This document shows positions 1-64,000 of a DNA stretch of 64,000 bases, one piece after another. The notes beneath the pieces are model-generated. The model had not been told where the DNA came from. It worked only from the letters and a program-made list of their open reading frames with translations, and searched no databases. The stretch's first letter is position 1; every line of letters begins with the position of its first letter. The translations under genes were made by a program, and so were the position numbers. Origin of the DNA: Candidatus Binatia bacterium (GTDB taxonomy: Bacteria; Desulfobacterota; Binatia; Bin18); contig OY761159.2 in assembly GCA_963664395.2 (NCBI GenBank), positions 2,272,001 through 2,336,000 of the forward strand, in the 5' to 3' direction.

Positions 1-989
1 AACTTGCCGTCGGCTTCTTCCGTCAACTGCTGCAAGACGAGTTTGGCGTCGCCGACAATGCCGACAGCCACCCCCCGATTATGACCAATGGCTCTGCTGT
101 CCAGATTGACGTTGATAAATTTTGCTGTGGGAGAAAAACGGGGGGCGCGCAGAAACGACAGCATGGAGTTTGCCCTGGCGCCAATGACCAGCACCACGTC
201 GGCCTCGCGAAAGGCCATGGACCGGGCCGCGGGAAAGGCGAGGGTATGATCCTCAGGAATGACGCCGCGACCCTGCGGAGTGGTGAAAAAAGGAAGGCCG
301 GTGGCCTCGACAAACCGTTGCAGTTCCGCACTGGCTCCCGACCACAGAATGCCGCTGCCGGTCACGATGAGGGGTTTCTCGGCCTGGGCCAGGAGGGCAA
401 TGGCTTGCTTGACCAGGGCCGGGTCGCCGGCCGGCCGACTTTCGACCCGATAATTCTCCGGCCAGTAGATTTTCTCTTCGTCAACTTTATGCGCCAAAAC
501 ATCGCCTGGTAAATCGAGATACACCGGGCCTTTCTTGCCGTCCAGAGCTTCGCGGAAGGCAAGACTGACATATTCGGGCACCCGCTGGGCCATATCAATG
601 CGATACGCCGCCTTGACCACGGGCTTCATCATGGCGACCTGGTCCATCTCCTGGAAGGCGTCGAGCGTGGTCGCCCGCATGGGAGCAGACCCACCGATGG
701 CAATAATCGGAGCAGAATCTGCCCAGGCATTGGCCAGTCCGGTGACGGCGTTGGCCGTGCCGGGCCCGGACGGCGTGATGCAGATGCCGGGCTTGCCCGT
801 TACGCGGGCGTAGGCGTGGGCCATCATGGCCGCGGCCTGTTCGTGGCGGACATAGATGCCCTGCATGCCCAGGTCGAGACAGGCCGCCGCGGTGCCGCTG
901 GTCGGTCCGCCCATCATGAAGAAAATGGTATCGACGTTCTCTCGCTTGAAACTCTGTGCGATCAACTCTTCGCCCCGAACTGTACCCAT
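1..989 (-). CDS. Thiamine-pyrophosphate-binding enzyme (acetolactate synthase / 2-hydroxyacyl-CoA lyase / oxalyl-CoA decarboxylase superfamily); runs off the left edge
   Basis: Missing from the ORF track; translated by hand from ATG at 989 (GGAGG upstream): MGTVRGEELIAQSFKRENVDTIFFMMGGP...VRHEQAAAMMAHAYARVTGKPG...SGPGTAN...FQEMDQ...GPVYLDLPGD, the usual TPP-enzyme N-terminal motifs. Confidence 0.9.
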   Translation of the reverse strand, partial: MGTVRGEELIAQSFKRENVDTIFFMMGGPTSGTAAACLDLGMQGIYVRHEQAAAMMAHAYARVTGKPGICITPSGPGTANAVTGLANAWADSAPIIAIGGSAPMRATTLDAFQEMDQVAMMKPVVKAAYRIDMAQRVPEYVSLAFREALDGKKGPVYLDLPGDVLAHKVDEEKIYWPENYRVESRPAGDPALVKQAIALLAQAEKPLIVTGSGILWSGASAELQRFVEATGLPFFTTPQGRGVIPEDHTLAFPAARSMAFREADVVLVIGARANSMLSFLRAPRFSPTAKFINVNLDSRAIGHNRGVAVGIVGDAKLVLQQLTEEADGK

Positions 990-1082
990 GGTGTTCCTCC
1001 TTTTTTTGCGTCTCTTCCTCAATCCGTTCGCTTGCTTCAGATTCTAACCGGGGCCTATGATATCCGCTCCAGCCACGCGGGG

Positions 1083-3668
1083 TTAGCCCCATTCGAAACC
1101 GGCGCGCAGATAATACAACCCGCCGTTGTATCCATACGGCGAGACGACTGGATATTTCATGCCATGGTGGCCGGCATACTTGTTTTTGGTCGGATACGTA
1201 TCGACCAGGTTTTGTGCGCCAAGCGCCAGGGTCACGCCGTTGAACCCACCGTTGAAAAAAGTATAGGACGCCTCCAGGTCGAGCAGGGCGCGCGCGTGGG
1301 CGTGGACGGGATTGGTGGGCCTGAATATCGGGAAATCTTTGAAATCGTCGTAGTAGTGGAGCCGGGTGAGCAGCCGCCACGCTCCCCAGCTATGGTCTGC
1401 GCTCAGCGTGAAGCGGAACGCCGGGTCGGTGTTCTCGATTTGGGCGGCCCGCAGGTCATTAGTGATTTGCGGGTTGCGCGTATCGACCTTGGTGGTGTTC
1501 CAGTTACCGGCAAAGGTGAACATGGTAGAGCCGGCCCTGCCGCCGAGCCACTCCAGGGGGTAGGTCGCCACGACATCCAGCCCCTGGGTGGTCGTGCTGA
1601 AGTCGTTGTTGAAGTAGCTGACCTGGCCGCCCACAATGTCGATACCGGCGGCGGCCAAGGCGGCTTTATCGGCCGCGGTGAGGAGGAAATTCTGGCTGAG
1701 CATAATCCGCCGGCGCACCTCCATATTATAGTAGTCGGCGGTGACGGACAGGTTGCCGAGCGTGATGACCGCACCGAGGCTGAAGCTGGTTGAGTGTTCA
1801 GGGCTGAGGGGCTTGCCGCCCTTCTGTTGTGCAATCGGGTCGTTGCCCGACAGCACGTAGGTCAGGTTCAGCTCGCCGGTCTCGGCGTTGAGGCTCGATG
1901 TTATATTGCGGTAGTTGGCCTGCCCGACGGTTGGCGTCCGAAAGTTCGTCCCGATGGAGCCGCGTAGCGCCAAATAGTCGTCAAGCAGGCTCCAGCGGGC
2001 GGCCAGCTTGCCATTGAGCGATTCGCCGATGCCGGCATGATGCTCAAACCGACCGGCGGCGGTGAGCAACACATCGGTCAGGACATCGGCCTCCAGGTCG
2101 AGATACGCGCCAAAACTGTCCCGGCTGGCCTCGGTCGCCTCTGCGGGCGACGTGCCTGGGTGGCCGGAGACCGCGACCGCGAGGCCCTGTCGGGCCAGCA
2201 TGTCGTCACGGAAATAGGAATTTGGGTCCCCGGTTCCGCTCTCAAAAGTCTCTTCACGGTACTCCAGGCCGAAAGCGACGTTCAGCGCAGAAGCGAACAG
2301 GCCGATGTCGAATGGCCGGGAGAGGTCCAGGTTGAAGATCTTGTCCCGCTCCTCGTACCTGCGGGTTCTGTACTGGGTCGGAATCGCGGCCTTGAGGCTG
2401 ATCAGATTCGGATTCACGCTATTCCTGAGGTAGGTGTCCATGCTGTTCTGACCGAACCCAGCGCTCATATCGTAGTGCCAGCCGTCCAGCAGGGCGTAGG
2501 TGCTGCGCAGACTCCCGCGCAGGCCGAATACGAGGCTCCAGTCGTTCATGACGCCCCGAAACCGGGGGGTGAACCCGCCCGGGAAGGCCTGGGCCAAGCT
2601 GTAGCAGTTGTCCTGGCCTGCCAGCGGGGCCAGGGCGGCCGGGCCTTGCGCCACATAATCGCTCGTCGTGATCGTCGGGCAGTTACCGGACATCCCGTCC
2701 GCGGACAGGTCGGCGACCAGTAGATTATCGCCCTGCGCGAACACGCCCGGAAAACTGGCCGGATTGCGCCAGTAGAACGTGTCTTCAATCTCGCGCTCCG
2801 CATAATTACCGAAGGCATACAGCTGATGGTCGTCGCCGAGGTCCAGGCCGAGGTTACCGAAGAATTTATAGTCGTACTTCACGTCCGGGGCGCCCCAGGG
2901 CTGGGCCGCGGATTTACGGATAAAGGCGTTGCCATTCTCGACCATGCGGCGGGCATCGTCGCGCTGCACGCTGCGGTTGGTCGAATCCGCGTTGGTGAAC
3001 TCAAAGCTGAAGTTGGCAAAGCCGGCCTCGGCCAGCGGCAAGCCGATGTTGGCCGCGACATTCAGCCGGTCGCCATCGCCGTGGTAATACTGCCCCAGGT
3101 TGGTCTCCAGGGTGCCGCCTGCGGGCGCGTCGCGCAGCACGAAATTCAGCACCCCGGCCACTGCGTCGGACCCATACTGCGCGCCGGCTCCGTCGCGCAG
3201 GACTTCTACCCGTTTGAGGGCGATGGACGGGATGGAGGCGATATCCGTCCCATGCGAACCGCTCGCCAGGCCATAACTCCAGCGGGTAATCGCGGAGGAG
3301 CGGTGGCGGCGTTTGCCGTTGACCAACACCAGGGTCGAGTCCGGCGGCAGGCCGCGCAGCTTGGCCGGGCGGACCAGGGCGGACTCAACACCGATGCCAT
3401 ACTGAAAGACCTTGTAGGACGGGACGGTCGCGGACAACAGGTCGTTCATATCCGTGCTGCCGTAGTGCCTGAGGCTGTCAGCGTCAATGACGTCCACCGG
3501 CACGGGCGAATCCGCCGCGGAGCGGCCCGCCGAGCGGGAGCCGACCACCCGGATTTCTTCAAGGCCGACGACCTCTTCTGCCGGGTCGACCGGCTGCGCC
3601 CCGGCCGGCAGCGAGCCTATCAAGACCAGGAGCAACACCAGGAGACCGTATTGCCCTGATTTCCTCAT
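1083..3668 (-). CDS. TonB-dependent outer-membrane receptor (paralog 1)
   Basis: Signal peptide, TonB-box-like EEIRVVGSR, plug motifs LRGLPPDSTLVLVNGKRRH and RVEVLRDGAGAQYGSDAVAGVLNF, aromatic C-terminal strand YYLRAGFEWG. Confidence 0.95.
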   Translation of the reverse strand: MRKSGQYGLLVLLLVLIGSLPAGAQPVDPAEEVVGLEEIRVVGSRSAGRSAADSPVPVDVIDADSLRHYGSTDMNDLLSATVPSYKVFQYGIGVESALVRPAKLRGLPPDSTLVLVNGKRRHRSSAITRWSYGLASGSHGTDIASIPSIALKRVEVLRDGAGAQYGSDAVAGVLNFVLRDAPAGGTLETNLGQYYHGDGDRLNVAANIGLPLAEAGFANFSFEFTNADSTNRSVQRDDARRMVENGNAFIRKSAAQPWGAPDVKYDYKFFGNLGLDLGDDHQLYAFGNYAEREIEDTFYWRNPASFPGVFAQGDNLLVADLSADGMSGNCPTITTSDYVAQGPAALAPLAGQDNCYSLAQAFPGGFTPRFRGVMNDWSLVFGLRGSLRSTYALLDGWHYDMSAGFGQNSMDTYLRNSVNPNLISLKAAIPTQYRTRRYEERDKIFNLDLSRPFDIGLFASALNVAFGLEYREETFESGTGDPNSYFRDDMLARQGLAVAVSGHPGTSPAEATEASRDSFGAYLDLEADVLTDVLLTAAGRFEHHAGIGESLNGKLAARWSLLDDYLALRGSIGTNFRTPTVGQANYRNITSSLNAETGELNLTYVLSGNDPIAQQKGGKPLSPEHSTSFSLGAVITLGNLSVTADYYNMEVRRRIMLSQNFLLTAADKAALAAAGIDIVGGQVSYFNNDFSTTTQGLDVVATYPLEWLGGRAGSTMFTFAGNWNTTKVDTRNPQITNDLRAAQIENTDPAFRFTLSADHSWGAWRLLTRLHYYDDFKDFPIFRPTNPVHAHARALLDLEASYTFFNGGFNGVTLALGAQNLVDTYPTKNKYAGHHGMKYPVVSPYGYNGGLYYLRAGFEWG

Positions 3669-3715
3669 ACGCTGCTCTTGCCCGTTGACTGCGCCTGGCG
3701 CGTGAGCGCCAGGGT

Positions 3716-6373
3716 TCAGAATGAGTACGACGCCCTGAAGTAGTAGAACCCGCCGTTGTATCCATACGGCGAGGTGACCGGGTACTTCTGGCCGGCATCA
3801 TACTCATTACGATGCACCCGTCCGACCTTGGTCGGATATGTGTTTAACAGGTTGTCCACTCCGGCGGCCACGATCAGCCCGAAATCGAACATGTATGACG
3901 CTTCCAGGTCGAGCAACGCACGGGCACGGGCATAGATGGGCGGGTTGATCTTATAATCTTGATACGGCTCGGTGAAACCGTCGTAGTAATGCAGCCGGGA
4001 AAGGAACCGCCATGATCCCCAGGTGTGGTCCGCCATCAGCGAGAAGCGGAACTCCGGCTCGACATCTTCGACCTGAACTTTGCGCACCGAACCGATGACC
4101 TGCGAGTTAATTGAATCGAGATTGAGGTTGGTGTCGTTCCAGTTGCCGGCAAACGTCAACATAGTCCTGCCGATGCTGCCGCCGAACAAATCCAGGGGAT
4201 AGGTCGCCACGAGATCGATGCCTTGCGTGTACGTTTCGAAAGCGTTGGTGAAAAACCTCACGCTTCTCACGCGACTTGCATCGACGCCTATAGTGGCCAG
4301 GGCGGCGAGATCTTCAGGGGTGATACCCTGGGCGCTGGTCAACCCAATCCGATTTCTCACTTCTATATTGTAATAGTCCAGGGTGACGGTCAGGGCATTG
4401 AGGGTGAGCACCGTCCCGACCGAAAAAGACATGGAGGTCTCCGGTGTCAGCGGCTTGGCCCCTTTCCGGAGCGCAATCGGGTGGCCGCCTGGAAGCGTCG
4501 GCGTTTCGACGAGTTGGTTTGTTTCGGGATCAAAGTTGTAGGTCGTGTCCTGGTAGTTCGCCTGTCCCACGGTCGGCGCGCGAAAGCCGGTCCCGATCGA
4601 CCCGCGCAGCGCCAGATAGTCCTCAAGCAGGCTCCAGCGGGCGGCGAGCTTGCCGTCCAGGGATTCGCCGATGCCTTCATGGTGCTCGAAGCGGCCCGCG
4701 GCGGTGACCAGTACGTTCTGGATGACGTTGGCGTCGAGGTCGATATACGCGCCGAAGCTACCCCGTTCGGCCTCCACCGCATTCTCCGGGCGGATAGCTG
4801 GATACGCTTGGCCGCCTACGCTGAACCCCTGTGCTGCGAGGCCACGCTCTTTCCGTTGCCCATCACATTCTCCGTTGTCATCAGAGCACCAGCCGTTCTT
4901 ATCACCGGATTGGATCTCATACTCTTCCTCGCGGTACTCCAGTCCGAAGGCGACGTTCAGCGGGGAGTGGAAGACGCCAATGTCGAACAGCCTGGAGAAA
5001 TCCAGATTGAAGATCTTGTCCCGCTCCTCGTAGGCGCGTGCGAAGTATTCCGTCGGCATGGCGTCTTTGAGGCGGAGAAGTTGCGGGTTGACGGTGTTCC
5101 ATATGTAGTACGTGGTTCTGTGCTGGCCGAACGCGGCACTCATGTCGTAGTTCCAGCCGTCGAGTAGTGCAGAGGCGCTCTGCAACGTCCCGCGCAGGCC
5201 GAAGGTGATGCCCCAGTCTCGGACGCCGCCGCGCATCCGCGGCGTGAACCCGCCAGAAAGATTTTGGGCCAACGCGTAACAGTCCGGGTTGCCCCCCAGC
5301 GGGGCCAGTGCGGCTACGCCGTTTTGCGTATAATCGCGTGCCGAGATTGTCGGGCAGTTGCCGGTGCCGTCGGGCGTCAGGTCGGCGACCTTTAGACGTT
5401 CGCCGTCCAGATAGACCCCTGTCGTACCGGTAGGCGCGGACGGATGAGGGCCCCGGAAATACCACGAATCCATAATCTCGCGTTCCGCCCAGCTGCCGAA
5501 GGCGTAGGCATGGTGAGAGTCGCCGAGGTCGAAGCCGAAGTTGCCGAAGAATTTATAGTCGTACGGCACGTCCGGCGCGCCCCACACCATCGCGCGATGC
5601 TTTACGGGAAGCCCGGCGTTTCTCAACGGCTTTTCTATATCGAGTTCATAGCTGCGGTCGGTCGAGTCGGAGTTGGTGAACTCGAAGCTGAGGTTGGCGA
5701 AGCCGGCGTCGGTCAGCGGCAGGCCGATGTTGGCCGCCGTGTTCACCGAGTCGCCGTCCCCTTGGTAGTATTGCCCCCAGCTCGCTTCGAGCGTGCCGCC
5801 CTCGGGCGCGTCGCGCAGCACAAAATTCAGCACCCCGGCCACGGCGTCGGAGCCGTACTGCGCGCCAGCGCCGTCGCGCAGCACTTCGACGCGTTTGAGC
5901 GCGATGGACGGGATCGAGCGGATGTCGACGCCGTGCGCCCCTTGCGCCTGCCCGAAGGTGAAGATGCTGACTGCGGACGAGCGGTGCCGGCGTTTGCCGT
6001 TGACCAGCACCAGGGTCGAGTCCGGCGGCAGCCCGCGCATCTTGGCCGGGCGGACCAGCGAGTTCGCGTCACCGATAGCGTGCTGAGTGACGTTATAGGA
6101 CGGAACAGTCGCGGCCAGCAGGTTGTTCAGGTCGCGGACGCCGTAATTCCTGAGACTGTCGCCGTCGATGATGTCTACCGGAACGGGAGAGTCTGCGGCC
6201 GAACGACCCACTGCCCGGGAGCCGACCACTCGCATTTCCTCCAACTCTAGGGGCTGCTGTGTCTGGTCGACCTCTGGCGCGTCAGCCTGTTCCGCGTCTT
6301 GTGCCGTGGCCAGCGGTGCGCCCATCAAGACCAAGAGGGGCACCAAAAGGCTGCATTGCCCTACTTTCTTCAT
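3716..6373 (-). CDS. TonB-dependent outer-membrane receptor (paralog 2)
   Basis: Start moved to ATG 6373 (MKKVGQCSLLVPLL..., AAGGAGG upstream, signal peptide); same plug motifs as paralog 1; ends YYFRASYSF. Confidence 0.95.
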   Translation of the reverse strand: MKKVGQCSLLVPLLVLMGAPLATAQDAEQADAPEVDQTQQPLELEEMRVVGSRAVGRSAADSPVPVDIIDGDSLRNYGVRDLNNLLAATVPSYNVTQHAIGDANSLVRPAKMRGLPPDSTLVLVNGKRRHRSSAVSIFTFGQAQGAHGVDIRSIPSIALKRVEVLRDGAGAQYGSDAVAGVLNFVLRDAPEGGTLEASWGQYYQGDGDSVNTAANIGLPLTDAGFANLSFEFTNSDSTDRSYELDIEKPLRNAGLPVKHRAMVWGAPDVPYDYKFFGNFGFDLGDSHHAYAFGSWAEREIMDSWYFRGPHPSAPTGTTGVYLDGERLKVADLTPDGTGNCPTISARDYTQNGVAALAPLGGNPDCYALAQNLSGGFTPRMRGGVRDWGITFGLRGTLQSASALLDGWNYDMSAAFGQHRTTYYIWNTVNPQLLRLKDAMPTEYFARAYEERDKIFNLDFSRLFDIGVFHSPLNVAFGLEYREEEYEIQSGDKNGWCSDDNGECDGQRKERGLAAQGFSVGGQAYPAIRPENAVEAERGSFGAYIDLDANVIQNVLVTAAGRFEHHEGIGESLDGKLAARWSLLEDYLALRGSIGTGFRAPTVGQANYQDTTYNFDPETNQLVETPTLPGGHPIALRKGAKPLTPETSMSFSVGTVLTLNALTVTLDYYNIEVRNRIGLTSAQGITPEDLAALATIGVDASRVRSVRFFTNAFETYTQGIDLVATYPLDLFGGSIGRTMLTFAGNWNDTNLNLDSINSQVIGSVRKVQVEDVEPEFRFSLMADHTWGSWRFLSRLHYYDGFTEPYQDYKINPPIYARARALLDLEASYMFDFGLIVAAGVDNLLNTYPTKVGRVHRNEYDAGQKYPVTSPYGYNGGFYYFRASYSF

Positions 6374-6563
6374 ACCAGTATCCCTCCTTCTTGCGATGAC
6401 CTTGCGATGACTATGATGCCGTAACTGTTCCTTAGCAACTGCCACGGCTTTCTGTAAATTTTGGCTGGCAGCGCGCCCGGTTACGAATGTCATGAGCCCT
6501 CTGTTTTTCTGGCCGGTCGTGGAGTACAACGACTCCCGATACTGCATAAAGAAGGAGAAAAAT

Positions 6564-7532
6564 GTGAAAGCCGTTCTTTTCGACCAGCTTGGTGGTCCGG
6601 AAGTCCTGAAACTCGGTGATGCGCCCGACCCTGAGGTTCGGCCTGGTAAAGTGTTAATCAAGAACCATGCGGTTGGCATCAACTTCGCGGACACCCTCTT
6701 CCGCCAAGGCCAATATGCCATGCAGCCGAAGCTGCCGGACATCCCAGGGCTTGAAGCAGCCGGAGTTGTTGAGGCGGTTGGTGACGGCGTGGATGGGATC
6801 AAACCAGGTGATCGGGTGACTTCGATCGGCATGAAAACGTACGCCGAGTACTCGCTCGCGTCAGCAAGCCAGGTCATGGCCCTGCCCGACTCGGTGAGTT
6901 TTGAGCAGGGCGCTGCTTTTCCGATTCAGGTGCTGACTGCGTATCATATGCTCTTTACCTCCCATAACCTGACCGCCGGTCAGTCCGTCATCGTCCATTC
7001 TGCGGCGGGCGGTGTTGGTCTGGCTGCGGTTCAGATTGCCAAAGCTGCCGGTGCTCGGGTTATTGGAACGGTATCGACAGATGAGAAAGCGACCTTGGCC
7101 AAAGAGTATGGCGCTGATGAAGTCATTAATTATGCCACCCAGGACTTCTCACAAGAGACGCTGAAACTGACCGACGGGAAAGGCGTTGATCTGATTCTCG
7201 ACGCAGTGGGCAAGCCAACGGTAGAGAAGGGCCTGAGCTGCTTGGCGCCGTTCGGTCATCTGATTCTCTATGGCCGGGCCGGGGGCGTGCCTGATCCGCT
7301 CAATTTGTTTGGCTTGTTCCAGAAATCCATCAAGGTCAGCGGCTTTATTTTATATACGGTCTCGGCCATGCCGGATGTCCATCACAAGGGTATTCAGCAA
7401 TCTCTCCAACTCATAGACGAAGGCAAGCTCAAACTGCTCATTGGTAAGTCCTTTCCACTGGCTGAAGCGGCGGCGGCCCATCGTCACATGGAGTCGCGTC
7501 AGTCGGTTGGGAAATTAGTGTTGATTCCGTAG
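6564..7532 (+). CDS. NADPH:quinone oxidoreductase (zeta-crystallin, MDR family)
   Basis: GTG start after AAGGAG; GGPEVL, GINFAD, PGLEAAGVV, HSAAGGVG, C-terminal HMESRQSVGKLVL. Confidence 0.9.
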   Translation: MKAVLFDQLGGPEVLKLGDAPDPEVRPGKVLIKNHAVGINFADTLFRQGQYAMQPKLPDIPGLEAAGVVEAVGDGVDGIKPGDRVTSIGMKTYAEYSLASASQVMALPDSVSFEQGAAFPIQVLTAYHMLFTSHNLTAGQSVIVHSAAGGVGLAAVQIAKAAGARVIGTVSTDEKATLAKEYGADEVINYATQDFSQETLKLTDGKGVDLILDAVGKPTVEKGLSCLAPFGHLILYGRAGGVPDPLNLFGLFQKSIKVSGFILYTVSAMPDVHHKGIQQSLQLIDEGKLKLLIGKSFPLAEAAAAHRHMESRQSVGKLVLIP

Positions 7533-7651
7533 GGAAAGAACGGAGCTGAGCGGGGAGCCGGGGCAGGCATGGGCGTACTGTCCCTCATTGACCCGGCGCG
7601 CGCAAGCTGTCATGAAGGGGGCTCATATCTATCCACACTAAGGAGGACGCA

Positions 7652-8494
7652 ATGAAAATTGGTATTACGATGTTTGCAACGGATTATGCGATTCGACCCG
7701 ATACGCTGGCGAAAGAATGTGAGGACCGCGGCTTTGAGTCCATCTGGTTTCCCGAGCACACCCACATCCCGGTCAGCCGCAGGAGCCCGTTTCCGGGCGG
7801 CGGGGAGTTGCCCAGGGAATACTGGCACACGCATGATTTGTTCGTGACCCTGGGCGTGGCCGCGGCCGTGACCAGTACGATCAAAATCGGGAGCGGCATC
7901 TGCCTGGTGATCGAGCGCGACCCGATTACCATGGCCAACCAAGTGGCCACCGTAGATCAACTCTCCAACGGGCGCCTACTGTTCGGCATCGGCGGCGGCT
8001 GGAACGCCGAGGAAATGGAAAACCACGGCACGCCGTTTAATCGCCGTTGGAAGGTCTGCCGCGAGCGCATCGAAGCCATGAAAGAAATCTGGACCAATGA
8101 AGAGGCCGAGTATCACGGCGAGTTTGTGGACTTCGATAAAATCTGGTCCCACCCCAAGCCGCTTCAGAAGCCCCACCCGCCGATTCTGATGGGAACCTTC
8201 AACGGCGGCTTGAAGCGGGTCGTCAACTACTGTGACGGCTGGATTCCGGTCGGCTTCGACACTACAACGTTGCCCGAGTCGATAAAAGAGCTGCACGCCT
8301 TGGCTGAGCAGGCAGGCCGCTCGGTCGACGAAGTGCCGGTCTCGATTTTTGGCTCTTCAGATAAGGAAGAAGCCTTGGCCAGTCATCAAGAGCTGGGCGT
8401 TGAGCGGGCGGTGCTGTTTCTCCCCTCGGCCGGTGCCGATACCGTGCTGCCTCTGCTGGATAAATATCAAGGCTATGTCTCACAATTTGCGTAA
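7652..8494 (+). CDS. LLM-class (luciferase-like) probable F420-dependent oxidoreductase
   Basis: GFESIWFPEHTHIP, VATVDQLSNGRLLFGIGGGWNAEEM, PKPLQKPHPPI; AGGAGG RBS. Confidence 0.9.
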   Translation: MKIGITMFATDYAIRPDTLAKECEDRGFESIWFPEHTHIPVSRRSPFPGGGELPREYWHTHDLFVTLGVAAAVTSTIKIGSGICLVIERDPITMANQVATVDQLSNGRLLFGIGGGWNAEEMENHGTPFNRRWKVCRERIEAMKEIWTNEEAEYHGEFVDFDKIWSHPKPLQKPHPPILMGTFNGGLKRVVNYCDGWIPVGFDTTTLPESIKELHALAEQAGRSVDEVPVSIFGSSDKEEALASHQELGVERAVLFLPSAGADTVLPLLDKYQGYVSQFA

Positions 8495-8501
8495 GCCATT
8501 C

Positions 8502-8525
8502 AGGGGCGCACGACCGTGCGCCCCT
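8502..8525. repeat. REP-like palindrome / terminator hairpin
   Basis: AGGGGCGCACG-AC-CGTGCGCCCCT, perfect 11-bp stem 7 bp after the LLM stop. Confidence 0.6.
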
Positions 8526-8789
8526 CCTCTCTGGTCTACGTATTATTATAGCCCCTGATTGAGCAAACATTCGCCAGATTGTCTCTTGACATCGCCACGG
8601 CACGGGAGGAAAGTAGACGGGCCAGCCGTGGGCGATTCACGCTTATCTCCTTCCCCATCTCACTAAGCATTCATCCTCCATCGTTGACCGGTTTCTGACA
8701 CCTCACCGTATGTAGGTGTCGCTTGCCCAGACGCTTGCCGGTCGAGAAGTGAGACTGGCAGTGTGAGGCGTTCGGAGGAGGACACAAGG

Positions 8790-8897
8790 ATGTTCGGCAT
8801 ACCGCTGGAGGCTATTGGTATAGTGAGCTTTATTTTGGTGGCAGTCTTTGCCATGTATCGTGCGGATCAAAAGAAAAAAAGCGCGTCAAACAACTGA
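8790..8897 (+). CDS. 35-aa single-pass membrane protein
   Basis: GGAGGAGG RBS, then MFGIPLEAIGIVSFILVAVFAMYRADQKKKSASNN*: hydrophobic helix with a basic tail; too short for the ORF track. Confidence 0.65.
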   Translation: MFGIPLEAIGIVSFILVAVFAMYRADQKKKSASNN

Positions 8898-8998
8898 GTT
8901 GACCCGTATTCAGAAATGCCTGAACTGCGCGGAGGAGCTCGATTGATTCCGCGCGCAGAGCGGGTTTGAGGACTCCTGGTGCGTGTCCGTCTCCCCTT

Positions 8999-9364
8999 CT
9001 AAAGCTGGGCGTCCCATTGGGGCGCTTTCCAGTTCTTGGGACCAGGCCAGCGATAGTGCTCCAGATTCACCTTTCCATTTCGGTCGAACCCGACCCCTTC
9101 TTCCTCAAGGAGCCAACGTTGTTCCTCGGCGCGAAGGACGTCGCCACGCAGACTGATTCCGCCCGAGGCATTAATCACCCGTTGCCACGGGACTTTTTTA
9201 ATCAAAGGGCGCGGGAGGTATCGGAGCGCGGTTCCGACTGCACGAGCGGCCCGGGGCGCACCAAGAAGGGCTGCTACCTGTCCATACGTCACAACTTTTC
9301 CCCGTGGAACTTTTGTGACCAGACGATAGACGTGGGGAAAAAAACGCGCGGGACGATTTGCCAT
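8999..9364 (-). CDS. Alkyltransferase-like (ATL, YbaZ-type) MGMT-family protein
   Basis: VPRGKVVTYGQVA...RAARAVG...VPWQRVINASG: Trp replaces the catalytic Cys of PCHRV. Confidence 0.88.
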   Translation of the reverse strand: MANRPARFFPHVYRLVTKVPRGKVVTYGQVAALLGAPRAARAVGTALRYLPRPLIKKVPWQRVINASGGISLRGDVLRAEEQRWLLEEEGVGFDRNGKVNLEHYRWPGPKNWKAPQWDAQL

Positions 9365-9393
9365 GGGAAAAGGCGTAACCCGCCCTTACGCCC

Positions 9394-9813
9394 TTACGGA
9401 GAAAGCACCTCAAGTTGCTTGAGCAGCCCAAACACGTCCCACGAGAGCCAGACTTCTTCAATCTTTTCGTCTGCTATGCGATACACCGCAACACCCGCGA
9501 CCACGACCTCCTTGCCCGTTGACGCAACGCCCATGAAATTGCCGTCGTGCGTGCCATGGAAGGTCCAGCGCGCGACGACTTTTTCTCCTTGCGAAATAAA
9601 ATCTTCTATCGTGAAATGGACGTTCGGAAATCCCCTCCGCACAGAAGAGACGATCTGTTTGACATCGTCAGGCCCGCCGCCAAGGTCATAGCCGGCGGGA
9701 TAGTGGCTGACATAGGTCGGAGCAATGAGCTCCTCAATGGTCTCCATGTTGCCCTGATTGAGACATTCTTCAAAATAACGACGGACGATGCCTTTGTTTT
9801 TTACAGTAGCCAT
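9394..9813 (-). CDS. SnoaL-like ester cyclase (NTF2 fold)
   Basis: NKGIVRRYFEE...FPNVHFTIED...GEKVVARWTFHGTHDGNFMGVASTGKEV. Confidence 0.88.
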   Translation of the reverse strand: MATVKNKGIVRRYFEECLNQGNMETIEELIAPTYVSHYPAGYDLGGGPDDVKQIVSSVRRGFPNVHFTIEDFISQGEKVVARWTFHGTHDGNFMGVASTGKEVVVAGVAVYRIADEKIEEVWLSWDVFGLLKQLEVLSP

Positions 9814-9835
9814 GAGAATGCTTCCGATTGAGTGC

Positions 9836-9895
9836 GAAATTTTACCCGAAATTTTACCCGAAATCTTGTCTGAAATCTTGTCTGAAATTTTGCCT
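9836..9895. repeat. Intergenic tandem array, 5 x 12 bp
   Basis: gaaattttaccc x2, gaaatcttgtct x2, gaaattttgcct. Confidence 0.9.
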
Positions 9896-9908
9896 TTGTG
9901 TCCGGCTC

Positions 9909-10745
9909 TTAGACATCCTGCTGTTTGCGTCGCTCCGTCCGCTGTGCGCCCGGCACGAGCTTGGACACTATTGTTGCGCCTTGCCAGTCGCCCTGAAAGT
10001 CTTCGGCAATGACGGTCACCCGGACCATTTCACTTAAGCCTTGGGGATTCGGGAGGAGATTCGCATCCAACTTCCCGTCCTCAGGCAGCATGGTCTCGAC
10101 ATCCGGCGGGGGAAGCGCACCGGGGTCTTCGGGATAGTTGCCAATAGACACGCGGTAATACGTCTTGTGCTGCTGTTGCACTACGACGGACACCGGGTAG
10201 GCCAGACCGGTCGGAAGTCGGTCCGGAACCTCAAGCGCAATATTCGGTGCATACTCACCAAACCGTCCTTCTCGGTACGTGGCAAGGCGTTTGTCGGTGT
10301 AGATCTGCCACTGCCCTGCGTGCTTCCGCAACAGATGAGAGAGGATATCGGTAATGACCACCTCTCCCTCTCCAATATTGCGGAAACGGTCGGTATAGCG
10401 CAGGCGCATATAGGTCGTAATTTCTGCTCGCGTGTCGCCCGCGTCTGTCACATCGACCTTATCAACGCTCAGCGACACATTGCTCTTCCGCAGCCGCGTC
10501 AGCACCTCCCCCACGCCTTGCTTTGACCGTCCGGTGCCACTGATGAAATCATCCGCATAGACGGCCAGCACCTGCTCCGGGTCAAAAGCTTCCAGCCCTT
10601 GAGAGAGCTGCTCAAGGGTCTGCCGGAGATCCTTTGGAACTGATTGGGCAGCCGACTGGAAGAATGCTGAGTCAGATACGCCGTTCGGGCGTTCACATGC
10701 TGTCCCCACGCACAGAGCAAGGAGCACCAGGGAGAGACGGTTCAT
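9909..10745 (-). CDS. Putative lipoprotein with an NTF2-like N-terminal domain
   Basis: Signal peptide ending VGTA-C17; VLAVYADDF...AGQWQI pattern. Confidence 0.65.
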   Translation of the reverse strand: MNRLSLVLLALCVGTACERPNGVSDSAFFQSAAQSVPKDLRQTLEQLSQGLEAFDPEQVLAVYADDFISGTGRSKQGVGEVLTRLRKSNVSLSVDKVDVTDAGDTRAEITTYMRLRYTDRFRNIGEGEVVITDILSHLLRKHAGQWQIYTDKRLATYREGRFGEYAPNIALEVPDRLPTGLAYPVSVVVQQQHKTYYRVSIGNYPEDPGALPPPDVETMLPEDGKLDANLLPNPQGLSEMVRVTVIAEDFQGDWQGATIVSKLVPGAQRTERRKQQDV

Positions 10746-10817
10746 ACTTGAGGCTGTACAGAAAAGTACGCCTCTCTACAAGCCAGGGAGCGAGGTTGGC
10801 CCAAAAATCGGAACAAA

Positions 10818-11834
10818 TCAAAACAAGTCGGGCTCTGCCTGTAACGGCTGGAGATCTGGCCGGCAGACGCCACACGGCGCGTAGCCAATTTCTTCTGCTC
10901 GTGTACGCGAGGCGATGAATACACGACTCCCCGCTCGAATGCCCTTTGAAGTTTCACAGCCCGGTCGGCAAAATATATGATCCGGCTGCCGACCGACATA
11001 GAGCCGATTCCGGGCAATGGCGAAGCCTGATTTTGATTGAACAGTCGGTATGCCTTCAACCGCAAGAATATCCCGCTTGAGCGCGATTTTATTGCCGGCA
11101 TAACCCGTAAGACTGCCATTACTGCCAATCACGCGGTGACAGGGAATCTGAATCGGCACCGGATTGTAACGCAGGGCCTGCGCAACCGCGCGGACGGCTT
11201 TGGGCTGACTGATTCTTTCGGCAAGACCCAAATACGTCGTGAGGGTGCCATAGGGAATCTCACTCGCCGCCTGTAAGACTTGGCGCTGAAAATCACTGCG
11301 CATGAGGACATCATCGATTACCCAATCAAGCGCCTGTCGCGAGCCGTTCAAGTACGCTTCGAGCTTTTGGGTCAGAGAAGCAGTATGACCCATATTTCCT
11401 TCGGGCTGCTCAATGGAAAATTGAGCAAATTTTTCTCCGAGTCTCCGTGCTCCATCTCCGGGGTCATCGGGAGAAACGAATTCAACCAGAGCCACCCCCT
11501 TACCCGTTGTGCCGATCCGCACCGGACCAAGAGGAGAGTGCCAGATGCTCAGGACGAGGCGCGGACGAGCGCGCTCAGTCAACTGGGCCAACTCGGCCAA
11601 CTCGGTATCGAGTGCGTGTCGAGCGGAGGCGAGTCCAGTCTCAGAGGCGGGCAAAGAGCCAAGCTGAAAGCGGACCTGTCTGTACTGTTCCAGGCGCTGA
11701 GCGCAGTCAGGACAGTCGGTCAGGTGACTGCGGACTTTCTGCTGTATCAGCTGTGAATTTTCTCCGAGCGCTTCGGCGATAATGTCGTCTTCAGCAAATC
11801 CACACGAGAGAGGGTTACGTTTTTGGGTTGGCAT
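10818..11834 (-). CDS. Fusion: zinc anti-sigma (zf-HC2/ZAS) + methylated-DNA-[protein]-cysteine S-methyltransferase + Ada-type Zn-binding domain
   Basis: C11...H37LTDC41PDC44; SPLG, IPYG..TY, RAVAQAL..NP...IPCHRVIGSNGSLTGYAG; C-terminal IFCRPGC...AEEIGYAPCGVCRP. Confidence 0.88.
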   Translation of the reverse strand: MPTQKRNPLSCGFAEDDIIAEALGENSQLIQQKVRSHLTDCPDCAQRLEQYRQVRFQLGSLPASETGLASARHALDTELAELAQLTERARPRLVLSIWHSPLGPVRIGTTGKGVALVEFVSPDDPGDGARRLGEKFAQFSIEQPEGNMGHTASLTQKLEAYLNGSRQALDWVIDDVLMRSDFQRQVLQAASEIPYGTLTTYLGLAERISQPKAVRAVAQALRYNPVPIQIPCHRVIGSNGSLTGYAGNKIALKRDILAVEGIPTVQSKSGFAIARNRLYVGRQPDHIFCRPGCETSKGIRAGSRVFIASRTRAEEIGYAPCGVCRPDLQPLQAEPDLF

Positions 11835-12387
11835 GGCATCTCCTTTCTTCTTCTGTCGTGACCCGTTGCCAGTACGCCCGCAGCTTCTTCAGGGCTTGAT
11901 ACACATGCGCCCGGGCGCTGTCTTCGGAGCAGTCCAGGTTTTCGGCAATCTCCCGATAGGCGAGTCCTTCAAGCTGCCGCTGTATCACTGCCGTGCGCTG
12001 CCGGAAGGGTAAAGCCCGCAGCGCGTTCAGGAGCACCTGGGCTGTCTCCTGCGAGTGAAACGTCTGTTCCGGCGTTGTCGGATGAACTTTTTGAGAAGGG
12101 CTGGACTCGTCCGCGACAAATACTTTTCTATAACGTTGCCGGCCGCGGATATAATTTTTTACGAGATTTGTTGCAATTCGGAAAAGCCAGGCTCGGTGGT
12201 TCGCATCAGCTGGAAGGTCGGCATAGGCACGGTAGGCTCGCAGAAAGGTGTCCTGGAATAACTCCTGCGCGTCGTCGCCATTGCCCGTACAGCGGACGAG
12301 ATAGCGATAGACGGAGCGCTGATGGAGATCGACGATCTCTCCAAATGCGCTCGCCGTGTTACTGAGTTTTTCTGTAGCAGGTGCCAT
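11815..12387 (-). CDS. ECF-type RNA polymerase sigma-70 factor
   Basis: Region 2 DDAQELFQDTFLRAY...AWLFRIATN; region 4 LRALPFRQR...GLAYREIAENLDCSEDSARAHVYQALKKLR; overlaps the next gene by 20 nt. Confidence 0.93.
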   Translation of the reverse strand: MAPATEKLSNTASAFGEIVDLHQRSVYRYLVRCTGNGDDAQELFQDTFLRAYRAYADLPADANHRAWLFRIATNLVKNYIRGRQRYRKVFVADESSPSQKVHPTTPEQTFHSQETAQVLLNALRALPFRQRTAVIQRQLEGLAYREIAENLDCSEDSARAHVYQALKKLRAYWQRVTTEEERRCHANPKT

Positions 12388-12626
12388 TCCAATTACGTAC
12401 TTTCGCCTGAAGCAGTCATACCCAGAACCCTGCTGGTAGGGGAGCGAGAATCCCCAGAAAGCAAGTCAGTAAAAACCACGAAATGAGCAATGAGCGATAC
12501 GCATACATAAAACACACCCTCCGTCTCGTTTATTTCTCTTACGTTCTCTATATAAGACACTGGAGGGTGCGCTGTGTGAAAAAAATTATTGCCCGACAGC
12601 AGTCCGGCCCGTATAGTCCATATGTT

Positions 12627-13355
12627 ATGCAGAGCATCGCCACAACGATCGTTGCCCTCCTCGTTCTTGGCGCTCTTGCGAGCACCCTGACCGCGCCGTC
12701 TCCCGCCGGCCGGACGAATTTTTTTCCGCTTGCCCTGCGTAACACCTGGACGCATGAAGTAAAATTCTCCGGGGGAGATTATCACTATTATATGACGGAG
12801 ACGGTGATCCGGGATGATTTTCCGCTGCTTGAAGGCGCGTCATATATTGTTGCCGAGGAGTATGAGCCTTTAACCGACAGAGCGCCTGAGGCGAAAAGCA
12901 CGGTCGCCTACCTGCGCAAAGACGGCTTTCTCCTCCGCTACCCCTGGCTTGACTCCGAGCATGACAAAGTCTGGGATACAAATCTTGGTGAAGGCATAGA
13001 GCGCATCCTGCCCAGCCCCTATACCGGAGAGCGGAGTTGGGAGGCCGGGCTCCGGACCAAGGCCTGGCCGCTTGAGGGCGGTCAGCAGGTGACTGCCTCG
13101 GCCCACGCGCGGATCGATCCTGTAGCGGTTCAGGTTCCAGCCGGAACGTTCCACAACTGTCTGCGAGTGGAAACCAGGACAACGAGCAGAGTAGCCGACC
13201 CAAGACTCGAGACCACAGAATTCCGCCTCCACTACACCGAGTGGTATGCCCGGGGGGTGGGCTTGGTCAAAGCCATTAGCAGCGAAGGCGAAGGAACGCC
13301 GGTCAAGAGCGTCACCGAGCTGGTATCGTATCGGGTCTACGCGCCGTCGGACTAA
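12627..13355 (+). CDS. Exported hypothetical protein, DUF3108-like C-terminal pattern
   Basis: Signal peptide from ATG 12627; FFPLALRNTWT, VQVPAGTFHNCLRV, TEWYARGVGLVK. Confidence 0.7.
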   Translation: MQSIATTIVALLVLGALASTLTAPSPAGRTNFFPLALRNTWTHEVKFSGGDYHYYMTETVIRDDFPLLEGASYIVAEEYEPLTDRAPEAKSTVAYLRKDGFLLRYPWLDSEHDKVWDTNLGEGIERILPSPYTGERSWEAGLRTKAWPLEGGQQVTASAHARIDPVAVQVPAGTFHNCLRVETRTTSRVADPRLETTEFRLHYTEWYARGVGLVKAISSEGEGTPVKSVTELVSYRVYAPSD

Positions 13356-13455
13356 CGTATGACCTGCGCATATCACGGCGCAATTCCTATCCATCGCCAC
13401 CTTGCGCTTGACTTCCCACTCCGGTTTGCTAGGCAGCAGGGAGAGGGAGGACAGG

Positions 13456-14331
13456 ATGTATCCCAAAGCTATCGAACAGTATTTTGCGCCGACTGATGTT
13501 GCAGAGGTGCTGACGCTCCTCCAACAATATGGGGAGCAGGCAAAACTCCTGGCCGGTGGCCAGAGTCTGATGCCGTTGATGAAACTGCGTCTGGCCGAGC
13601 CACAGACCATTATTGATCTGAACCAAGTGGCGGCGCTTGACGATATCCGTGAGGAGAACGGTCGCTTGCACATCGGCGCGCTCGCCCGTCATGCTGACGT
13701 GGCTACCCATCCGCTCATTCTGCAATCCTATCCGCTCTTGGCGTACGCCGCTCAGAGTATCGGCGATCCGCAAATCCGAAACCGGGGGACGATCGCCGGA
13801 AGTCTTGTCCATGCCGATCCCTCAGCCGATTATCCCCCGGCTGTGATAGCCCTGGATGGCCAGTTGGTAGTAGCTAAGGCTGACGGGAGCACCCGAACGG
13901 TTGCCGCGGAGGATTTTCTGGCCGGCCCGCTGATGAGCGATATTGGCGCAGATGAATTGGTCACGCGGATTGAAATTCCAGCGCCGGCCGCTCGCTCAGG
14001 TGGTGTATACGCAAAGCACAGCCAAGTCGCGGGCGACTTTGCCATTATCAGTGTGGCGGCCCACATCACGCTCGACCCGAGCGGGATATGCCAGCGGGCA
14101 ACCATCATTGTCGGCGGCGTGATGCCCAAGCCGTGCCGAGCCGGGCAGGCTGCTGGTCTACTGACAGGAAAGGCCATTGACGCTGCGCTCCTGACCCAGG
14201 TCGGAGAAGCCGCGGCCGAGGAAGTGGAAACCGAAGATGACGTGAGAGCATCGGCAGCCTACCGCAGCCAGCTTATTCGCGTCTCAGTGCCAGACATAGT
14301 TCGCCGGGCCAGCGCCCGAGCAGAAGCGTAA
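13456..14331 (+). CDS. Xanthine dehydrogenase family FAD-binding subunit (CoxM/CutM-like)
   Basis: AKLLAGGQSLMPLMKLRLA, IGDPQIRNRGTIAGSLVHADPSAD; GGAGG RBS. Confidence 0.92.
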   Translation: MYPKAIEQYFAPTDVAEVLTLLQQYGEQAKLLAGGQSLMPLMKLRLAEPQTIIDLNQVAALDDIREENGRLHIGALARHADVATHPLILQSYPLLAYAAQSIGDPQIRNRGTIAGSLVHADPSADYPPAVIALDGQLVVAKADGSTRTVAAEDFLAGPLMSDIGADELVTRIEIPAPAARSGGVYAKHSQVAGDFAIISVAAHITLDPSGICQRATIIVGGVMPKPCRAGQAAGLLTGKAIDAALLTQVGEAAAEEVETEDDVRASAAYRSQLIRVSVPDIVRRASARAEA

Positions 14332-14366
14332 ACCCACCCGCCATATCAGAGTGAGGAGAGGGCCGC

Positions 14367-14873
14367 ATGAAACAAAGCATAGGCATAACGATTAACGGCG
14401 AAGTCTACGAGGAGGCGGTTGACCTGCGCCTCTTGCTGGTGGACTTCATTCGTGAGGTGGCGGGACTGACGGGCACGCATGTCGGTTGCTCGGTTGAAGG
14501 GCGCTGCGGGGCGTGTACGGTTATTCTGAATGGTAAGGCCGTCAAGTCGTGCCTGCTGTTAGCCGTTCAGGCCGATGGGGCCAGGGTGCTGACCGTTGAG
14601 GGCCTGGCGAGAGATGACGCGCTCCATCCCATTCAAGACGGCTTCTGGGAAAAGCACGGCTTGCAGTGCGGGTTTTGCACGCCCGGTTTGCTGATGGCCT
14701 TGTACGAATTTCTTCAGCACCCCAAGCACTCGGATGAAGAAATCCGCACCGCCATGTCGGGGGTTATCTGCCGCTGTACGGGCTATGTTCATATCGTTGA
14801 GGCGGTCAAGCACGCCATCACAACGGTCGAGGCGCTGTCGCCACAAGAGCGCAAAGAATGGTTTCCGGAATGA
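14367..14873 (+). CDS. Xanthine dehydrogenase family 2x[2Fe-2S] subunit (CoxS/CutS-like)
   Basis: GTHVGCSVEGRCGACTV...KSC and QCGFCTPG...CRCTGY. Confidence 0.93.
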   Translation: MKQSIGITINGEVYEEAVDLRLLLVDFIREVAGLTGTHVGCSVEGRCGACTVILNGKAVKSCLLLAVQADGARVLTVEGLARDDALHPIQDGFWEKHGLQCGFCTPGLLMALYEFLQHPKHSDEEIRTAMSGVICRCTGYVHIVEAVKHAITTVEALSPQERKEWFPE

Positions 14874-14945
14874 GTAAACGCGCCCTCCGACAGACATGCA
14901 GATGTTGGCACGTTTACTCATCTATAGCGAACAAAGGAGCGCGTC

Positions 14946-17312
14946 ATGGCTACCGCGAATGTTTGGGTCGGCCGATCCATTAAACGCAAAGAAGATCGCC
15001 GTTTATTAGTTGGGGACGGGCAGTATCTGCCGGACCTCGTCCTGCCACGTATGGTGATAATGGGCCTGGTGCGCAGCATCTACGCCCACGCAAAAATTAC
15101 GTCCATAGACACCGCTCAGGCGACTGCCCTGCCCGGCGTGCGGACCGTTCTTACCGGCGCAGATGTCAAACACCTTGGGCCGGTGCTGTCAGATATGAGT
15201 ACGCCGAATCTGCCCGGCGAGACCAAACGGCCGATCTTCTGGCCGTTATCGATTGACGAGGTGAAATACGTCGGCGACCCGCTGGCCGTTGTGGTCGCCC
15301 GCGATAAATACACCCTCGAAGACGCGCTTGAGCTGGTAGACGTTGAGTACGATCCGCTCGATATCGTGCTCGATCCCGAGTACGCTCTCCAACCCGACGC
15401 GCCGCGCCTCTATCCCGACTGGGGCGATAATATACTCTACCATCAGCACATTCCCGCCGGTGATCCCGACGCGGCCTTTGCCCAGGCGGACCTGGTCGTC
15501 AAGGAACGCTTTCGTTGCCACCGCACAGGGGGACAGCCCATGGAAACCCGTGGCTGTCTGGCAACGTATAACCCAGGCGAGGGTATGACGTTGTGGCTGA
15601 CCACCCAGCGCCCGCATATTAAACGCCACCTGCTGGCCGAATACCTCAACATTCCACACAGCCAGATGCGGGTGATTATGCCCAAAGACATGGGCGGCGC
15701 GTTTGGGACCAAGGCGCCACTTTATCGGGAAGAACTCCTGGCCTGTCACTTGGCCATGAAACTGCGCCGTCCGGTGAAATGGGTCGAGAACCGTCAAGAA
15801 AGTTTGATGAATGTGGGCCAGGGCCGGGATCAGATTCATGAGATCGAACTGGCCGTGAAGAAGGACGGCACCATTCTGGGCTTACGAGATAAGATTCTGG
15901 CCGATTGCGGCGACGCCCGAACTGCTATTTACGTCGGTTTTGCCATGCCCTTTTTGGGTGCGATGTACCTCATCAACGGTTACGACATTCCCAACGTGGA
16001 TATCGATCTCACCTGTGTGGTGACCAATAAAGCCTGCCTCACGCCGAGTCGGGCGTTCGGTTCGTTTGCCGGACGCTTCGCGCTCGACCGGGCGGTTGAA
16101 CTGGCGGCCCGCGCTCTGGAGATGGACCCGGTTGAGATTCGTCTCAAAAATGCCATCAAGACCTTCCCGCACGTTTCAGCGGTTGGCGTCAACGTAGACT
16201 CGGGGGACTTTCCCGGCTCGTTTGCCAAGGCGTGCGCCGCGCTGGATTACGACAATTTTCGGAAAGAACAGGCCGAGGCGTGGCAAAACGGACGCTATCT
16301 TGGCGTCGGCTTCAGCATGGGGGTGGAAATTTCCGGTGTGCCCTCAGAGGTGCTGGTACCCATGGAACGCCAGCCCGGCTTTGGCGTGGCCGTGGTCCAG
16401 TTCGACGCGCACGGCAAAGTTCAGGTGGCCGAGGGCGACTCGCCGCACGGCCAGGGGCATGAGACGACGATCGCTCAGGTCGTCGCCGGCGAACTCGGCC
16501 TGTCACCCGAGGATATTTACGTCACCTATGGTGACACCCACTCCGGCCCCTTTGCCGCAGGCACCATTGGTTCACGCGGCGCTTCCTATACGCTCAGCGC
16601 CGCGGTGCTGGCCGCGCGCGCCCTGCGGCCCAAGATGGCCAATATTGCCGCCCACCTGCTACATGTCGAGGCCGGCGAGGACGACTTCATCTTCCGTGAC
16701 GGATACGTCATTTTGGCCAAAGACGAGAGCCGGCGCGTGCCGACTGCCAAGATTGCCGAGGTGGCGCTGCTCTCTCCGACCGAACTGCCGCCCGGTATGG
16801 AGGCCGGCCTTGAGCACACCTCCCATTTTGAGGCCGAGACCGCGGGCATGCATAGCTGTAACGTCCATGCAGCCCAGGTCGAGGTGTTTCCCGACACGGG
16901 TGAGTATAAAATCGTACGCTATGTTGCGGTGGATGACGCCGGGCAGCCGATTAATCCCATGGTGGTTCGGGGCCAAATCCACGGTGGGGTGGCTATGGGG
17001 ATAGGCAATGCGTGTATGGAAGAGTTCATCTACGATGAAAACGGTCAGCAGCTCACCACTACGCTGATGGACTACCACATCCCCTCCTCCCTCGATCTCC
17101 CGCATATCGAAACCATCGAACACAACGTCCCCTCGCCGCACACCCCGCTAGGCTCAAAGGGGAAAGGCGAGGGCACACCCGGCATGGTACCGGCCGCGGT
17201 GGCGAATGCGCTTGAGGACGCCTTGCAACCTTTTGGCGTCAAAATCACGGAACTGCCGCTCACGCCGGAGCGGATTTGGAAGTTGATTCAGGCGGCGCAG
17301 TCAAAAAAATAA
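14946..17312 (+). CDS. Xanthine dehydrogenase family molybdopterin-binding large subunit (not a canonical CO dehydrogenase)
   Basis: RKEDRRLLVG, METRGCLA, MGGAFGTK, HGQGHET, INPMVVRGQIHGG, SKGKGEG; active-site loop reads TPSRAFGSF. Confidence 0.92.
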   Translation: MATANVWVGRSIKRKEDRRLLVGDGQYLPDLVLPRMVIMGLVRSIYAHAKITSIDTAQATALPGVRTVLTGADVKHLGPVLSDMSTPNLPGETKRPIFWPLSIDEVKYVGDPLAVVVARDKYTLEDALELVDVEYDPLDIVLDPEYALQPDAPRLYPDWGDNILYHQHIPAGDPDAAFAQADLVVKERFRCHRTGGQPMETRGCLATYNPGEGMTLWLTTQRPHIKRHLLAEYLNIPHSQMRVIMPKDMGGAFGTKAPLYREELLACHLAMKLRRPVKWVENRQESLMNVGQGRDQIHEIELAVKKDGTILGLRDKILADCGDARTAIYVGFAMPFLGAMYLINGYDIPNVDIDLTCVVTNKACLTPSRAFGSFAGRFALDRAVELAARALEMDPVEIRLKNAIKTFPHVSAVGVNVDSGDFPGSFAKACAALDYDNFRKEQAEAWQNGRYLGVGFSMGVEISGVPSEVLVPMERQPGFGVAVVQFDAHGKVQVAEGDSPHGQGHETTIAQVVAGELGLSPEDIYVTYGDTHSGPFAAGTIGSRGASYTLSAAVLAARALRPKMANIAAHLLHVEAGEDDFIFRDGYVILAKDESRRVPTAKIAEVALLSPTELPPGMEAGLEHTSHFEAETAGMHSCNVHAAQVEVFPDTGEYKIVRYVAVDDAGQPINPMVVRGQIHGGVAMGIGNACMEEFIYDENGQQLTTTLMDYHIPSSLDLPHIETIEHNVPSPHTPLGSKGKGEGTPGMVPAAVANALEDALQPFGVKITELPLTPERIWKLIQAAQSKK

Positions 17313-17396
17313 AGGGTAGGAAGACTTCGTCGTTGCTCCTCGGGAAAACAAGGAGTCTCAGACGCAGGTCGTTCAGTGGACGAAGGAGGGATCAGT

Positions 17397-18161
17397 ATGG
17401 CATCGCTGACTGAAAGAGTGGCCATCGTGACCGGGGCGGCGCGGGGGATCGGCCAGGAATACTGCTGTGCCTTTGCACGAGAAGGCGCGCGGGTGGTCGC
17501 GGCCGACGTTCTGTCGTGTGAGGAGACCGTCACCAAAGTCCAGGACTCGGGGGGAGAGGTGGTGGCAGTGACCACTGATGTCACGAGCGCCCAGAGCACC
17601 GCAGCCCTGGCCGCTGAGACGCTCGAGCGTTTTGGCCGGATCGATATCCTGGTCAATAATGCGGCCCTGTATGGGGGGATGTGGGTCGGCCCGTTCGATC
17701 AGATCTCGGAAGCCGACTGGGATCGGATGATGGAGGTAAATGTCAAAGGCATCTGGCTGTGCTGTAAGGCGGTCGTGCCGACGATGAAGGAACAGGGCAA
17801 AGGCAAAATCGTTAATGTGTCGTCGAGTACGATCTGGGCCGGTGATCCGTTTGCGCTGCATTACGTCGCCTCAAAGGGGGCGGTGTTTTCCCTCACCCGT
17901 GCGCTGGCCAGAGAGCTGGCCGGGACGGGGATTAATGTGAACGCCATCACCCCCGGCCACACCATGACCGAAGCGAGCAAGACGATACTCGACCCCGAAA
18001 CCTTCGAGCGCTTCCGGCGGCAATCGGTCAAGCGGCAGATTATCAAGCGGAACGAAGAGCCGGCCGACGTGGCGGGTACAGTCCTCTTTTTGGCGTCGGA
18101 TGCGAGCGACTTTATGAGTGGGCAAACGCTCAATATCGACGGTGGACGGGTCCATTACTAA
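17397..18161 (+). CDS. SDR family oxidoreductase
   Basis: TGAARGIG, LVNNA, YVASKG. Confidence 0.92.
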   Translation: MASLTERVAIVTGAARGIGQEYCCAFAREGARVVAADVLSCEETVTKVQDSGGEVVAVTTDVTSAQSTAALAAETLERFGRIDILVNNAALYGGMWVGPFDQISEADWDRMMEVNVKGIWLCCKAVVPTMKEQGKGKIVNVSSSTIWAGDPFALHYVASKGAVFSLTRALARELAGTGINVNAITPGHTMTEASKTILDPETFERFRRQSVKRQIIKRNEEPADVAGTVLFLASDASDFMSGQTLNIDGGRVHY

Positions 18162-18217
18162 TTGACGGGGCAGCGTGCACCATCCAACGTGGAGGACCTC
18201 CCTTTTTTTCTTCTACG

Positions 18218-18778
18218 TTACATCTTTACCTGCACCGTCACCCCGGTCCGAGCGACCACATTCTTTTTATCAAGGTCCGGCCCGTGCGCCTCACCGTCAA
18301 CGACATTGTCAGGCATGAGATTTTGCGTGGTCTCTCGGCGCAGAATGACGACCACGTTTGACCGATCGACCAGGGCAAACGGAAATTCATGCCAGGTCCC
18401 GACCTTCATCGTAAAGCCAGACGAACCGTCGAACAGGAGCGCCCGGACCTGTTCGAGGTCCGGCATATCGTCCTCACTCGGTGGTGCGAGGACAACGACG
18501 AAGGGTTTCCCCTCAAGCGGAATGAAGGTCTGGGTATGCTTGAAATGGCGCTCCATCCACTGGACCCGCATCTCGCGGCGGTCAACGCTGGCCAGGGTGA
18601 GCATGGTCTCTTCATCCGACTCAAAGGTCACCGGAGCGTACACGCTGACCTTGCCGTCATAGAAGGCGACCGGCAGCGGCTTGGCCTGCTCATGGATACC
18701 GAGTAGTTGTCCGAATGGGGCCACTGTCTCAGGGGTGGCTTGTTCTACGGGAATGTCACGAATCGTTGGAGTTGTCAT
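18218..18778 (-). CDS. Ureidoglycolate lyase family (AllA-like cupin)
   Basis: ATPETVAPFG, MERHFKHTQTFIPL, GTWH; start moved to ATG 18778 after AAGGAG. Confidence 0.8.
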   Translation of the reverse strand: MTTPTIRDIPVEQATPETVAPFGQLLGIHEQAKPLPVAFYDGKVSVYAPVTFESDEETMLTLASVDRREMRVQWMERHFKHTQTFIPLEGKPFVVVLAPPSEDDMPDLEQVRALLFDGSSGFTMKVGTWHEFPFALVDRSNVVVILRRETTQNLMPDNVVDGEAHGPDLDKKNVVARTGVTVQVKM

Positions 18779-18905
18779 ATGAAACTCTCCTTTGTGGGAG
18801 ATTGTGCCAAGCCCAAGCCCATTCGACAACCGGATGCGTTCTAGTTCTACCCGAAGGGAATCGATATGCTCTGCGAAGCCCAAAGAAAAAGAAATGAGGG
18901 ATATC

Positions 18906-19577
18906 ATGGCCGAGACCGATCTGTTTGACATTATGTATTCCTGTCGGAGCATGCGCCGACTCAAGACCGATCCGGTTCCGTTAAAGCTGATTCACAAAGT
19001 TATTGAGGCAGGAACCCAGGGACCGAGTGGGGGTGGGGTCCAGGCCTGGCGCTTTGTGGTGGTCACCGAACAGCAGGTGAAGGAGCAGATTGCCGAGATC
19101 TATCTGCGCGGCTGGCGCGCTGCGGAAACCAACTATGCCAAAGCTGGACTCACTCTGGAAAATAGTACAAACGTTCGTGCCGCCGCCTATCTGGCCGAAC
19201 ACTTGGCTGAGGCTCCGGTCCTGCTTATCCCCTGTCTCCGCTCGCGCAAGAGTCATGCAGCCCGTCTCAAAGGACCGAACAGAGAAACCTTTCTGCGGAT
19301 TTTGGGCGGGAGCATCTATCCTGCAATACAGAATATGCTACTGGCGTGCCGAGCCCTCGGTCTCGGTGCCTCGCTGACAACGATTACGACTCTGTATGAG
19401 GACGAGATGCGGAACATTCTTGAACTCCCGGACTTTCTGACCACGTACGCGCTGATTCCGATTGGATATCCCAAAGGCAAATTCGGGCCGGTGACAAGAC
19501 GGCCGGTTGAAGAGGTGACCTGGTTGAATCGATATGGCGAGGCGTTTCCAGGGCTGGGGGATACGGAACGCGTGTAG
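18906..19577 (+). CDS. Nitroreductase family protein
   Basis: RSMRRLKTDPVP, GPSGGGVQAWRFVVV, IQNMLLACRALGLGA, IPIGYP. Confidence 0.9.
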   Translation: MAETDLFDIMYSCRSMRRLKTDPVPLKLIHKVIEAGTQGPSGGGVQAWRFVVVTEQQVKEQIAEIYLRGWRAAETNYAKAGLTLENSTNVRAAAYLAEHLAEAPVLLIPCLRSRKSHAARLKGPNRETFLRILGGSIYPAIQNMLLACRALGLGASLTTITTLYEDEMRNILELPDFLTTYALIPIGYPKGKFGPVTRRPVEEVTWLNRYGEAFPGLGDTERV

Positions 19578-19650
19578 GGGCAGCCCCCTGTGGCTGCCCG
19601 TCCCCTCTGCCCGCCCCACCCCTGGGCGACCACGGGGGGGTCGCCCCTAC
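19574..19650. repeat. GTAG-family REP doublet (REPIN-like)
   Basis: GTAGGGGCAGCCCCCTGTGGCTGCCC ... GGGCGACCACGGGGGGGTCGCCCCTAC: two inverted palindromic units between convergent genes. Confidence 0.8.
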
Positions 19651-20153
19651 GCATCTGTTTTCAACTCGGGGAAGAGATCACGCTTGGGCACATGCGCCTT
19701 TTTCCAGACCATCACGTTACGCGTATACTGACAGACTAAGGTGCCGTCCTGCTTGACCCCCCGCGTCCCAACTTTGACGATGCCCCACTGCGGCTTGGAC
19801 TTGGATTCGCGTTTTTCCAGGACTTCCGACTCGGAATACAGCGTATCGCCGGCAAACACCGGATTCGGGAGTGTAATGTTGTCCCAGCCCAAGTTAAAGC
19901 CGTTCTCACTCACATCTGCGACGCCGAGTCCGGCAACAATAGCGAGCGTGAGCCCACTGTTAATCAGGCATTGACCGAATTCGGTCTGCTTGCCGTATTC
20001 GGTATTAAAATGAATTTGGTTGGTGTTACAGGTCAGCAAGGTGAACCAGGTATTGTCCGTCTCAGTCACGGTGCGTCCCAAGCGACAGCGATAGACATCC
20101 CCAATTTCAAAGTCTTCGTAACAACGTCCTTCCCAGCCGGGTTTGACCGCCAT
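19647..20153 (-). CDS. MaoC family dehydratase
   Basis: YEDFEIGD, RTVTETDN...NTNQIHFN, NLGWD, PVFAGDTL. Confidence 0.9.
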   Translation of the reverse strand: MAVKPGWEGRCYEDFEIGDVYRCRLGRTVTETDNTWFTLLTCNTNQIHFNTEYGKQTEFGQCLINSGLTLAIVAGLGVADVSENGFNLGWDNITLPNPVFAGDTLYSESEVLEKRESKSKPQWGIVKVGTRGVKQDGTLVCQYTRNVMVWKKAHVPKRDLFPELKTDA

Positions 20154-20211
20154 AGTACCCTCCTCAACAGAGTGAAATTTTTGCCGCAGTGTACCACATG
20201 GCTTCTTCCCT

Positions 20212-20267
20212 TGGGAGCGCGGCCATCTTGGCCGCGTCTGTGAGCGGGCTAGAAGCCCGCCCTCCCA
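20212..20267. repeat. REP-like doublet of a second family
   Basis: TGGGAGCGCGGCCATCTTGGCCGC ... GCGGGCTAGAAGCCCGCCCTCCCA: inverted palindromic units. Confidence 0.6.
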
Positions 20268-20281
20268 GGCTGAGGCGACTC

Positions 20282-20785
20282 TTACCAGCGGTGACTTTTT
20301 GGTTTTTGACCCTGCCCGGCTGTGGTTTCCTCTTCTTCGAGAACGGCTAAGACAAGAGCGAGCTGGCCACTCGTTCGGTAGAAAAATCCGGCAAGCAGGA
20401 CGGGTTTCCGAATATGCTCCTCGGTCAGGAGCGGGGCTAATATCTCCCCATTGATGATACGCAGATTCGGTTTGTGCCGGCGCATATCTCGGAGCACGGA
20501 AAGCTCGCTTTGCGCCTTACTCGCGGTATGGAATTCATCGACCTGAAGATAGACCTCGTCGTCTTTGGAAATCCCGAAGGCTAAGAGGTCGCCATGCCTG
20601 CCAGGATCACCAGTCGGAACGAAATAGAGCTTCCCGCTGAATCGGACTCGCAGAGGAGTGCCTTCAGCGGCAGACTCTGACGGGAGAGAGAGCAAAAGGA
20701 TGAACACCCAGACCAGGAGGCTCAGGAGGCTCAGGAGGCTCAGGAGGCTCAGGAGGCTGAGATGTCGCATAGAGTGCCTGAACAT
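20282..20785 (-). CDS. Exported hypothetical protein with a repeat-expanded signal peptide
   Basis: Hydrophobic N-terminus with (SLL)n, AxA-like cleavage site SAA; no family recognised. Confidence 0.6.
   Translation of the reverse strand: MFRHSMRHLSLLSLLSLLSLLSLLVWVFILLLSLPSESAAEGTPLRVRFSGKLYFVPTGDPGRHGDLLAFGISKDDEVYLQVDEFHTASKAQSELSVLRDMRRHKPNLRIINGEILAPLLTEEHIRKPVLLAGFFYRTSGQLALVLAVLEEEETTAGQGQKPKSHRW
20714..20758. repeat. In-frame tandem repeat, 5 x 9 bp (caggaggct)
   Basis: Five perfect units; encodes (SLL)5 on the minus strand. Confidence 0.95.
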
Positions 20786-20806
20786 CGGGAATATCCTGTG
20801 GTCGTG

Positions 20807-22342
20807 TTAGTCCGTACTTTCTCTTCCAGCCTCTATACTTCCCTTATCCTTACTTGGGATTCCCTGACAGGGAGAAGCGCAAGGCTGTTGGGCCGGAACC
20901 ATTGGGAGCAGGACAGTGAAACAGCTTCCTCGCCCAACGCTGCTATCGACACTGATCCGCCCCTCATGAGCGAGCACGATTGAACGCGCTAATGCCAGGC
21001 CGAGACCACTTCCTCCTCGGTTTTGGGCGTGGCTTCGGGCCGGGTCACTGCGATAGAAACGATCAAAGATATGACGCTGCTCCTCGGGTGCAATGCCGGC
21101 CCCAGTGTCGGTGACTGACAGTTGCGCCTGTGTCCCCGACGGTTTCAGTGTCAGCGTCACAGTCCCGCTATCCGGTGTGTATTTAATAGCGTTCTCACCC
21201 AGGTTGAACATGAGCCGAAACAACATGGTCTCACTGCCCCGCGTCCATAGTTCCGTTGGCGCGGCAGTCTTCAACGTAATGTGAACTGTCTCGGCCAGCG
21301 CGTACAGCGCTGTACAGACGTCTCGCAGGACCGCTGTGAGATTGACCGGGGTACGCGCGATATTCATATTGCCGCTGTCAGAGCGGGCCAGAAAGAGCAG
21401 GTCCGTGACGAGCGCGCTGAGGCGGTCAACTTCTTCAAGGCAACTGACCAGGACGTGGCGATATTCATCCGGTGTTGGAGGAGAGCGGAGCGCAACCTCA
21501 ATCTCCCCTTTGAGAATGGTAAGCGGCGTACGCAGTTCGTGGGCGGCATCTGCGCTAAAGTGCCTGACTGCAGCAAACGCACGTTCCAGCCGAGCCAGCA
21601 TGGCGTTCAATACCGCGGCCAGACGGCCGAGCTCGTCCGTACTGTCCGCGGCCTCGATCCGGCGCGAGAGGTCTTCCGCCTCTATTGCCCGGGCCGTATT
21701 AACCATTGCATCCACAGGGGCCAGGGCGTGTCGTGCCAGAAACCAGCCGCCCACTCCCGCCCCCCCGAGTGCCAGCGGGATGAGTCCCAGGAGAATCAAG
21801 AGAAAGCGAGAACGGGCCGTATCCGCACTCTCAAGGGGCATGGCGACCTGAACGAGATGAATCATGCGGCCGCGCTCAATAACCGGCAGCGTCAGCAGCC
21901 GGACCGGTATCCCCTCCCTCTCTTCCCCCCTAGAAGGAGGAGGTAAGGTGATGGTCTGATAGGTTTCCCGGCCTTGCCGGGCGTTTGACTGCGCTTCCGG
22001 GCTGAGTGGGAATTGCATGCGGGAGCGCGGCACAACACGTGGGTCCGGACGGCCCAATGGATCAAGTAAACGAAAGAACCGAGCGGCCGGCCCGGAACCA
22101 AGAGGACCAAGCGGGCCAAGCAGCGCCTCTAAAGCTGCACCTAAATCACGTCCTGTCGGTGGGGGACGCCGGACCGAATCGGCAATGGACACTGCGACAG
22201 ATTTAAGCGAGGCATCAATATTGTCGCGCAACCCTCGGTCGAGGAGAATGAAGGCGGCTGCCCCGAGGAGGACCAACATCCCGGTCAGGAGAGCCGTATA
22301 CCAGAGCGTCAGGCGGGCACGCAGGCTGGTTGGCAAGCGCAT
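20807..22342 (-). CDS. HAMP-domain sensor histidine kinase (heavy-metal/CusS-like)
   Basis: Two TM helices, DELGRLA HAMP, H-box DAAHELRTPL, N-box NAIKY, DTGAGI, GSGLGL. Confidence 0.93.
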   Translation of the reverse strand: MRLPTSLRARLTLWYTALLTGMLVLLGAAAFILLDRGLRDNIDASLKSVAVSIADSVRRPPPTGRDLGAALEALLGPLGPLGSGPAARFFRLLDPLGRPDPRVVPRSRMQFPLSPEAQSNARQGRETYQTITLPPPSRGEEREGIPVRLLTLPVIERGRMIHLVQVAMPLESADTARSRFLLILLGLIPLALGGAGVGGWFLARHALAPVDAMVNTARAIEAEDLSRRIEAADSTDELGRLAAVLNAMLARLERAFAAVRHFSADAAHELRTPLTILKGEIEVALRSPPTPDEYRHVLVSCLEEVDRLSALVTDLLFLARSDSGNMNIARTPVNLTAVLRDVCTALYALAETVHITLKTAAPTELWTRGSETMLFRLMFNLGENAIKYTPDSGTVTLTLKPSGTQAQLSVTDTGAGIAPEEQRHIFDRFYRSDPARSHAQNRGGSGLGLALARSIVLAHEGRISVDSSVGRGSCFTVLLPMVPAQQPCASPCQGIPSKDKGSIEAGRESTD

Positions 22343-23055
22343 TATACCTCGGGCTCCTTTATGACATAGCCAACCCCGCGCACCGTATGGATCAGTTTGA
22401 TAGGAAAATCAGCGTCAATCTTTTTCCGGAGATAATTGACATACACATCAATCACATTGGTAAAGGTGTCGAAATCCACGCCCCACACATGCTGGGCGAT
22501 TATGACGCGGCTGAGCACACGACCGGGTTGACGCAAAAAGAATTCGAGCAAGGCAAACTCTTTTGCGGTCAGTTCAATCCGGGTTCCCGCGCGCCTGACC
22601 TCGCGCGAGGCCAGGTCGAGTTCCAAGTCCGCCACGGTCAAGGTAGAGGGGGACAATGGGCCGCCCCGACGCAGTAAGGCCCGAATCCGGGCGAGCAGTT
22701 CTTCAAAGGCAAATGGTTTGGTCAGATAGTCATCCGCGCCTCGGTCCAGCCCTGCGACTTTATCCGCAACCGTGTCACGAGCGGTGAGCATCAGGACCGG
22801 AACGCGGAGTTTGCGCGGCCGCATCTCCATCCGCATTTCCATCCGCATCTCCATCCGCATTTCTTGGAGGACGCTCAATCCATCCCGCTTGGGCAGCATG
22901 ACGTCCAAAACGACCAGATCGTACTCGTGGTCGAACGCCTGGGTGAGCCCGACCTCGCCATCTGGAGCGATATCAACACTATAGCCCTCGGCCTCAAGAC
23001 CACGGCGGATAAAACTGGCGACTTTTACTTCGTCTTCAATCACAAGGATACGCAC
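22342..23055 (-). CDS. OmpR-family response regulator (CusR-like)
   Basis: RILVIEDE, LDVMLP, LTARD, GADDYLTKPF, winged helix IHTVRGVGY; GTG 23055 preferred (ATG 23070 possible); shares 1 nt with the kinase start. Confidence 0.93.
   Translation of the reverse strand: MRILVIEDEVKVASFIRRGLEAEGYSVDIAPDGEVGLTQAFDHEYDLVVLDVMLPKRDGLSVLQEMRMEMRMEMRMEMRPRKLRVPVLMLTARDTVADKVAGLDRGADDYLTKPFAFEELLARIRALLRRGGPLSPSTLTVADLELDLASREVRRAGTRIELTAKEFALLEFFLRQPGRVLSRVIIAQHVWGVDFDTFTNVIDVYVNYLRKKIDADFPIKLIHTVRGVGYVIKEPEV
22819..22863. repeat. In-frame tandem repeat, about 3.75 x 12 bp (ccgcatYtccat)
   Basis: Encodes EMRMEMRMEMRMEMR inside the receiver domain. Confidence 0.93.
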
Positions 23056-23116
23056 GAGCTTGCCTCGCATTTGCCTCAGGTTCACGAACAGCTTGAATGG
23101 GCATATTGTAGCAGAG

Positions 23117-23416
23117 ATGCCCATAAGACCCAGCCTGTCCCCTCTGAAAATGGTCCGCCATCTGCCCCGGTTTGCGAAGCTGTTCTGGCGGCTGTTCCGA
23201 GACCGGCGTGTCCCGTTCCGGGCCAAGGCCGTACTGGGTGGAGCAATATTCTACTTGGTACTGCCCACGGATTTGCTGCCCGATATCCTGCCTTTCGTTG
23301 GCGTTGTCGACGATATTACTGTCCTGTTCCTTGCCGGCCGCTGGTTTCTTTCCTTGTGTCCACCGAACGTGGTACAGGAGCATGTGAGGACATTGAGTAA
23401 GGAAGCCGCGGGTTAA
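23117..23416 (+). CDS. YkvA / DUF1232 family membrane protein
   Basis: DRRVPFRAK...YLVLPTDLLPDILPFVGVVDD. Confidence 0.85.
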   Translation: MPIRPSLSPLKMVRHLPRFAKLFWRLFRDRRVPFRAKAVLGGAIFYLVLPTDLLPDILPFVGVVDDITVLFLAGRWFLSLCPPNVVQEHVRTLSKEAAG

Positions 23417-23436
23417 TATCTATTTGTATTGTCAAC

Positions 23437-23486
23437 AGAAGTATCGAGAATGACCTCTGATTGAATTTGAGATTCTCGATACTTCT
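23437..23486. repeat. 50-bp hairpin element, copy A (MITE-like or regulatory)
   Basis: Perfect 15-bp inverted ends AGAAGTATCGAGAAT / ATTCTCGATACTTCT; near-identical copy at 60358-60408. Confidence 0.85.
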
Positions 23487-23499
23487 TAAGGAGTGACCT

Positions 23500-25251
23500 A
23501 TGACATATCGCCCAACCCTGATGAGTACGCGAGGTATGATTTCGACCGAACACTATCTGTCCGCCGAAGCCGGCATGCATATTCTCCGTGCCGGGGGCAA
23601 CGCGTTTGATGCTGCCGTAGCCGCAGCGCTAGTCGAAGGCGTGCTCAACCCCCATATGCATACGTTCGGAGGCGAACTGTCCGCACTCGCGTACAGCGCG
23701 GCGGATAATAAAGTTTTCTCGATTAATGGCAATACCGTTGCTCCCAAAGCGGCCACGCTTGAGTGGTTTCAGCAGCAGGACCTCACGCTCATTCCAGCCC
23801 GCGGAGTCCTGGCCGCCGGGCCGTGTGCGGCTCCGGACGCCTTCATTTCTGTTCTGCAACGCTTTGGTACCTGCAGCTTTGCCCAAGTGGTTGAATCTGC
23901 GCTGGAACTGGCCGAGGACGGTTTTCCCATGCACCGCGCCTTACGTGGACCGGCGCCGGCCTATCTGAATATGGATTTTTCGATTGCCGGGAATGCCGAG
24001 CATTTCAGGAAACACTGGCCGTCTTCAGCAAAAGTCTATCTGCCGGACGGACACTTACCCGATGTGGGTCAAGTCATTACGAATCCGGACCTGGCCCGCA
24101 CGTTCCGTCGCCTTATTGCGGCAGAAGTAGGGGCGGCTGGTGATCGTCTGGACGGTCTCACCGCCGCCCGTGCCGAGTTTTATGAAGGGCACATCGCTCA
24201 GACCATAGCGGCCCATGCGAAAGAACAGGGGGGACTGCTGAGCGCAGAAGATTTAGCCGACTTTCATATTCAGATCGAAGAGCCGACGACTCTCAATTAT
24301 CGTGGCTATGATGTGTATAAGTGTGGCCCCTGGAGCCAAGGCCCGGTGTTTCTGCAGCAACTGGCCCTGCTTGAAGGTTTTGATCTCAAGGGGATGGGCC
24401 TGAATAGTGCGGATTATATTCATACGGTCACAGAAGCAGCCAAGCTTGCCTTTGCCGACCGTGAGCAATACTACGGCGACCCGAATTTTACAGATGTTCC
24501 ACTGGAAGGACTCCTGTCCAAAGACTATGCGTCCAGGCGGCGTGGGCTGATCGATAACGGCCACGCGTCGCTTGACCAGCGGCCAGGCAATCCGCGGACT
24601 GGAGCCGCGTTGCTTGAAGGGGAAGACATCTTTGCGGCGCGGAATTGGGGTCCGGGGACCGTCTATGTGGCGGTGATCGATAAGGAGCGTAATATGGCTT
24701 CTTTTACTCCGAGCGGCGCCTGGATTCCTTCCTCCCCGGTGATGGACGGACTCGGCTTCCCCCTGGGGACACGAGTCCAGACGTTCTTCTTGGATGCAAA
24801 GCATCCCAACGCATTGGTACCGGGGAAACGTCCGCGTACCACCCTGACTCCGACCCTTGTGATGCGAGATGGAAAACCCGGTATGGTTTTTGGCACGCCG
24901 GGCGGAGACCAGCAAGATCAGTGGACGTTGCAATTCTTTCTGGCGGTCGCGGATTTTGGAATGGACGTACAGGCTGCCATAGAAGCCCCACGGTTCTCGA
25001 CTGCCCATTTCCCGACGAGTTTCTATCCGCACAATTGTGTTCCCGGCCTCCTGCGGGTCGAGGATCGTATTGCTGCAGACATCCGTACTGAGCTCGAAGT
25101 GCGCGGACACAAGCTCCAAGTCAACCCAGCCTGGAGCGAAGGAGATGTGCTGGGTATCCGCATTGACGCTACGCATGGCACGCTGCACGGGGGCGCTGAT
25201 GTGCGCGGGGAACAGAGCAAACGGATGCCATCGTATGTTGTTGGATGGTAA
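23500..25251 (+). CDS. Gamma-glutamyltransferase family (Ntn hydrolase)
   Basis: GGNAFDAAVA, KLAFADRE.YYGDP, GTVYVAVID, PGKRPRTTLTP, FGTPGGDQQ. Confidence 0.92.
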   Translation: MTYRPTLMSTRGMISTEHYLSAEAGMHILRAGGNAFDAAVAAALVEGVLNPHMHTFGGELSALAYSAADNKVFSINGNTVAPKAATLEWFQQQDLTLIPARGVLAAGPCAAPDAFISVLQRFGTCSFAQVVESALELAEDGFPMHRALRGPAPAYLNMDFSIAGNAEHFRKHWPSSAKVYLPDGHLPDVGQVITNPDLARTFRRLIAAEVGAAGDRLDGLTAARAEFYEGHIAQTIAAHAKEQGGLLSAEDLADFHIQIEEPTTLNYRGYDVYKCGPWSQGPVFLQQLALLEGFDLKGMGLNSADYIHTVTEAAKLAFADREQYYGDPNFTDVPLEGLLSKDYASRRRGLIDNGHASLDQRPGNPRTGAALLEGEDIFAARNWGPGTVYVAVIDKERNMASFTPSGAWIPSSPVMDGLGFPLGTRVQTFFLDAKHPNALVPGKRPRTTLTPTLVMRDGKPGMVFGTPGGDQQDQWTLQFFLAVADFGMDVQAAIEAPRFSTAHFPTSFYPHNCVPGLLRVEDRIAADIRTELEVRGHKLQVNPAWSEGDVLGIRIDATHGTLHGGADVRGEQSKRMPSYVVGW

Positions 25252-25339
25252 GTTTTCCTTGGGTTGGGAGATTTTTCTTGTGTCTCTCCTCACCGCTTGC
25301 CATATCTATGTATTAGAAAAGCTAAGATTAAAATTTAGC

Positions 25340-25366
25340 TCTTGACTCTCAAAGCGAGAGTGCTAG
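25340..25366 (+). promoter_or_regulatory. Degenerate CIRCE-like (HrcA) operator overlapping a TTGACT -35 hexamer
   Basis: tcttgACTC-N9-GAGTGCTAG versus consensus TTAGCACTC-N9-GAGTGCTAA. Confidence 0.4.
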
Positions 25367-25699
25367 GTAAGTAGTGGTAGTGTGCGTGGGAGGCGCGTGG
25401 CGAGGGCAACATCGTCCACCAGACTGAAGACGGGAGGACATCTGCCATACATGCGAGCTCGGGAGCAACATCTCGGCTCTATTCTTCTTAGTCGAAAGAT
25501 TCGGCTTTCTCCATCCACCCAACCCCCCTATTCAGACACGATTCCCTCTCTTCTCTTAAGTCCTCGAAAAGCACCGACTATTCGGACTGTTGGCGTCTTT
25601 TCTGGTCTACAAATCGTTGCAGAGCCACGTCCGCCGCCAACGAGAAATACTATGAGGAATGCCTTTTTCGTAAACCCAAAAAATTGGAGGAGTGGAATT

Positions 25700-26050
25700 A
25701 TGCAACTGCCAGTGCACATCGTCTCTCGCGATCTTTATCTTTCCAATCATCTGGAGACAACCATTCATGAGAAAGCAAGCAAGCTTGACACCTTTTATAG
25801 TCGCATTACACGCTGCCGAGTCGTTATTGAATCCCCGACGCACCATCACTGGAAGAGTAAATCCTATAAAGTGCGGATTGACCTGAGCGTGCCTGGCGCT
25901 GAGCTTGTTGTGAACCACCACGAAAACCAGGACTTAAAAATCGCTATCCGAGACGCCTTTGAGGCGGCCAAACGTCAGTTGCAACACTATGCCCACCAAC
26001 AACGCGGTGATGTGAAGGCGCATTCCGCAATGGCAGAAGCGTGGCATTAG
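25700..26050 (+). CDS. HPF/RaiA family ribosome-associated protein
   Basis: GGAGG RBS; MQLPVHIVSRD...ITRCRVVIE...VRIDLSVPG.ELVV...AIRDAFEAAKRQL. Confidence 0.85.
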   Translation: MQLPVHIVSRDLYLSNHLETTIHEKASKLDTFYSRITRCRVVIESPTHHHWKSKSYKVRIDLSVPGAELVVNHHENQDLKIAIRDAFEAAKRQLQHYAHQQRGDVKAHSAMAEAWH

Positions 26051-26095
26051 AACGAATGCCATGCCGCCACTGTTTCCTTAAGGAAAGGAAAAGCT

Positions 26096-27007
26096 ATGGC
26101 CGAGGGATTTCGCAAGATTGTGTGCCCCATCTATTTGGATGAAACATCGCCCCAAATGTTATCGCATGCGCGCCACTTCGCCCAACTCGGAGATGGTACC
26201 ATCTATCTCCTGCATGTCGTGCCAACTGATGAGCTCCATCTGCTGCGCAAGATCTATAGGCCGGACCAAAGTGGGGGGGCGGATATCAGTACGGCAGAAC
26301 GGGTTGCTCGTGAACAACTAGAGGCTGTTGCTCAGGAGCATCTAAGCGACACCCGGTATGCCATTCTGACCCAATTCAACAGCAATCCGGCTGCCGGAAT
26401 TCTTGAAGCACAAAAAGAAATAGACGCTGACCTCGTGGTTATGGCCTCGCACGGCCGAACCGGCCTTGCCCACCTCATTCTGGGCAGCGTTGCCGAAAAG
26501 GTGGTCCGGGAGTCGGCCTGTCCGGTGTTGACTATTCGTCAAGGAGACGAAGAGGGGGCCACGTCTTCGTTCCGGAAAATCCTTGTTCCGGTGGATATCG
26601 CCGAGCGGTCAGCGACTGCCCTCAGGTGTGCCAGGCAGATTACGGAACAGGATGGGGGAACAGTCTATCCACTGCACGTTGTTCCGACTGAAGACATCTA
26701 CCTCCAACGCGACGTCTACCGGCTTCAGGGAGGAGAAGGAACGAATCTTGTACAAGCGGAAAAGGTGGCCAAAGAGCGGTTAGCGGAAATCTCGCATACC
26801 TATCTTGAGGGCGTCCGATACGAACCTGTTGTCCATGTGAGCGGCGACCCGGCCCGCACTTTCCTTGAAATGGAAAAAGAAGTCGGAGCGGATTTACTGG
26901 TTATGGCGACGCATGGATTTACCGGCCTGTTTCACCTCTTGCTCGGCAGTCTGACCGAAAAAATGATGCGCGAAGCCGGCTGCCCGGTATTAGCCCTTCA
27001 CCAGTAG
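26096..27007 (+). CDS. Universal stress protein with two USP domains
   Basis: Two copies of FRKI..P...LHVVP...ADL.VMA.HG.TGL.HL.LGS..EK..RE..CPVL. Confidence 0.93.
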   Translation: MAEGFRKIVCPIYLDETSPQMLSHARHFAQLGDGTIYLLHVVPTDELHLLRKIYRPDQSGGADISTAERVAREQLEAVAQEHLSDTRYAILTQFNSNPAAGILEAQKEIDADLVVMASHGRTGLAHLILGSVAEKVVRESACPVLTIRQGDEEGATSSFRKILVPVDIAERSATALRCARQITEQDGGTVYPLHVVPTEDIYLQRDVYRLQGGEGTNLVQAEKVAKERLAEISHTYLEGVRYEPVVHVSGDPARTFLEMEKEVGADLLVMATHGFTGLFHLLLGSLTEKMMREAGCPVLALHQ

Positions 27008-27056
27008 CTGAGAGAAAGAGCGACTGTGCTACAGAACATAAGAAAAGGGGCACGAG

Positions 27057-27566
27057 ATGAAGGATACGGCCTATAAGATCGTGAGTGAATCTCTGCAAGA
27101 CGAGCTACGGGCTATTGATTTTTACTTGCTTGCCGCAGATGTGGCGCCCACTCCAGCCGCTCGCCTTGCAGCCCGGCAGTTCGCCAGAGAAGAGGAGCAA
27201 CATTTTGACGACCTCGTAGAGTGGATTGAGTGGGAAGACGATCCGGAATTACGAACAGTCTTACAAAATATTCATCTCCTCCAGTACGATACGTCACCCC
27301 AAACCGATGCAGTGCGACACTGGGTAGAGTTATGTCGCCAGCAGGAGGTCTCCGATCCCGTGCGGATGCTCTTTGAGATAGCGCTGGCGAAAGAACAAGA
27401 GTCGCTCGGGCACTATCATACCCTGGAGCACAAAATAACAGAGCCGCTGGCCCGTCGTGTGCTGCACGCAATCTGCCGGGCTGAAGAACAGCACAAGCGG
27501 TTCCTGGAAGAGCAGTATCAGCGGCTATTATCTGAGCATGAGGAGTCCACGCAGTCCTGGCATTAG
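27057..27566 (+). CDS. Ferritin-like (rubrerythrin-type) protein
   Basis: Two E...Y...EEQH di-iron repeats. Confidence 0.8.
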   Translation: MKDTAYKIVSESLQDELRAIDFYLLAADVAPTPAARLAARQFAREEEQHFDDLVEWIEWEDDPELRTVLQNIHLLQYDTSPQTDAVRHWVELCRQQEVSDPVRMLFEIALAKEQESLGHYHTLEHKITEPLARRVLHAICRAEEQHKRFLEEQYQRLLSEHEESTQSWH

Positions 27567-27633
27567 AGGGACAGGGGCGTGTCCCGCGTCTGCATACGTG
27601 GATAGTAGAAATGTCTAGGAAAAAGAATAGCCT

Positions 27634-28662
27634 TTAACGAGTCCGAAATTCGTTGAGCCGAGTATGTGTGACAAGCTGATCAAGCGTTCGTAACGTAAAG
27701 ACTTTTCCTCGTGTCGCTAACAGTAATTTCTTCATATCTTCCCGCCTGACCCCAAAACCGCGCCCGGCTATACAGGCGACAACCTCAAACCTGGGCTGGC
27801 CGCTCGGGCTGCCCTGTCTGCTGATTGTATCGAGGTGTTGCACCCGGGTAACCTTATCTCGGGCGGTTCCATCATCTTCCGTAACTTTAGCTTCAATGAC
27901 AACATGCGGATTGTATTCATCGGGGACGATGAAGTCTGGCGTTTGATCAAAGCCCGCGATCTTCTCCGCTCGTTTCGGCTGCCTTGAATCTATCCCAGAC
28001 TGATCCAAGACTTTTTCGATTGCAGATTCGAGAAGGTTGCCGACCAACTCAGAAACCGAGTCACGATGTCCGGCAAAAGGGCGGCCTAAAAAACGTTCGT
28101 ACAGCAACATCGCATACGGAACCCCCAACCGGGATAAACTCCGGACGGTGATCAAGCCCTCTTGGGAATCTGCCTTCTGCAAGCGGTGGATCTTATCCTC
28201 TTCCGTTTGGGGAGCAGGGAGATGAAGCAGTTCACACGCGACTGCCACAAGGGCTTCAACACGAGGCGCAGTCGTCTTTGTAAGGTGAAGCGGTGAGAGG
28301 GGGTTTGCACGGATTTTCCGGTCAATACTCCTTGCAAAATTCTAGGAAATCTCGACCCCCGTTCGCCGTGCTGCCACATATGCCCACTCCGGTGGAGTAA
28401 AGCCGAGCATAGTCCGTAAAACAATGAACGTTAGAGGAGTCTGACGGACGGTTGCCAAAACAGCTTCGCTTTGGAGCCGGTCGAAACCGTTGGTCGCTCT
28501 TTTGAGCATCTCGTACGCCCGCTCAAACTGTGGATAGTCGAGGAAATCGTCCCCTTTGGGGAGGACGAGAAACTCCGACTCTAAGCTTGAGAAAATCGCA
28601 TCGACATAAGGCTTCGGATTTGCTTCAATCTCATCAAGAGAAGCCTCAAAAGGATACTTCAT
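27634..28662 (-). pseudogene. PD-(D/E)xK restriction-endonuclease-like gene interrupted by one in-frame TAG
   Basis: ORFs 28342-28662 and 27634-28248 share a frame: ...GVEIS*NFARSIDRKIRANP...EALVAVAC...; catalytic TPDF...IEAK in the distal part; overlaps the MTase stop by 17 nt. Confidence 0.78.
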
Positions 28663-30916
28663 ACGGAGGACCCTCAGCTTCCTTCACCCGTACTGTCCGT
28701 TTCCCTGAAATACGAGAAAGATCGTCCGGGAGATATTGTTCAACCTTCTCGATCCCTCCGAGGTTCTGCACTGCCTGAGAGATGCGCTGTAGCTTTTCTC
28801 CGGTCTTTCCCTCTTTCTCCCATTTGCCCCGGATATGCCAGATAGCAAGGCGAATCAAATGCCCATAGGCAATGCACCGAGCATCACCACGAGTCGGCTT
28901 ATGGCCGCCATTCGTAAGTTGTTCCAGGTCGTTTTCGACTAAACCGGCAATCTTCTTAGGGGTTGAAACAAGCGTTCGACGTGCGATGCGTCCGGTTGAG
29001 CGGCATACAAAGACTGTATCAACGATTGAGGACCCCGTTCCACTAATATGAATCGAAGCGCTCATTTCAGCAGGACATGCCAGGGAAGCGGAACATACGA
29101 GTCCCGCGTCGAGAATTGCAACTGAAAGAGGGTAATAGGCTTCGAGCGTATTGTGGTGGTATGTAAATGCAAGTGGCGCTCCTGGTTTGAGCGCCGTAGC
29201 CATACGAGACCAGACTGAAGTGAGTCCTTCAGTGAAGTGGTCCAAGTCTCGTTCCATGGTGATATTGCCTGTCAATTCGTTTTTGTGTCGCGTTGTCCGA
29301 TTTTGAAAAACCCCTCCAGTCACGAGACGGCGGAGCCAGACATAACAGAAGTCCATCAGCTCGGCGTATTGAACATTGGCAAAATAAGGGGGGTCCGTAA
29401 AAACAGCATCAAGGGATTGAGGAGGAAGATCTATCTGCGTTGAACTCGCACAGTGCAAAGCGACGGTCCGGCTCCTCTTGCCCTCTCGTTTTTTTCCAAT
29501 CCACTCGTCAGCAATAGGAATCCGTATCTTCCGACCATTCTGGAAAACAACCTCGAAAGGATGCTCACAGTACTGCTTGGCCTTGAAGAATTTTTCGACA
29601 ATATTGGACCACCCTCCACTTCCAATATTGACTCTTGCTTTCTCTTTCATGAGGCCGAGAAAACTGGATTCGCAAGAGATCAGCCCCACGGGGAAACCGT
29701 GAACCGAAAAGATGTCAAGAGATTTCAGGGCATAGGTATCATAGCGACAGAGCATATTTTGATAGCGGAGTAAGTCTGAGAGGTTTGTAGCTAACGCCCC
29801 TCTGAGGCGTTGATCCTCCTGCTGGGCAATAGCGCGGCAGGCGAGCTCAAGACTGAGTAGCTGCCTCTTATTAAACATCTCCCTGTAACGTGAGTATCCC
29901 CACCTGTGGAGACGGTCTGTCTCGTCTCCCGCCGGTATTTGATTATCCGGTATGTAGTGTTGTTTGCTGTTCCTCAAGATTTTTTCTGCCTCTCCATACT
30001 TCGAGAGGTCGCTGGGAGCGGCCTTCTTAAAAAAACGTCCCTGATGAGTGGCTCGGCAGCGTGAGCAATAATACTCGATGGCGAACATGCGATGCTTTGG
30101 CGGGCCGTCGGATTTCTGGGGATAGACATTCACAGTCCCGCAGTCAGGACAGGCGCAGCGACTACGAGCGGCAGGTCCTTTGAGGATAAGAGGCGTCTGA
30201 CATTGAGAGCAGCTTCCCAGGGCATTGCGGTCTTCCTCCTCATGTAACTCTCCACAGGATGGGCAGACCAGGACATTTTTCGGATGCCTGCGATTTTCTG
30301 CTAAGAGGTAGCCGGGAAAGAGATCAAACACGCGCGCACAGTTGCCGCACTGGTGCGTCTTAACCCAGAGGAAATATTTGACGCTTGCATCTTCCTTTCC
30401 GCAGAGAGTACATTCCGTTTTGTAAAAATCTCCTATTTCAGTCTCCAGTAACTGTCCTATTTCAGCAGCAGCTTCCCTGTATTGGTGCAGGTCAAGTTCC
30501 TCCATTTCCTGTTTGACGATCCAATACGCCATTGGGTTTATGTCATAACCGAAGATGCTACACCCCATCCGATTCGCTTCAAGAAGAGGAGTACCTCCTC
30601 CCATAAAAGGGTCTGCTATTTTTATGCCTTCAAGGTCGTGGGATTCGTAAAAGGTCTCTTGGACAGTGCCTGCTACAAATTCGGATAATAAAAGCGCACG
30701 AAAAAGGGTGCCGGGCCGCCGCGCAAACCACTTATGGACTGCTATGATCGGTCTATAGTTTTGTTGGATTTGCTTTTCCCTCAACGCGAGGCCAGAAACG
30801 AAGGCGACATCAAATTGGCGCTCTATTCCTCGGCAGAGTGAGAGCGCTTTCTGTGAGGGCCCTTCGGAGAATAAGTTCGCCTGTCCTTGAACTGCCACGG
30901 CTCGTTTCGTTTCCAA
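28646..30916 (-). CDS. DUF1156-type amino (N6-A/N4-C) DNA methyltransferase with Zn-ribbon insertions
   Basis: HKWFARRP, motif I DPFMGGG, several CxxC pairs, motif IV FTDPPY, AFTYHH; TTG start. Confidence 0.88.
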   Translation of the reverse strand: METKRAVAVQGQANLFSEGPSQKALSLCRGIERQFDVAFVSGLALREKQIQQNYRPIIAVHKWFARRPGTLFRALLLSEFVAGTVQETFYESHDLEGIKIADPFMGGGTPLLEANRMGCSIFGYDINPMAYWIVKQEMEELDLHQYREAAAEIGQLLETEIGDFYKTECTLCGKEDASVKYFLWVKTHQCGNCARVFDLFPGYLLAENRRHPKNVLVCPSCGELHEEEDRNALGSCSQCQTPLILKGPAARSRCACPDCGTVNVYPQKSDGPPKHRMFAIEYYCSRCRATHQGRFFKKAAPSDLSKYGEAEKILRNSKQHYIPDNQIPAGDETDRLHRWGYSRYREMFNKRQLLSLELACRAIAQQEDQRLRGALATNLSDLLRYQNMLCRYDTYALKSLDIFSVHGFPVGLISCESSFLGLMKEKARVNIGSGGWSNIVEKFFKAKQYCEHPFEVVFQNGRKIRIPIADEWIGKKREGKRSRTVALHCASSTQIDLPPQSLDAVFTDPPYFANVQYAELMDFCYVWLRRLVTGGVFQNRTTRHKNELTGNITMERDLDHFTEGLTSVWSRMATALKPGAPLAFTYHHNTLEAYYPLSVAILDAGLVCSASLACPAEMSASIHISGTGSSIVDTVFVCRSTGRIARRTLVSTPKKIAGLVENDLEQLTNGGHKPTRGDARCIAYGHLIRLAIWHIRGKWEKEGKTGEKLQRISQAVQNLGGIEKVEQYLPDDLSRISGKRTVRVKEAEGPPYEVSF

Positions 30917-30991
30917 TATAGGTTATCGTCCAATAAAGACTATCACGATCAATACAGAATGGCGCTCCCACTCCCCCCACCGTCCTCCGGG

Positions 30992-32398
30992 TCAAAACTC
31001 CATTTCTCTGACATCGTCCGCAATATGGAGGGAGGCGGCCGTCGCTGCCCGTACTTCGTCGAGCGTGATACCCGGCGCAAGTTCTTTCAAGACAAAACCT
31101 CGGGCGGTCACTTGAATCAAGGCTAAATTTGTCATTACCCACGAGACACACTTGCGGGCGGTGAGGGGATAGGTACATGCAGGGAGGAGTTTTGACTCCC
31201 CTGCCTTTGTGGTGTGATGCATCACGACAATCAGCCGGCGTGTCCCGGCGGCAAGATCCATGGCTCCCCCAATTGAACCGGCCCGCATATGGGGGGCTTT
31301 CCAGTTTGCCAAGTCGCCGTTTGCTGCGACCTGAAAGCCACCGAGAATGACCGTGTCCACATGTCCCCCGCGGGCCATGGCAAACGCCTCTGCACTATCA
31401 AAGAAGCTGGCTCCCGGTTGCAGTGTCACAAGTTGAGAACTGGCATTATAGAGATCAAGGTCCGCTTCCCCGGCAGCGGCAAGCGGACCATAACCCAATA
31501 CTCCGTTCTCAGCATGGAGCGTCACGTCGTCAGCAATAAAATCCGAGACCAAGGTAGGCATGCCGATGCCGAGGTTCACATAGTGGCCGGACTCTAAGAG
31601 GCGAGCCGCGCGTAGGGCCATGAGCTCCGGCGTGAGGCCGCTTGCGGGTCCAGCTGGCGGTGCTGCTGTTTTGACCGTCCGGCCGTGTGTTCGCATGAGT
31701 TCGAACACGCGCTCACGTTCGAGCGGTTTTTCACGCAGTACAAGCCGGTTCACAAATATGCCTGGGGTAGCAATCGCCTCTGGATCAAGCTGGCCTGGCT
31801 CGATAATGTGATCGACCTCAGCGATAGTGACCGCAGCCGCCGAGGCAAACGGTGGGTTAAAATTGCGAGCCGTCCGGCGGTAGATCAGGTTACCAGCCGT
31901 ATCGGCTTTATACGCTCGAATGAGGGCAAAGTCGGCTTGGAGTGCGGTTTCCATGAGATATTCTCGGCCATGAAAGATCCGTTTCTCTTTCCCTTCCGCG
32001 ACGACCGTTCCAACCCCGGTAGGAGTGAAAAACGCCGGAATGCCCGCTCCAGCAGCTCGAATGCGCTCTACTAATGTTCCCTGGGGGACTATTTCAAAGG
32101 CGACTTCACCCCGTCCAATCTGCTCAGACAGCGGCGTTGTGCGGTAGGCATAGCCACCGAAGGAAGCGATCAGTTTCGAGATCTGGCCGTTTTCGGCTAG
32201 AACCTGAGGAGAAAGTGGCCCGAATCCAGGGGAGTTGCAGATAATGGTGAGGTCTCTCACTCCGGTGTCTTGCAGGGCAAAGAGCAATTCATGCGGCCAT
32301 CCCTGGAGCACGCCGAACCCGCCTATGAGAATACTCGCTCCATCCCGGATATCAGCAATAGATTCGACCGCGGAGTAGCGAGCCTTTTGCACACTCAT
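30992..32398 (-). CDS. 3-oxoacid CoA-transferase, fused A+B subunits
   Basis: IGGFG, PQGTLVERIRAAGAGIPAF, VNLGIGMP, catalytic AENG, GGAMDL. Confidence 0.92.
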   Translation of the reverse strand: MSVQKARYSAVESIADIRDGASILIGGFGVLQGWPHELLFALQDTGVRDLTIICNSPGFGPLSPQVLAENGQISKLIASFGGYAYRTTPLSEQIGRGEVAFEIVPQGTLVERIRAAGAGIPAFFTPTGVGTVVAEGKEKRIFHGREYLMETALQADFALIRAYKADTAGNLIYRRTARNFNPPFASAAAVTIAEVDHIIEPGQLDPEAIATPGIFVNRLVLREKPLERERVFELMRTHGRTVKTAAPPAGPASGLTPELMALRAARLLESGHYVNLGIGMPTLVSDFIADDVTLHAENGVLGYGPLAAAGEADLDLYNASSQLVTLQPGASFFDSAEAFAMARGGHVDTVILGGFQVAANGDLANWKAPHMRAGSIGGAMDLAAGTRRLIVVMHHTTKAGESKLLPACTYPLTARKCVSWVMTNLALIQVTARGFVLKELAPGITLDEVRAATAASLHIADDVREMEF

Positions 32399-32551
32399 AC
32401 AAGCCTCATAACAAATGGGAAAAATTCGAGCTGACCGCTCGGTCAGGTTGATCTTCGGTTCTCCGCCTCGTAGTATAGCCCATCAGGTCGGTACGCGCTC
32501 AAGAGGGAGAGCGGGTCGGGCTGACTGAATAGCGTAGAGGAAGGACAAACA

Positions 32552-33148
32552 GTGGCTGCCCACCCAGTGTGGCTCTCAAAAGGCGCCCTTCAGGGGGAAA
32601 CAAATCCGCTCGTGACATTTCATTATCCACTCGCCTTTACCATTATCGGCCAAGAAGCCGAAGCCGCGCTGACTGTGGCGGTGGAAACCGCGCTTGATGC
32701 TATTAGTGCGGAAGACCTTGCGTACATGGAGAAGGTCCTGAATTTTGTGACAGCGCAGAAAAAGAGCGGAAAAGTCCCGCCGCCGCGCCGTGACTATCAA
32801 CCGGTTGGAACAATGGCAACTGGGGCAACTGGGGCAACTGGGGCAACCGGGGCAACCGGTCGAATCTGTGACCTGTGTGAGATGGCCCATTACACGCAAT
32901 GGTATGCCGAGTTTTACTCCCCCTTCCGTTTCACCATTCTCGACTGCGATTCCTGTGACGTGCCTATTGCGGTCCTTGGCGAGCACCGAGTCGATGTTCG
33001 TCTGGAAGAGGTTGCGTTTATGGAAGATGCCCTCAATGTTGTGGCCGAACAAAAGTATGCCGGGAAATTCCCGAAGTGGATGTTCGACCACAATATGCGG
33101 CAGATTCCGGATCATTATCATTTTCATGTCCGCCCGTTGCTCTGGTAA
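32552..33148 (+). CDS. Hypothetical HIT-like Zn-binding protein with an internally duplicated domain
   Basis: CDLC, CDSC, C-terminal IPDHYHFH; N-half resembles C-half. Confidence 0.6.
   Translation: MAAHPVWLSKGALQGETNPLVTFHYPLAFTIIGQEAEAALTVAVETALDAISAEDLAYMEKVLNFVTAQKKSGKVPPPRRDYQPVGTMATGATGATGATGATGRICDLCEMAHYTQWYAEFYSPFRFTILDCDSCDVPIAVLGEHRVDVRLEEVAFMEDALNVVAEQKYAGKFPKWMFDHNMRQIPDHYHFHVRPLLW
32815..32859. repeat. In-frame tandem repeat, 5 x 9 bp (ggcaacYgg)
   Basis: Encodes an (Ala-Thr-Gly)5 linker. Confidence 0.95.
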
Positions 33149-33166
33149 GGCGGGGGGAGGGAAGTT

Positions 33167-34198
33167 GTGACTATGCAGGCGGTGTTGCTACTCGGCCCGG
33201 GGAAGATGACCTGTCAAGAATTACCCGTGCCGGAACCAGGGCCTGAAGATGTCGTGCTGAAGATCGGGTCTGCCCTGACATGTGGAACGGATCTCAAGGC
33301 TTTTTTGCGTGGCCATCCCAAGATGCCTCCACCGACCCGTTTTGGCCATGAATACTCCGGAACGATTGCCGCGCGCGGGGCGAATGTCAAAAACTTCCGC
33401 GAGGGCGACGCTGTGATGCTCGCGCCAACCGGCCCATGCGGACTCTGTTTTCATTGCCAACATGACCAGGAAAACCTCTGCACGTCACTCATGGCGACCA
33501 TGGCATTTGGCGGCTATGCGGAATATGTCAGCCTCCCCGGTCGGATCGTCAGATCCAATATGTTCGAGAAGCCAAAAAGCCTGCCCTTTGTTGAGGCAGC
33601 TCTGTTGGAGCCGGTGTCGTGTGTGGTCTTTGGATTACAGCAGGCGACCTTTACGCCCGAAGATACCGCAGTGATTATTGGTGCAGGGGGCTTTGGACTG
33701 TTGCACCTCATACTCTTGAAAATGTTGGGGATGGAGCGTGTCTACATGGTGGCCAGGAACCCGGACCGGGCCAAAGTCGCGGAAGAGCTTGGCGCATATC
33801 ATGTGATTGCCCGTCCGGCTGAGGAAGCCCGCGAAGAAGTCTTAGCGGCCACAGATGGTCGCGGTGCTGACCTTGTCATCGAGTGTACGGCCCAGCCGAG
33901 TGTCTGGGAAGAATCCCTGTTCTTTGCCCGTCCCGGAGGCCAGGTCATTCTCTTTGGCGGCTGTCCGCAGGGAACCAAGGTTTCGCTGGACGCGACGCGA
34001 CTGCACTACGATCAGATTCGTCTGTCGAGTCCATTTCACTTTAACCCGGCAGCTGTGCGCAAAGCGTCTGAGTTGCTTATATCCGGACAGATCCCAACCA
34101 AATACTTGATTAGCGGTCGCTACCCACTTGTTGACATAGGCCAAGCGTTTGATCGCATGCAGCGTGGCGAGGGGATCAAATACGAAGTCGTACCCTGA
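33167..34198 (+). CDS. Zinc-dependent alcohol dehydrogenase (threonine/iditol DH-like)
   Basis: CGTD, GHE, CGLCFHC...C, LEP, GAGGFG. Confidence 0.9.
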   Translation: MTMQAVLLLGPGKMTCQELPVPEPGPEDVVLKIGSALTCGTDLKAFLRGHPKMPPPTRFGHEYSGTIAARGANVKNFREGDAVMLAPTGPCGLCFHCQHDQENLCTSLMATMAFGGYAEYVSLPGRIVRSNMFEKPKSLPFVEAALLEPVSCVVFGLQQATFTPEDTAVIIGAGGFGLLHLILLKMLGMERVYMVARNPDRAKVAEELGAYHVIARPAEEAREEVLAATDGRGADLVIECTAQPSVWEESLFFARPGGQVILFGGCPQGTKVSLDATRLHYDQIRLSSPFHFNPAAVRKASELLISGQIPTKYLISGRYPLVDIGQAFDRMQRGEGIKYEVVP

Positions 34199-34213
34199 GG
34201 GCGAAAGGCTGCC

Positions 34214-35458
34214 ATGAAAATTGTTACCCCAAACGAAGCCGTCCGGGCTATCCCCGACGGCAGTATCGCGATCTTCCCCCACAGCTGTGTCGAACCTACG
34301 ACCTTCTATACGGCTTTCCAGCAAGAGGTTGAGCGCTTCAGCAACCTGACCGTGTATTCCGGGCTGGCGTTTGGAAAATATCCCTTTCTGGATAAGGGCT
34401 TAGGGACAAATTTTCGCTATATGACCTGGCAGGCTGCGCCACAGCTTCGTCGCTTGTTCAAAGAAAACGACCCGCGCAAGGTTGGGTTTGTACCCATGCG
34501 GTTCAGCGAGATCACCAGCATCGTGAACAAAAACGGCATTATCAAGCCGGATGTTGTTGTGACCCAAGTCTCGCCGCCCGACCAGGACGGAACGGTCAGT
34601 TTGGGTATTTCTGTCAGCATCTACCAGGACTTTATCGATAGCGCGAAAATGGTGATCGCTGAGATTAATACCAATATGCCGGCGACGCATGGCAACAGCC
34701 GGGTTCCAGTTGAGAAAATTGATCTGGCCATAGAGTCTTCCGAACCACTTGGGACCTATCGCACGCCACACCAAAGCGCGCGCGACTCCAAGATCGTTGA
34801 CCACGTCCTCGATTTGGTACCTGACCTGGCCTGGGTCCAGCTCGGTGTGGGCTCTGTCCCCGATGCAGTGTTGGGTCGATTAGCAGAAAAACAAGGGGTG
34901 AATCTCTACTCAGGCATGCTGTCACAGGGGTTGATCCAGTTTCTTGACAGGGTGAAACATACACCCAAGATTCTCACTGGTGAGCTGGCCGGCGATCAGG
35001 ACTTCTTTGACTTTTGCGGACGCAACCCGCTCATACAAATGGCGACCGTCGATGTCACGCATAATATTCTGGCTTTGGCAAAGCTGCCGCGCTTTGTCTC
35101 AATCAATTCTGCGGTGGAGATCGACCTGCACGGGCAGAGTAATGGCGAGACCATTGGACCGGTGCAGATCAGCGGCGTAGGCGGCAGCCTCGACTATGTT
35201 GAAGCCGCAGCGCTGGCTGAAGACGGCGTATCCATCATTGCGCTGCCGTCAACGACCGAAGACGGCAAGCGTTCCAAGATCGTGGCTAGCCTGGCCCCCG
35301 GCGCCGTTGTCACCACGCCACGTTTTTGCACCGACTACATTGTGACCGAATACGGCATCGCCCGTATGAAAGGCAAAGACCTCCGGGGGCGGGCCGAAGC
35401 CCTCGTCGAAATCGCCCACCCGGATTTTCGACCTGAGTTGGAACAGCGTCTGGGATAG
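34214..35458 (+). CDS. Acetyl-CoA hydrolase / 4-hydroxybutyrate CoA-transferase family
   Basis: VSPPD..G.VSLG, QLGVGSVPD, SINSAVEIDL.GQ, SGVGG, VTEYGIA, IAHPDFR. Confidence 0.9.
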   Translation: MKIVTPNEAVRAIPDGSIAIFPHSCVEPTTFYTAFQQEVERFSNLTVYSGLAFGKYPFLDKGLGTNFRYMTWQAAPQLRRLFKENDPRKVGFVPMRFSEITSIVNKNGIIKPDVVVTQVSPPDQDGTVSLGISVSIYQDFIDSAKMVIAEINTNMPATHGNSRVPVEKIDLAIESSEPLGTYRTPHQSARDSKIVDHVLDLVPDLAWVQLGVGSVPDAVLGRLAEKQGVNLYSGMLSQGLIQFLDRVKHTPKILTGELAGDQDFFDFCGRNPLIQMATVDVTHNILALAKLPRFVSINSAVEIDLHGQSNGETIGPVQISGVGGSLDYVEAAALAEDGVSIIALPSTTEDGKRSKIVASLAPGAVVTTPRFCTDYIVTEYGIARMKGKDLRGRAEALVEIAHPDFRPELEQRLG

Positions 35459-35586
35459 AAACTTTTCCGCATACATGCGGAACCTCAGGTTCCCCGGCCC
35501 GCGCCTTTTTTCTCTTTAGCCTGTTTGATACTCTCAACCCTTCGCTGGCGCTGCTGCCAGTCAGGAACCAATCTGTTTGTGAGGGG

Positions 35587-36876
35587 ATGATTATGATTGA
35601 ACGGGCCGCTATTCTGAGCACGGGGGATGAAATCACTACTGGCAAAGTGGTTGATACGAACTCCAACTACATTGCGGATAAACTCATTGAAGCCGGATTG
35701 GACGTTGCCTCGATTGTCACGGTTGGGGACGTTTCGGACCGGATTATATGGGCCTGGGAACAGGCCATGGTTCACGCCGACGTGATCATTTCCACTGGTG
35801 GTATTGGACCAACGGCGGATGACCTCACGACTGAACTGGTCGCCAAGGTTGCCGGAGTCGGACTGACCTTCTCTGAAGAAGTCGCAGAGAATATCCGGCG
35901 GATCTTCGCTTCGCTCAACCGCACCATGCCGGAGAATAATCTCAAGCAGGCGCAGTTCCCCGCAGGAGCGACCATCATTCCGAATCATCTCGGAACTGCG
36001 CCAGGCTATCGCCTGGAACTGGACACACCCCAGGGGCGGAAGCATCTGATCGTCCTGCCGGGTGTCCCGCGCGAGATGAAACCTATGATGGAAGAAAGCG
36101 TCATGCCCTGGATTGGTGACATGCGGGGCGGGGGCGATGTCTTTCTGACCCGGACGTTTCAGACGTTTGGCATTAGTGAGTCCGGACTGGATGAACTGGT
36201 GTCTGGTGTGATTGCCGAAGACGAGGGAAAACTGGCCTTTCGGGCCAACTTCCCACAAATTTCCATGCGCGTGACTGTCAGGGGGAAAGAAGGTGAGGTT
36301 GAGCAGCGGGTCGAAATCTTGGCCCAGCGGCTGCGTGAGAAAATCGGCGCGTATGTCTACGGTGAGGGTGATGTCAGCATGGAAGGCGTCGTCGGGCAGC
36401 TCCTCAAAGAGCAGGGGAAAACAGTCGGCTTTGCCGAGGCGTGCTCGGGTGGCTTGGTCAGTCATCGTCTGACGAATGTGCCGGGCAGCTCGAATTATTT
36501 CCTGGGCAGCATCATCGCCTACTCAGACAGTGCAAAAACCCAGCTCCTCGATGTCAACCCAGCTACGCTGAGTCAGCATGGTGCGGTCAGCGAGGAGACA
36601 GTCAAGGAGATGGCCAGCGGCGTCCGTACTCGTCTGGGAACCGATATTGGTGTGGCGCTAACAGGGATTGCCGGACCGGACGGCGGCACCCCGGACAAGC
36701 CGGTTGGGACAGCCTGCCTGGCGCTCTCCATGGACGGAACGCTGGTGTATCGGCAATATAAACTGTGGGGCAATAGAGAGTGGATTAAAACTTTAACCTC
36801 GCAGTTGTCACTTGACTGGGTGCGGCGTGCTCTCCTTAAAATTCCTATTGTAGAATCGGGGTTTATACGCCGCTAA
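35587..36876 (+). CDS. cinA: Competence/damage-inducible protein A (MoCF domain + PncC)
   Basis: GDEITTG.VVDTN, GGIGPTADD, LPGVPREM, AEACSGG, GAVSEE, TGIAGPDGG. Confidence 0.93.
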   Translation: MIMIERAAILSTGDEITTGKVVDTNSNYIADKLIEAGLDVASIVTVGDVSDRIIWAWEQAMVHADVIISTGGIGPTADDLTTELVAKVAGVGLTFSEEVAENIRRIFASLNRTMPENNLKQAQFPAGATIIPNHLGTAPGYRLELDTPQGRKHLIVLPGVPREMKPMMEESVMPWIGDMRGGGDVFLTRTFQTFGISESGLDELVSGVIAEDEGKLAFRANFPQISMRVTVRGKEGEVEQRVEILAQRLREKIGAYVYGEGDVSMEGVVGQLLKEQGKTVGFAEACSGGLVSHRLTNVPGSSNYFLGSIIAYSDSAKTQLLDVNPATLSQHGAVSEETVKEMASGVRTRLGTDIGVALTGIAGPDGGTPDKPVGTACLALSMDGTLVYRQYKLWGNREWIKTLTSQLSLDWVRRALLKIPIVESGFIRR

Positions 36877-36894
36877 AAAAGAGGAGGACCCCTG

Positions 36895-37479
36895 TTGATT
36901 CGCGCTTTCATCGCAGCTAATCTAGCTTTGTCAGTAGGCGAAGAAATGGCGAAGGTTCAAGCTATTCTACAAAAATCGAAAGGTGATATCCGCTGGGTCA
37001 AACCACAGGGATTTCATCTGACGTTTCAGTTTCTTGGGAATATTGAGCAGACTCAAGTTGATCCTATCCTCACAGAATTACGAGCAACCGCGCGTCTCCA
37101 ACCTCCGTTTCGAGTGCGAACGCAGGGACTCGGCGTTTTTCCTTCACTGAAGCGCCCGCGGGTGCTGTGGGCAGGTCTGACCGGCCAAGGATTAAAAGAG
37201 CTGAATACAAAAATCGAGTCGGCTCTGGGCTCACTTGGCTTTCCAGCCGAGGGCCACGCGTTTCGCCCTCATATTACCCTTGGCCGGGTCCGCTCCCAGC
37301 GTGGCTGGGATCAAGTACTGGAACGAGTCAAAGAATATCTACAGTACGATTTTGGTGAAAGCCTCATCGACACGGTGACGTTGTATCAGAGTGATTGTGA
37401 GCCAGGTGGAACAGTATATATACCCCTGGGCGTTGCCCATCTGAATCCCATTAAGGAGTACGCATATGGCAGAGGATAA
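36895..37479 (+). CDS. thpR: RNA 2',3'-cyclic phosphodiesterase
   Basis: Two HxT motifs (HLTF, HITL); position between cinA and recA. Confidence 0.9.
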
Positions 37480-38509
37480 AGATCGTAAACGAGCGCTGGA
37501 CTTAGCCGTCAGTCAGATTGAAAAGCAGTTTGGCAAGGGTTCGATCATGAAGCTCGGCGAGGGCGCTGTCGTACGTGACATTCCCACGATTTCGACCGGA
37601 TCGCTGGGCTTGGACCTGGCGCTCGGCATTGGAGGTCTGCCGCGTGGACGTGTGGTCGAGATCTACGGGCCTGAGTCCTCTGGAAAAACAACGCTGGCCT
37701 TGCACGTTGTTGCTCAGGCGCAAAAAGCGGGGGGCCCTTGTGCCTATATTGATGCCGAGCATGCCCTGGACATGGGCTATGCCAAGAAACTTGGAGTAAA
37801 TGTTGAAGAGATATTGCTCTCTCAGCCCGACCATGGCGAGCAGGCGCTCGAAATTACGGATACGCTAGTCAGAAGTGGCGCGCTGGATGTTATTGTAATT
37901 GACTCTGTTGCCGCTCTGGTTCCCCGCGCCGAACTCGAAGGCGATATGGGTGAGCCGCAGATGGGCCTGCAGGCCAGACTCATGTCGCAAGCGCTGCGCA
38001 AGCTGGTCAGCACGATTGCACGTTCGCGCACCTTAGTCGTCTTCATCAATCAAATGCGGATGAAGATCGGCGTCATGTTCGGCAATCCCGAGACAACAAG
38101 CGGCGGCAATGCCCTCAAATTTTACGCTTCCGTCCGCATGGACATCCGCCGCACGGGCGCAGTCAAACAAGGCGATCAAGTGGTTGGGAATCATACCCGA
38201 GTCAAAGTAGTCAAAAATAAAGTCGCGCCGCCCTTCAAGCTGGCGGAATTCGATATTTTATACGGGAGCGGGATATCCAAAGAGGGCGAGCTGATCGATA
38301 TTGGTGTGGATCAAAATATCGTCGAGAAAGCAGGTGCCTGGTACTCTTTTTCCGGGGATCGCATTGGCCAAGGGCGAGAGAACGCCAAAGAATACCTCCG
38401 CGAAAATCCGCAGACCGCCGAGACGATAGAGAGCCAAGTCCGTGAGAAGTTTGGTCTCGGCGCCCTGCGCTCCGAAGTCGAAGTGGAAAAAGTGGCTAAG
38501 GGAGCCTAG
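37466..38509 (+). CDS. recA: Recombinase RecA
   Basis: [37 protein letters not shown]. Confidence 0.99.
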
Positions 38510-38527
38510 CGCCCGATATTTCCAGAT

Positions 38528-39007
38528 ATGGGTACCGCTCGTTCCTTTCGGACTTCTGAGCAGACACCCCTGAACTATGCCTATAGTCTGCTCGCGCGGG
38601 GAGACTATAGCGCGGCGCGCTTAAGCGAGAAATTGCGGGCCAAAGGGTTCACGTCGCAGGCCGCGAGCGCTACAGTTGAAGCGCTGCAAGCGCGCGGCCA
38701 TCTGGACGACACGCGGCTGGCCCGTGGTCTTGCCGAACGGTTTCAAAACCAAGGCTTTGGACCGCGCGGTGTGCGGGTCAAACTCAAGCAAAGAGGACTC
38801 ACGGAAGACGTGATTGCAACGGCGCTGAGCGAGCGGGTAGAGCAGACGGATATCGAGATCGCTCAGCGACTTGTGCAGCGCCGGTTCTCTCCTGCCGCGC
38901 TCGAAGAGCCCAAGCTGCGCGCCCGCGCGTATCGGTTATTATTACGACGAGGATACTCTGCCAGTGTTGCTGCAAGCGTGCTAGGAAGAGAAGCGTCCGA
39001 CGACTAG
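38528..39007 (+). CDS. recX: Regulatory protein RecX
   Basis: LLARGDYS...LDD...GP..V..KL.QRG...LLRRGY; directly after recA. Confidence 0.88.
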   Translation: MGTARSFRTSEQTPLNYAYSLLARGDYSAARLSEKLRAKGFTSQAASATVEALQARGHLDDTRLARGLAERFQNQGFGPRGVRVKLKQRGLTEDVIATALSERVEQTDIEIAQRLVQRRFSPAALEEPKLRARAYRLLLRRGYSASVAASVLGREASDD

Positions 39008-39028
39008 CCAATGGAAAGAGTAGCAGCC

Positions 39029-41722
39029 ATGACAGGGAACGAGATACGCGACAGCTTCCTGCAATTTTTTGCCGACCGGGGTCACCGGATTGTCCCGAGT
39101 GCGCCTCTGATTCCAGCCAACGACCCGACTCTGATGTTTACCAATGCCGGGATGGTGCCGTTCAAGAATATTTTTCTCGGGCTTGAGCGGCCGACCCACC
39201 AGCGTGTGGTTGATTCACAAAAATGTCTGCGCGTCTCCGGTAAGCATAACGATCTCGAAGAAGTTGGGCGCGATACGTACCATCACACCTTCTTTGAAAT
39301 GCTGGGGAATTGGTCGTTTGGCGATTACTACAAAAAGGAAGCCATCGGTTGGGCCTGGGAACTCCTGACCGAAGTCTGGAAGCTGCCTAAGCAGAAACTC
39401 TGGGCGACCGTCTATACGACGGACGACGAAGCGGACGAGTGGTGGCGCAAACAAACGGATATTGATCCACAACAGATTTTACGTTTTGCCGAAAAAGATA
39501 ATTTCTGGGAAATGGGCGAGCATGGCCCGTGTGGACCATGCTCGGAAATCCACATTGACCGTGGCCCGCAGGCCTGCGCGTTGGCGAACACGCCAGGTCA
39601 TACCTGTGCGGTCAACGGAGGCTGCCCGCGCTATATTGAGTTGTGGAATCTGGTGTTCATCCAATACAACCGGAATGCGGATCAATCTCTGGACGATCTG
39701 CCCGAGACGCATGTCGATACGGGCATGGGCTTGGAGCGGATTGTCTCTGTGCTCCAAGACGTGCCGGGCAATTATGACTCTGACCTGCTGCGCGACATCA
39801 TTACCTTTACCGAGGGATTGGGCGACAAGCGCTACGGCGATGAGAGTGAACAGGACGTTTCTTTTCGGGTGATTGCCGACCATGCGCGTACGGCAGCCTT
39901 TGCCATTGCCGATGGCGTGGTGCCGACCAACGAAGGCCGTGGCTATGTGCTGCGGCGGATTATGCGCCGCGCCTTACGCCACGGACGACTCCTGGGCTTT
40001 GAGGGGCCGTTTTTCTCTCAGGTCGCCGGCAGCGTGACGCAGCTCCTGGGCGTGGCCTACCCTGAGTTGGTTGAACGCCGGGACTATCTGACCGAGGTCA
40101 TACACAACGAGGAGATCCGTTTTTCGGAAACCTTGGACAGGGGCCTGGCCCTGCTCGAACAAGAAATCCACGATCTACGACAACGTCACACGACAACCTT
40201 GTCCGGCGAAACCGCCTTTCGGTTGTATGATACCTACGGCTTCCCGCTGGATATGACTGAGGATTTTCTGTCGTCCGAAGGCTTCAGCGTTGACCAGGAC
40301 GGATTTCAGCGTGCCATGGAAAATCAGCGTACGCGCGCGCGTGAGGGGCAAAAAGGCACGGTATATATCAGTGCCGGACTCACCGATTCGGATTTGCACT
40401 CTCGTTTTGTTGGCGACCGTCAGGCCGAACACGACTCCGAGGTGCTCGCGCTTTTGGTGGACGGACAGCCCCGTACAGACGCGGTCCGCGAAGGGGAAAG
40501 AGTTGACCTGATCGTTGCCGAGACGCCTTTTTATGGCGAGTCCGGCGGACAGGTTGGGGATACGGGGACGATACGGACGAGCCGTGGCGATCTCATCGAG
40601 GTGCTGGATACGCTCAAACCGCAGCCTTCACTCATCGTGCATAAAGGCCGGGTGGTGCAGGGCGCGGTGCAGACCGGGGATATCGTCCAGCTCAGTATTG
40701 ATGCACCTCGAAGAGAGGCCATCCGTTTGAACCATTCCGCAACGCATGTCATGCATTCCGCCCTGCGCGATATTTTAGGCTCCCATGTCCGGCAGGCAGG
40801 CTCATTGGTAACACCGGACCGACTCCGTTTCGACTTTACGCATACCAGTCCGGTCAAGGACGACGTACTCGAAGAAATTGAAGACCTGATTAACTTCCAT
40901 ATCCGTGACAATGCGGACGTGACCAGTGAAGAAATGTCCTTTACCGACGCAATACAAAAGGGTGCGTTGGCTTTCTTTGGCGAGAAGTATGGAGAGATCG
41001 TCCGGGTGTTACGGATGGGGGATTTCTCAACCGAACTGTGCGGCGGAACCCACGTGAGCCGGACCGGAGATGTGGGGCTGTTCAGATTTAAGGCCGAGAC
41101 AGGCGTGGCATCCGGTATCCGGCGGGTCGAGGCCGTCACTGGCGAGGGCGCCCTCAACTGGGTGCGTCAACGCGAGCGTGTGCTCAAGGACATGGGCAGC
41201 ATTCTGAAGGGGTCTGAGGAGGACGCACTCGAGCGCTTGGAAAAATTGCTGAGCCGGCAACACGAGCTTGAAAAACAACTCGACCAGCTTCAGGGTCAAC
41301 TCGCCGGCTCGCAAAGTGAGGCTATTGCCTCCCAAGTCCGCCAGACCCATGGGGTCAATGTCATCGCCAGTCGGGTCGAGGGCGTGGATAATAAAGCCCT
41401 CCGAGAGATGGCGGATACGCTGCGCGATAAGCACCAGCCGGCGGTTGTCGTCCTCGGAGCGACGAACGGGGCGAAAGTGTCGCTCTTGGCCGCGGTGAGT
41501 AGGGAGTTGGGTCAGCAGTATCACGCCGGAAACATTATCAAAGCGATCGCTCCGCTGGTTGGCGGCGGCGGGGGCGGGCGGCCCGATTTCGCCCAAGCCG
41601 GAGGAAAAGATCCGACGCGACTGGATGAAGCCCTCCAAAAGGTGTATGAGCTGATTGAAAAAGGTCTTGACCATTTTGAAGAAGGCGATGTCGATTCTAA
41701 GAAAATCCGAGTGATTCGGTAG
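39029..41722 (+). CDS. alaS: Alanine--tRNA ligase
   Basis: FTNAGMVPFK, HHTFFEMLGNWSFGDY, DTGMGLER, ELCGGTHV, GGGGRPDFAQAGG. Confidence 0.98.
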   Translation: MTGNEIRDSFLQFFADRGHRIVPSAPLIPANDPTLMFTNAGMVPFKNIFLGLERPTHQRVVDSQKCLRVSGKHNDLEEVGRDTYHHTFFEMLGNWSFGDYYKKEAIGWAWELLTEVWKLPKQKLWATVYTTDDEADEWWRKQTDIDPQQILRFAEKDNFWEMGEHGPCGPCSEIHIDRGPQACALANTPGHTCAVNGGCPRYIELWNLVFIQYNRNADQSLDDLPETHVDTGMGLERIVSVLQDVPGNYDSDLLRDIITFTEGLGDKRYGDESEQDVSFRVIADHARTAAFAIADGVVPTNEGRGYVLRRIMRRALRHGRLLGFEGPFFSQVAGSVTQLLGVAYPELVERRDYLTEVIHNEEIRFSETLDRGLALLEQEIHDLRQRHTTTLSGETAFRLYDTYGFPLDMTEDFLSSEGFSVDQDGFQRAMENQRTRAREGQKGTVYISAGLTDSDLHSRFVGDRQAEHDSEVLALLVDGQPRTDAVREGERVDLIVAETPFYGESGGQVGDTGTIRTSRGDLIEVLDTLKPQPSLIVHKGRVVQGAVQTGDIVQLSIDAPRREAIRLNHSATHVMHSALRDILGSHVRQAGSLVTPDRLRFDFTHTSPVKDDVLEEIEDLINFHIRDNADVTSEEMSFTDAIQKGALAFFGEKYGEIVRVLRMGDFSTELCGGTHVSRTGDVGLFRFKAETGVASGIRRVEAVTGEGALNWVRQRERVLKDMGSILKGSEEDALERLEKLLSRQHELEKQLDQLQGQLAGSQSEAIASQVRQTHGVNVIASRVEGVDNKALREMADTLRDKHQPAVVVLGATNGAKVSLLAAVSRELGQQYHAGNIIKAIAPLVGGGGGGRPDFAQAGGKDPTRLDEALQKVYELIEKGLDHFEEGDVDSKKIRVIR

Positions 41723-41754
41723 AACCTCCAAAAGGTGTATGAGCTGATTGAAAA
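41632..41754. repeat. 30-bp direct repeat of the alaS 3' end
   Basis: cctccaaaaggtgtatgagctgattgaaaa at 41632-41661 and 41725-41754. Confidence 0.92.
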
Positions 41755-41821
41755 GGGCGCATAAAGCGTACATCCGCTCTCCCAGAGATGCTGGGACGTT
41801 TACGCTTGTGACGGAGGCCGC

Positions 41822-42994
41822 TTGGTTGAAGTAGGACAGACGACAGCAGAAACGTCTCATATCGAGTTCGGCAATCAGCGTTTTTTACGCGATCTTCTTG
41901 GTCAGCATGATGCGCATCTGCGCGGCCTGGAGAACGCGCTCGGTGTGAAAATCTCAGCCTCGGGCAATGCCCTTATCATCGCCGGGGAGGAGTCACAGCG
42001 CGACTTGGCGGGTCGGGTGGCGACCCAACTGTACGATCTCATCCAACGCGGCTATCCCGTCTATCCGAGTGATGTGGATTACGCGATCCGCATCCTCAGC
42101 CGTGACCATGCTGCCAATCTTCAGGATATTTTTCTCGACACAGTCTACGTATCGTCCAACCACCGGACTATTACGCCCAAGAGTCTCGCTCAGAAAGCCT
42201 ACATCGATGCTATCCGCAACTACGATATCGTATTCGGTATCGGGCCGGCTGGCACCGGGAAAACGTATTTGGCGATGGCGGTGGCGGTTGCTGAACTCAT
42301 GAAACGTAAAGTGAGTCGGGTTGTCCTCACCCGGCCGGCCGTTGAGGCTGGGGAGAAGCTGGGTTTTCTGCCAGGCGATCTGGCCGAAAAAATTAATCCC
42401 TATTTGCGGCCTTTGTATGACGCCCTGCACGATATGGTTGACTTTGGCCGCGCGCAAAAAATGATTGAGCGCGGCGTGATTGAAGTGGCTCCGCTGGCAT
42501 TTATGCGGGGCCGGACGCTCAATGACTCCTTTGTCATATTGGATGAAGCCCAGAATACGACCCGTGAGCAAATGAAAATGTTTCTCACCCGGCTTGGCTA
42601 TGGGTCGAAAGCCGTGATCACCGGCGATATTACCCAAGTCGATCTCCCCACCGGAACCCGCTCAGGATTAAAAGAGGCCCAGCATATTCTGCGCGATATC
42701 GACGGGATCAAATTTGCGCTCTTTACGGAAAAAGATGTAGTCCGCCATCGTCTTGTCCAAGATGTCATTGTCGCCTATGAACGCGCCCAAGAAGCCCAAG
42801 AGCTCCGCAACCAAGAAAGCCGGGAACTCCGCCGCAGCCGTCTTCAGGCCCGGTCTGACCGTAGACATCAGCGGCACAGTCCCGAGCCTGAGTCGGACCG
42901 AGATCCGGCGCTGGAGCCGAATGATCCTGCGTCATCTGAAGCTGAAACAGGCCGAGCTGAGTCTGGCTTTCGTGACGGACCAGACGATCCATGA
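41822..42994 (+). CDS. PhoH family ATPase (YbeZ-like)
   Basis: GPAGTGKT, RPAVEAGEKLGFLPG, MRGRTL, DEAQN, GDITQVDLP; start uncertain. Confidence 0.95.
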   Translation: MVEVGQTTAETSHIEFGNQRFLRDLLGQHDAHLRGLENALGVKISASGNALIIAGEESQRDLAGRVATQLYDLIQRGYPVYPSDVDYAIRILSRDHAANLQDIFLDTVYVSSNHRTITPKSLAQKAYIDAIRNYDIVFGIGPAGTGKTYLAMAVAVAELMKRKVSRVVLTRPAVEAGEKLGFLPGDLAEKINPYLRPLYDALHDMVDFGRAQKMIERGVIEVAPLAFMRGRTLNDSFVILDEAQNTTREQMKMFLTRLGYGSKAVITGDITQVDLPTGTRSGLKEAQHILRDIDGIKFALFTEKDVVRHRLVQDVIVAYERAQEAQELRNQESRELRRSRLQARSDRRHQRHSPEPESDRDPALEPNDPASSEAETGRAESGFRDGPDDP

Positions 42995-43301
42995 GCTGAA
43001 TCGTCAGTATCGGAACAAAGACAAGCCGACTGACGTGTTGTCGTTTCCGCTGGCCGACGAAGTCTGTCCGACTCTTTTGGGAGATGTCGTCATCTCGATT
43101 GACACCGCCCGTCGGCAGGCCCGGCAGCGCAAACGCGCCTTTGCCGACGAACTGCGCGCCTTGCTCATCCATGGTATTCTGCACCTGCTCGGCTACGACC
43201 ACGAAGTGTCGGACAGCGAAGCCGTCCGCATGCGCCGAAAAGAACGTGAGCTGAAGGCCCTGTTGCAGCAATCTGGCGATGTAGGTCGAATCGCGTCCTG
43301 A
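42921..43301 (+). CDS. ybeY: rRNA maturation RNase YbeY (start uncertain)
   Basis: LNRQYRNKDKPTDVLSF, LGDVVIS, HGILHLLGYDH. Confidence 0.93.
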   Translation: MILRHLKLKQAELSLAFVTDQTIHELNRQYRNKDKPTDVLSFPLADEVCPTLLGDVVISIDTARRQARQRKRAFADELRALLIHGILHLLGYDHEVSDSEAVRMRRKERELKALLQQSGDVGRIAS

Positions 43302-43328
43302 TGGACAAAGAACAGGAGACGTTTTTGT

Positions 43329-44201
43329 ATGGGCATCCTGGTAGACATTTTTGACGAAGAGAGGCATCACCTCTCTGAGAAGATTGGGGACAGTCCCCCT
43401 GAAAAGGCTGCACGTATAATCCGAGATTTTTTGGGTAAACTTCCGGCCAAGTATGAGGAAAAAAGTGACCTGACATTGAACGAGAGGCGCCGTCTCGGGT
43501 TTCTCATTGATCTGCTGCAAGAAACCGCCTCCCTCCTTGTTGTTCACACCGCCGAACTCGCACCATCGAGTCATCCGACCCGATATACCTCCGGGCCTCA
43601 AAAGATAGCTCAGCTCGTTCTTTTTGCCCTGCTTGCCGGTGGGTTGGTTGCAATAGGTGCGTTTTCGGCAGTATTGCTCTTGTTGCTGCTGATCATCGCG
43701 ACGTTGCCACTGAAGCTGATCCCTCATCCTGATAAATGGCTTTCGGCTCTTCTGTCGTCTGCGTCTACAGCCGCCTCAGGCCCTTCCTCCCAAGCCGAGA
43801 GGCCGGAAGTACGCGTCAATCCTGGCCCTATGCTCATTGAATTAAGGAAAATCATACAAAAGGCGGAGACATTGCTTGAGGATGAAAAAGACGAGCCAGA
43901 ACCTGAGCCAGCCTACCCCATACATGAAGCAAAAGATTTGCTCCATTTTTTCCAAAACCTTTTGGAAGCTGCACAATTCAAGGATGCGGAGTTTGCCCTG
44001 AAATCGGTACGCAGCCTGAAACGCTTACTACTTGAGCAAAACATACAGATCGAAGACTACAAGGAAGGACAAAACGATTCCCATTTCAGCTTTATGCCGG
44101 GTGGGGGTGAGCGTCGTCAGACGCAGAAGCTCGCACTGGTCAATACGGAAGGACGGGTATTAGTGCGAGGCATTGTGCTTGAGGCTTCGGAAAACAGGTA
44201 G
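43329..44201 (+). CDS. Hypothetical membrane protein with a GrpE-like C-terminal domain
   Basis: AGGAG RBS; central hydrophobic hairpin; ends LLEQNIQIEDY.EG...F.....TQKLALVNTEGRVLVRGIV. Confidence 0.6.
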   Translation: MGILVDIFDEERHHLSEKIGDSPPEKAARIIRDFLGKLPAKYEEKSDLTLNERRRLGFLIDLLQETASLLVVHTAELAPSSHPTRYTSGPQKIAQLVLFALLAGGLVAIGAFSAVLLLLLLIIATLPLKLIPHPDKWLSALLSSASTAASGPSSQAERPEVRVNPGPMLIELRKIIQKAETLLEDEKDEPEPEPAYPIHEAKDLLHFFQNLLEAAQFKDAEFALKSVRSLKRLLLEQNIQIEDYKEGQNDSHFSFMPGGGERRQTQKLALVNTEGRVLVRGIVLEASENR

Positions 44202-44304
44202 CTCCTCGTAACGAGTTCCATACATCTGACACAAAACACTGCCTATCACCTTGGGAAAACTGTCGTCGTAAAAAGGTACATTAGCAAAGGAAGATCTGCG
44301 CATT

Positions 44305-46320
44305 ATGTCTACATATACTCCGATGAAGAAAAATCAGACAATCACGCCTGCTGAAATCATTGGCTTTGACCTTGGCCACGCCGAAACAGCGGCAACTATA
44401 ACAAAGCTGGGCGCTACAACAGAGCCCCAACCCTTGGAAATCCAGGGGAATATGAATCCAATCATAACCGCTGTCGCCGAAGACGGAGAGGGAAATGTAC
44501 GGATCGGAGAAGAAGCGTACCGAAGCAGGAACTCGAAAAGCCTGAAAATCATGTTCAAGAGTCCGAAGCTGGATGACCCTGAAACACGTACGCCTATACA
44601 ACTTTTTGTCCAGAAAATCGTCAATCTATGGTTGGAGGGTAACCACATCGAAGGAGGTAACGATAGTCTGTTTATTGTGGGTTGTCCCTCTGGGTGGAGT
44701 GGTCAAGCACGGAAGATGTATGAAGACCTGTTGCGAGACGCGGGCATGAAACAGGTACGAGTTGAACGTGAATCTCGCGGCGCCTTTCTGGCCGCTAGAA
44801 ACAGCGGAGAGGCTAATCTTAAAGTTTCAGCAGAGACGCTTTCTGGCTCGATTCTCGTTGTGGACATGGGTTCTTCCACGACCGATTTTACACATATAGT
44901 CAACCTGGAGGAGAAGCCTGAAGACTTTGGCAGCAACATCCTTGGGGCCGGCATTATCGACCAAATAATCTTCGAGAAATGGCGCAGTGCTCAGACTGCT
45001 GAAATCACTACAATGCTCAAAGAGGAGCCCTCCCTAGAGGCACGGTGCTTGCTTGAGTGCCGCAAATTGAAAGAATCATTTTTCAATTCTAATATGACGG
45101 ACGATCCCATCTATCAGACTGAGAGAATCTTCGGACCCGAGGGTAGGTCGTTTCTGTTTGAGATGTTGCTGAAGAACAGTGTGGTGGACGAAGTCCTATC
45201 CACGCCGATTGGCGAATTTCTCCAACAACCCAACGTAGAGTTACATAAACTCGGCTGGCAGGATGCCTTTCGGAAGGTATTACAAGACGTGCAGAAGCAA
45301 ACCGCAGACAATCCGCCCCAACTGATCCTGCTGACGGGGGGAGCTTCCAGAATGTCGTTCGTCTTAAGGTGCTGTGAAGAGGTATTCCCTTCGGCAAAAG
45401 TCAAGCGAGGAACGTCGCCGCAGTACACCATCGCCCGGGGGCTTGCCCTAGCAGGTCGGACAGGTAACAAGCTGGAACAGTTTCGTAGTGACATTCAGGA
45501 CATTTTCGCGTCGGATAAACTACGAAAAGTGCTGAGAGAGGAATCTGAAAGGGATGAGGGTTCGCCCCTTGATCACTTGATGGCCGATATTGCTGTTTTT
45601 GTTGTCTATGAGCTGTCGAACAATATCATCCTTCCGACCTTTGTTGAATGGAGGGAGGGGCGCATTTCGACCCTGAATCGTCTGGACAGAGAAATTAAAA
45701 AACGTTCGCGTTCTTTCCTTGAGGGATTAAGCGGGGCCGGCTCGCAAGAATTAGAAGATGAGGTCGTGAAACCTTGGCTTGAAGAATATGTCAGACCGGC
45801 AGTCGAAAGGTTAATCGAGCCAATTTGCAAAAAAGCCGGTATTCCGGTCTCGGAACTTAACCTTTCCCCTGATTTTGTTCCACCGTCTGTCAATGTGGCA
45901 GGACATTCGGACATAAATCCGCTTGAAGATATAGATACACTGGGCACCATGACCGCGGTCATCGGATCAATCATTATTGCCACCCTGCTCGGTGGCGGTG
46001 GAACCGCCCTGTTATTTGCCGGTCCTCTCGGATGGATCATCGGACTCGTCATCGGTGCTGTTGCCACATTCGTGAGCAAAGAGTTTGCAATGGACACAAT
46101 TAAGGATTCCGACGTTCCGACATTTCTCCGTAAAATGATGACCTCCGAAGAAACTGTTCAAGAGAAATTGAAGGAGAACGAAGAGGAACTGCACGGTCAG
46201 ATTTTCGAGGCCCTACAAAAAAAAGCCGACGCTTTTGACGACCTACTTGAAAGCATTGCTAAAGGGACAGAAGCTGACCTGAAGGAAAAGGCAGAGAAAG
46301 CGGAAATGCTGATCAAATAA
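44305..46320 (+). CDS. Divergent Hsp70-family ATPase (NBD only) with a helical C-terminus and membrane hairpin
   Basis: GFDLGHAET, VGCPSGW, RESRGA, VVDMGSSTTD, LGAGIID, LLTGGASRM, IARGLA match the DnaK NBD motifs in order. Confidence 0.85.
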   Translation: MSTYTPMKKNQTITPAEIIGFDLGHAETAATITKLGATTEPQPLEIQGNMNPIITAVAEDGEGNVRIGEEAYRSRNSKSLKIMFKSPKLDDPETRTPIQLFVQKIVNLWLEGNHIEGGNDSLFIVGCPSGWSGQARKMYEDLLRDAGMKQVRVERESRGAFLAARNSGEANLKVSAETLSGSILVVDMGSSTTDFTHIVNLEEKPEDFGSNILGAGIIDQIIFEKWRSAQTAEITTMLKEEPSLEARCLLECRKLKESFFNSNMTDDPIYQTERIFGPEGRSFLFEMLLKNSVVDEVLSTPIGEFLQQPNVELHKLGWQDAFRKVLQDVQKQTADNPPQLILLTGGASRMSFVLRCCEEVFPSAKVKRGTSPQYTIARGLALAGRTGNKLEQFRSDIQDIFASDKLRKVLREESERDEGSPLDHLMADIAVFVVYELSNNIILPTFVEWREGRISTLNRLDREIKKRSRSFLEGLSGAGSQELEDEVVKPWLEEYVRPAVERLIEPICKKAGIPVSELNLSPDFVPPSVNVAGHSDINPLEDIDTLGTMTAVIGSIIIATLLGGGGTALLFAGPLGWIIGLVIGAVATFVSKEFAMDTIKDSDVPTFLRKMMTSEETVQEKLKENEEELHGQIFEALQKKADAFDDLLESIAKGTEADLKEKAEKAEMLIK

Positions 46321-46391
46321 ACAGATTGGAGGAGGGGCATCCATGACTCGCCCCGTCCTGTCTTCGATCATTTCTTCACACTTTGAACTCT

Positions 46392-46643
46392 TTAGAGCAG
46401 CGTGGACAGACTGCGGTATTGTCCACGCTGATTCCCTTCCCAAAACCGATGAGTCCGAACAGGACCATCCCTGTAACGGGTGTCAGGGCCAATCCGAACA
46501 AAAGTATAGTCGATGATATGTCCAAATGAGCCTACCAGCCAGCCCAGCGCAGAACCGAAGCCCACTCCTACCAATTTCCACCTGAACCTCCATTTGATCC
46601 AAACCATTCCTCGGCAGTGTGGACAGTGAATGTTTCTGGCCAT
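46392..46643 (-). CDS. Small hypothetical protein (CPHC knuckle + hydrophobic segment)
   Basis: AAGGAG upstream; MARNIHCPHCRG...LVGVGFGSALGWLVG; may be a remnant. Confidence 0.45.
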   Translation of the reverse strand: MARNIHCPHCRGMVWIKWRFRWKLVGVGFGSALGWLVGSFGHIIDYTFVRIGPDTRYRDGPVRTHRFWEGNQRGQYRSLSTLL

Positions 46644-46772
46644 TCCCCAAGGCTCTCCTTCCTTTATCTCGACCAGTCCGATGAAAGATACCGGCTTCCG
46701 GCTTCTGCTGGAATAATGAGGGGTCGGTGCGGCCTTTCCAGGCTGGGAGAGGCAGGCTAGGCTGCGGTCTGT

Positions 46773-48365
46773 ATGCAGCGCCTGCAGCCCGTTCTGCTAG
46801 CCATTGTGAGTGGTGTTCTGCTCGCTCTGGCCTTCCCGAAAGTCGATTGGAATATTCTGGCCTGGGTCGCCTTTATCCCGCTGCTCTGGGTTACGCAGGG
46901 GCAGACGTTGCGGCGTGCCTTTAGTCTCGGCTGGATTGCCGGTATGGGGTTCTATTTATGTACGCTGTATTGGATCGTGGGTACCATTGGCCTGTACAGC
47001 AATATCCCTCACCTCATTGCTGTTGGTCCGCTGCTGCTCATGTGCGCCATTCTCTCGACCTATACCGGAATCTTTGCTGCTGGACTGTGCCTCTATCAAA
47101 ACAAGAGTCCGCACAACGGGGGTTCGTTTATCTTCTTGTTGGGACCTGCCCTCTGGGTTGCTTTGGAATGGGTGCGCTCTTTCTTTTTTATTGGTTTTCC
47201 CTGGGTCAGTCTGGGCTATTCTCAATATAATTTCTTAAACCTGATTCAGTTTGTTGAATTCACCGGCATGTATGGCCTGTCGGCGCTGGTGATATGTGGC
47301 AATATGGTTCTCTTCAGCGTGCTCTCTCGCCGGGGGTCTGGCCGTGGCCGGGTGCTGCTGGTCTTCCTCCTCATTGTTGCCGGACTCTGGGGCTGGGGGG
47401 GCTGGCGTCGCCATCAATTGGCGGCACTGCCTCAGACGCATACGCTGAACATTGGGATTGCCCAGGGGAATATTGCCCAAAACAAAAAATGGGCCCCTGA
47501 CTACCAGGAGACCACTATCGCGCGCTATGAGCAGTTGACCCGGCAGATAGCGGAACAGAACGTCGATCTGGTCGTCTGGCCGGAGGCGTCAGTGCCATTT
47601 TTCTTTCAATCTGATGTGACCTATCGCGGACGACTGCTTGACCTTGCTCAAGAGACCAGGACGCCTCTCCTGTTTGGGAGTCCGGCCTTTCGAGCCAGGG
47701 GAACGGAACTCAGGCTCTTTAACCGTGTCTATCTCTTATCCCCAGATACCTCCATTCTGGGGCACTATGACAAAATTATTCTTACCCCCTTTGGAGAATA
47801 TATTCCGTTTCAGGACAGCCTGCTTTTTTTTCTGGACAAATTGGTCGAAGGGATTGGAGACTTTGTGCCGGGCACAACGCCGACTATTTTTTCGCTGCCC
47901 TTTGGGACCTTCGGCGTCCTGATTTGCTATGAAGGCGTATTCCCGGACTTAGCGCGTCGCTTTGTTCGGAATGGCGCGACGCTGCTCATAAACGTCACCA
48001 ACGATGCTTGGTTTGGAGAGACCTCAGCCCCGTATCAACATCTGGCAATGGCGGCCATGCGGGCAGTCGAGAATCGTGTGCCCCTGGTGCGATCCGCAAA
48101 TACCGGGATTTCAGCCATTGTGAACATTGATGGCCAGATTCAGGCCCAAACGGACCTTTTGGAGACGACCTTTATCGCCGAATCGCTCGCCTGGCCCCAA
48201 GTAACATCTATCTATACCCAGTATGGTGATTGGTTCGTGGCGTTGTGCGTCGTAGGTGCCCTGGTTATGCTAGGCTACTCATGGGTGACAGCCTATGTGC
48301 CCTCGTCCGCGGGGCGAAACGGAGGAATCGGGAATGCTCGTAGAAATAAAAGAGAAGCTGAATGA
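46773..48365 (+). CDS. lnt: Apolipoprotein N-acyltransferase
   Basis: Multi-TM N-terminus, GFPW, QGNI, WPE, PFGEY, ICYE, TNDAWFG, RSANTGIS. Confidence 0.96.
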   Translation: MQRLQPVLLAIVSGVLLALAFPKVDWNILAWVAFIPLLWVTQGQTLRRAFSLGWIAGMGFYLCTLYWIVGTIGLYSNIPHLIAVGPLLLMCAILSTYTGIFAAGLCLYQNKSPHNGGSFIFLLGPALWVALEWVRSFFFIGFPWVSLGYSQYNFLNLIQFVEFTGMYGLSALVICGNMVLFSVLSRRGSGRGRVLLVFLLIVAGLWGWGGWRRHQLAALPQTHTLNIGIAQGNIAQNKKWAPDYQETTIARYEQLTRQIAEQNVDLVVWPEASVPFFFQSDVTYRGRLLDLAQETRTPLLFGSPAFRARGTELRLFNRVYLLSPDTSILGHYDKIILTPFGEYIPFQDSLLFFLDKLVEGIGDFVPGTTPTIFSLPFGTFGVLICYEGVFPDLARRFVRNGATLLINVTNDAWFGETSAPYQHLAMAAMRAVENRVPLVRSANTGISAIVNIDGQIQAQTDLLETTFIAESLAWPQVTSIYTQYGDWFVALCVVGALVMLGYSWVTAYVPSSAGRNGGIGNARRNKREAE

Positions 48366-49438
48366 ATTGAGCGCACGCATTGAGAATCTTGGGAGGCATC
48401 TTTGACGTCCCAGGTAAAGAAGCACGCGCAGCCGAGCTGGAAGAACAAACGCTCGTCAACGAATTTTGGCAAGACCAGGAGAAGGCGCAAGCCATTCTCA
48501 AAGAGCGGGCAACCTTACTTGACGCTGTGACGGAGTGGAAAAAGCAGGAGCTGGCCGCGGCTGACGCGCTGATCTTTTTGGAACTGGCCGAAGCCGGAGA
48601 CGCGGAGGCGACTGAAGAAGTGGAGCGGGCGGTCCCCGAGCTTGAGGCCACTGTGAGCCGGACAGAGCTACGGCGTATGCTGGGCGGGGAACACGATGCG
48701 CAGAGCGCGATAGTCAATCTCCATCCTGGTGCTGGTGGTCTCGAAGCCCAAGACTGGGCCGATATGCTCCTCCGACTGTATCTGCGCTGGGCAGAACGCC
48801 GAGGCTATAGCGTAGAGATGGCCGAACACCTGCCGGGTGAAGGCGGTGGAGTAAAAAGTGCAACCTTCACCGTTGAGGGTGCCCATGCCTATGGCTATCT
48901 GCGGGCAGAGGCTGGCATTCATCGGCTCGTTCGGATCTCGCCGTTTGATGCCAATGCCCGGCGGCATACCTCCTTTGCTTCTCTCTTTGTCTACCCGGAT
49001 ATTGATGAGGTCGTTGAAGTCGATGTCCGCCCTGAAGATTTGCGCGTTGATACCTACCGGGCCAGCGGGGCCGGGGGACAGCACGTCAACAAAACCGACT
49101 CCGCGATTCGTCTGACGCATTTGCCTACCAGAATCGTGGTAGCGTGTCAGAACGAACGTTCCCAACATCGGAATCGGGCTATGGCGATGAAAATTCTCCG
49201 CGCGCGCTTGTATGAGCTGGAGATGGAGAAACAAAAGGAGAAGATGGAGGGCCTGCATAAAAGTAAAAAGGATATTGCCTGGGGGAGTCAGATTCGCTCC
49301 TACGTCCTCCATCCCTACCGGATGGTCAAAGACCATCGCACCGGCGTAGAGGTCGGGAACACAGACGCGGTTCTGGATGGCGATATCGATCGGTTCATTG
49401 AAGCCTATCTGCTCCAACAATCGACTTCAGCGGCCTAA
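48334..49438 (+). CDS. prfB: Peptide chain release factor 2 with programmed +1 frameshift
   Basis: ATG 48334 MLVEIKEKLNELSARIENLGRHL, then CTT TGA C; the +1 frame carries SPF and GGQ. Confidence 0.97.
48391..48406 (+). other. prfB programmed frameshift site
   Basis: GGGAGG-CAT-CTTTGAC: internal SD plus the slippery CUU-UGA-C. Confidence 0.95.
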
Positions 49439-49594
49439 CGCGCTCTAGCGGTTGTCTGCCCGTGGTTGGAGCCTGCTTGTGATTGTTGGGTCTTATCACG
49501 AGGTGCGCTCAATCTCTTGGCAATCATCCGGGAAGCGGGTACACTCCTGCGACGCTTGTCCTTACCTGAGACCAAGGGAAAGCGAGGGAGGACC

Positions 49595-50506
49595 ATGAAC
49601 GCGTTGACTATTGAACGAATTCCAGAACTGAACGACCCCGTGCTGATTGTCGCATTTGCCGGCTGGAACGATGCTGGCAGTGCGGCGACGCATGCCACGC
49701 AATTTCTTATCAAACGACTCCAGGCAAATCGTTTTGCGAATATCGATCCCGAAGAATTTTATAATTTCAGTGAGGTCCGGCCCCACGTACGCCTGCGAGA
49801 TGGGTTCTACCGTGAGATTCGTTGGCCGGCGAATGAGTTCTTTTCGAGTAGCCCAGCTAATCTCAAGCGCAGCATGGTGTTTGGTCTGGGCATTGAGCCA
49901 CATCTACGCTGGAAAGCGTATTCAGCGGCTTTTCTGGATGTTGCACAGCAGTGCGGGGTGCGGCTTGTTATTACCCTTGGCGCACTGCTGGCCGATGTGG
50001 CCTACTCCAAACCGGTGCGTGTGGTCGGATTTAGTAGTGACCCCGATATTGCGACGCAACTACAGCTCACCCCGTCCCGTTATGAGGGACCAACGGGAAT
50101 CGTCGGGGTGCTGAATGATGCCTGCCGCCAAGCTGGATTGACGTCCATCAGTTTCTGGGCCAACGTCCCGCACTATATTTCCGCCGCTCCAAACCCAAAG
50201 GCCGCCCTCGCCCTTATCACTCGCCTCGAATCTTTTCTCCACATTGCCCTCGATACAACCGAGTTGGTCACGGGCGCGGCAGAATTTGATACGCAGGTCA
50301 CAAAGGCGATAGCTGAGAATCCAAACCTGGCCGCTTATGTCAAACGACTAGAAGAGCAGGAGCAGAAAGAAGGGCTGGAAATGGAGACCGCTGCTCGGGA
50401 CGAAGGCGGGAATGGACACGGCAATGGGCATGCCAATGGCAAAGACATGGCCGAAGAACTCCAGCGTTTTTTGCAGCAGCGTAAGGACCGCAAAGATGAC
50501 GATTAA
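49595..50506 (+). CDS. PAC2 (proteasome assembly chaperone-like) family protein
   Basis: AFAGWNDAG, IDPEEFYNF...RP, EPHLRW, YEGPTGIVG, WANVPHY...PNPKA. Confidence 0.88.
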   Translation: MNALTIERIPELNDPVLIVAFAGWNDAGSAATHATQFLIKRLQANRFANIDPEEFYNFSEVRPHVRLRDGFYREIRWPANEFFSSSPANLKRSMVFGLGIEPHLRWKAYSAAFLDVAQQCGVRLVITLGALLADVAYSKPVRVVGFSSDPDIATQLQLTPSRYEGPTGIVGVLNDACRQAGLTSISFWANVPHYISAAPNPKAALALITRLESFLHIALDTTELVTGAAEFDTQVTKAIAENPNLAAYVKRLEEQEQKEGLEMETAARDEGGNGHGNGHANGKDMAEELQRFLQQRKDRKDDD

Positions 50507-51917
50507 GCCCAAGTCCGGCCCGGATAAGCCCGGCCCGGAGAAGTCCGTCTATCTGGTGAATCTGGGCTGTCCCAAAAATCTGGTGGATGGCGAGGTCATG
50601 CTTGGACTGTTGGCGGCCACCGGCTATACGCTGAGCCTCGACCCGGAACAGGCCGAGATCCTGATGGTCAATACGTGCAGCTTTATTAACGAGGCAAAGG
50701 AGGAGTCGATTGAGACGATCTTGGACCTCGCCGCCTATAAAGCGCAGGACACCGAGAAACAGCTCATTGTGACTGGTTGTTTAGCCCAGCGGTATGGCCA
50801 AGAGCTGCGAGAAGTATTGCCCGAAGTTGACGTTTTTGTGGGAACGGGAGAGTTTCTTCGGATCACCGAGATCTTAGAACAGAAGCGTCGCCGGCTTGAT
50901 GGTCCCACCACATATATAGGGGCTTCCCATGTACTGCCGGATCATACCGTCCCGCGTATTCCAACAACATGCTTTTACTCCGCCTATCTCAAGGTCGCTG
51001 AGGGATGCAATCACAAATGCGCCTTTTGTATCATTCCGAAAATTCGCGGCTTACAGGAAAGTCGGCCTATCGCTTCTCTGGTGGCTGAAGCCAAAGGGCT
51101 GGTTGCGCAAGGAGTGAGAGAAATCAATCTCATTGCGCAGGATTTGACCGCGTACGGACGAGAGCGGCGTGACGGGACGACCCTGTTGGCCCTCCTGAAA
51201 GCCTTGCGTGGGGTGGAGGGTCTGGACTGGATGCGCTTGCTGTACTGCTATCCGAATTACCTCGACGACCACTTGTTGGGCTTTATGGCCGAAGAGGATA
51301 CGGTCTGTTCCTATATTGATATGCCACTCCAGCACATCAGCGACCGGATGTTGAGGCGGATGAAGCGTGAGAAAAGTGGAGACGGCCTTCGACGTTTGCT
51401 GGACCGCATTCGGACCGCTATTCCCGGCGTGGTCTTACGCTCGTCTTTTATTGTTGGCTTCCCTGGTGAGCAAGAGGACGATTTTCAACAACTCTGTGCT
51501 TTCGTGACTGAAGCGGCGCTCGATCACGTGGGCGTGTTTCGCTATTCCCAGGAAGAAGGCACAACCGCGGGCACAATGACCGACCAGGTCAGCGAAGAGA
51601 TCAAAGAAGACCGCTGGCACAGGTTGATGGCCTGCCAGGCCGAGGTCGTGCATAAAAAAAATAGTACGCTGGTGGGGGCGGAGCGCCCAGTATTAGTCTG
51701 TGGCCAGGACGATCACGGCCGCTGGTGGGGGCGGACCCAAGGCCAGGCCCCGGATATCGATGGAATCGTCTTCCTGGAACACTGTCAGACTGACATAGGC
51801 GCCATTGTGCCAGCCCGGATTACCGGTGTATCCGGGTACGATATGCGGGCTGTGTGTCTCCCTGAACGGCCGATTCAACATCTATCAGCTATTGACTTGG
51901 GAGACGTTTCTTCCTAG
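50496..51917 (+). CDS. rimO: Ribosomal protein S12 methylthiotransferase
   Basis: LGCPKNLVD, NTCSFI, GCLAQRY, radical-SAM CNHKCAFC, APDIDG. Confidence 0.95.
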   Translation: MTIKPKSGPDKPGPEKSVYLVNLGCPKNLVDGEVMLGLLAATGYTLSLDPEQAEILMVNTCSFINEAKEESIETILDLAAYKAQDTEKQLIVTGCLAQRYGQELREVLPEVDVFVGTGEFLRITEILEQKRRRLDGPTTYIGASHVLPDHTVPRIPTTCFYSAYLKVAEGCNHKCAFCIIPKIRGLQESRPIASLVAEAKGLVAQGVREINLIAQDLTAYGRERRDGTTLLALLKALRGVEGLDWMRLLYCYPNYLDDHLLGFMAEEDTVCSYIDMPLQHISDRMLRRMKREKSGDGLRRLLDRIRTAIPGVVLRSSFIVGFPGEQEDDFQQLCAFVTEAALDHVGVFRYSQEEGTTAGTMTDQVSEEIKEDRWHRLMACQAEVVHKKNSTLVGAERPVLVCGQDDHGRWWGRTQGQAPDIDGIVFLEHCQTDIGAIVPARITGVSGYDMRAVCLPERPIQHLSAIDLGDVSS

Positions 51918-51963
51918 AATACTCCTCTTTTTTTATCCCGACCGTGGTGAGGGGGAAGGTATT

Positions 51964-52383
51964 ATGAGAAAAACGTTCCTCAAAAAAATGTGGACGACGC
52001 TGGCTGGCCAGAAACAACAAATCCTGCGGCAGCTTGGCGAAGAAATCCGAGAAGGAAAAGAGAGCGCGCTGGCCGAAGGGATGGATACCTACGACCTCGC
52101 CAGCGAGGAGCGCGACCGGGAGATCCATTTGCTCCTGAGTGACCGCGACCGGGGTAAACTGCAAGCCGTAGAAAATGCACTTGATCGGATCGAAGAGGGT
52201 GAATACGGAATTTGCGAAGATTGCGAAGAAGAGATTGCCCAAGCGCGGCTCGAAGCATTGCCGTTCACCAGGCTCTGTGTTGCCTGCCAAGAGGGACGCG
52301 AAAAGGAAGCTCGCTTTCAGCGCCGTATTGATGACGAGGGTGGACCCGGTCGGTCAAATCTCGTCGATCTTGACGACGGGTAA
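51964..52383 (+). CDS. DksA/TraR C4 zinc-finger protein
   Basis: DTYDLA (DxxDxA), YGICEDC...RLEALP...CVAC. Confidence 0.9.
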   Translation: MRKTFLKKMWTTLAGQKQQILRQLGEEIREGKESALAEGMDTYDLASEERDREIHLLLSDRDRGKLQAVENALDRIEEGEYGICEDCEEEIAQARLEALPFTRLCVACQEGREKEARFQRRIDDEGGPGRSNLVDLDDG

Positions 52384-52460
52384 GATCATCTCCCCCCCTT
52401 TCCTCGGTTCATTCCGGTTGGCCGCTCAAGGCGCTCTATCTGTCGGACCCCTGGGGTGAG

Positions 52461-53906
52461 ATGCGACCCGACGACCGACATGCTCTTCTCACTGCGCTCT
52501 TTCAGACAGCCATTGATGCGGTCCATCCGCTCCATTTGATCCCGCAGACTGTTGCGATTGAAAATGAGCAGCTGATCGTCCAGCCACGGGACGAGTCCGC
52601 CCGCGCATGTACGCTTGCGCTGAATGGCCGTATCTTCCTGATTGGAGCAGGCAAGGGGGCCGGGAGCATGGCCCAGGCTCTGATGTGTGTGCTCGGTAAG
52701 AGGGGAGTGGGCGGATGCGTCATTATTCCGAGCGAACAATCTGTATCTGCTGTATCTGCTGTATCTGCTGTATCTGCTGTATCTGCTGTATCTGCCAGAC
52801 CTGCCCTGTCTCTGCCTGGAGTGAGGGTGGCGCGAGGGGAACATCCATTGCCCGGACCGGGGAGTCTGGCCGGCGCCCACATGCTGCTGGCCAGTCTCTC
52901 TCAACTCCGGCCCCACGATATCGTGCTCTTCTGCCTGACCGGAGGAGCCTCCAGTCTCATGGTCAGCCCCGCGGTCGGGCTGACACTTGCCGACAAGACA
53001 GCCACCAATGCCGTTTTATTGGAATGCGGGGCAGACATCCTCGCACTGAACACTGTGCGCAAGCATATATCCCAGGTGAAAGGTGGCTGGCTCGCGCACC
53101 ACGCTCAGCCGGCGACTGTGGTCAGTCTGATTCTCTCGGACGTGATTGGTGACGATGTGAGTGTGATCGGCTCGGGCCCTACCGTGCCTGATCCGACGAC
53201 GTTTAGGGATGCATGGCGGGTTGTGGAGCAGTACGACATCGAAACGCAGCTCCCCCAGTCCGTGTGTACCCATCTGCGGCAAGGAGCCTGTGGGGCCATA
53301 CCCGAGACGCCAAAACCTGGAGACCCGCTATTTTCTCGCGTCCACAACATTCTGATTGGATCGAATCATCTGGCGTTACAGGCTATACAAGAGGCTGCTG
53401 CGCACCGAGGGTTCCGCTCTCAGTTGATTTCCGAGCCCCTGGCTGGTGACACAACTGTGGCAGGACGTGCATTTGCACACACTCTGCGCGCAGTTCGTCA
53501 ACACTGCTCTGGTCTGACGTGTATCCTGGCGGGTGGCGAGACAACGGTACAGGTAAGAGGAAATGGGAGAGGGGGGCGCAATCAGGAGTTTGCCCTGACT
53601 GTTGCCCAAGAACTTGCAGGAGAAGCCGGGTGGAGCCTGCTGAGTGCGGGAACAGACGGAATAGATGGTCCGACGGATGCCGCCGGAGCCTTTGTGAACG
53701 GACAGACGCTCGATCGAGCCCGTCGAAAAAATCTCAATGCAGCTCAGTTTTTACACAATAATGACACCTATACCTTCTTTTCTGCTCTTGGTGACTTGTT
53801 TAGCCCAGGGGCGACGGGAACAAACGTGATGGACCTTAAAATTGCGCTGGTATATCCTCCCGGCGCCGAAGAACGCTACCGCAAAAAAGAAAAGGGTAGG
53901 GAATAG
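52461..53906 (+). CDS. Glycerate 2-kinase (DUF4147 + MOFRL)
   Basis: GAGKGA, GGASSL, VRKHISQVKGG, SDVIGD, GGETTV, GGRNQE, TDGIDG, TNVMD. Confidence 0.92.
   Translation: MRPDDRHALLTALFQTAIDAVHPLHLIPQTVAIENEQLIVQPRDESARACTLALNGRIFLIGAGKGAGSMAQALMCVLGKRGVGGCVIIPSEQSVSAVSAVSAVSAVSAVSARPALSLPGVRVARGEHPLPGPGSLAGAHMLLASLSQLRPHDIVLFCLTGGASSLMVSPAVGLTLADKTATNAVLLECGADILALNTVRKHISQVKGGWLAHHAQPATVVSLILSDVIGDDVSVIGSGPTVPDPTTFRDAWRVVEQYDIETQLPQSVCTHLRQGACGAIPETPKPGDPLFSRVHNILIGSNHLALQAIQEAAAHRGFRSQLISEPLAGDTTVAGRAFAHTLRAVRQHCSGLTCILAGGETTVQVRGNGRGGRNQEFALTVAQELAGEAGWSLLSAGTDGIDGPTDAAGAFVNGQTLDRARRKNLNAAQFLHNNDTYTFFSALGDLFSPGATGTNVMDLKIALVYPPGAEERYRKKEKGRE
52741..52794. repeat. In-frame tandem repeat, 6 x 9 bp (ctgtatctg)
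   Basis: Encodes (VSA)6 in the glycerate kinase. Confidence 0.95.
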
Positions 53907-53909
53907 GTC

Positions 53910-54260
53910 ATGCCTCGCAGCCTGTTGTTACGCGGAGTGGCGGCTTTTAACGCGGGCCGTTTCTTCGAAGCGCATGAAATATGGGAAGCCGTCTGGAATG
54001 ATACGGTCGGCGAAGAGAAACGTTTTGTACAGGGGCTCGTACAGTTGGCTACCGGTTATCTCAAGCTTTCCAGTGGCCTGTATCCAGGCGCTCTCAAGCT
54101 ACTCACGCGCGGCTGCCAGACTCTCAGGACATGTCCGCCAATATATGCCGGCCTCCAGATTGGCGTTTTGTCTGACGCCAGCAACACCGTTGCCCACCAA
54201 TTGGAACAGGGGAGGACCGCTCCAAACATTCAGCCTCCGCAAATCCAAACTGCACCATAA
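53910..54260 (+). CDS. DUF309 family protein
   Basis: FNAGRFFEAHEIWEAVW...QGLVQLA. Confidence 0.88.
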   Translation: MPRSLLLRGVAAFNAGRFFEAHEIWEAVWNDTVGEEKRFVQGLVQLATGYLKLSSGLYPGALKLLTRGCQTLRTCPPIYAGLQIGVLSDASNTVAHQLEQGRTAPNIQPPQIQTAP

Positions 54261-54329
54261 GAAGACCTGCCTGTGGCATCTTTCGACCCTTTGTTCTCGT
54301 ATTCTGAATGGACATTCAGTCACTTTTTC

Positions 54330-54360
54330 TTGACAAAACCCAGTTGTCAATAGTATGACT
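54330..54360 (+). promoter_or_regulatory. Putative sigma70 promoter with a palindrome over the -35
   Basis: TTGACAA-N7-TTGTCAA followed by TAGTATGACT. Confidence 0.4.
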
Positions 54361-54404
54361 GGACGCATGGACAGCAGGAGGGGGAGTGGAAGGGGCCGAG
54401 CTGT

Positions 54405-55460
54405 ATGTCCGAAGAAATCACCATGGCTGTCTACACTGTCCTTGACCGCAAAACAGTCAACCGTCTCGTTAAAGACTATGGATTTGGGCGTTTGTCAACC
54501 ATTCAGGGAATCTCTGCCGGATCGGTGAACACCCACTATTATCTTGAGTCCGCTAAGGGAAAATTCGTTCTGCGGATTGATGAGGTCAAGAACACAACCG
54601 ACGCGCAACGCGAAATCGACTTCCTGTTGTTTCTACGGAAACATGGCTTTCCATGCCCACGACCGGTTGCCGATAAAAACAGGTTCTATCTACAGCGCTA
54701 CGAGAATAAGGCGGTCTCAATCTATCGTCATCTGTCTGGCAAAGGCTTCTCTACGGCAGCTCTCACAAATGATCATATAGAAAAGATCGGACAGACTCTG
54801 GCCCGGCTCCATATCACTGGCCAGGATTATGATACGCCGATTGGAAACCGGTTTGGTTTCGATCACGTCCGCAGCATCCATCAAAACTTACGCGGACGTA
54901 TTGCTGGCCATCTGAAGCACATAGGGCATGTACTGGATGATGAAATCGCGCATCAGGAAGAATATCGAGCGGAAAAGCTGCCAAAAGGCATGATCCACGG
55001 CGACCTCTTTCCTGACAATGTCCTGTTTCGTGGTGGGAAAGTCGTTGGCATCCTCGACTTTGAAGCCGCCTGTTCGGGTAAATTCATCTCTGACCTGGCA
55101 ACTGCCGTGAACGCCATGTGCTATCACGAAGAACGCTACCACATCGACCGTTTCAATGCCCTGCTTGGTGGTTATCAGTCCGAACGCACGCTTTCGCTCT
55201 CCGAGTGGGATTCCTTTCCGAATGAACTTCGTTTTTCCGCTTTCCGGTTTACCCTTACCCGACTGCGCGATTTTTTCTTTCGCCGCATGGATGAAAGACG
55301 GCGGGTGAACAAAGATTATCGTGAATTCTTTGAACGTCTCAGAATTCTCCGCCGAGAACGGAGCGGGGGTATGGACCGGATGCTGCTCACTATGGCAACG
55401 GGATATGATTACCGAAAGTACCAAAAGGTCCATGCTGAGGAAAAAGGCGTCAACGCCTGA
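54405..55460 (+). CDS. thrB: Homoserine kinase type II (APH family)
   Basis: MAVYT, GISAGSVNTHY, IHGDLFPDNVLF, LDFE, K(D)Y.EF. Confidence 0.85.
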   Translation: MSEEITMAVYTVLDRKTVNRLVKDYGFGRLSTIQGISAGSVNTHYYLESAKGKFVLRIDEVKNTTDAQREIDFLLFLRKHGFPCPRPVADKNRFYLQRYENKAVSIYRHLSGKGFSTAALTNDHIEKIGQTLARLHITGQDYDTPIGNRFGFDHVRSIHQNLRGRIAGHLKHIGHVLDDEIAHQEEYRAEKLPKGMIHGDLFPDNVLFRGGKVVGILDFEAACSGKFISDLATAVNAMCYHEERYHIDRFNALLGGYQSERTLSLSEWDSFPNELRFSAFRFTLTRLRDFFFRRMDERRRVNKDYREFFERLRILRRERSGGMDRMLLTMATGYDYRKYQKVHAEEKGVNA

Positions 55461-55530
55461 TTGCAGGCCGCTTGAAGGAAACAGTAGACACCGCGTGCTA
55501 TGACAGCAGTGAAGGGAAATACATACCGCT

Positions 55531-57021
55531 GTGTTCTCAAAGATACTCATTGCAAACAGAGGTGAGATTGCCACCCGTATTGCCCGGACATGTCGCGACA
55601 TGGGTATTGCCACAGTGGCCGTGTACTCAGAGGCCGACCGTTCTTCACCGCATCTGTATGCGGCGGACGAAGCCGTGTGCGTGGGGCCGGCTCAGGCAAG
55701 CGAGAGCTATCTTCACATCGAGGCTATCCTGGCTGCGGCACGCCGGACCGGAGCCGACGCCATCCATCCCGGATATGGCTTTTTATCAGAGAACGCGACA
55801 TTTGCGCGGGCCGTGGATGATGCCGGCCTGACCTTTATCGGTCCTGCTCCAGAGGCCCTGTCTGCGGTCGGGAACAAGATATTTGCTCGCCGGACAGCAG
55901 CTCGGCTGGGCGTTCCGGTTATTCCTGCGCTTGAAAACCCCGCAACTGACCCCGTGGTTCTGCACGAGCAAGTCAAAGCCCTGGGCTATCCTGTGTTGAT
56001 TAAAGCCGCGACGGGTGGTGGCGGAAAAGGCATGCGGATTGTGCATGAGAAAGCTGGACTTGTCGATGCGGTGGCCGCGGCGCAACGCGAAGCCGAAGCG
56101 GCCTTTGCCGAAGGTACAGTCTATGTAGAGCGTTTTCTCGAACGTCCACGCCATGTTGAAGTTCAGATTCTCGGTGATACGGCTGGACACCTTGTCCATC
56201 TTGGTGAGCGGGAGTGTTCCATTCAGCGGCGCTATCAGAAAATAGTCGAAGAGACCCCCTCGCCGGCCGTGTCTGAGTCCATGCGGCAGGAGATGACGAG
56301 TGCGGCGCTCACCGTGGCAAGGGCTGCCGGCTATTACAACGCCGGAACCGTAGAATTCATTCTCGACAACGATGGAAAATTCTATTTTCTCGAAGTGAAC
56401 GCCCGCCTCCAGGTGGAGCATCCGATCACCGAATGGATCACCGGCCTGGATCTGGTGCGGGAACAAATTCGGCTTGCCGCTGGGGAAGCGCTCGGTTTTT
56501 GTCAGGACGAGGTGCAGCGCACCGGCCATGCCATAGAGTGCCGTTTGTATGCGGAAGACGCCGCTCGCGGTTTCCTGCCGTCGCCCGGCCACGTGTTGGC
56601 CTGGCACGCGCCCCAGGGACCTGGGGTCCGAGTCGATTCCGGGGTCGAGTCGCAGACCGAGGTGCCGATATACTACGATCCCATGATCGCGAAGATTTCG
56701 ACCTGGGGAGCGAGTCGTGAACAAGCCCATAGACGCATGGCTGGAGCCCTCCGTCGCACTGCAATTTTGGGACTCACGACCAATTTGCCCTTTTTGATTG
56801 AACTCCTGGACCATCCTGCTCTTGCCGCTGGCGATACCCATACAGGCTTTCTGTCCGAGCATTTTCCGAATTGGCAGCCTGGTGAGAAACCGCATACGCT
56901 TGCTGCTGCTTTGGCGGCCAGCCTGCACCGCAGTCCACATCGCAGTGATGGTGGACAGATCTCTTTGCCGTCGCAGGCCACGCCATGGCTACAGCTTGGC
57001 GGCTGGCGGCTGGGCTCCTGA
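55531..57021 (+). CDS. Biotin carboxylase subunit of an acyl-CoA carboxylase
   Basis: KILIANRGEIA, HPGYGFLSEN, GGGGKGMR, RECSIQRR, EVNARLQVEHP, YYDPMIAK. Confidence 0.95.
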   Translation: MFSKILIANRGEIATRIARTCRDMGIATVAVYSEADRSSPHLYAADEAVCVGPAQASESYLHIEAILAAARRTGADAIHPGYGFLSENATFARAVDDAGLTFIGPAPEALSAVGNKIFARRTAARLGVPVIPALENPATDPVVLHEQVKALGYPVLIKAATGGGGKGMRIVHEKAGLVDAVAAAQREAEAAFAEGTVYVERFLERPRHVEVQILGDTAGHLVHLGERECSIQRRYQKIVEETPSPAVSESMRQEMTSAALTVARAAGYYNAGTVEFILDNDGKFYFLEVNARLQVEHPITEWITGLDLVREQIRLAAGEALGFCQDEVQRTGHAIECRLYAEDAARGFLPSPGHVLAWHAPQGPGVRVDSGVESQTEVPIYYDPMIAKISTWGASREQAHRRMAGALRRTAILGLTTNLPFLIELLDHPALAAGDTHTGFLSEHFPNWQPGEKPHTLAAALAASLHRSPHRSDGGQISLPSQATPWLQLGGWRLGS

Positions 57022-57054
57022 TCCCCGAATCATTTTGTGGTGACCCTCAACCGT

Positions 57055-57573
57055 ATGAAAACCTTACTGTATGCCGCGGGTGAAGAACTGACGCTGGAAT
57101 ACGACCAACACGGCGGTCGTGACGACCTCTACGACGTTGTCTGGAACGGACAGACTCAGCCGGCCCACGTTGTCGCCATCCGAGATGATGCGATTACCTT
57201 CCTCGTCAATGGTCATCCTCTTCATGCGTATGTGGTACGGGATGGTGACCGGAGCCTCATTTCTATTGAGGGACGGACCTACGAATTCAATCACACCCCC
57301 CCCAAGCACGAGCGTGCCCGCCAGCGGGGTACGCGTGGGAACTTTGAGCCTGAGATCCGCTCTCCCATGCCAGGCAAGATTCTCGCTGTCAAAGTCGTCG
57401 AAGGCGAGACCGTAGAAGACGGCCAAACCCTTATTCTGCTTGAAGCTATGAAAATGGAAAATGCGCTGACTGCCGAAGGGCAGGCCCGCGTGGCTAGAAT
57501 TCATGTGGCTGCCGGAGACGTGGTCGAGCTCGACTACGTCCTGGTCGAGCTTGAGCCAATTGAGGCAGAGTAA
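57055..57573 (+). CDS. Biotin carboxyl carrier protein
   Basis: SPMPG, EAMKMEN. Confidence 0.92.
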   Translation: MKTLLYAAGEELTLEYDQHGGRDDLYDVVWNGQTQPAHVVAIRDDAITFLVNGHPLHAYVVRDGDRSLISIEGRTYEFNHTPPKHERARQRGTRGNFEPEIRSPMPGKILAVKVVEGETVEDGQTLILLEAMKMENALTAEGQARVARIHVAAGDVVELDYVLVELEPIEAE

Positions 57574-57589
57574 AAGAAGACACATAAGA

Positions 57590-57615
57590 GGACAGCCACT
57601 CAGGGCTGCCTCTAC
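57590..57615 (-). repeat. GTAG-family REP, single copy
   Basis: Reverse complement GTAGAGGCAGCCCTGAGTGGCTGTCC matches the unit at 19574-19599 at 21 of 26 positions. Confidence 0.7.
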
Positions 57616-57636
57616 AATGCGCTATGAGCCGGCTAC

Positions 57637-58551
57637 TCAGCCGAGCCGGGAACCCACCTGAATCCCACTTTGACCGGCGAGTTCATCGGCTGCTATTTTG
57701 CCGCTCTCGCCGCGTATCTTTTTGGCCACCACAGTGCCACCGTTCAGGGCAATACTGACAGTCCCACTCCCAATAGCGACCACTTGTCCCGGCGTTGCTG
57801 ATCCGCCAGTCTGCTGCAGGCTACAATCATACAAGCGAATTTTTTGCCCTTGCCATGTTGTCGATGCGCCGGGCTGGGGGTCGCAACCGCGCATATGATC
57901 AAAGACTGCTTGCGCCGGCTGAGACCAGTCAATGCCGGAGTGCTCATCCCGACAGAGCGGATCGTAATTGGCTTGGGATTCATCTTGGACAATGCGAGGC
58001 GGATTGCCGGCTTGAATCAGATCAATCGCTTCACCAGCGGCCTCGATACCGAGTGGGAAGAGTTTGTTGAAGTACAGTGTTCCAGTAGTATCTTCCGGGC
58101 CAATTTCGACTTCTTTTTGGATCAGCAGAGGGCCGGTATCAATGCCTTCGTCTACCCAGAACCAGGAGATGCCGGTCTTTTTCTCACCATTGATCAGTGT
58201 CCAGTTAATAGCGCTCCCACCGCGATATTTGGGTAAGAGCGAAGGGTGAAAACAAATACTGCCGAGTGTGGGCGCCTTGAACACTGGGGGCGGGACAATT
58301 TGGGTCACAAATGCCAATACCGCAAGGTCAACGTTGAGTTCTTGAAATTTCTCCAAGACCTCAGTGCCCTTCATTGAGCGGTGTTGATAAACGGGAATGT
58401 CGAGTTCCACTGCTCGCTTTTTGACAGGATCAAACTTTCCTTCGACTCTATCCGGCGGACAGAACACCGCTAGGACCTCCTCGCCTCTGTCGCGGAGCTT
58501 ATCGAGCGTTTTTTCCGCAAACGCGGCTTGGCCAATGAGAATAATACGCAT
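57637..58551 (-). CDS. Formyltransferase family protein (Fmt fold), resembling the hydrolase domain of 10-formyl-THF dehydrogenase
   Basis: IGQAAF, FHPSLLPKYRGGSAINW, DEGIDTG, LYFNKLFPLG. Confidence 0.85.
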   Translation of the reverse strand: MRIILIGQAAFAEKTLDKLRDRGEEVLAVFCPPDRVEGKFDPVKKRAVELDIPVYQHRSMKGTEVLEKFQELNVDLAVLAFVTQIVPPPVFKAPTLGSICFHPSLLPKYRGGSAINWTLINGEKKTGISWFWVDEGIDTGPLLIQKEVEIGPEDTTGTLYFNKLFPLGIEAAGEAIDLIQAGNPPRIVQDESQANYDPLCRDEHSGIDWSQPAQAVFDHMRGCDPQPGASTTWQGQKIRLYDCSLQQTGGSATPGQVVAIGSGTVSIALNGGTVVAKKIRGESGKIAADELAGQSGIQVGSRLG

Positions 58552-58598
58552 GTGTGTTCTCCCTTCCTGTCGTATGGGTGTCTGTTCGCTGGGTGTTT

Positions 58599-59333
58599 TT
58601 AGTGTGGCGAAAACAAGTCCGTGAGCACGCGGCTCAGCTTCTGACCCATTGCTGCAATACCCGTCCTGTCCAACAATAAGCCATTATTCATTTCGATTTC
58701 GAGATAGACGAGATTATGGCGCTCGCCATGACTCCGGGCGCTAAAGATGAGACCATCATAACCAGAGTAGGGCTCGTTATATCGCACACGATAGCCGGCA
58801 TGACTCAGGCGTTGTCCGAACTCCTGAGCAAGGTCTTCGTAGTGGTCAAATAAGATACCTGAATCAAACGATCTTTTCTTCTTACCCAGGACAGGAGTAA
58901 AGCTGTGAACGCTGAGTAGAAAAACAGGCTGGGGTGCTTTTTGCGTCAGAACGTGGTCAATAGCAGCATGATAGGGCTGGTAGCATTGCGTAATGCGTTG
59001 CTGTTGGTCCGCTTCAGTCAGATTCTCATTGGCAGGAACACACGTTCCATCGCTCTCAGGAATAATGAGATCATCGTCTGACAGGTCACGGTTACAGTCA
59101 ATTAAGAGGCGTGAGTATTGAGATAAAATAGCTGTAGAATCAACATGTTGTATGATTTCTTGAACAACTGCTCGCGCACCGATATCCCAGCCTATATGCC
59201 GCCGTAACTCGTCGGGAGTAATCCCTAAGGTCTCGTATTCAGGGGGGAGCGCGTACGAGGCGTGTTCACAGGTGAGCACCACTGGAAAGGTGCCATTCGG
59301 GTTGAGAATTGTGAAGGAGGACTCTGCGCTCAC
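58599..59333 (-). CDS. N-formylglutamate amidohydrolase family
   Basis: CEHAS, HIGWDIG, SRLLIDCNR, PYH, SVHSFTP, NEPY, EIE. Confidence 0.9.
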   Translation of the reverse strand: MSAESSFTILNPNGTFPVVLTCEHASYALPPEYETLGITPDELRRHIGWDIGARAVVQEIIQHVDSTAILSQYSRLLIDCNRDLSDDDLIIPESDGTCVPANENLTEADQQQRITQCYQPYHAAIDHVLTQKAPQPVFLLSVHSFTPVLGKKKRSFDSGILFDHYEDLAQEFGQRLSHAGYRVRYNEPYSGYDGLIFSARSHGERHNLVYLEIEMNNGLLLDRTGIAAMGQKLSRVLTDLFSPH

Positions 59334-59368
59334 GTCGAATTTTCCTGCAAGTCAATTTTATAACTCTG

Positions 59369-59408
59369 TTGACAAACGAATGGGATTTAAATTAGAACAA
59401 TTTTTCTA
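59369..59408 (+). promoter_or_regulatory. Putative IclR promoter and operator
   Basis: TTGACA-N18-TAGAAC; TAGAA-N6-TTCTA palindrome over the -10, in an AT-rich divergent gap. Confidence 0.45.
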
Positions 59409-59444
59409 TTAGCAAGTGTCCTCGTTTCCAACTAAGGAGATATC

Positions 59445-60224
59445 GTGGTGCGACGAGAAAAAAGCAACTATATTATCCAAGCGGTTGCCCATGCCCTCGA
59501 CGTTCTTGAGCAATTCCATACTGATGCGGAACTCGGCGTGACTGAACTGAGCAAACGACTCACGCTTCACAAAAATAATGTTTTCCGAATCCTAGCAACA
59601 TTAGAATCACGCGGCTATATCGAGCAAAATCGTTCGACTGAAAACTATCGTCTGGGCACAAAGTGTTTGCAACTCGGGCAGACCTATATCCAACACATGG
59701 GACTGTTGCAACAGGCCAGGCCCGTCCTGTTTGATGTGGTCAAAGCCTGTCGTGAGACAGCCTATGTCACGGTTATGCGGCAGGGGAAAGTCGTGCCGGT
59801 TGACATGGTCGAACCCGACCAAGCCGTTCGGATTGTCTCTCATATTGGGGAGAGCCTGCCGCTGCACTGTACGGCTGCGGGCAAAGTACATTTGGCCTTT
59901 GAGACCAGGGAAGAAGCGCAACGTTCCCTGCCCGCTTCGCTCCGGACGCATACCGCGCAAACAATTACCGACCGTACGCTGCTTGAAGCCCAGCTCAATG
60001 AGATTTCTCAGAAAGGCTATGCGCTTGAAAACGGTGAGCATCTGACCGATGTTCAGACGGTGGCCGTGCCGATCCGAGATTACACCCGTACGGTCGTCGG
60101 AAGCTTAGCGGTCAGCGGCCCTGCCTATCGGATTGGGCTGGAACGGCTTGAGCACGAACTGGTCCCTTTGACAATCCAGGCCGGGAAAGACCTCTCCAGT
60201 CGTCTTGGTCACCCGATTTCCTGA
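59445..60224 (+). CDS. IclR family transcriptional regulator
   Basis: HTH LGVTELSKRLTLHKNNVFRILATL...YRLG; PLHCTAAGK; SVSGP-like C-terminus. Confidence 0.93.
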   Translation: MVRREKSNYIIQAVAHALDVLEQFHTDAELGVTELSKRLTLHKNNVFRILATLESRGYIEQNRSTENYRLGTKCLQLGQTYIQHMGLLQQARPVLFDVVKACRETAYVTVMRQGKVVPVDMVEPDQAVRIVSHIGESLPLHCTAAGKVHLAFETREEAQRSLPASLRTHTAQTITDRTLLEAQLNEISQKGYALENGEHLTDVQTVAVPIRDYTRTVVGSLAVSGPAYRIGLERLEHELVPLTIQAGKDLSSRLGHPIS

Positions 60225-60357
60225 GCTGTGCAGGTCAGAGGGCGCACAGCCATTCCTGACGGTTTGGTCGTGCACGCTTGACAGCCAGAGCGTGAAGCGT
60301 TGAACTGGGAGAAATTTGGTGTCGGGCCTGAAGCGAGACAGATGAAGACCATATATC

Positions 60358-60408
60358 AGAAGTATGGAGAATGACCTGCTGATTCGATTTGAGATTCTCG
60401 ATACGTCT
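60358..60408. repeat. Hairpin element, copy B (51 bp)
   Basis: AGAAGTATGGAGAATGACCTGCTGATTCGATTTGAGATTCTCGATACGTCT; 4 substitutions and 1 indel versus 23437-23486. Confidence 0.85.
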
Positions 60409-60439
60409 ATTCGCATTTTATGACAGGAGGAAAACACTG

Positions 60440-61195
60440 GTGAAAGCACTTGTGACGGTCAAACGGGTCCCTGACCCGGAGACAACGATCCGTGTGAAAT
60501 CTGATGGATCTGGAATTGAGACAGATAATATCAAATATGTCATCAACCCATTTGATGAGATCGCTCTTGAGGAAGCCCTTCGCATCAAGGAAAAGCTGGG
60601 CTCCGGTGAGGTGGTGTTAGTCAGTATTGGCGCAAGCGCGGTGACCGAGCAACTCAGGACCGGGCTGGCGATGGGTGCCGATCGGGCCATCTTAGTTGGC
60701 TGTGACCAAGACTTGGACTCCTTGGCCGTCGCCCGGGTCCTGGCCAAAATTGTTGAAGACGAAAGCCCGCAACTCGTCATTATGGGCAAGCAGGCGATTG
60801 ACGACGACGCCAATCAAGCCGGCCAGATGCTGGCGGCCCTGTTGGATTGGCCCCAAGCGACATTTGCTTCCGAAGTTGTGCTGTCCGATGACCACCGAGC
60901 CGTCAAGGTCACGCGCGAAGTGGACGGGGGACTGGAAACAATAGGCTTTGCCTTGCCCGGTATTATTACCTCTGATTTGCGACTCAACGAACCCCGCTAC
61001 GCGTCACTCCCCGGAATTATGAAGGCGCGCAAAAAAGAGATCAAAGAAATTGCTGCGGCAGACCTCGGCGTTGATATTACACCTCACTTGACGATCAATA
61101 GCCTTGAACCGCCAGTCCGGAGAGAAGCCGGCAAAAAAGTCGGGACCGTGGCAGAGTTAATTGGTCTGCTTCACGATGAGGCGAAAGTTATCTAA
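60440..61195 (+). CDS. etfB: Electron transfer flavoprotein beta subunit
   Basis: GTG after AGGAGG; VKRVPD, NPFDEIALEEA, GKQAIDDD, NEPRYASLPGIMKA. Confidence 0.96.
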   Translation: MKALVTVKRVPDPETTIRVKSDGSGIETDNIKYVINPFDEIALEEALRIKEKLGSGEVVLVSIGASAVTEQLRTGLAMGADRAILVGCDQDLDSLAVARVLAKIVEDESPQLVIMGKQAIDDDANQAGQMLAALLDWPQATFASEVVLSDDHRAVKVTREVDGGLETIGFALPGIITSDLRLNEPRYASLPGIMKARKKEIKEIAAADLGVDITPHLTINSLEPPVRREAGKKVGTVAELIGLLHDEAKVI

Positions 61196-61255
61196 CGGTA
61201 CTGTGCAACCGTGCGGGGGCGTGGTGCTATGCGATGACATCTGGAGACTAGAATA

Positions 61256-62224
61256 ATGGGAAATATACTTGTTTTTGCGGAAACTCAAAAAGGGAGCGTC
61301 CCCAAGAGTTCGCTGATTGCCATTCAAGCCGGCAAAGACGTGGCGAGTAAACTCGGCGGCGACGTGCTTGTGGCAGTATTAGGCTCAGACACCGCTGCTG
61401 CCGCGCACGAAGCGGCAGGATACGGGGCCGCAAAGGTATTGGCTGTCAATGATACGGCATTGGAGCACTATCTCGCAGATGCCTACGCTGCCGCGCTCGA
61501 ACAGCTCGTGCAGGCAAACGATGTAACGACGTTGGTGGCGACTGCTACTGCTGTGGGCAAAGATCTTTTGCCGCGCGTGGCGGCCCGACTTGGGGTGGGG
61601 ATGGCCAGCGATGTCGTGAGCTTTAATAACGATGGAACGTTGCAGCGGCCTATGTATGCCGGCAATACGGTGGCAACCGTGACGCTTGCTGACTCTATCA
61701 AGGTCGTGTCTGTCCGCAGCACCGCGTTTGACGCTGCCCAAAGGGGAGAGCAGTCCGCGGTTGAACAGGCCAGCGTGAGCCTCGATGCAGACGCAACAAA
61801 AATGCAATTTGTTGAATTCAATGAAACCAAGTCTGACCGGCCTAACCTGACGGAGGCCAGCATTGTGGTGTCTGGCGGGCGTGGCCTGAAGTCGGGCGAG
61901 AATTTCACGACCTATATTGAGCCTTTGGTGGACGAGTTGAATGCTGCCATGGGTGCTAGCCGGGCTGCGGTTGATGCCGGGTTTGTCCCGAATGATTTGC
62001 AGGTCGGGCAAACCGGGAAAGTCGTAGCGCCGGATTTATATATTGCGGTGGGGATCTCCGGTGCGATTCAGCATTTAGCCGGCATGAAGGACTCGAAAAT
62101 CATTGTGGCAGTGAATAAAGATCCCGACGCACCAATTTTCAACGTCGCTGACTATGGTCTGGTCGCCGACCTGTTCAAGGCCGTGCCCGAGTTGACCGAG
62201 GCGGTAAAAAAGGCCAAGGAATAG
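61256..62224 (+). CDS. etfA: Electron transfer flavoprotein alpha subunit
   Basis: [40 protein letters not shown]. Confidence 0.97.
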
Positions 62225-62266
62225 GAAACCGCGTCCGGCGAGCGCTGCGAAAAATCGGCCCACCAT

Positions 62267-62290
62267 GTAGGCCGCGGAATTCTCCGCGGC
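62267..62290. repeat. GTAG-led palindrome (REP-like or terminator) at the island boundary
   Basis: GTAG-GCCGCGGA-ATTC-TCCGCGGC. Confidence 0.5.
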
Positions 62291-62353
62291 TTCAGTCATA
62301 CATCTTGGTATGCTGGATAGTTTTGCTCAGCGTGTATCATCATATGAAAGAAT

Positions 62354-62415
62354 TATAATAGATCATATGGTCGAATTATAGCCTTGTGCTCAGATTTAAG
62401 AGATCATATGGTCGA
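62354..62415 (+). promoter_or_regulatory. TATAAT plus two 15-bp operator-like repeats
   Basis: AGATCATATGGTCGA at 62360-62374 and 62401-62415; near-palindromic core. Confidence 0.65.
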
Positions 62416-62445
62416 TTATGATGGAAATCCGTCAAAATTTATGGA

Positions 62446-62811
62446 TTGGTCGCTCCTGTGAGCATCGACGACTCGATAAGGCACCAACTTGTTGTCCTCG
62501 CAAGGCGAAGCAATGCTCGTGTGACCGAGTTCAGCCGAGACCGTCCGACAGACTGGCGGCCTGGAGAGGTCCGTGACCCGGCTGGAACACTCTGGCCTTA
62601 TTTTACCCGTACCTCGGCATGGGAACTGATTGCGGACATGCTGGAAGGTGGGCACGATGTGGAAACTATCGAACTCGAAAAGCCTCCGGGAGCCAAAGGC
62701 TATGTCATGAAAATCGATCTTGAGCCAAACAAACCACCCCTGTACGTCAAGCTCCAATTGGGCTCTGGAAAGATCATCGGGCGTAGCTTTCACTACTCAA
62801 AGTCGGAATAA
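62446..62811 (+). CDS. Putative MqsR-like (RelE-fold) toxin
   Basis: Small ORF ending GYVMK...LYVKLQL...IGRSFH, directly upstream of a Zn-finger/HTH gene; start may be GTG 62458. Confidence 0.55.
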   Translation: MVAPVSIDDSIRHQLVVLARRSNARVTEFSRDRPTDWRPGEVRDPAGTLWPYFTRTSAWELIADMLEGGHDVETIELEKPPGAKGYVMKIDLEPNKPPLYVKLQLGSGKIIGRSFHYSKSE

Positions 62812-62816
62812 GGGAT

Positions 62817-63392
62817 TTGCAAATGGAATCTCGCGCCTCGACAACCCAGGTGTCTATAGAGAACAGAGACTACGCCTGCCCACAGTGCGGAGAAAAAGGT
62901 GCGGTTACGACTTCGTCATACCTCCATACGTTTCGCTACGGCTCTGGAGAATCCGCCGTTGATCTAACGGTCGAGTTACCGCTACGCCGATGTAGCTCCT
63001 GTGAGTTTGAGTTCTTGGATGATGAAGCCGAATGCCTTGAGCACGAGGCGATTTGTGCACATCTCGGTGTACTATCACCGAAAGAGATACGTGGGATTCG
63101 AGAGGCGTACGACCTGTCTCGCAACGAATTCGTGCAGGTCACCGGGCTTGGCGAGGCGACGCTGAATCGCTGGGAAAACGGTATTATAATTCAGACGCTT
63201 GCGAATGATCGGTATCTCCGCCTTCTCGCTTTACCTCTGAACATGCAGAGGCTCAAAAGTTTTGGTTCATCCGCACAGACGTCGTCATCTAGTGTGAATC
63301 CTAACGGCGGTAAATTCCAGGCGTTGAGTGAGTCCGACATCGTTCGGCATCAACAAGGACAAGAGTCTTTCTCCTTGCGAAGGGCCGCCTGA
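62817..63392 (+). CDS. MqsA-family antitoxin (Zn finger + XRE HTH) with a C-terminal extension
   Basis: CPQC...CSSC.FEF, LSPKEIRGIRE..DLSRNEF...GLGEATLNRWENG. Confidence 0.82.
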   Translation: MQMESRASTTQVSIENRDYACPQCGEKGAVTTSSYLHTFRYGSGESAVDLTVELPLRRCSSCEFEFLDDEAECLEHEAICAHLGVLSPKEIRGIREAYDLSRNEFVQVTGLGEATLNRWENGIIIQTLANDRYLRLLALPLNMQRLKSFGSSAQTSSSSVNPNGGKFQALSESDIVRHQQGQESFSLRRAA

Positions 63393-63398
63393 CAACAG

Positions 63399-64000
63399 AT
63401 GTACGTCACCACGTTTTACTCCTTCAAGGGTGGCGTTGGGCGCACGATGGCGCTCGTGAACGCAGCCGTCGAACTTGCGAACACTGGGCGCCGAGTCCTC
63501 GTGGTAGATTTTGACCTTGAAGCGCCCGGCCTCGACACTTTCGACATATTGCACTCCAAAACTCAGGTCCCGGGAATCGTTGACTTCGTTAGTGAGTATA
63601 TAGCCTCCGGCCAAGCTCCAGAGGTCGATAGATTCATAGGAAAATCACCCGACATCGGTGACAAGGAGGGTGGATTATGGATCATGCCGTCCGGCGCGCA
63701 TCATAAGAGCTACGCCGCGCATTTCAGTCAGATTGACTGGGCTGCACTCTACGAACAGCATGATGGTTATCTGCTGTTCGAGGACCTCAAGGAGCAGTGG
63801 AAGCAGGTCCTCAAGCCCGATTATGTGCTGATTGATTCGCGCACGGGTCACACCGACACCGGTGGCATCTGTACCCGGCAGCTCCCCGACACGGTCGCGA
63901 TATTATTTTTTCCGAACGAGCAGAATTTGCGGGGTTTGACCAAGGTCGTTCGTGACATTCGCGCGGAAGCCGAGGGACCGCGCAAAAAGGAGATTGAACT
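63399..64000 (+). CDS. KGGVGR-variant ParA/MinD-like ATPase; runs off the right edge
   Basis: Missing from the ORF track; hand translation MYVTTFYSFKGGVGRTMALVNAA...VLVVDFDLEAPGL...DYVLIDSRTGHTD...FFPNEQNL, open to 64000. Confidence 0.88.
   Translation, partial: MYVTTFYSFKGGVGRTMALVNAAVELANTGRRVLVVDFDLEAPGLDTFDILHSKTQVPGIVDFVSEYIASGQAPEVDRFIGKSPDIGDKEGGLWIMPSGAHHKSYAAHFSQIDWAALYEQHDGYLLFEDLKEQWKQVLKPDYVLIDSRTGHTDTGGICTRQLPDTVAILFFPNEQNLRGLTKVVRDIRAEAEGPRKKEIE

Follow-up and report, generated by a model that had tools for sequence, protein, structure and literature searches.

The 338-aa protein encoded directly downstream of an ECF sigma factor gene in the window (the whole stretch of 64,000 nucleotides analysed) combines a zinc-binding anti-sigma domain with the two methyl-acceptor modules familiar from Ada, and is on balance probably an anti-sigma factor that is consumed by DNA damage and then brings about its own replacement, its release of the sigma factor being putatively prompted by methylation. 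The relevant gene pair and the domains recognised in the fusion protein, all on the same strand, are as follows.

11815..12387, minus strand: ECF sigma factor gene (190 aa; sigma2 and sigma4, without region 3)
10818..11834, minus strand: fusion gene (ZAS-type anti-sigma, Ogt and Ada-type Cys4 zinc domains; 338 aa)
11565..11834, minus strand: ZAS-type class I anti-sigma domain, fusion residues 1-90 (C11, H37, C41, C44; four helices)
11310..11558, minus strand: Ogt N-terminal (ribonuclease-like) domain, residues 93-175 (Methyltransf_1N and fold)
11049..11294, minus strand: Ogt catalytic/DNA-binding domain, residues 181-262 (DNA_binding_1, PCHR; Cys232 codon at 11139-11141)
10854..11015, minus strand: Ada-type Cys4 zinc domain, residues 274-327 (C289, C293, C321, C324)

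The sigma factor and its linkage to the fusion gene

The positions of the two ORFs confirmed the 20-nt overlap (11815-11834) that a prior sequence-only reading had described between the sigma gene and the gene for the 338-aa protein. An AGGAG motif is located 5 nt ahead of the ATG of the fusion gene, within the sigma gene, and in other loci the corresponding overlap amounts to either 4 nt (ATGA) or a few nt. The host of the pair is an uncultured soil-type bacterium with a genome of 5.04 Mb.

The upstream product consists of sigma2 and sigma4 only, within the size range of ~170-200 aa, and is an ECF sigma factor (sigma-70 group 4). Searches with Pfam returned Sigma70_r2 (2.6e-16) and Sigma70_r4_2 (5e-14), and with NCBIfam TIGR02937 (98.5 bits against a cut-off of 42.9), although no NCBIfam equivalog cut-off was reached. 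The nearest solved structures were those of AlgU (6in7), E. coli sigmaE (1or7) and SigW (5wuq), and one cysteine located in region 4, Cys153, proved to be invariant and was considered as a possible additional redox or alkyl site.

Linkage of the pair was examined in 80 loci, two of which (L032 and L037) were left out because fewer than 70 nt of sequence precede the match. In each of the 78 testable loci, drawn from Binatia, Methylomirabilota and others, an ECF sigma gene lies directly upstream of the fusion gene, so that a search for homologues unlinked to ECF genes, which could have undermined the proposed partnership, returned none. The identities of the sigma and fusion proteins co-vary (Spearman 0.83, n=76), a value to be read with kin that are not independent. 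The module is frequent in some phyla: among published sampled genomes of the phylum to which locus L080 belongs, 69 of 117 contain a strong match, and the module was found in 16 of 121 genomes of the window's own class and in 13 of 14 of its family. Across the 80 loci, the genes flanking the pair include no conserved kinase, anti-anti-sigma or protease gene.

That ECF genes occur beside ogt genes in other bacteria, as the same reading had stated, has already been catalogued: in the part of PMC8999054 drawn on here, ECF122 is described as a group of ECF sigma factors with a conserved neighbouring 6-O-methylguanine DNA methyltransferase, its mechanism being unknown and no member having been studied. 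That trait, a 6-O-methylguanine DNA methyltransferase near the sigma gene, is present in 78/78 of the testable loci, and the pairing of an ECF sigma factor with a neighbouring MGMT gene constitutes the likeness between the two. However, the same portion of that source, which summarises Casas-Pastor et al. 2021 and gives Cellulomonas sp. Root930 as an example, places ECF122 among the groups without an anti-sigma factor, whereas the methyltransferase described here itself bears an anti-sigma domain plus an Ada zinc domain. In addition, the hosts of ECF122 given there are Actinobacteria while those considered here are Binatia and Methylomirabilota, the two being likened by gene pairing. The main text of PMC7826278 makes no mention of ECF122. 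The same main text ties another group, ECF203, to TetR repressors and describes it as being without a conserved target promoter, in which it does not resemble the present sigma factor with the sharply conserved promoter described below.

Anatomy of the fusion protein

The alignment used to assess conservation comprised the window protein plus the sequences from 78 loci (79 in total). The nine metal-binding and catalytic residues (C11/H37/C41/C44, C232 and C289/C293/C321/C324) were invariant in all 79, down to 36% identity. The window protein contains exactly eight cysteines, every one of which could be assigned to the ZAS, PCHR or Ada-type motif.

Motif, profile and fold evidence together assign the N-terminal domain to the ZAS-type class I anti-sigma domains, and also bear out the zinc anti-sigma motif proposed earlier. 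Its motif, C11-x25-H37-x3-C41-x2-C44, comprises the H-x3-C-x2-C signature plus an upstream Cys/His ligand that together define such domains, and the ligands are retained in 79/79 sequences. With zf-HC2 (PF13490) the window protein scored 13.5 bits at full length and 15.5 bits for the domain alone, below the cut-off of 22.2, a value exceeded by its relatives P0121 (25.1 bits) and P0135 (23.9 bits); at E<=1, 23 of 25 N-termini from the family were matched, the best at E 4.5e-6. A profile of the N-terminal domain gave as its top PDB matches ChrR (0.048), RslA (0.2) and DdvA (0.41), all with weak E-values. AF2 models placed helices at residues 15-23, 28-40, 42-60 and 65-89, consistent with the helical anti-sigma fold of a three-helix bundle joined by a fourth helix, and when the model was submitted to Foldseek the ranks down to 16 were occupied entirely by anti-sigma chains (RslA, ChrR, RsiW, MucA and DdvA), with probabilities of up to 0.93 and E-values of 0.5-7. 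Against 1.84 billion representatives the N-terminal profile recorded 2223 matches at E<=1e-3 and 128 at <=1e-10, many of them fragments on short contigs whose lengths are little guide to architecture. The absence of a transmembrane helix, also noted previously, was confirmed by a maximum 19-residue Kyte-Doolittle mean of 0.96.

A model of the sigma factor in complex with this domain, suggested at the outset as a means of judging the partnership, supported binding, with a score of 0.77 against 0.01 for the best control; for comparison, 58 of 80 solved complexes attained that mark, as did 2 of 110 mismatched pairs. The partner pLDDT was at least 81, at least 85% of the contacts agreed between runs, and these contacts fell on sigma residues 12-52 and 112-174, which predicts that the domain engages sigma2 as well as sigma4. 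Because complexes of like kind have been solved (sigmaE-RseA, SigW-RsiW and sigmaE-ChrR), this result is a measure of likeness to solved pairs, not of binding by this copy, and may reflect memory of them.

The Ogt part of the fusion is complete, with two domains and the PCHR acceptor, and its alkyl transfer activity is predicted from sequence and model. DNA_binding_1 matched residues 181-262 at E 1.7e-29 and TIGR00589 scored 94.7 bits, with PCHRV at 231-235; P231-C232-H233-R234, together with Y201, R215, N224 and E260, were invariant in 79/79 sequences. Methyltransf_1N matched weakly in the window protein (0.059) and clearly in its relatives, and the full-length model superposed on the whole of M. 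tuberculosis OGT, Ada-C and human AGT with target-normalised TM-scores of 0.79-0.81. The initial description of an intact O6-alkylguanine transferase accordingly stands.

At the C-terminus, Ada_Zn_binding (PF02805) was matched at E 3e-7 (30.8 bits against a cut-off of 23), the match spanning positions 13-65 of the 65-position profile and leaving positions 1-12 unmatched. The relevant motifs in the translation are CRPGC at 289-293 and CGVC at 321-324. A phmmer comparison with N-Ada (1adn; E 1.2e-4) aligned fusion residues 285-328 to Ada 34-76 and the four cysteines to Ada C38/C42/C69/C72, and Foldseek paired the domain with 1u8b_A at a probability of 1.00, thereby upholding the suggestion that this module is an N-Ada homologue. 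Phosphotriester repair is nevertheless not assured, since the first 12 profile positions are unmatched and the residue following the acceptor cysteine varies (R in 32 sequences, L in 37, V in 5 and I in 5).

A 250-aa protein (P0131) was considered as a naturally occurring ZAS-Ogt form lacking the Ada domain but was rejected, being marked as partial by NCBI and having a cluster mate of 321 aa. Atlas clusters of 237-274 aa without PF02805 constitute candidate variants of this type, zf-HC2 being present on 12% of one such cluster.

Promoter, predicted regulon and neighbouring genes

Upstream of the sigma gene, an ECF-type promoter and a short leader ORF were recognised, and downstream of the fusion gene three further genes are encoded on the same strand.

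12575..12581, minus strand: predicted -35 element TTTCACA of an ECF-type autoregulated promoter
12554..12560, minus strand: predicted -10 element GTGTCTT of the same promoter
12416..12508, minus strand: hydrophobic small ORF of 30 codons, in the leader between promoter and sigma gene, preceded by GGAGGG
9909..10745, minus strand: lipoprotein-like gene with a weak DUF4440 match, 72 nt after the fusion gene
9394..9813, minus strand: SnoaL-like protein gene (SnoaL E 1e-36)
8999..9364, minus strand: ATL-like gene (DNA_binding_1 E 8.3e-25; PWQRV replaces PCHRV)

The pattern TTTCA[CT]-N15-G[GTC]GT[CT] was located upstream of the sigma gene in 74 of 76 loci, 73 of them credible (the match in L004 is spurious, and L018 and L065 are the misses), and the spacer was always 15 nt although 13-16 were permitted. 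In the 5.04-Mb genome the strict form TTTCACA-N13-15-GTGTCT occurs once, at the predicted promoter of this operon. A position weight matrix (PWM) likewise ranked the operon site as the best in the genome (42.2 bits), with 11 sites exceeding 14 bits; the second-best of these, C1:1305183 (22.2 bits, before a 271-aa ORF), was rejected as a target of a wider regulon, lying at about the level expected by chance in 10^7 positions. No gene of the alkA, alkB or aidB type bearing the motif was found in the 5.04-Mb genome with either the strict pattern or the PWM, which was built from autoregulatory sites only and which more degenerate targets could escape. That the PWM is able to find second targets follows from its detection of a second site in 38 Methylomirabilota-type loci, in which a second sigma-type promoter precedes a conserved small membrane-anchored protein. 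Since no comparable second site is present in the genome, sigma is predicted to control the operon alone, not an Ada-like set of targets; the circuit for that reason has the appearance of one by which a suicide enzyme replenishes itself, more than of a broad adaptive response. The width of the regulon is where the sequence-only reading, which envisaged an adaptive response, has been refined, its three-domain anatomy, ZAS identity, predicted sigma binding and ECF linkage being kept.

The leader ORF has no stop in its translation and belongs to no Pfam family; at least 10 close Binatia loci retain both its frame and its peptide, and it is absent where the sigma gene starts 2-22 nt past the promoter. 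Downstream, the lipoprotein-like gene occupies the same position in 28 loci (tblastn) and the SnoaL-like gene is conserved in 26. In 30 loci, every one belonging to the Binatia-type set L001-L036, the ATL-like gene is likewise found downstream in the same orientation, and in L033 and L034 it follows the fusion gene directly. A terminator scan revealed no terminator-like site between the fusion gene and these three genes, which may be read through from the operon promoter. Among assembled contigs from RNA libraries, those of two runs of one study (95-99% alike) map to the sigma and fusion genes and those of all four runs to the downstream genes; such contigs are no measure of transcription, strand, ends or level, DNA may be present, and gaps in X17 and X18 carry no meaning.

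The fusion provides the sole Ada_Zn_binding match genome-wide, and no canonical Ada was found in the genome, which holds a separate standalone Ogt of 166 aa plus two ATL-like genes, of which one follows shortly after the pair. Given this standalone Ogt and the lack of any other Ada_Zn_binding domain, the fusion is to be regarded as an extra, regulated copy.

Proposed mechanism, alternatives and relation to known systems

A scheme consistent with these data would begin with the fusion serving as the cognate, soluble anti-sigma factor of the co-translated sigma factor, its zinc-binding class I domain being predicted to clamp sigma2 and sigma4 and so bar sigma from RNA polymerase. Cys232 of the Ogt would act as the irreversible methyl acceptor for O6-alkylguanine, and Cys289 of the Ada-type domain as an irreversible acceptor probably directed at methylphosphotriesters, each repair event thus permanently converting one molecule of inhibitor. 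With the anti-sigma domain fused straight onto the N-terminal domain of the Ogt, the alkylated inhibitor would be expected either to release sigma or to be proteolysed; we infer that methyl transfer is what brings about release. Free sigma would then transcribe its own TTTCAC-N15-GTGTCT promoter, the only strong site in the genome, and the resultant sigma factor and fresh, unalkylated inhibitor and repair protein would close the loop. The outcome would be a repair enzyme of the suicide type whose supply is titrated by damage and replenishes itself: an Ada-like adaptive response with partner release as its output in place of an AraC DNA-binding switch. The sections of PMC4605297 drawn on here describe alkylated AGTs as unstable and degraded via a perturbed connection between their domains, and those of PMC10779285 describe methylation of Ada C38 as an electrostatic switch.

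An alternative, which we consider unlikely, is that the Zn-thiolates of the ZAS domain are themselves oxidised or alkylated by electrophiles in the manner of RsrA or ChrR, thereby releasing sigma and leaving the Ogt and Ada-type zinc domains as cargo. The complete and invariant ligand set C11/H37/C41/C44 is in keeping with such a switch, as is its spacing, which we take to be equal to that of RsrA, although in many ZAS domains the zinc has a structural role and no part in sensing. Cytoplasmic class I anti-sigma domains are also, in the part of PMC7406223 drawn on here, described as rich in zinc motifs and tied to redox sensing. However, ligand-based sensing would leave unexplained the invariance of C232 and the four Ada-type cysteines and the persistence of the fusion across phyla (79/79), a predicted regulon confined to the repair operon, and the ATL-like gene that travels with the pair in 30 Binatia-type loci.

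Rather less probable still is release of the anti-sigma fusion by a signal other than its own alkylation, whether regulated proteolysis, a partner switch or stoichiometric buffering, the fusion then serving to secure 1:1 synthesis. Translational coupling would indeed set such a stoichiometry, and the membrane-anchored small protein of the Methylomirabilota-type loci and the leader ORF here are possible extra regulators; yet these accessory small proteins differ by clade where the three-domain fusion is constant, and the survey of 80 loci gave no kinase, anti-anti-sigma or protease gene as a conserved neighbour. Least probable, notwithstanding the weak HMM scores of the N-terminal domain, is that this domain is no longer inhibitory and either anchors the repair protein on sigma or RNA polymerase for transcription-coupled delivery or is a non-functional remnant, given that four helices and four zinc ligands are kept in 79/79 sequences, that in the model it occupies the sigma2 and sigma4 surfaces as do inhibitory class I domains, and that negative control would be needed with so strict an autoregulated promoter.

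Read as a damage-consumed anti-sigma factor, the fusion can be compared with three established types of protein. With E. coli Ada, and with the split AdaA/AdaB of B. subtilis, it shares both methyl-acceptor modules (the Cys4 zinc domain and the PCHR-containing Ogt), and with Ada also a predicted autoregulation by which the sensor induces its own synthesis. The order of the modules is, however, reversed, Ogt preceding the Ada-type zinc domain, and no AraC-type HTH was found in the fusion (no HTH_AraC or HTH_18 match); the proposal that an anti-sigma domain has taken the place of the AraC part is thus substantiated at the level of three-domain anatomy. Against the Ada equivalog NF011964 the fusion scored 87.1 bits, by its Ogt part only, compared with a cut-off of 345. 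The output of Ada is DNA binding, whereas that predicted for the fusion is release of an ECF sigma factor.

With the zinc class I anti-sigma factors of the pairs ChrR-sigmaE (R. sphaeroides), RslA-SigL (M. tuberculosis), RsiW-SigW (B. subtilis) and RsrA-sigmaR (S. coelicolor), the shared features are the H-x3-C-x2-C motif plus upstream Cys, four helices, a position directly downstream of and coupled to the ECF gene, and, as judged from the complex model, a clamp on sigma2 and sigma4. Sequence similarity to the solved members is marginal (E 0.05-0.4), and the sensor parts differ: a cupin in ChrR, a membrane or extracytoplasmic part in RslA and RsiW, none in RsrA, and two suicide DNA-repair domains in the fusion. 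Standalone Ogt/MGMT proteins have in common with it the complete two-domain fold and the catalytic residues, and alkylation-induced destabilisation and degradation is a property of that family according to the same sections of PMC4605297, but the fusion adds domains at both ends plus coupling to a sigma factor. No description of the triple fusion or of its anti-sigma reading was found in the literature searched, and the word "sigma" is absent from a 2023 review of the alkyltransferase family.

The ECF sigma/anti-sigma pair is the commonest stress-signalling device in bacteria, and Ada, to our knowledge, has been the single paradigm for bacterial sensing of DNA alkylation for around forty years; here, both of the Ada methyl-acceptor chemistries appear to have been rewired into such a pair. 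It is possible, and is put forward tentatively, that the fusion represents the first anti-sigma factor inactivated by its own catalytic turnover, repairs at Cys232 (base) and Cys289 (backbone) each retiring one inhibitor molecule and thereby constituting a two-input, self-contained adaptive response, of an evolutionary origin separate from Ada/AraC, in several poorly studied soil phyla. If so, sigma activity would count repair events and the unspent pool of the suicide enzyme would be held constant. The proposed scheme would also, if true, supply a mechanism for an ECF group that has been catalogued but left unexplained, extend the known modes of anti-sigma inactivation by the using up of a suicide enzyme, and provide a compact, orthogonal module of two genes plus a promoter that reports alkylation damage.

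Domain anatomy of the sigma-fusion gene pair

The sequence-only reading had described an ECF sigma gene overlapping a gene for a fusion of a zinc anti-sigma (ZAS) motif, an Ogt domain and a C-terminal Ada-type zinc module, and had proposed an alkylation-sensing switch. The description proved accurate in every particular, namely coordinates, 20-nt overlap, motifs, three domains and the lack of a transmembrane helix.

Genes of the locus (window coordinates, except for L082, a separate stretch of DNA)
11815-12387, minus: ECF sigma gene, 190 aa; Pfam Sigma70_r2 and Sigma70_r4_2
10818-11834, minus: fusion gene, 338 aa; Pfam DNA_binding_1 and Ada_Zn_binding
9394-10745, minus: lipoprotein-like gene (weak DUF4440) and SnoaL-like gene, between the fusion and ATL-like genes
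8999-9364, minus: ATL-like gene, PWQRV in place of PCHRV
L082 1359-1775, minus: second ATL-like gene, PWQRV in place of PCHRV
12627-13355, plus: gene for a DUF3108-like secreted protein (weak match), divergent and opposite the sigma promoter in 33 Binatia-type loci

The start codon of the fusion gene, within the 20 nt common to both genes, is preceded at 5 nt by AGGAG. Pfam placed DNA_binding_1 at residues 181-262 of the fusion (E 1.7e-29) and Ada_Zn_binding at residues 274-327 (30.8 bits, cut-off 23), with a weak Methyltransf_1N match and zf-HC2 below threshold (13.5 against 22.2 bits); NCBIfam returned the ogt superfamily (94.7 bits), weak anti-sigma and RsrA matches, and a score for the Ada equivalog short of its cut-off (87 against 345). 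A scan of the whole protein detected no segment hydrophobic enough for a membrane helix. The protein has exactly eight cysteines: C11, C41 and C44, which accompany H37; C232 in the PCHR motif; and C289, C293, C321 and C324.

An AlphaFold model of the whole fusion (pLDDT 76) superposed on alkyltransferases over their full length (M. tuberculosis OGT, E. coli Ada-C and human AGT; lowest E 2.8e-10, target-normalised TM-scores 0.79-0.81), and its C-terminal part resembled methylated N-Ada on DNA (1u8b_A; probability 1.00, 62 columns). Sequence alignment of residues 285-328 with Ada 34-76 (E 1.2e-4) placed C289, C293, C321 and C324 on Ada C38, C42, C69 and C72, described in PMC10779285 as zinc ligands, C38 being the methylphosphotriester acceptor. 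Pfam, fold and cysteine alignment thus bear out a complete Ogt with PCHRV followed by an Ada-type module. The genome encodes four DNA_binding_1 domains: besides the one in the fusion, a standalone Ogt of 166 aa with PCHR carries one, and two ATL-like proteins with PWQRV account for the others; its only Ada_Zn_binding domain lies inside the fusion, and canonical Ada is therefore absent.

The N-terminal domain and its predicted partner

The fusion N-terminus carries an invariant C-x25-H-x3-C-x2-C motif. Among family N-termini, 23 of 25 matched zf-HC2 (best 4.5e-6), some relatives exceeding the Pfam cut-off, and the best matches of the N-terminal family profile in the PDB were ChrR (0.048), RslA (0.2) and DdvA (0.41). 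Modelled alone, the domain formed four helices (pLDDT 79), and its fold matches listed at ranks 1-16 were all anti-sigma factor chains (RslA, ChrR, RsiW, MucA, DdvA), with probability up to 0.93 and E 0.5-7. Individually weak, these lines of evidence nevertheless agree on an anti-sigma identity.

Complex modelling deployed the sigma (alignment of 23) and fusion residues 1-95 (alignment of 25), folded three times alongside three controls. Binding of the sigma by the fusion N-terminus, as the sequence-only reading had anticipated, was predicted with a score of 0.77, the best control reaching 0.01; of the solved complexes, 58 of 80 attained the mark applied, as did 2 of 110 mismatched pairs. Partner pLDDT did not fall below 81, and at least 85% of contacts agreed between runs. 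The modelled contacts, with helices 1 and 3 on sigma4 (163-170) and helix 4 on sigma2 (19-52), follow the class I pattern. Since similar complexes have been solved (sigmaE-RseA, SigW-RsiW, sigmaE-ChrR), the score is a measure of likeness to such pairs rather than proof of binding by the window copy. The fusion is very probably the anti-sigma factor of its sigma.

Conservation, neighbourhood and promoter

A search of 5.8 billion proteins yielded more than 120 full-length relatives of the fusion (51-97% identity), annotated solely as methylated-DNA-protein-cysteine methyltransferase. A one-genome-per-species scan found 143 relatives, from which 80 loci were retained, labelled as Binatia, Methylomirabilota/Rokubacteria, deltaproteobacterial MAGs, one Polyangiaceae and one Baltobacteraceae, some labels being evidently wrong. 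The expected linkage to ECF genes held: in 78 of the 80 loci the fusion gene directly follows a homologue of the window sigma on the same strand, and in the other two under 70 nt of sequence precedes the match. Gene junctions are -20, -4 (ATGA) or a few nt. Across 79 proteins (the window copy and 78 from the loci), C11, H37, C41, C44, C289, P291, C293, C321 and C324 are invariant, as are P231-C232-H233-R234, Y201, R215, N224 and E260; the position that follows C289 is variable, occupied by R (32), L (37), V (5) or I (5). Loci whose sigma is closer in identity to the window copy tend to have a closer fusion as well (Spearman 0.83, n=76, related genomes not being independent). The module is real and well conserved.

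With a strong match to the N-terminal domain profile defined as E <= 2.5e-16, the phylum holding locus L080 contained one in 72 of 121 sampled genomes (75 places, hand-counted; 69 of 117 without four unpublished genomes), the window's own phylum in 3 of 151, and its class in 16 of 121, including 13 of 14 from its own family. The module is thus unevenly spread, with enrichment in particular lineages. Sigma Cys153 (11929-11931, minus; in region 4, sequence LDCSED) is common to all 23 aligned family sigma factors. The sigma gene of locus L027 (3421-4032, plus) contains an in-frame stop codon, perhaps reflecting a pseudogene, sequencing error or recoding, and was excluded from the sigma alignment.

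The downstream same-strand genes are retained exclusively in Binatia-type loci (lipoprotein-like in 28, SnoaL in 26, ATL-like in 30), and in L033 and L034 the ATL-like gene is the next one after the fusion; a terminator scan found no terminator-like site between the fusion gene and these genes. Contigs assembled from two runs of RNA libraries lack 24 nt at window position 9848, between the SnoaL and lipoprotein genes, where the sequence reads as a short tandem repeat, a strain-level length variant. At 13402-17312 (plus), three consecutive genes resemble by eye those of a CO-dehydrogenase/xanthine-dehydrogenase-type enzyme (FAD-binding, 2Fe-2S and molybdopterin subunits).

A promoter pattern, TTTCA[CT]-N15-G[GTC]GT[CT], precedes the sigma gene in 74 of 76 loci with sufficient upstream DNA, the match in L004 being spurious; L065 is one base off, and 300 nt of upstream DNA in L018 contain no match. 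The estimated chance expectation is ~0.004 per 340-nt region, and the spacer is 15 nt throughout, though 13-16 were permitted.

Predicted promoter elements, by motif match
12581-12575 and 12560-12554, minus

The motif lies 2-22 nt from the sigma start in most loci; in the window and close relatives a leader of ~170 nt intervenes. Within it, a 30-codon hydrophobic ORF with a GGAGGG ribosome-binding site (12416-12508, minus) keeps frame and peptide in no fewer than 10 close Binatia loci, and is absent where the sigma gene directly follows the promoter; its product could be a small protein of the membrane or a leader peptide with a regulatory role.

A weight matrix (38 positions, 30 bits, 70 distinct sites) scored the window promoter at 42.2 bits, the next best site in the 5.04-Mb genome reaching 22.2, about chance level, and the strict pattern occurs there once. 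The matrix can find further targets, since it detected a second same-strand site (17-38 bits) after the fusion gene in 38 Methylomirabilota-type loci, and none in Binatia-type loci. Beyond that site comes the gene for a small membrane-anchored protein outside all Pfam families, no more than 600 nt away in 35 of the 38 loci and no more than 400 nt away in 27. The protein has ~126 aa and one N-terminal membrane helix; the L038 example is at 5898-6348 (plus). This protein, of which the window's genome holds no homologue, is likely a regulon member in the Methylomirabilota-type clade. As the sole strong site is its own promoter, the predicted regulon in the window's genome is the operon itself.

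Proposed response and known systems

The data show the anatomy, conservation, linkage and promoter, and sigma binding is predicted; beyond this, alkyl transfer to C232 and/or C289 may inactivate the inhibitor. According to PMC4605297, alkylation destabilises the alkyltransferases of humans, archaea and bacteria via the link between their two domains, and the alkylated proteins are degraded; according to PMC10779285, methylation of Ada C38 alters the charge of the zinc site; because the anti-sigma domain lies a few residues from the Ogt N-domain, either effect could free the sigma. The main rival explanation is that the ZAS thiolates would themselves be the sensor, via oxidation or direct alkylation. 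On balance we lean slightly towards the full switch consumed by damage.

The closest known kinds are the ZAS anti-sigma factors and the Ada response. A 2022 review (PMC8999054, citing Casas-Pastor et al. 2021) notes conserved 6-O-methylguanine DNA methyltransferases beside ECF122 sigma factors, and lists that group among those without an anti-sigma factor and of unknown mechanism. The main text of Casas-Pastor et al. makes no mention of the pairing, the group descriptions being in supplements that may say more; the word "sigma" appears nowhere in a 2023 alkyltransferase review, and the literature searched yielded no account in which the fusion is an anti-sigma factor. With its regulon limited to itself, a circuit whose inhibitor is consumed by alkylation would renew the repair protein as it is spent, in proportion to damage, and a sigma-methyltransferase module so far catalogued only as a gene pairing is directly testable.
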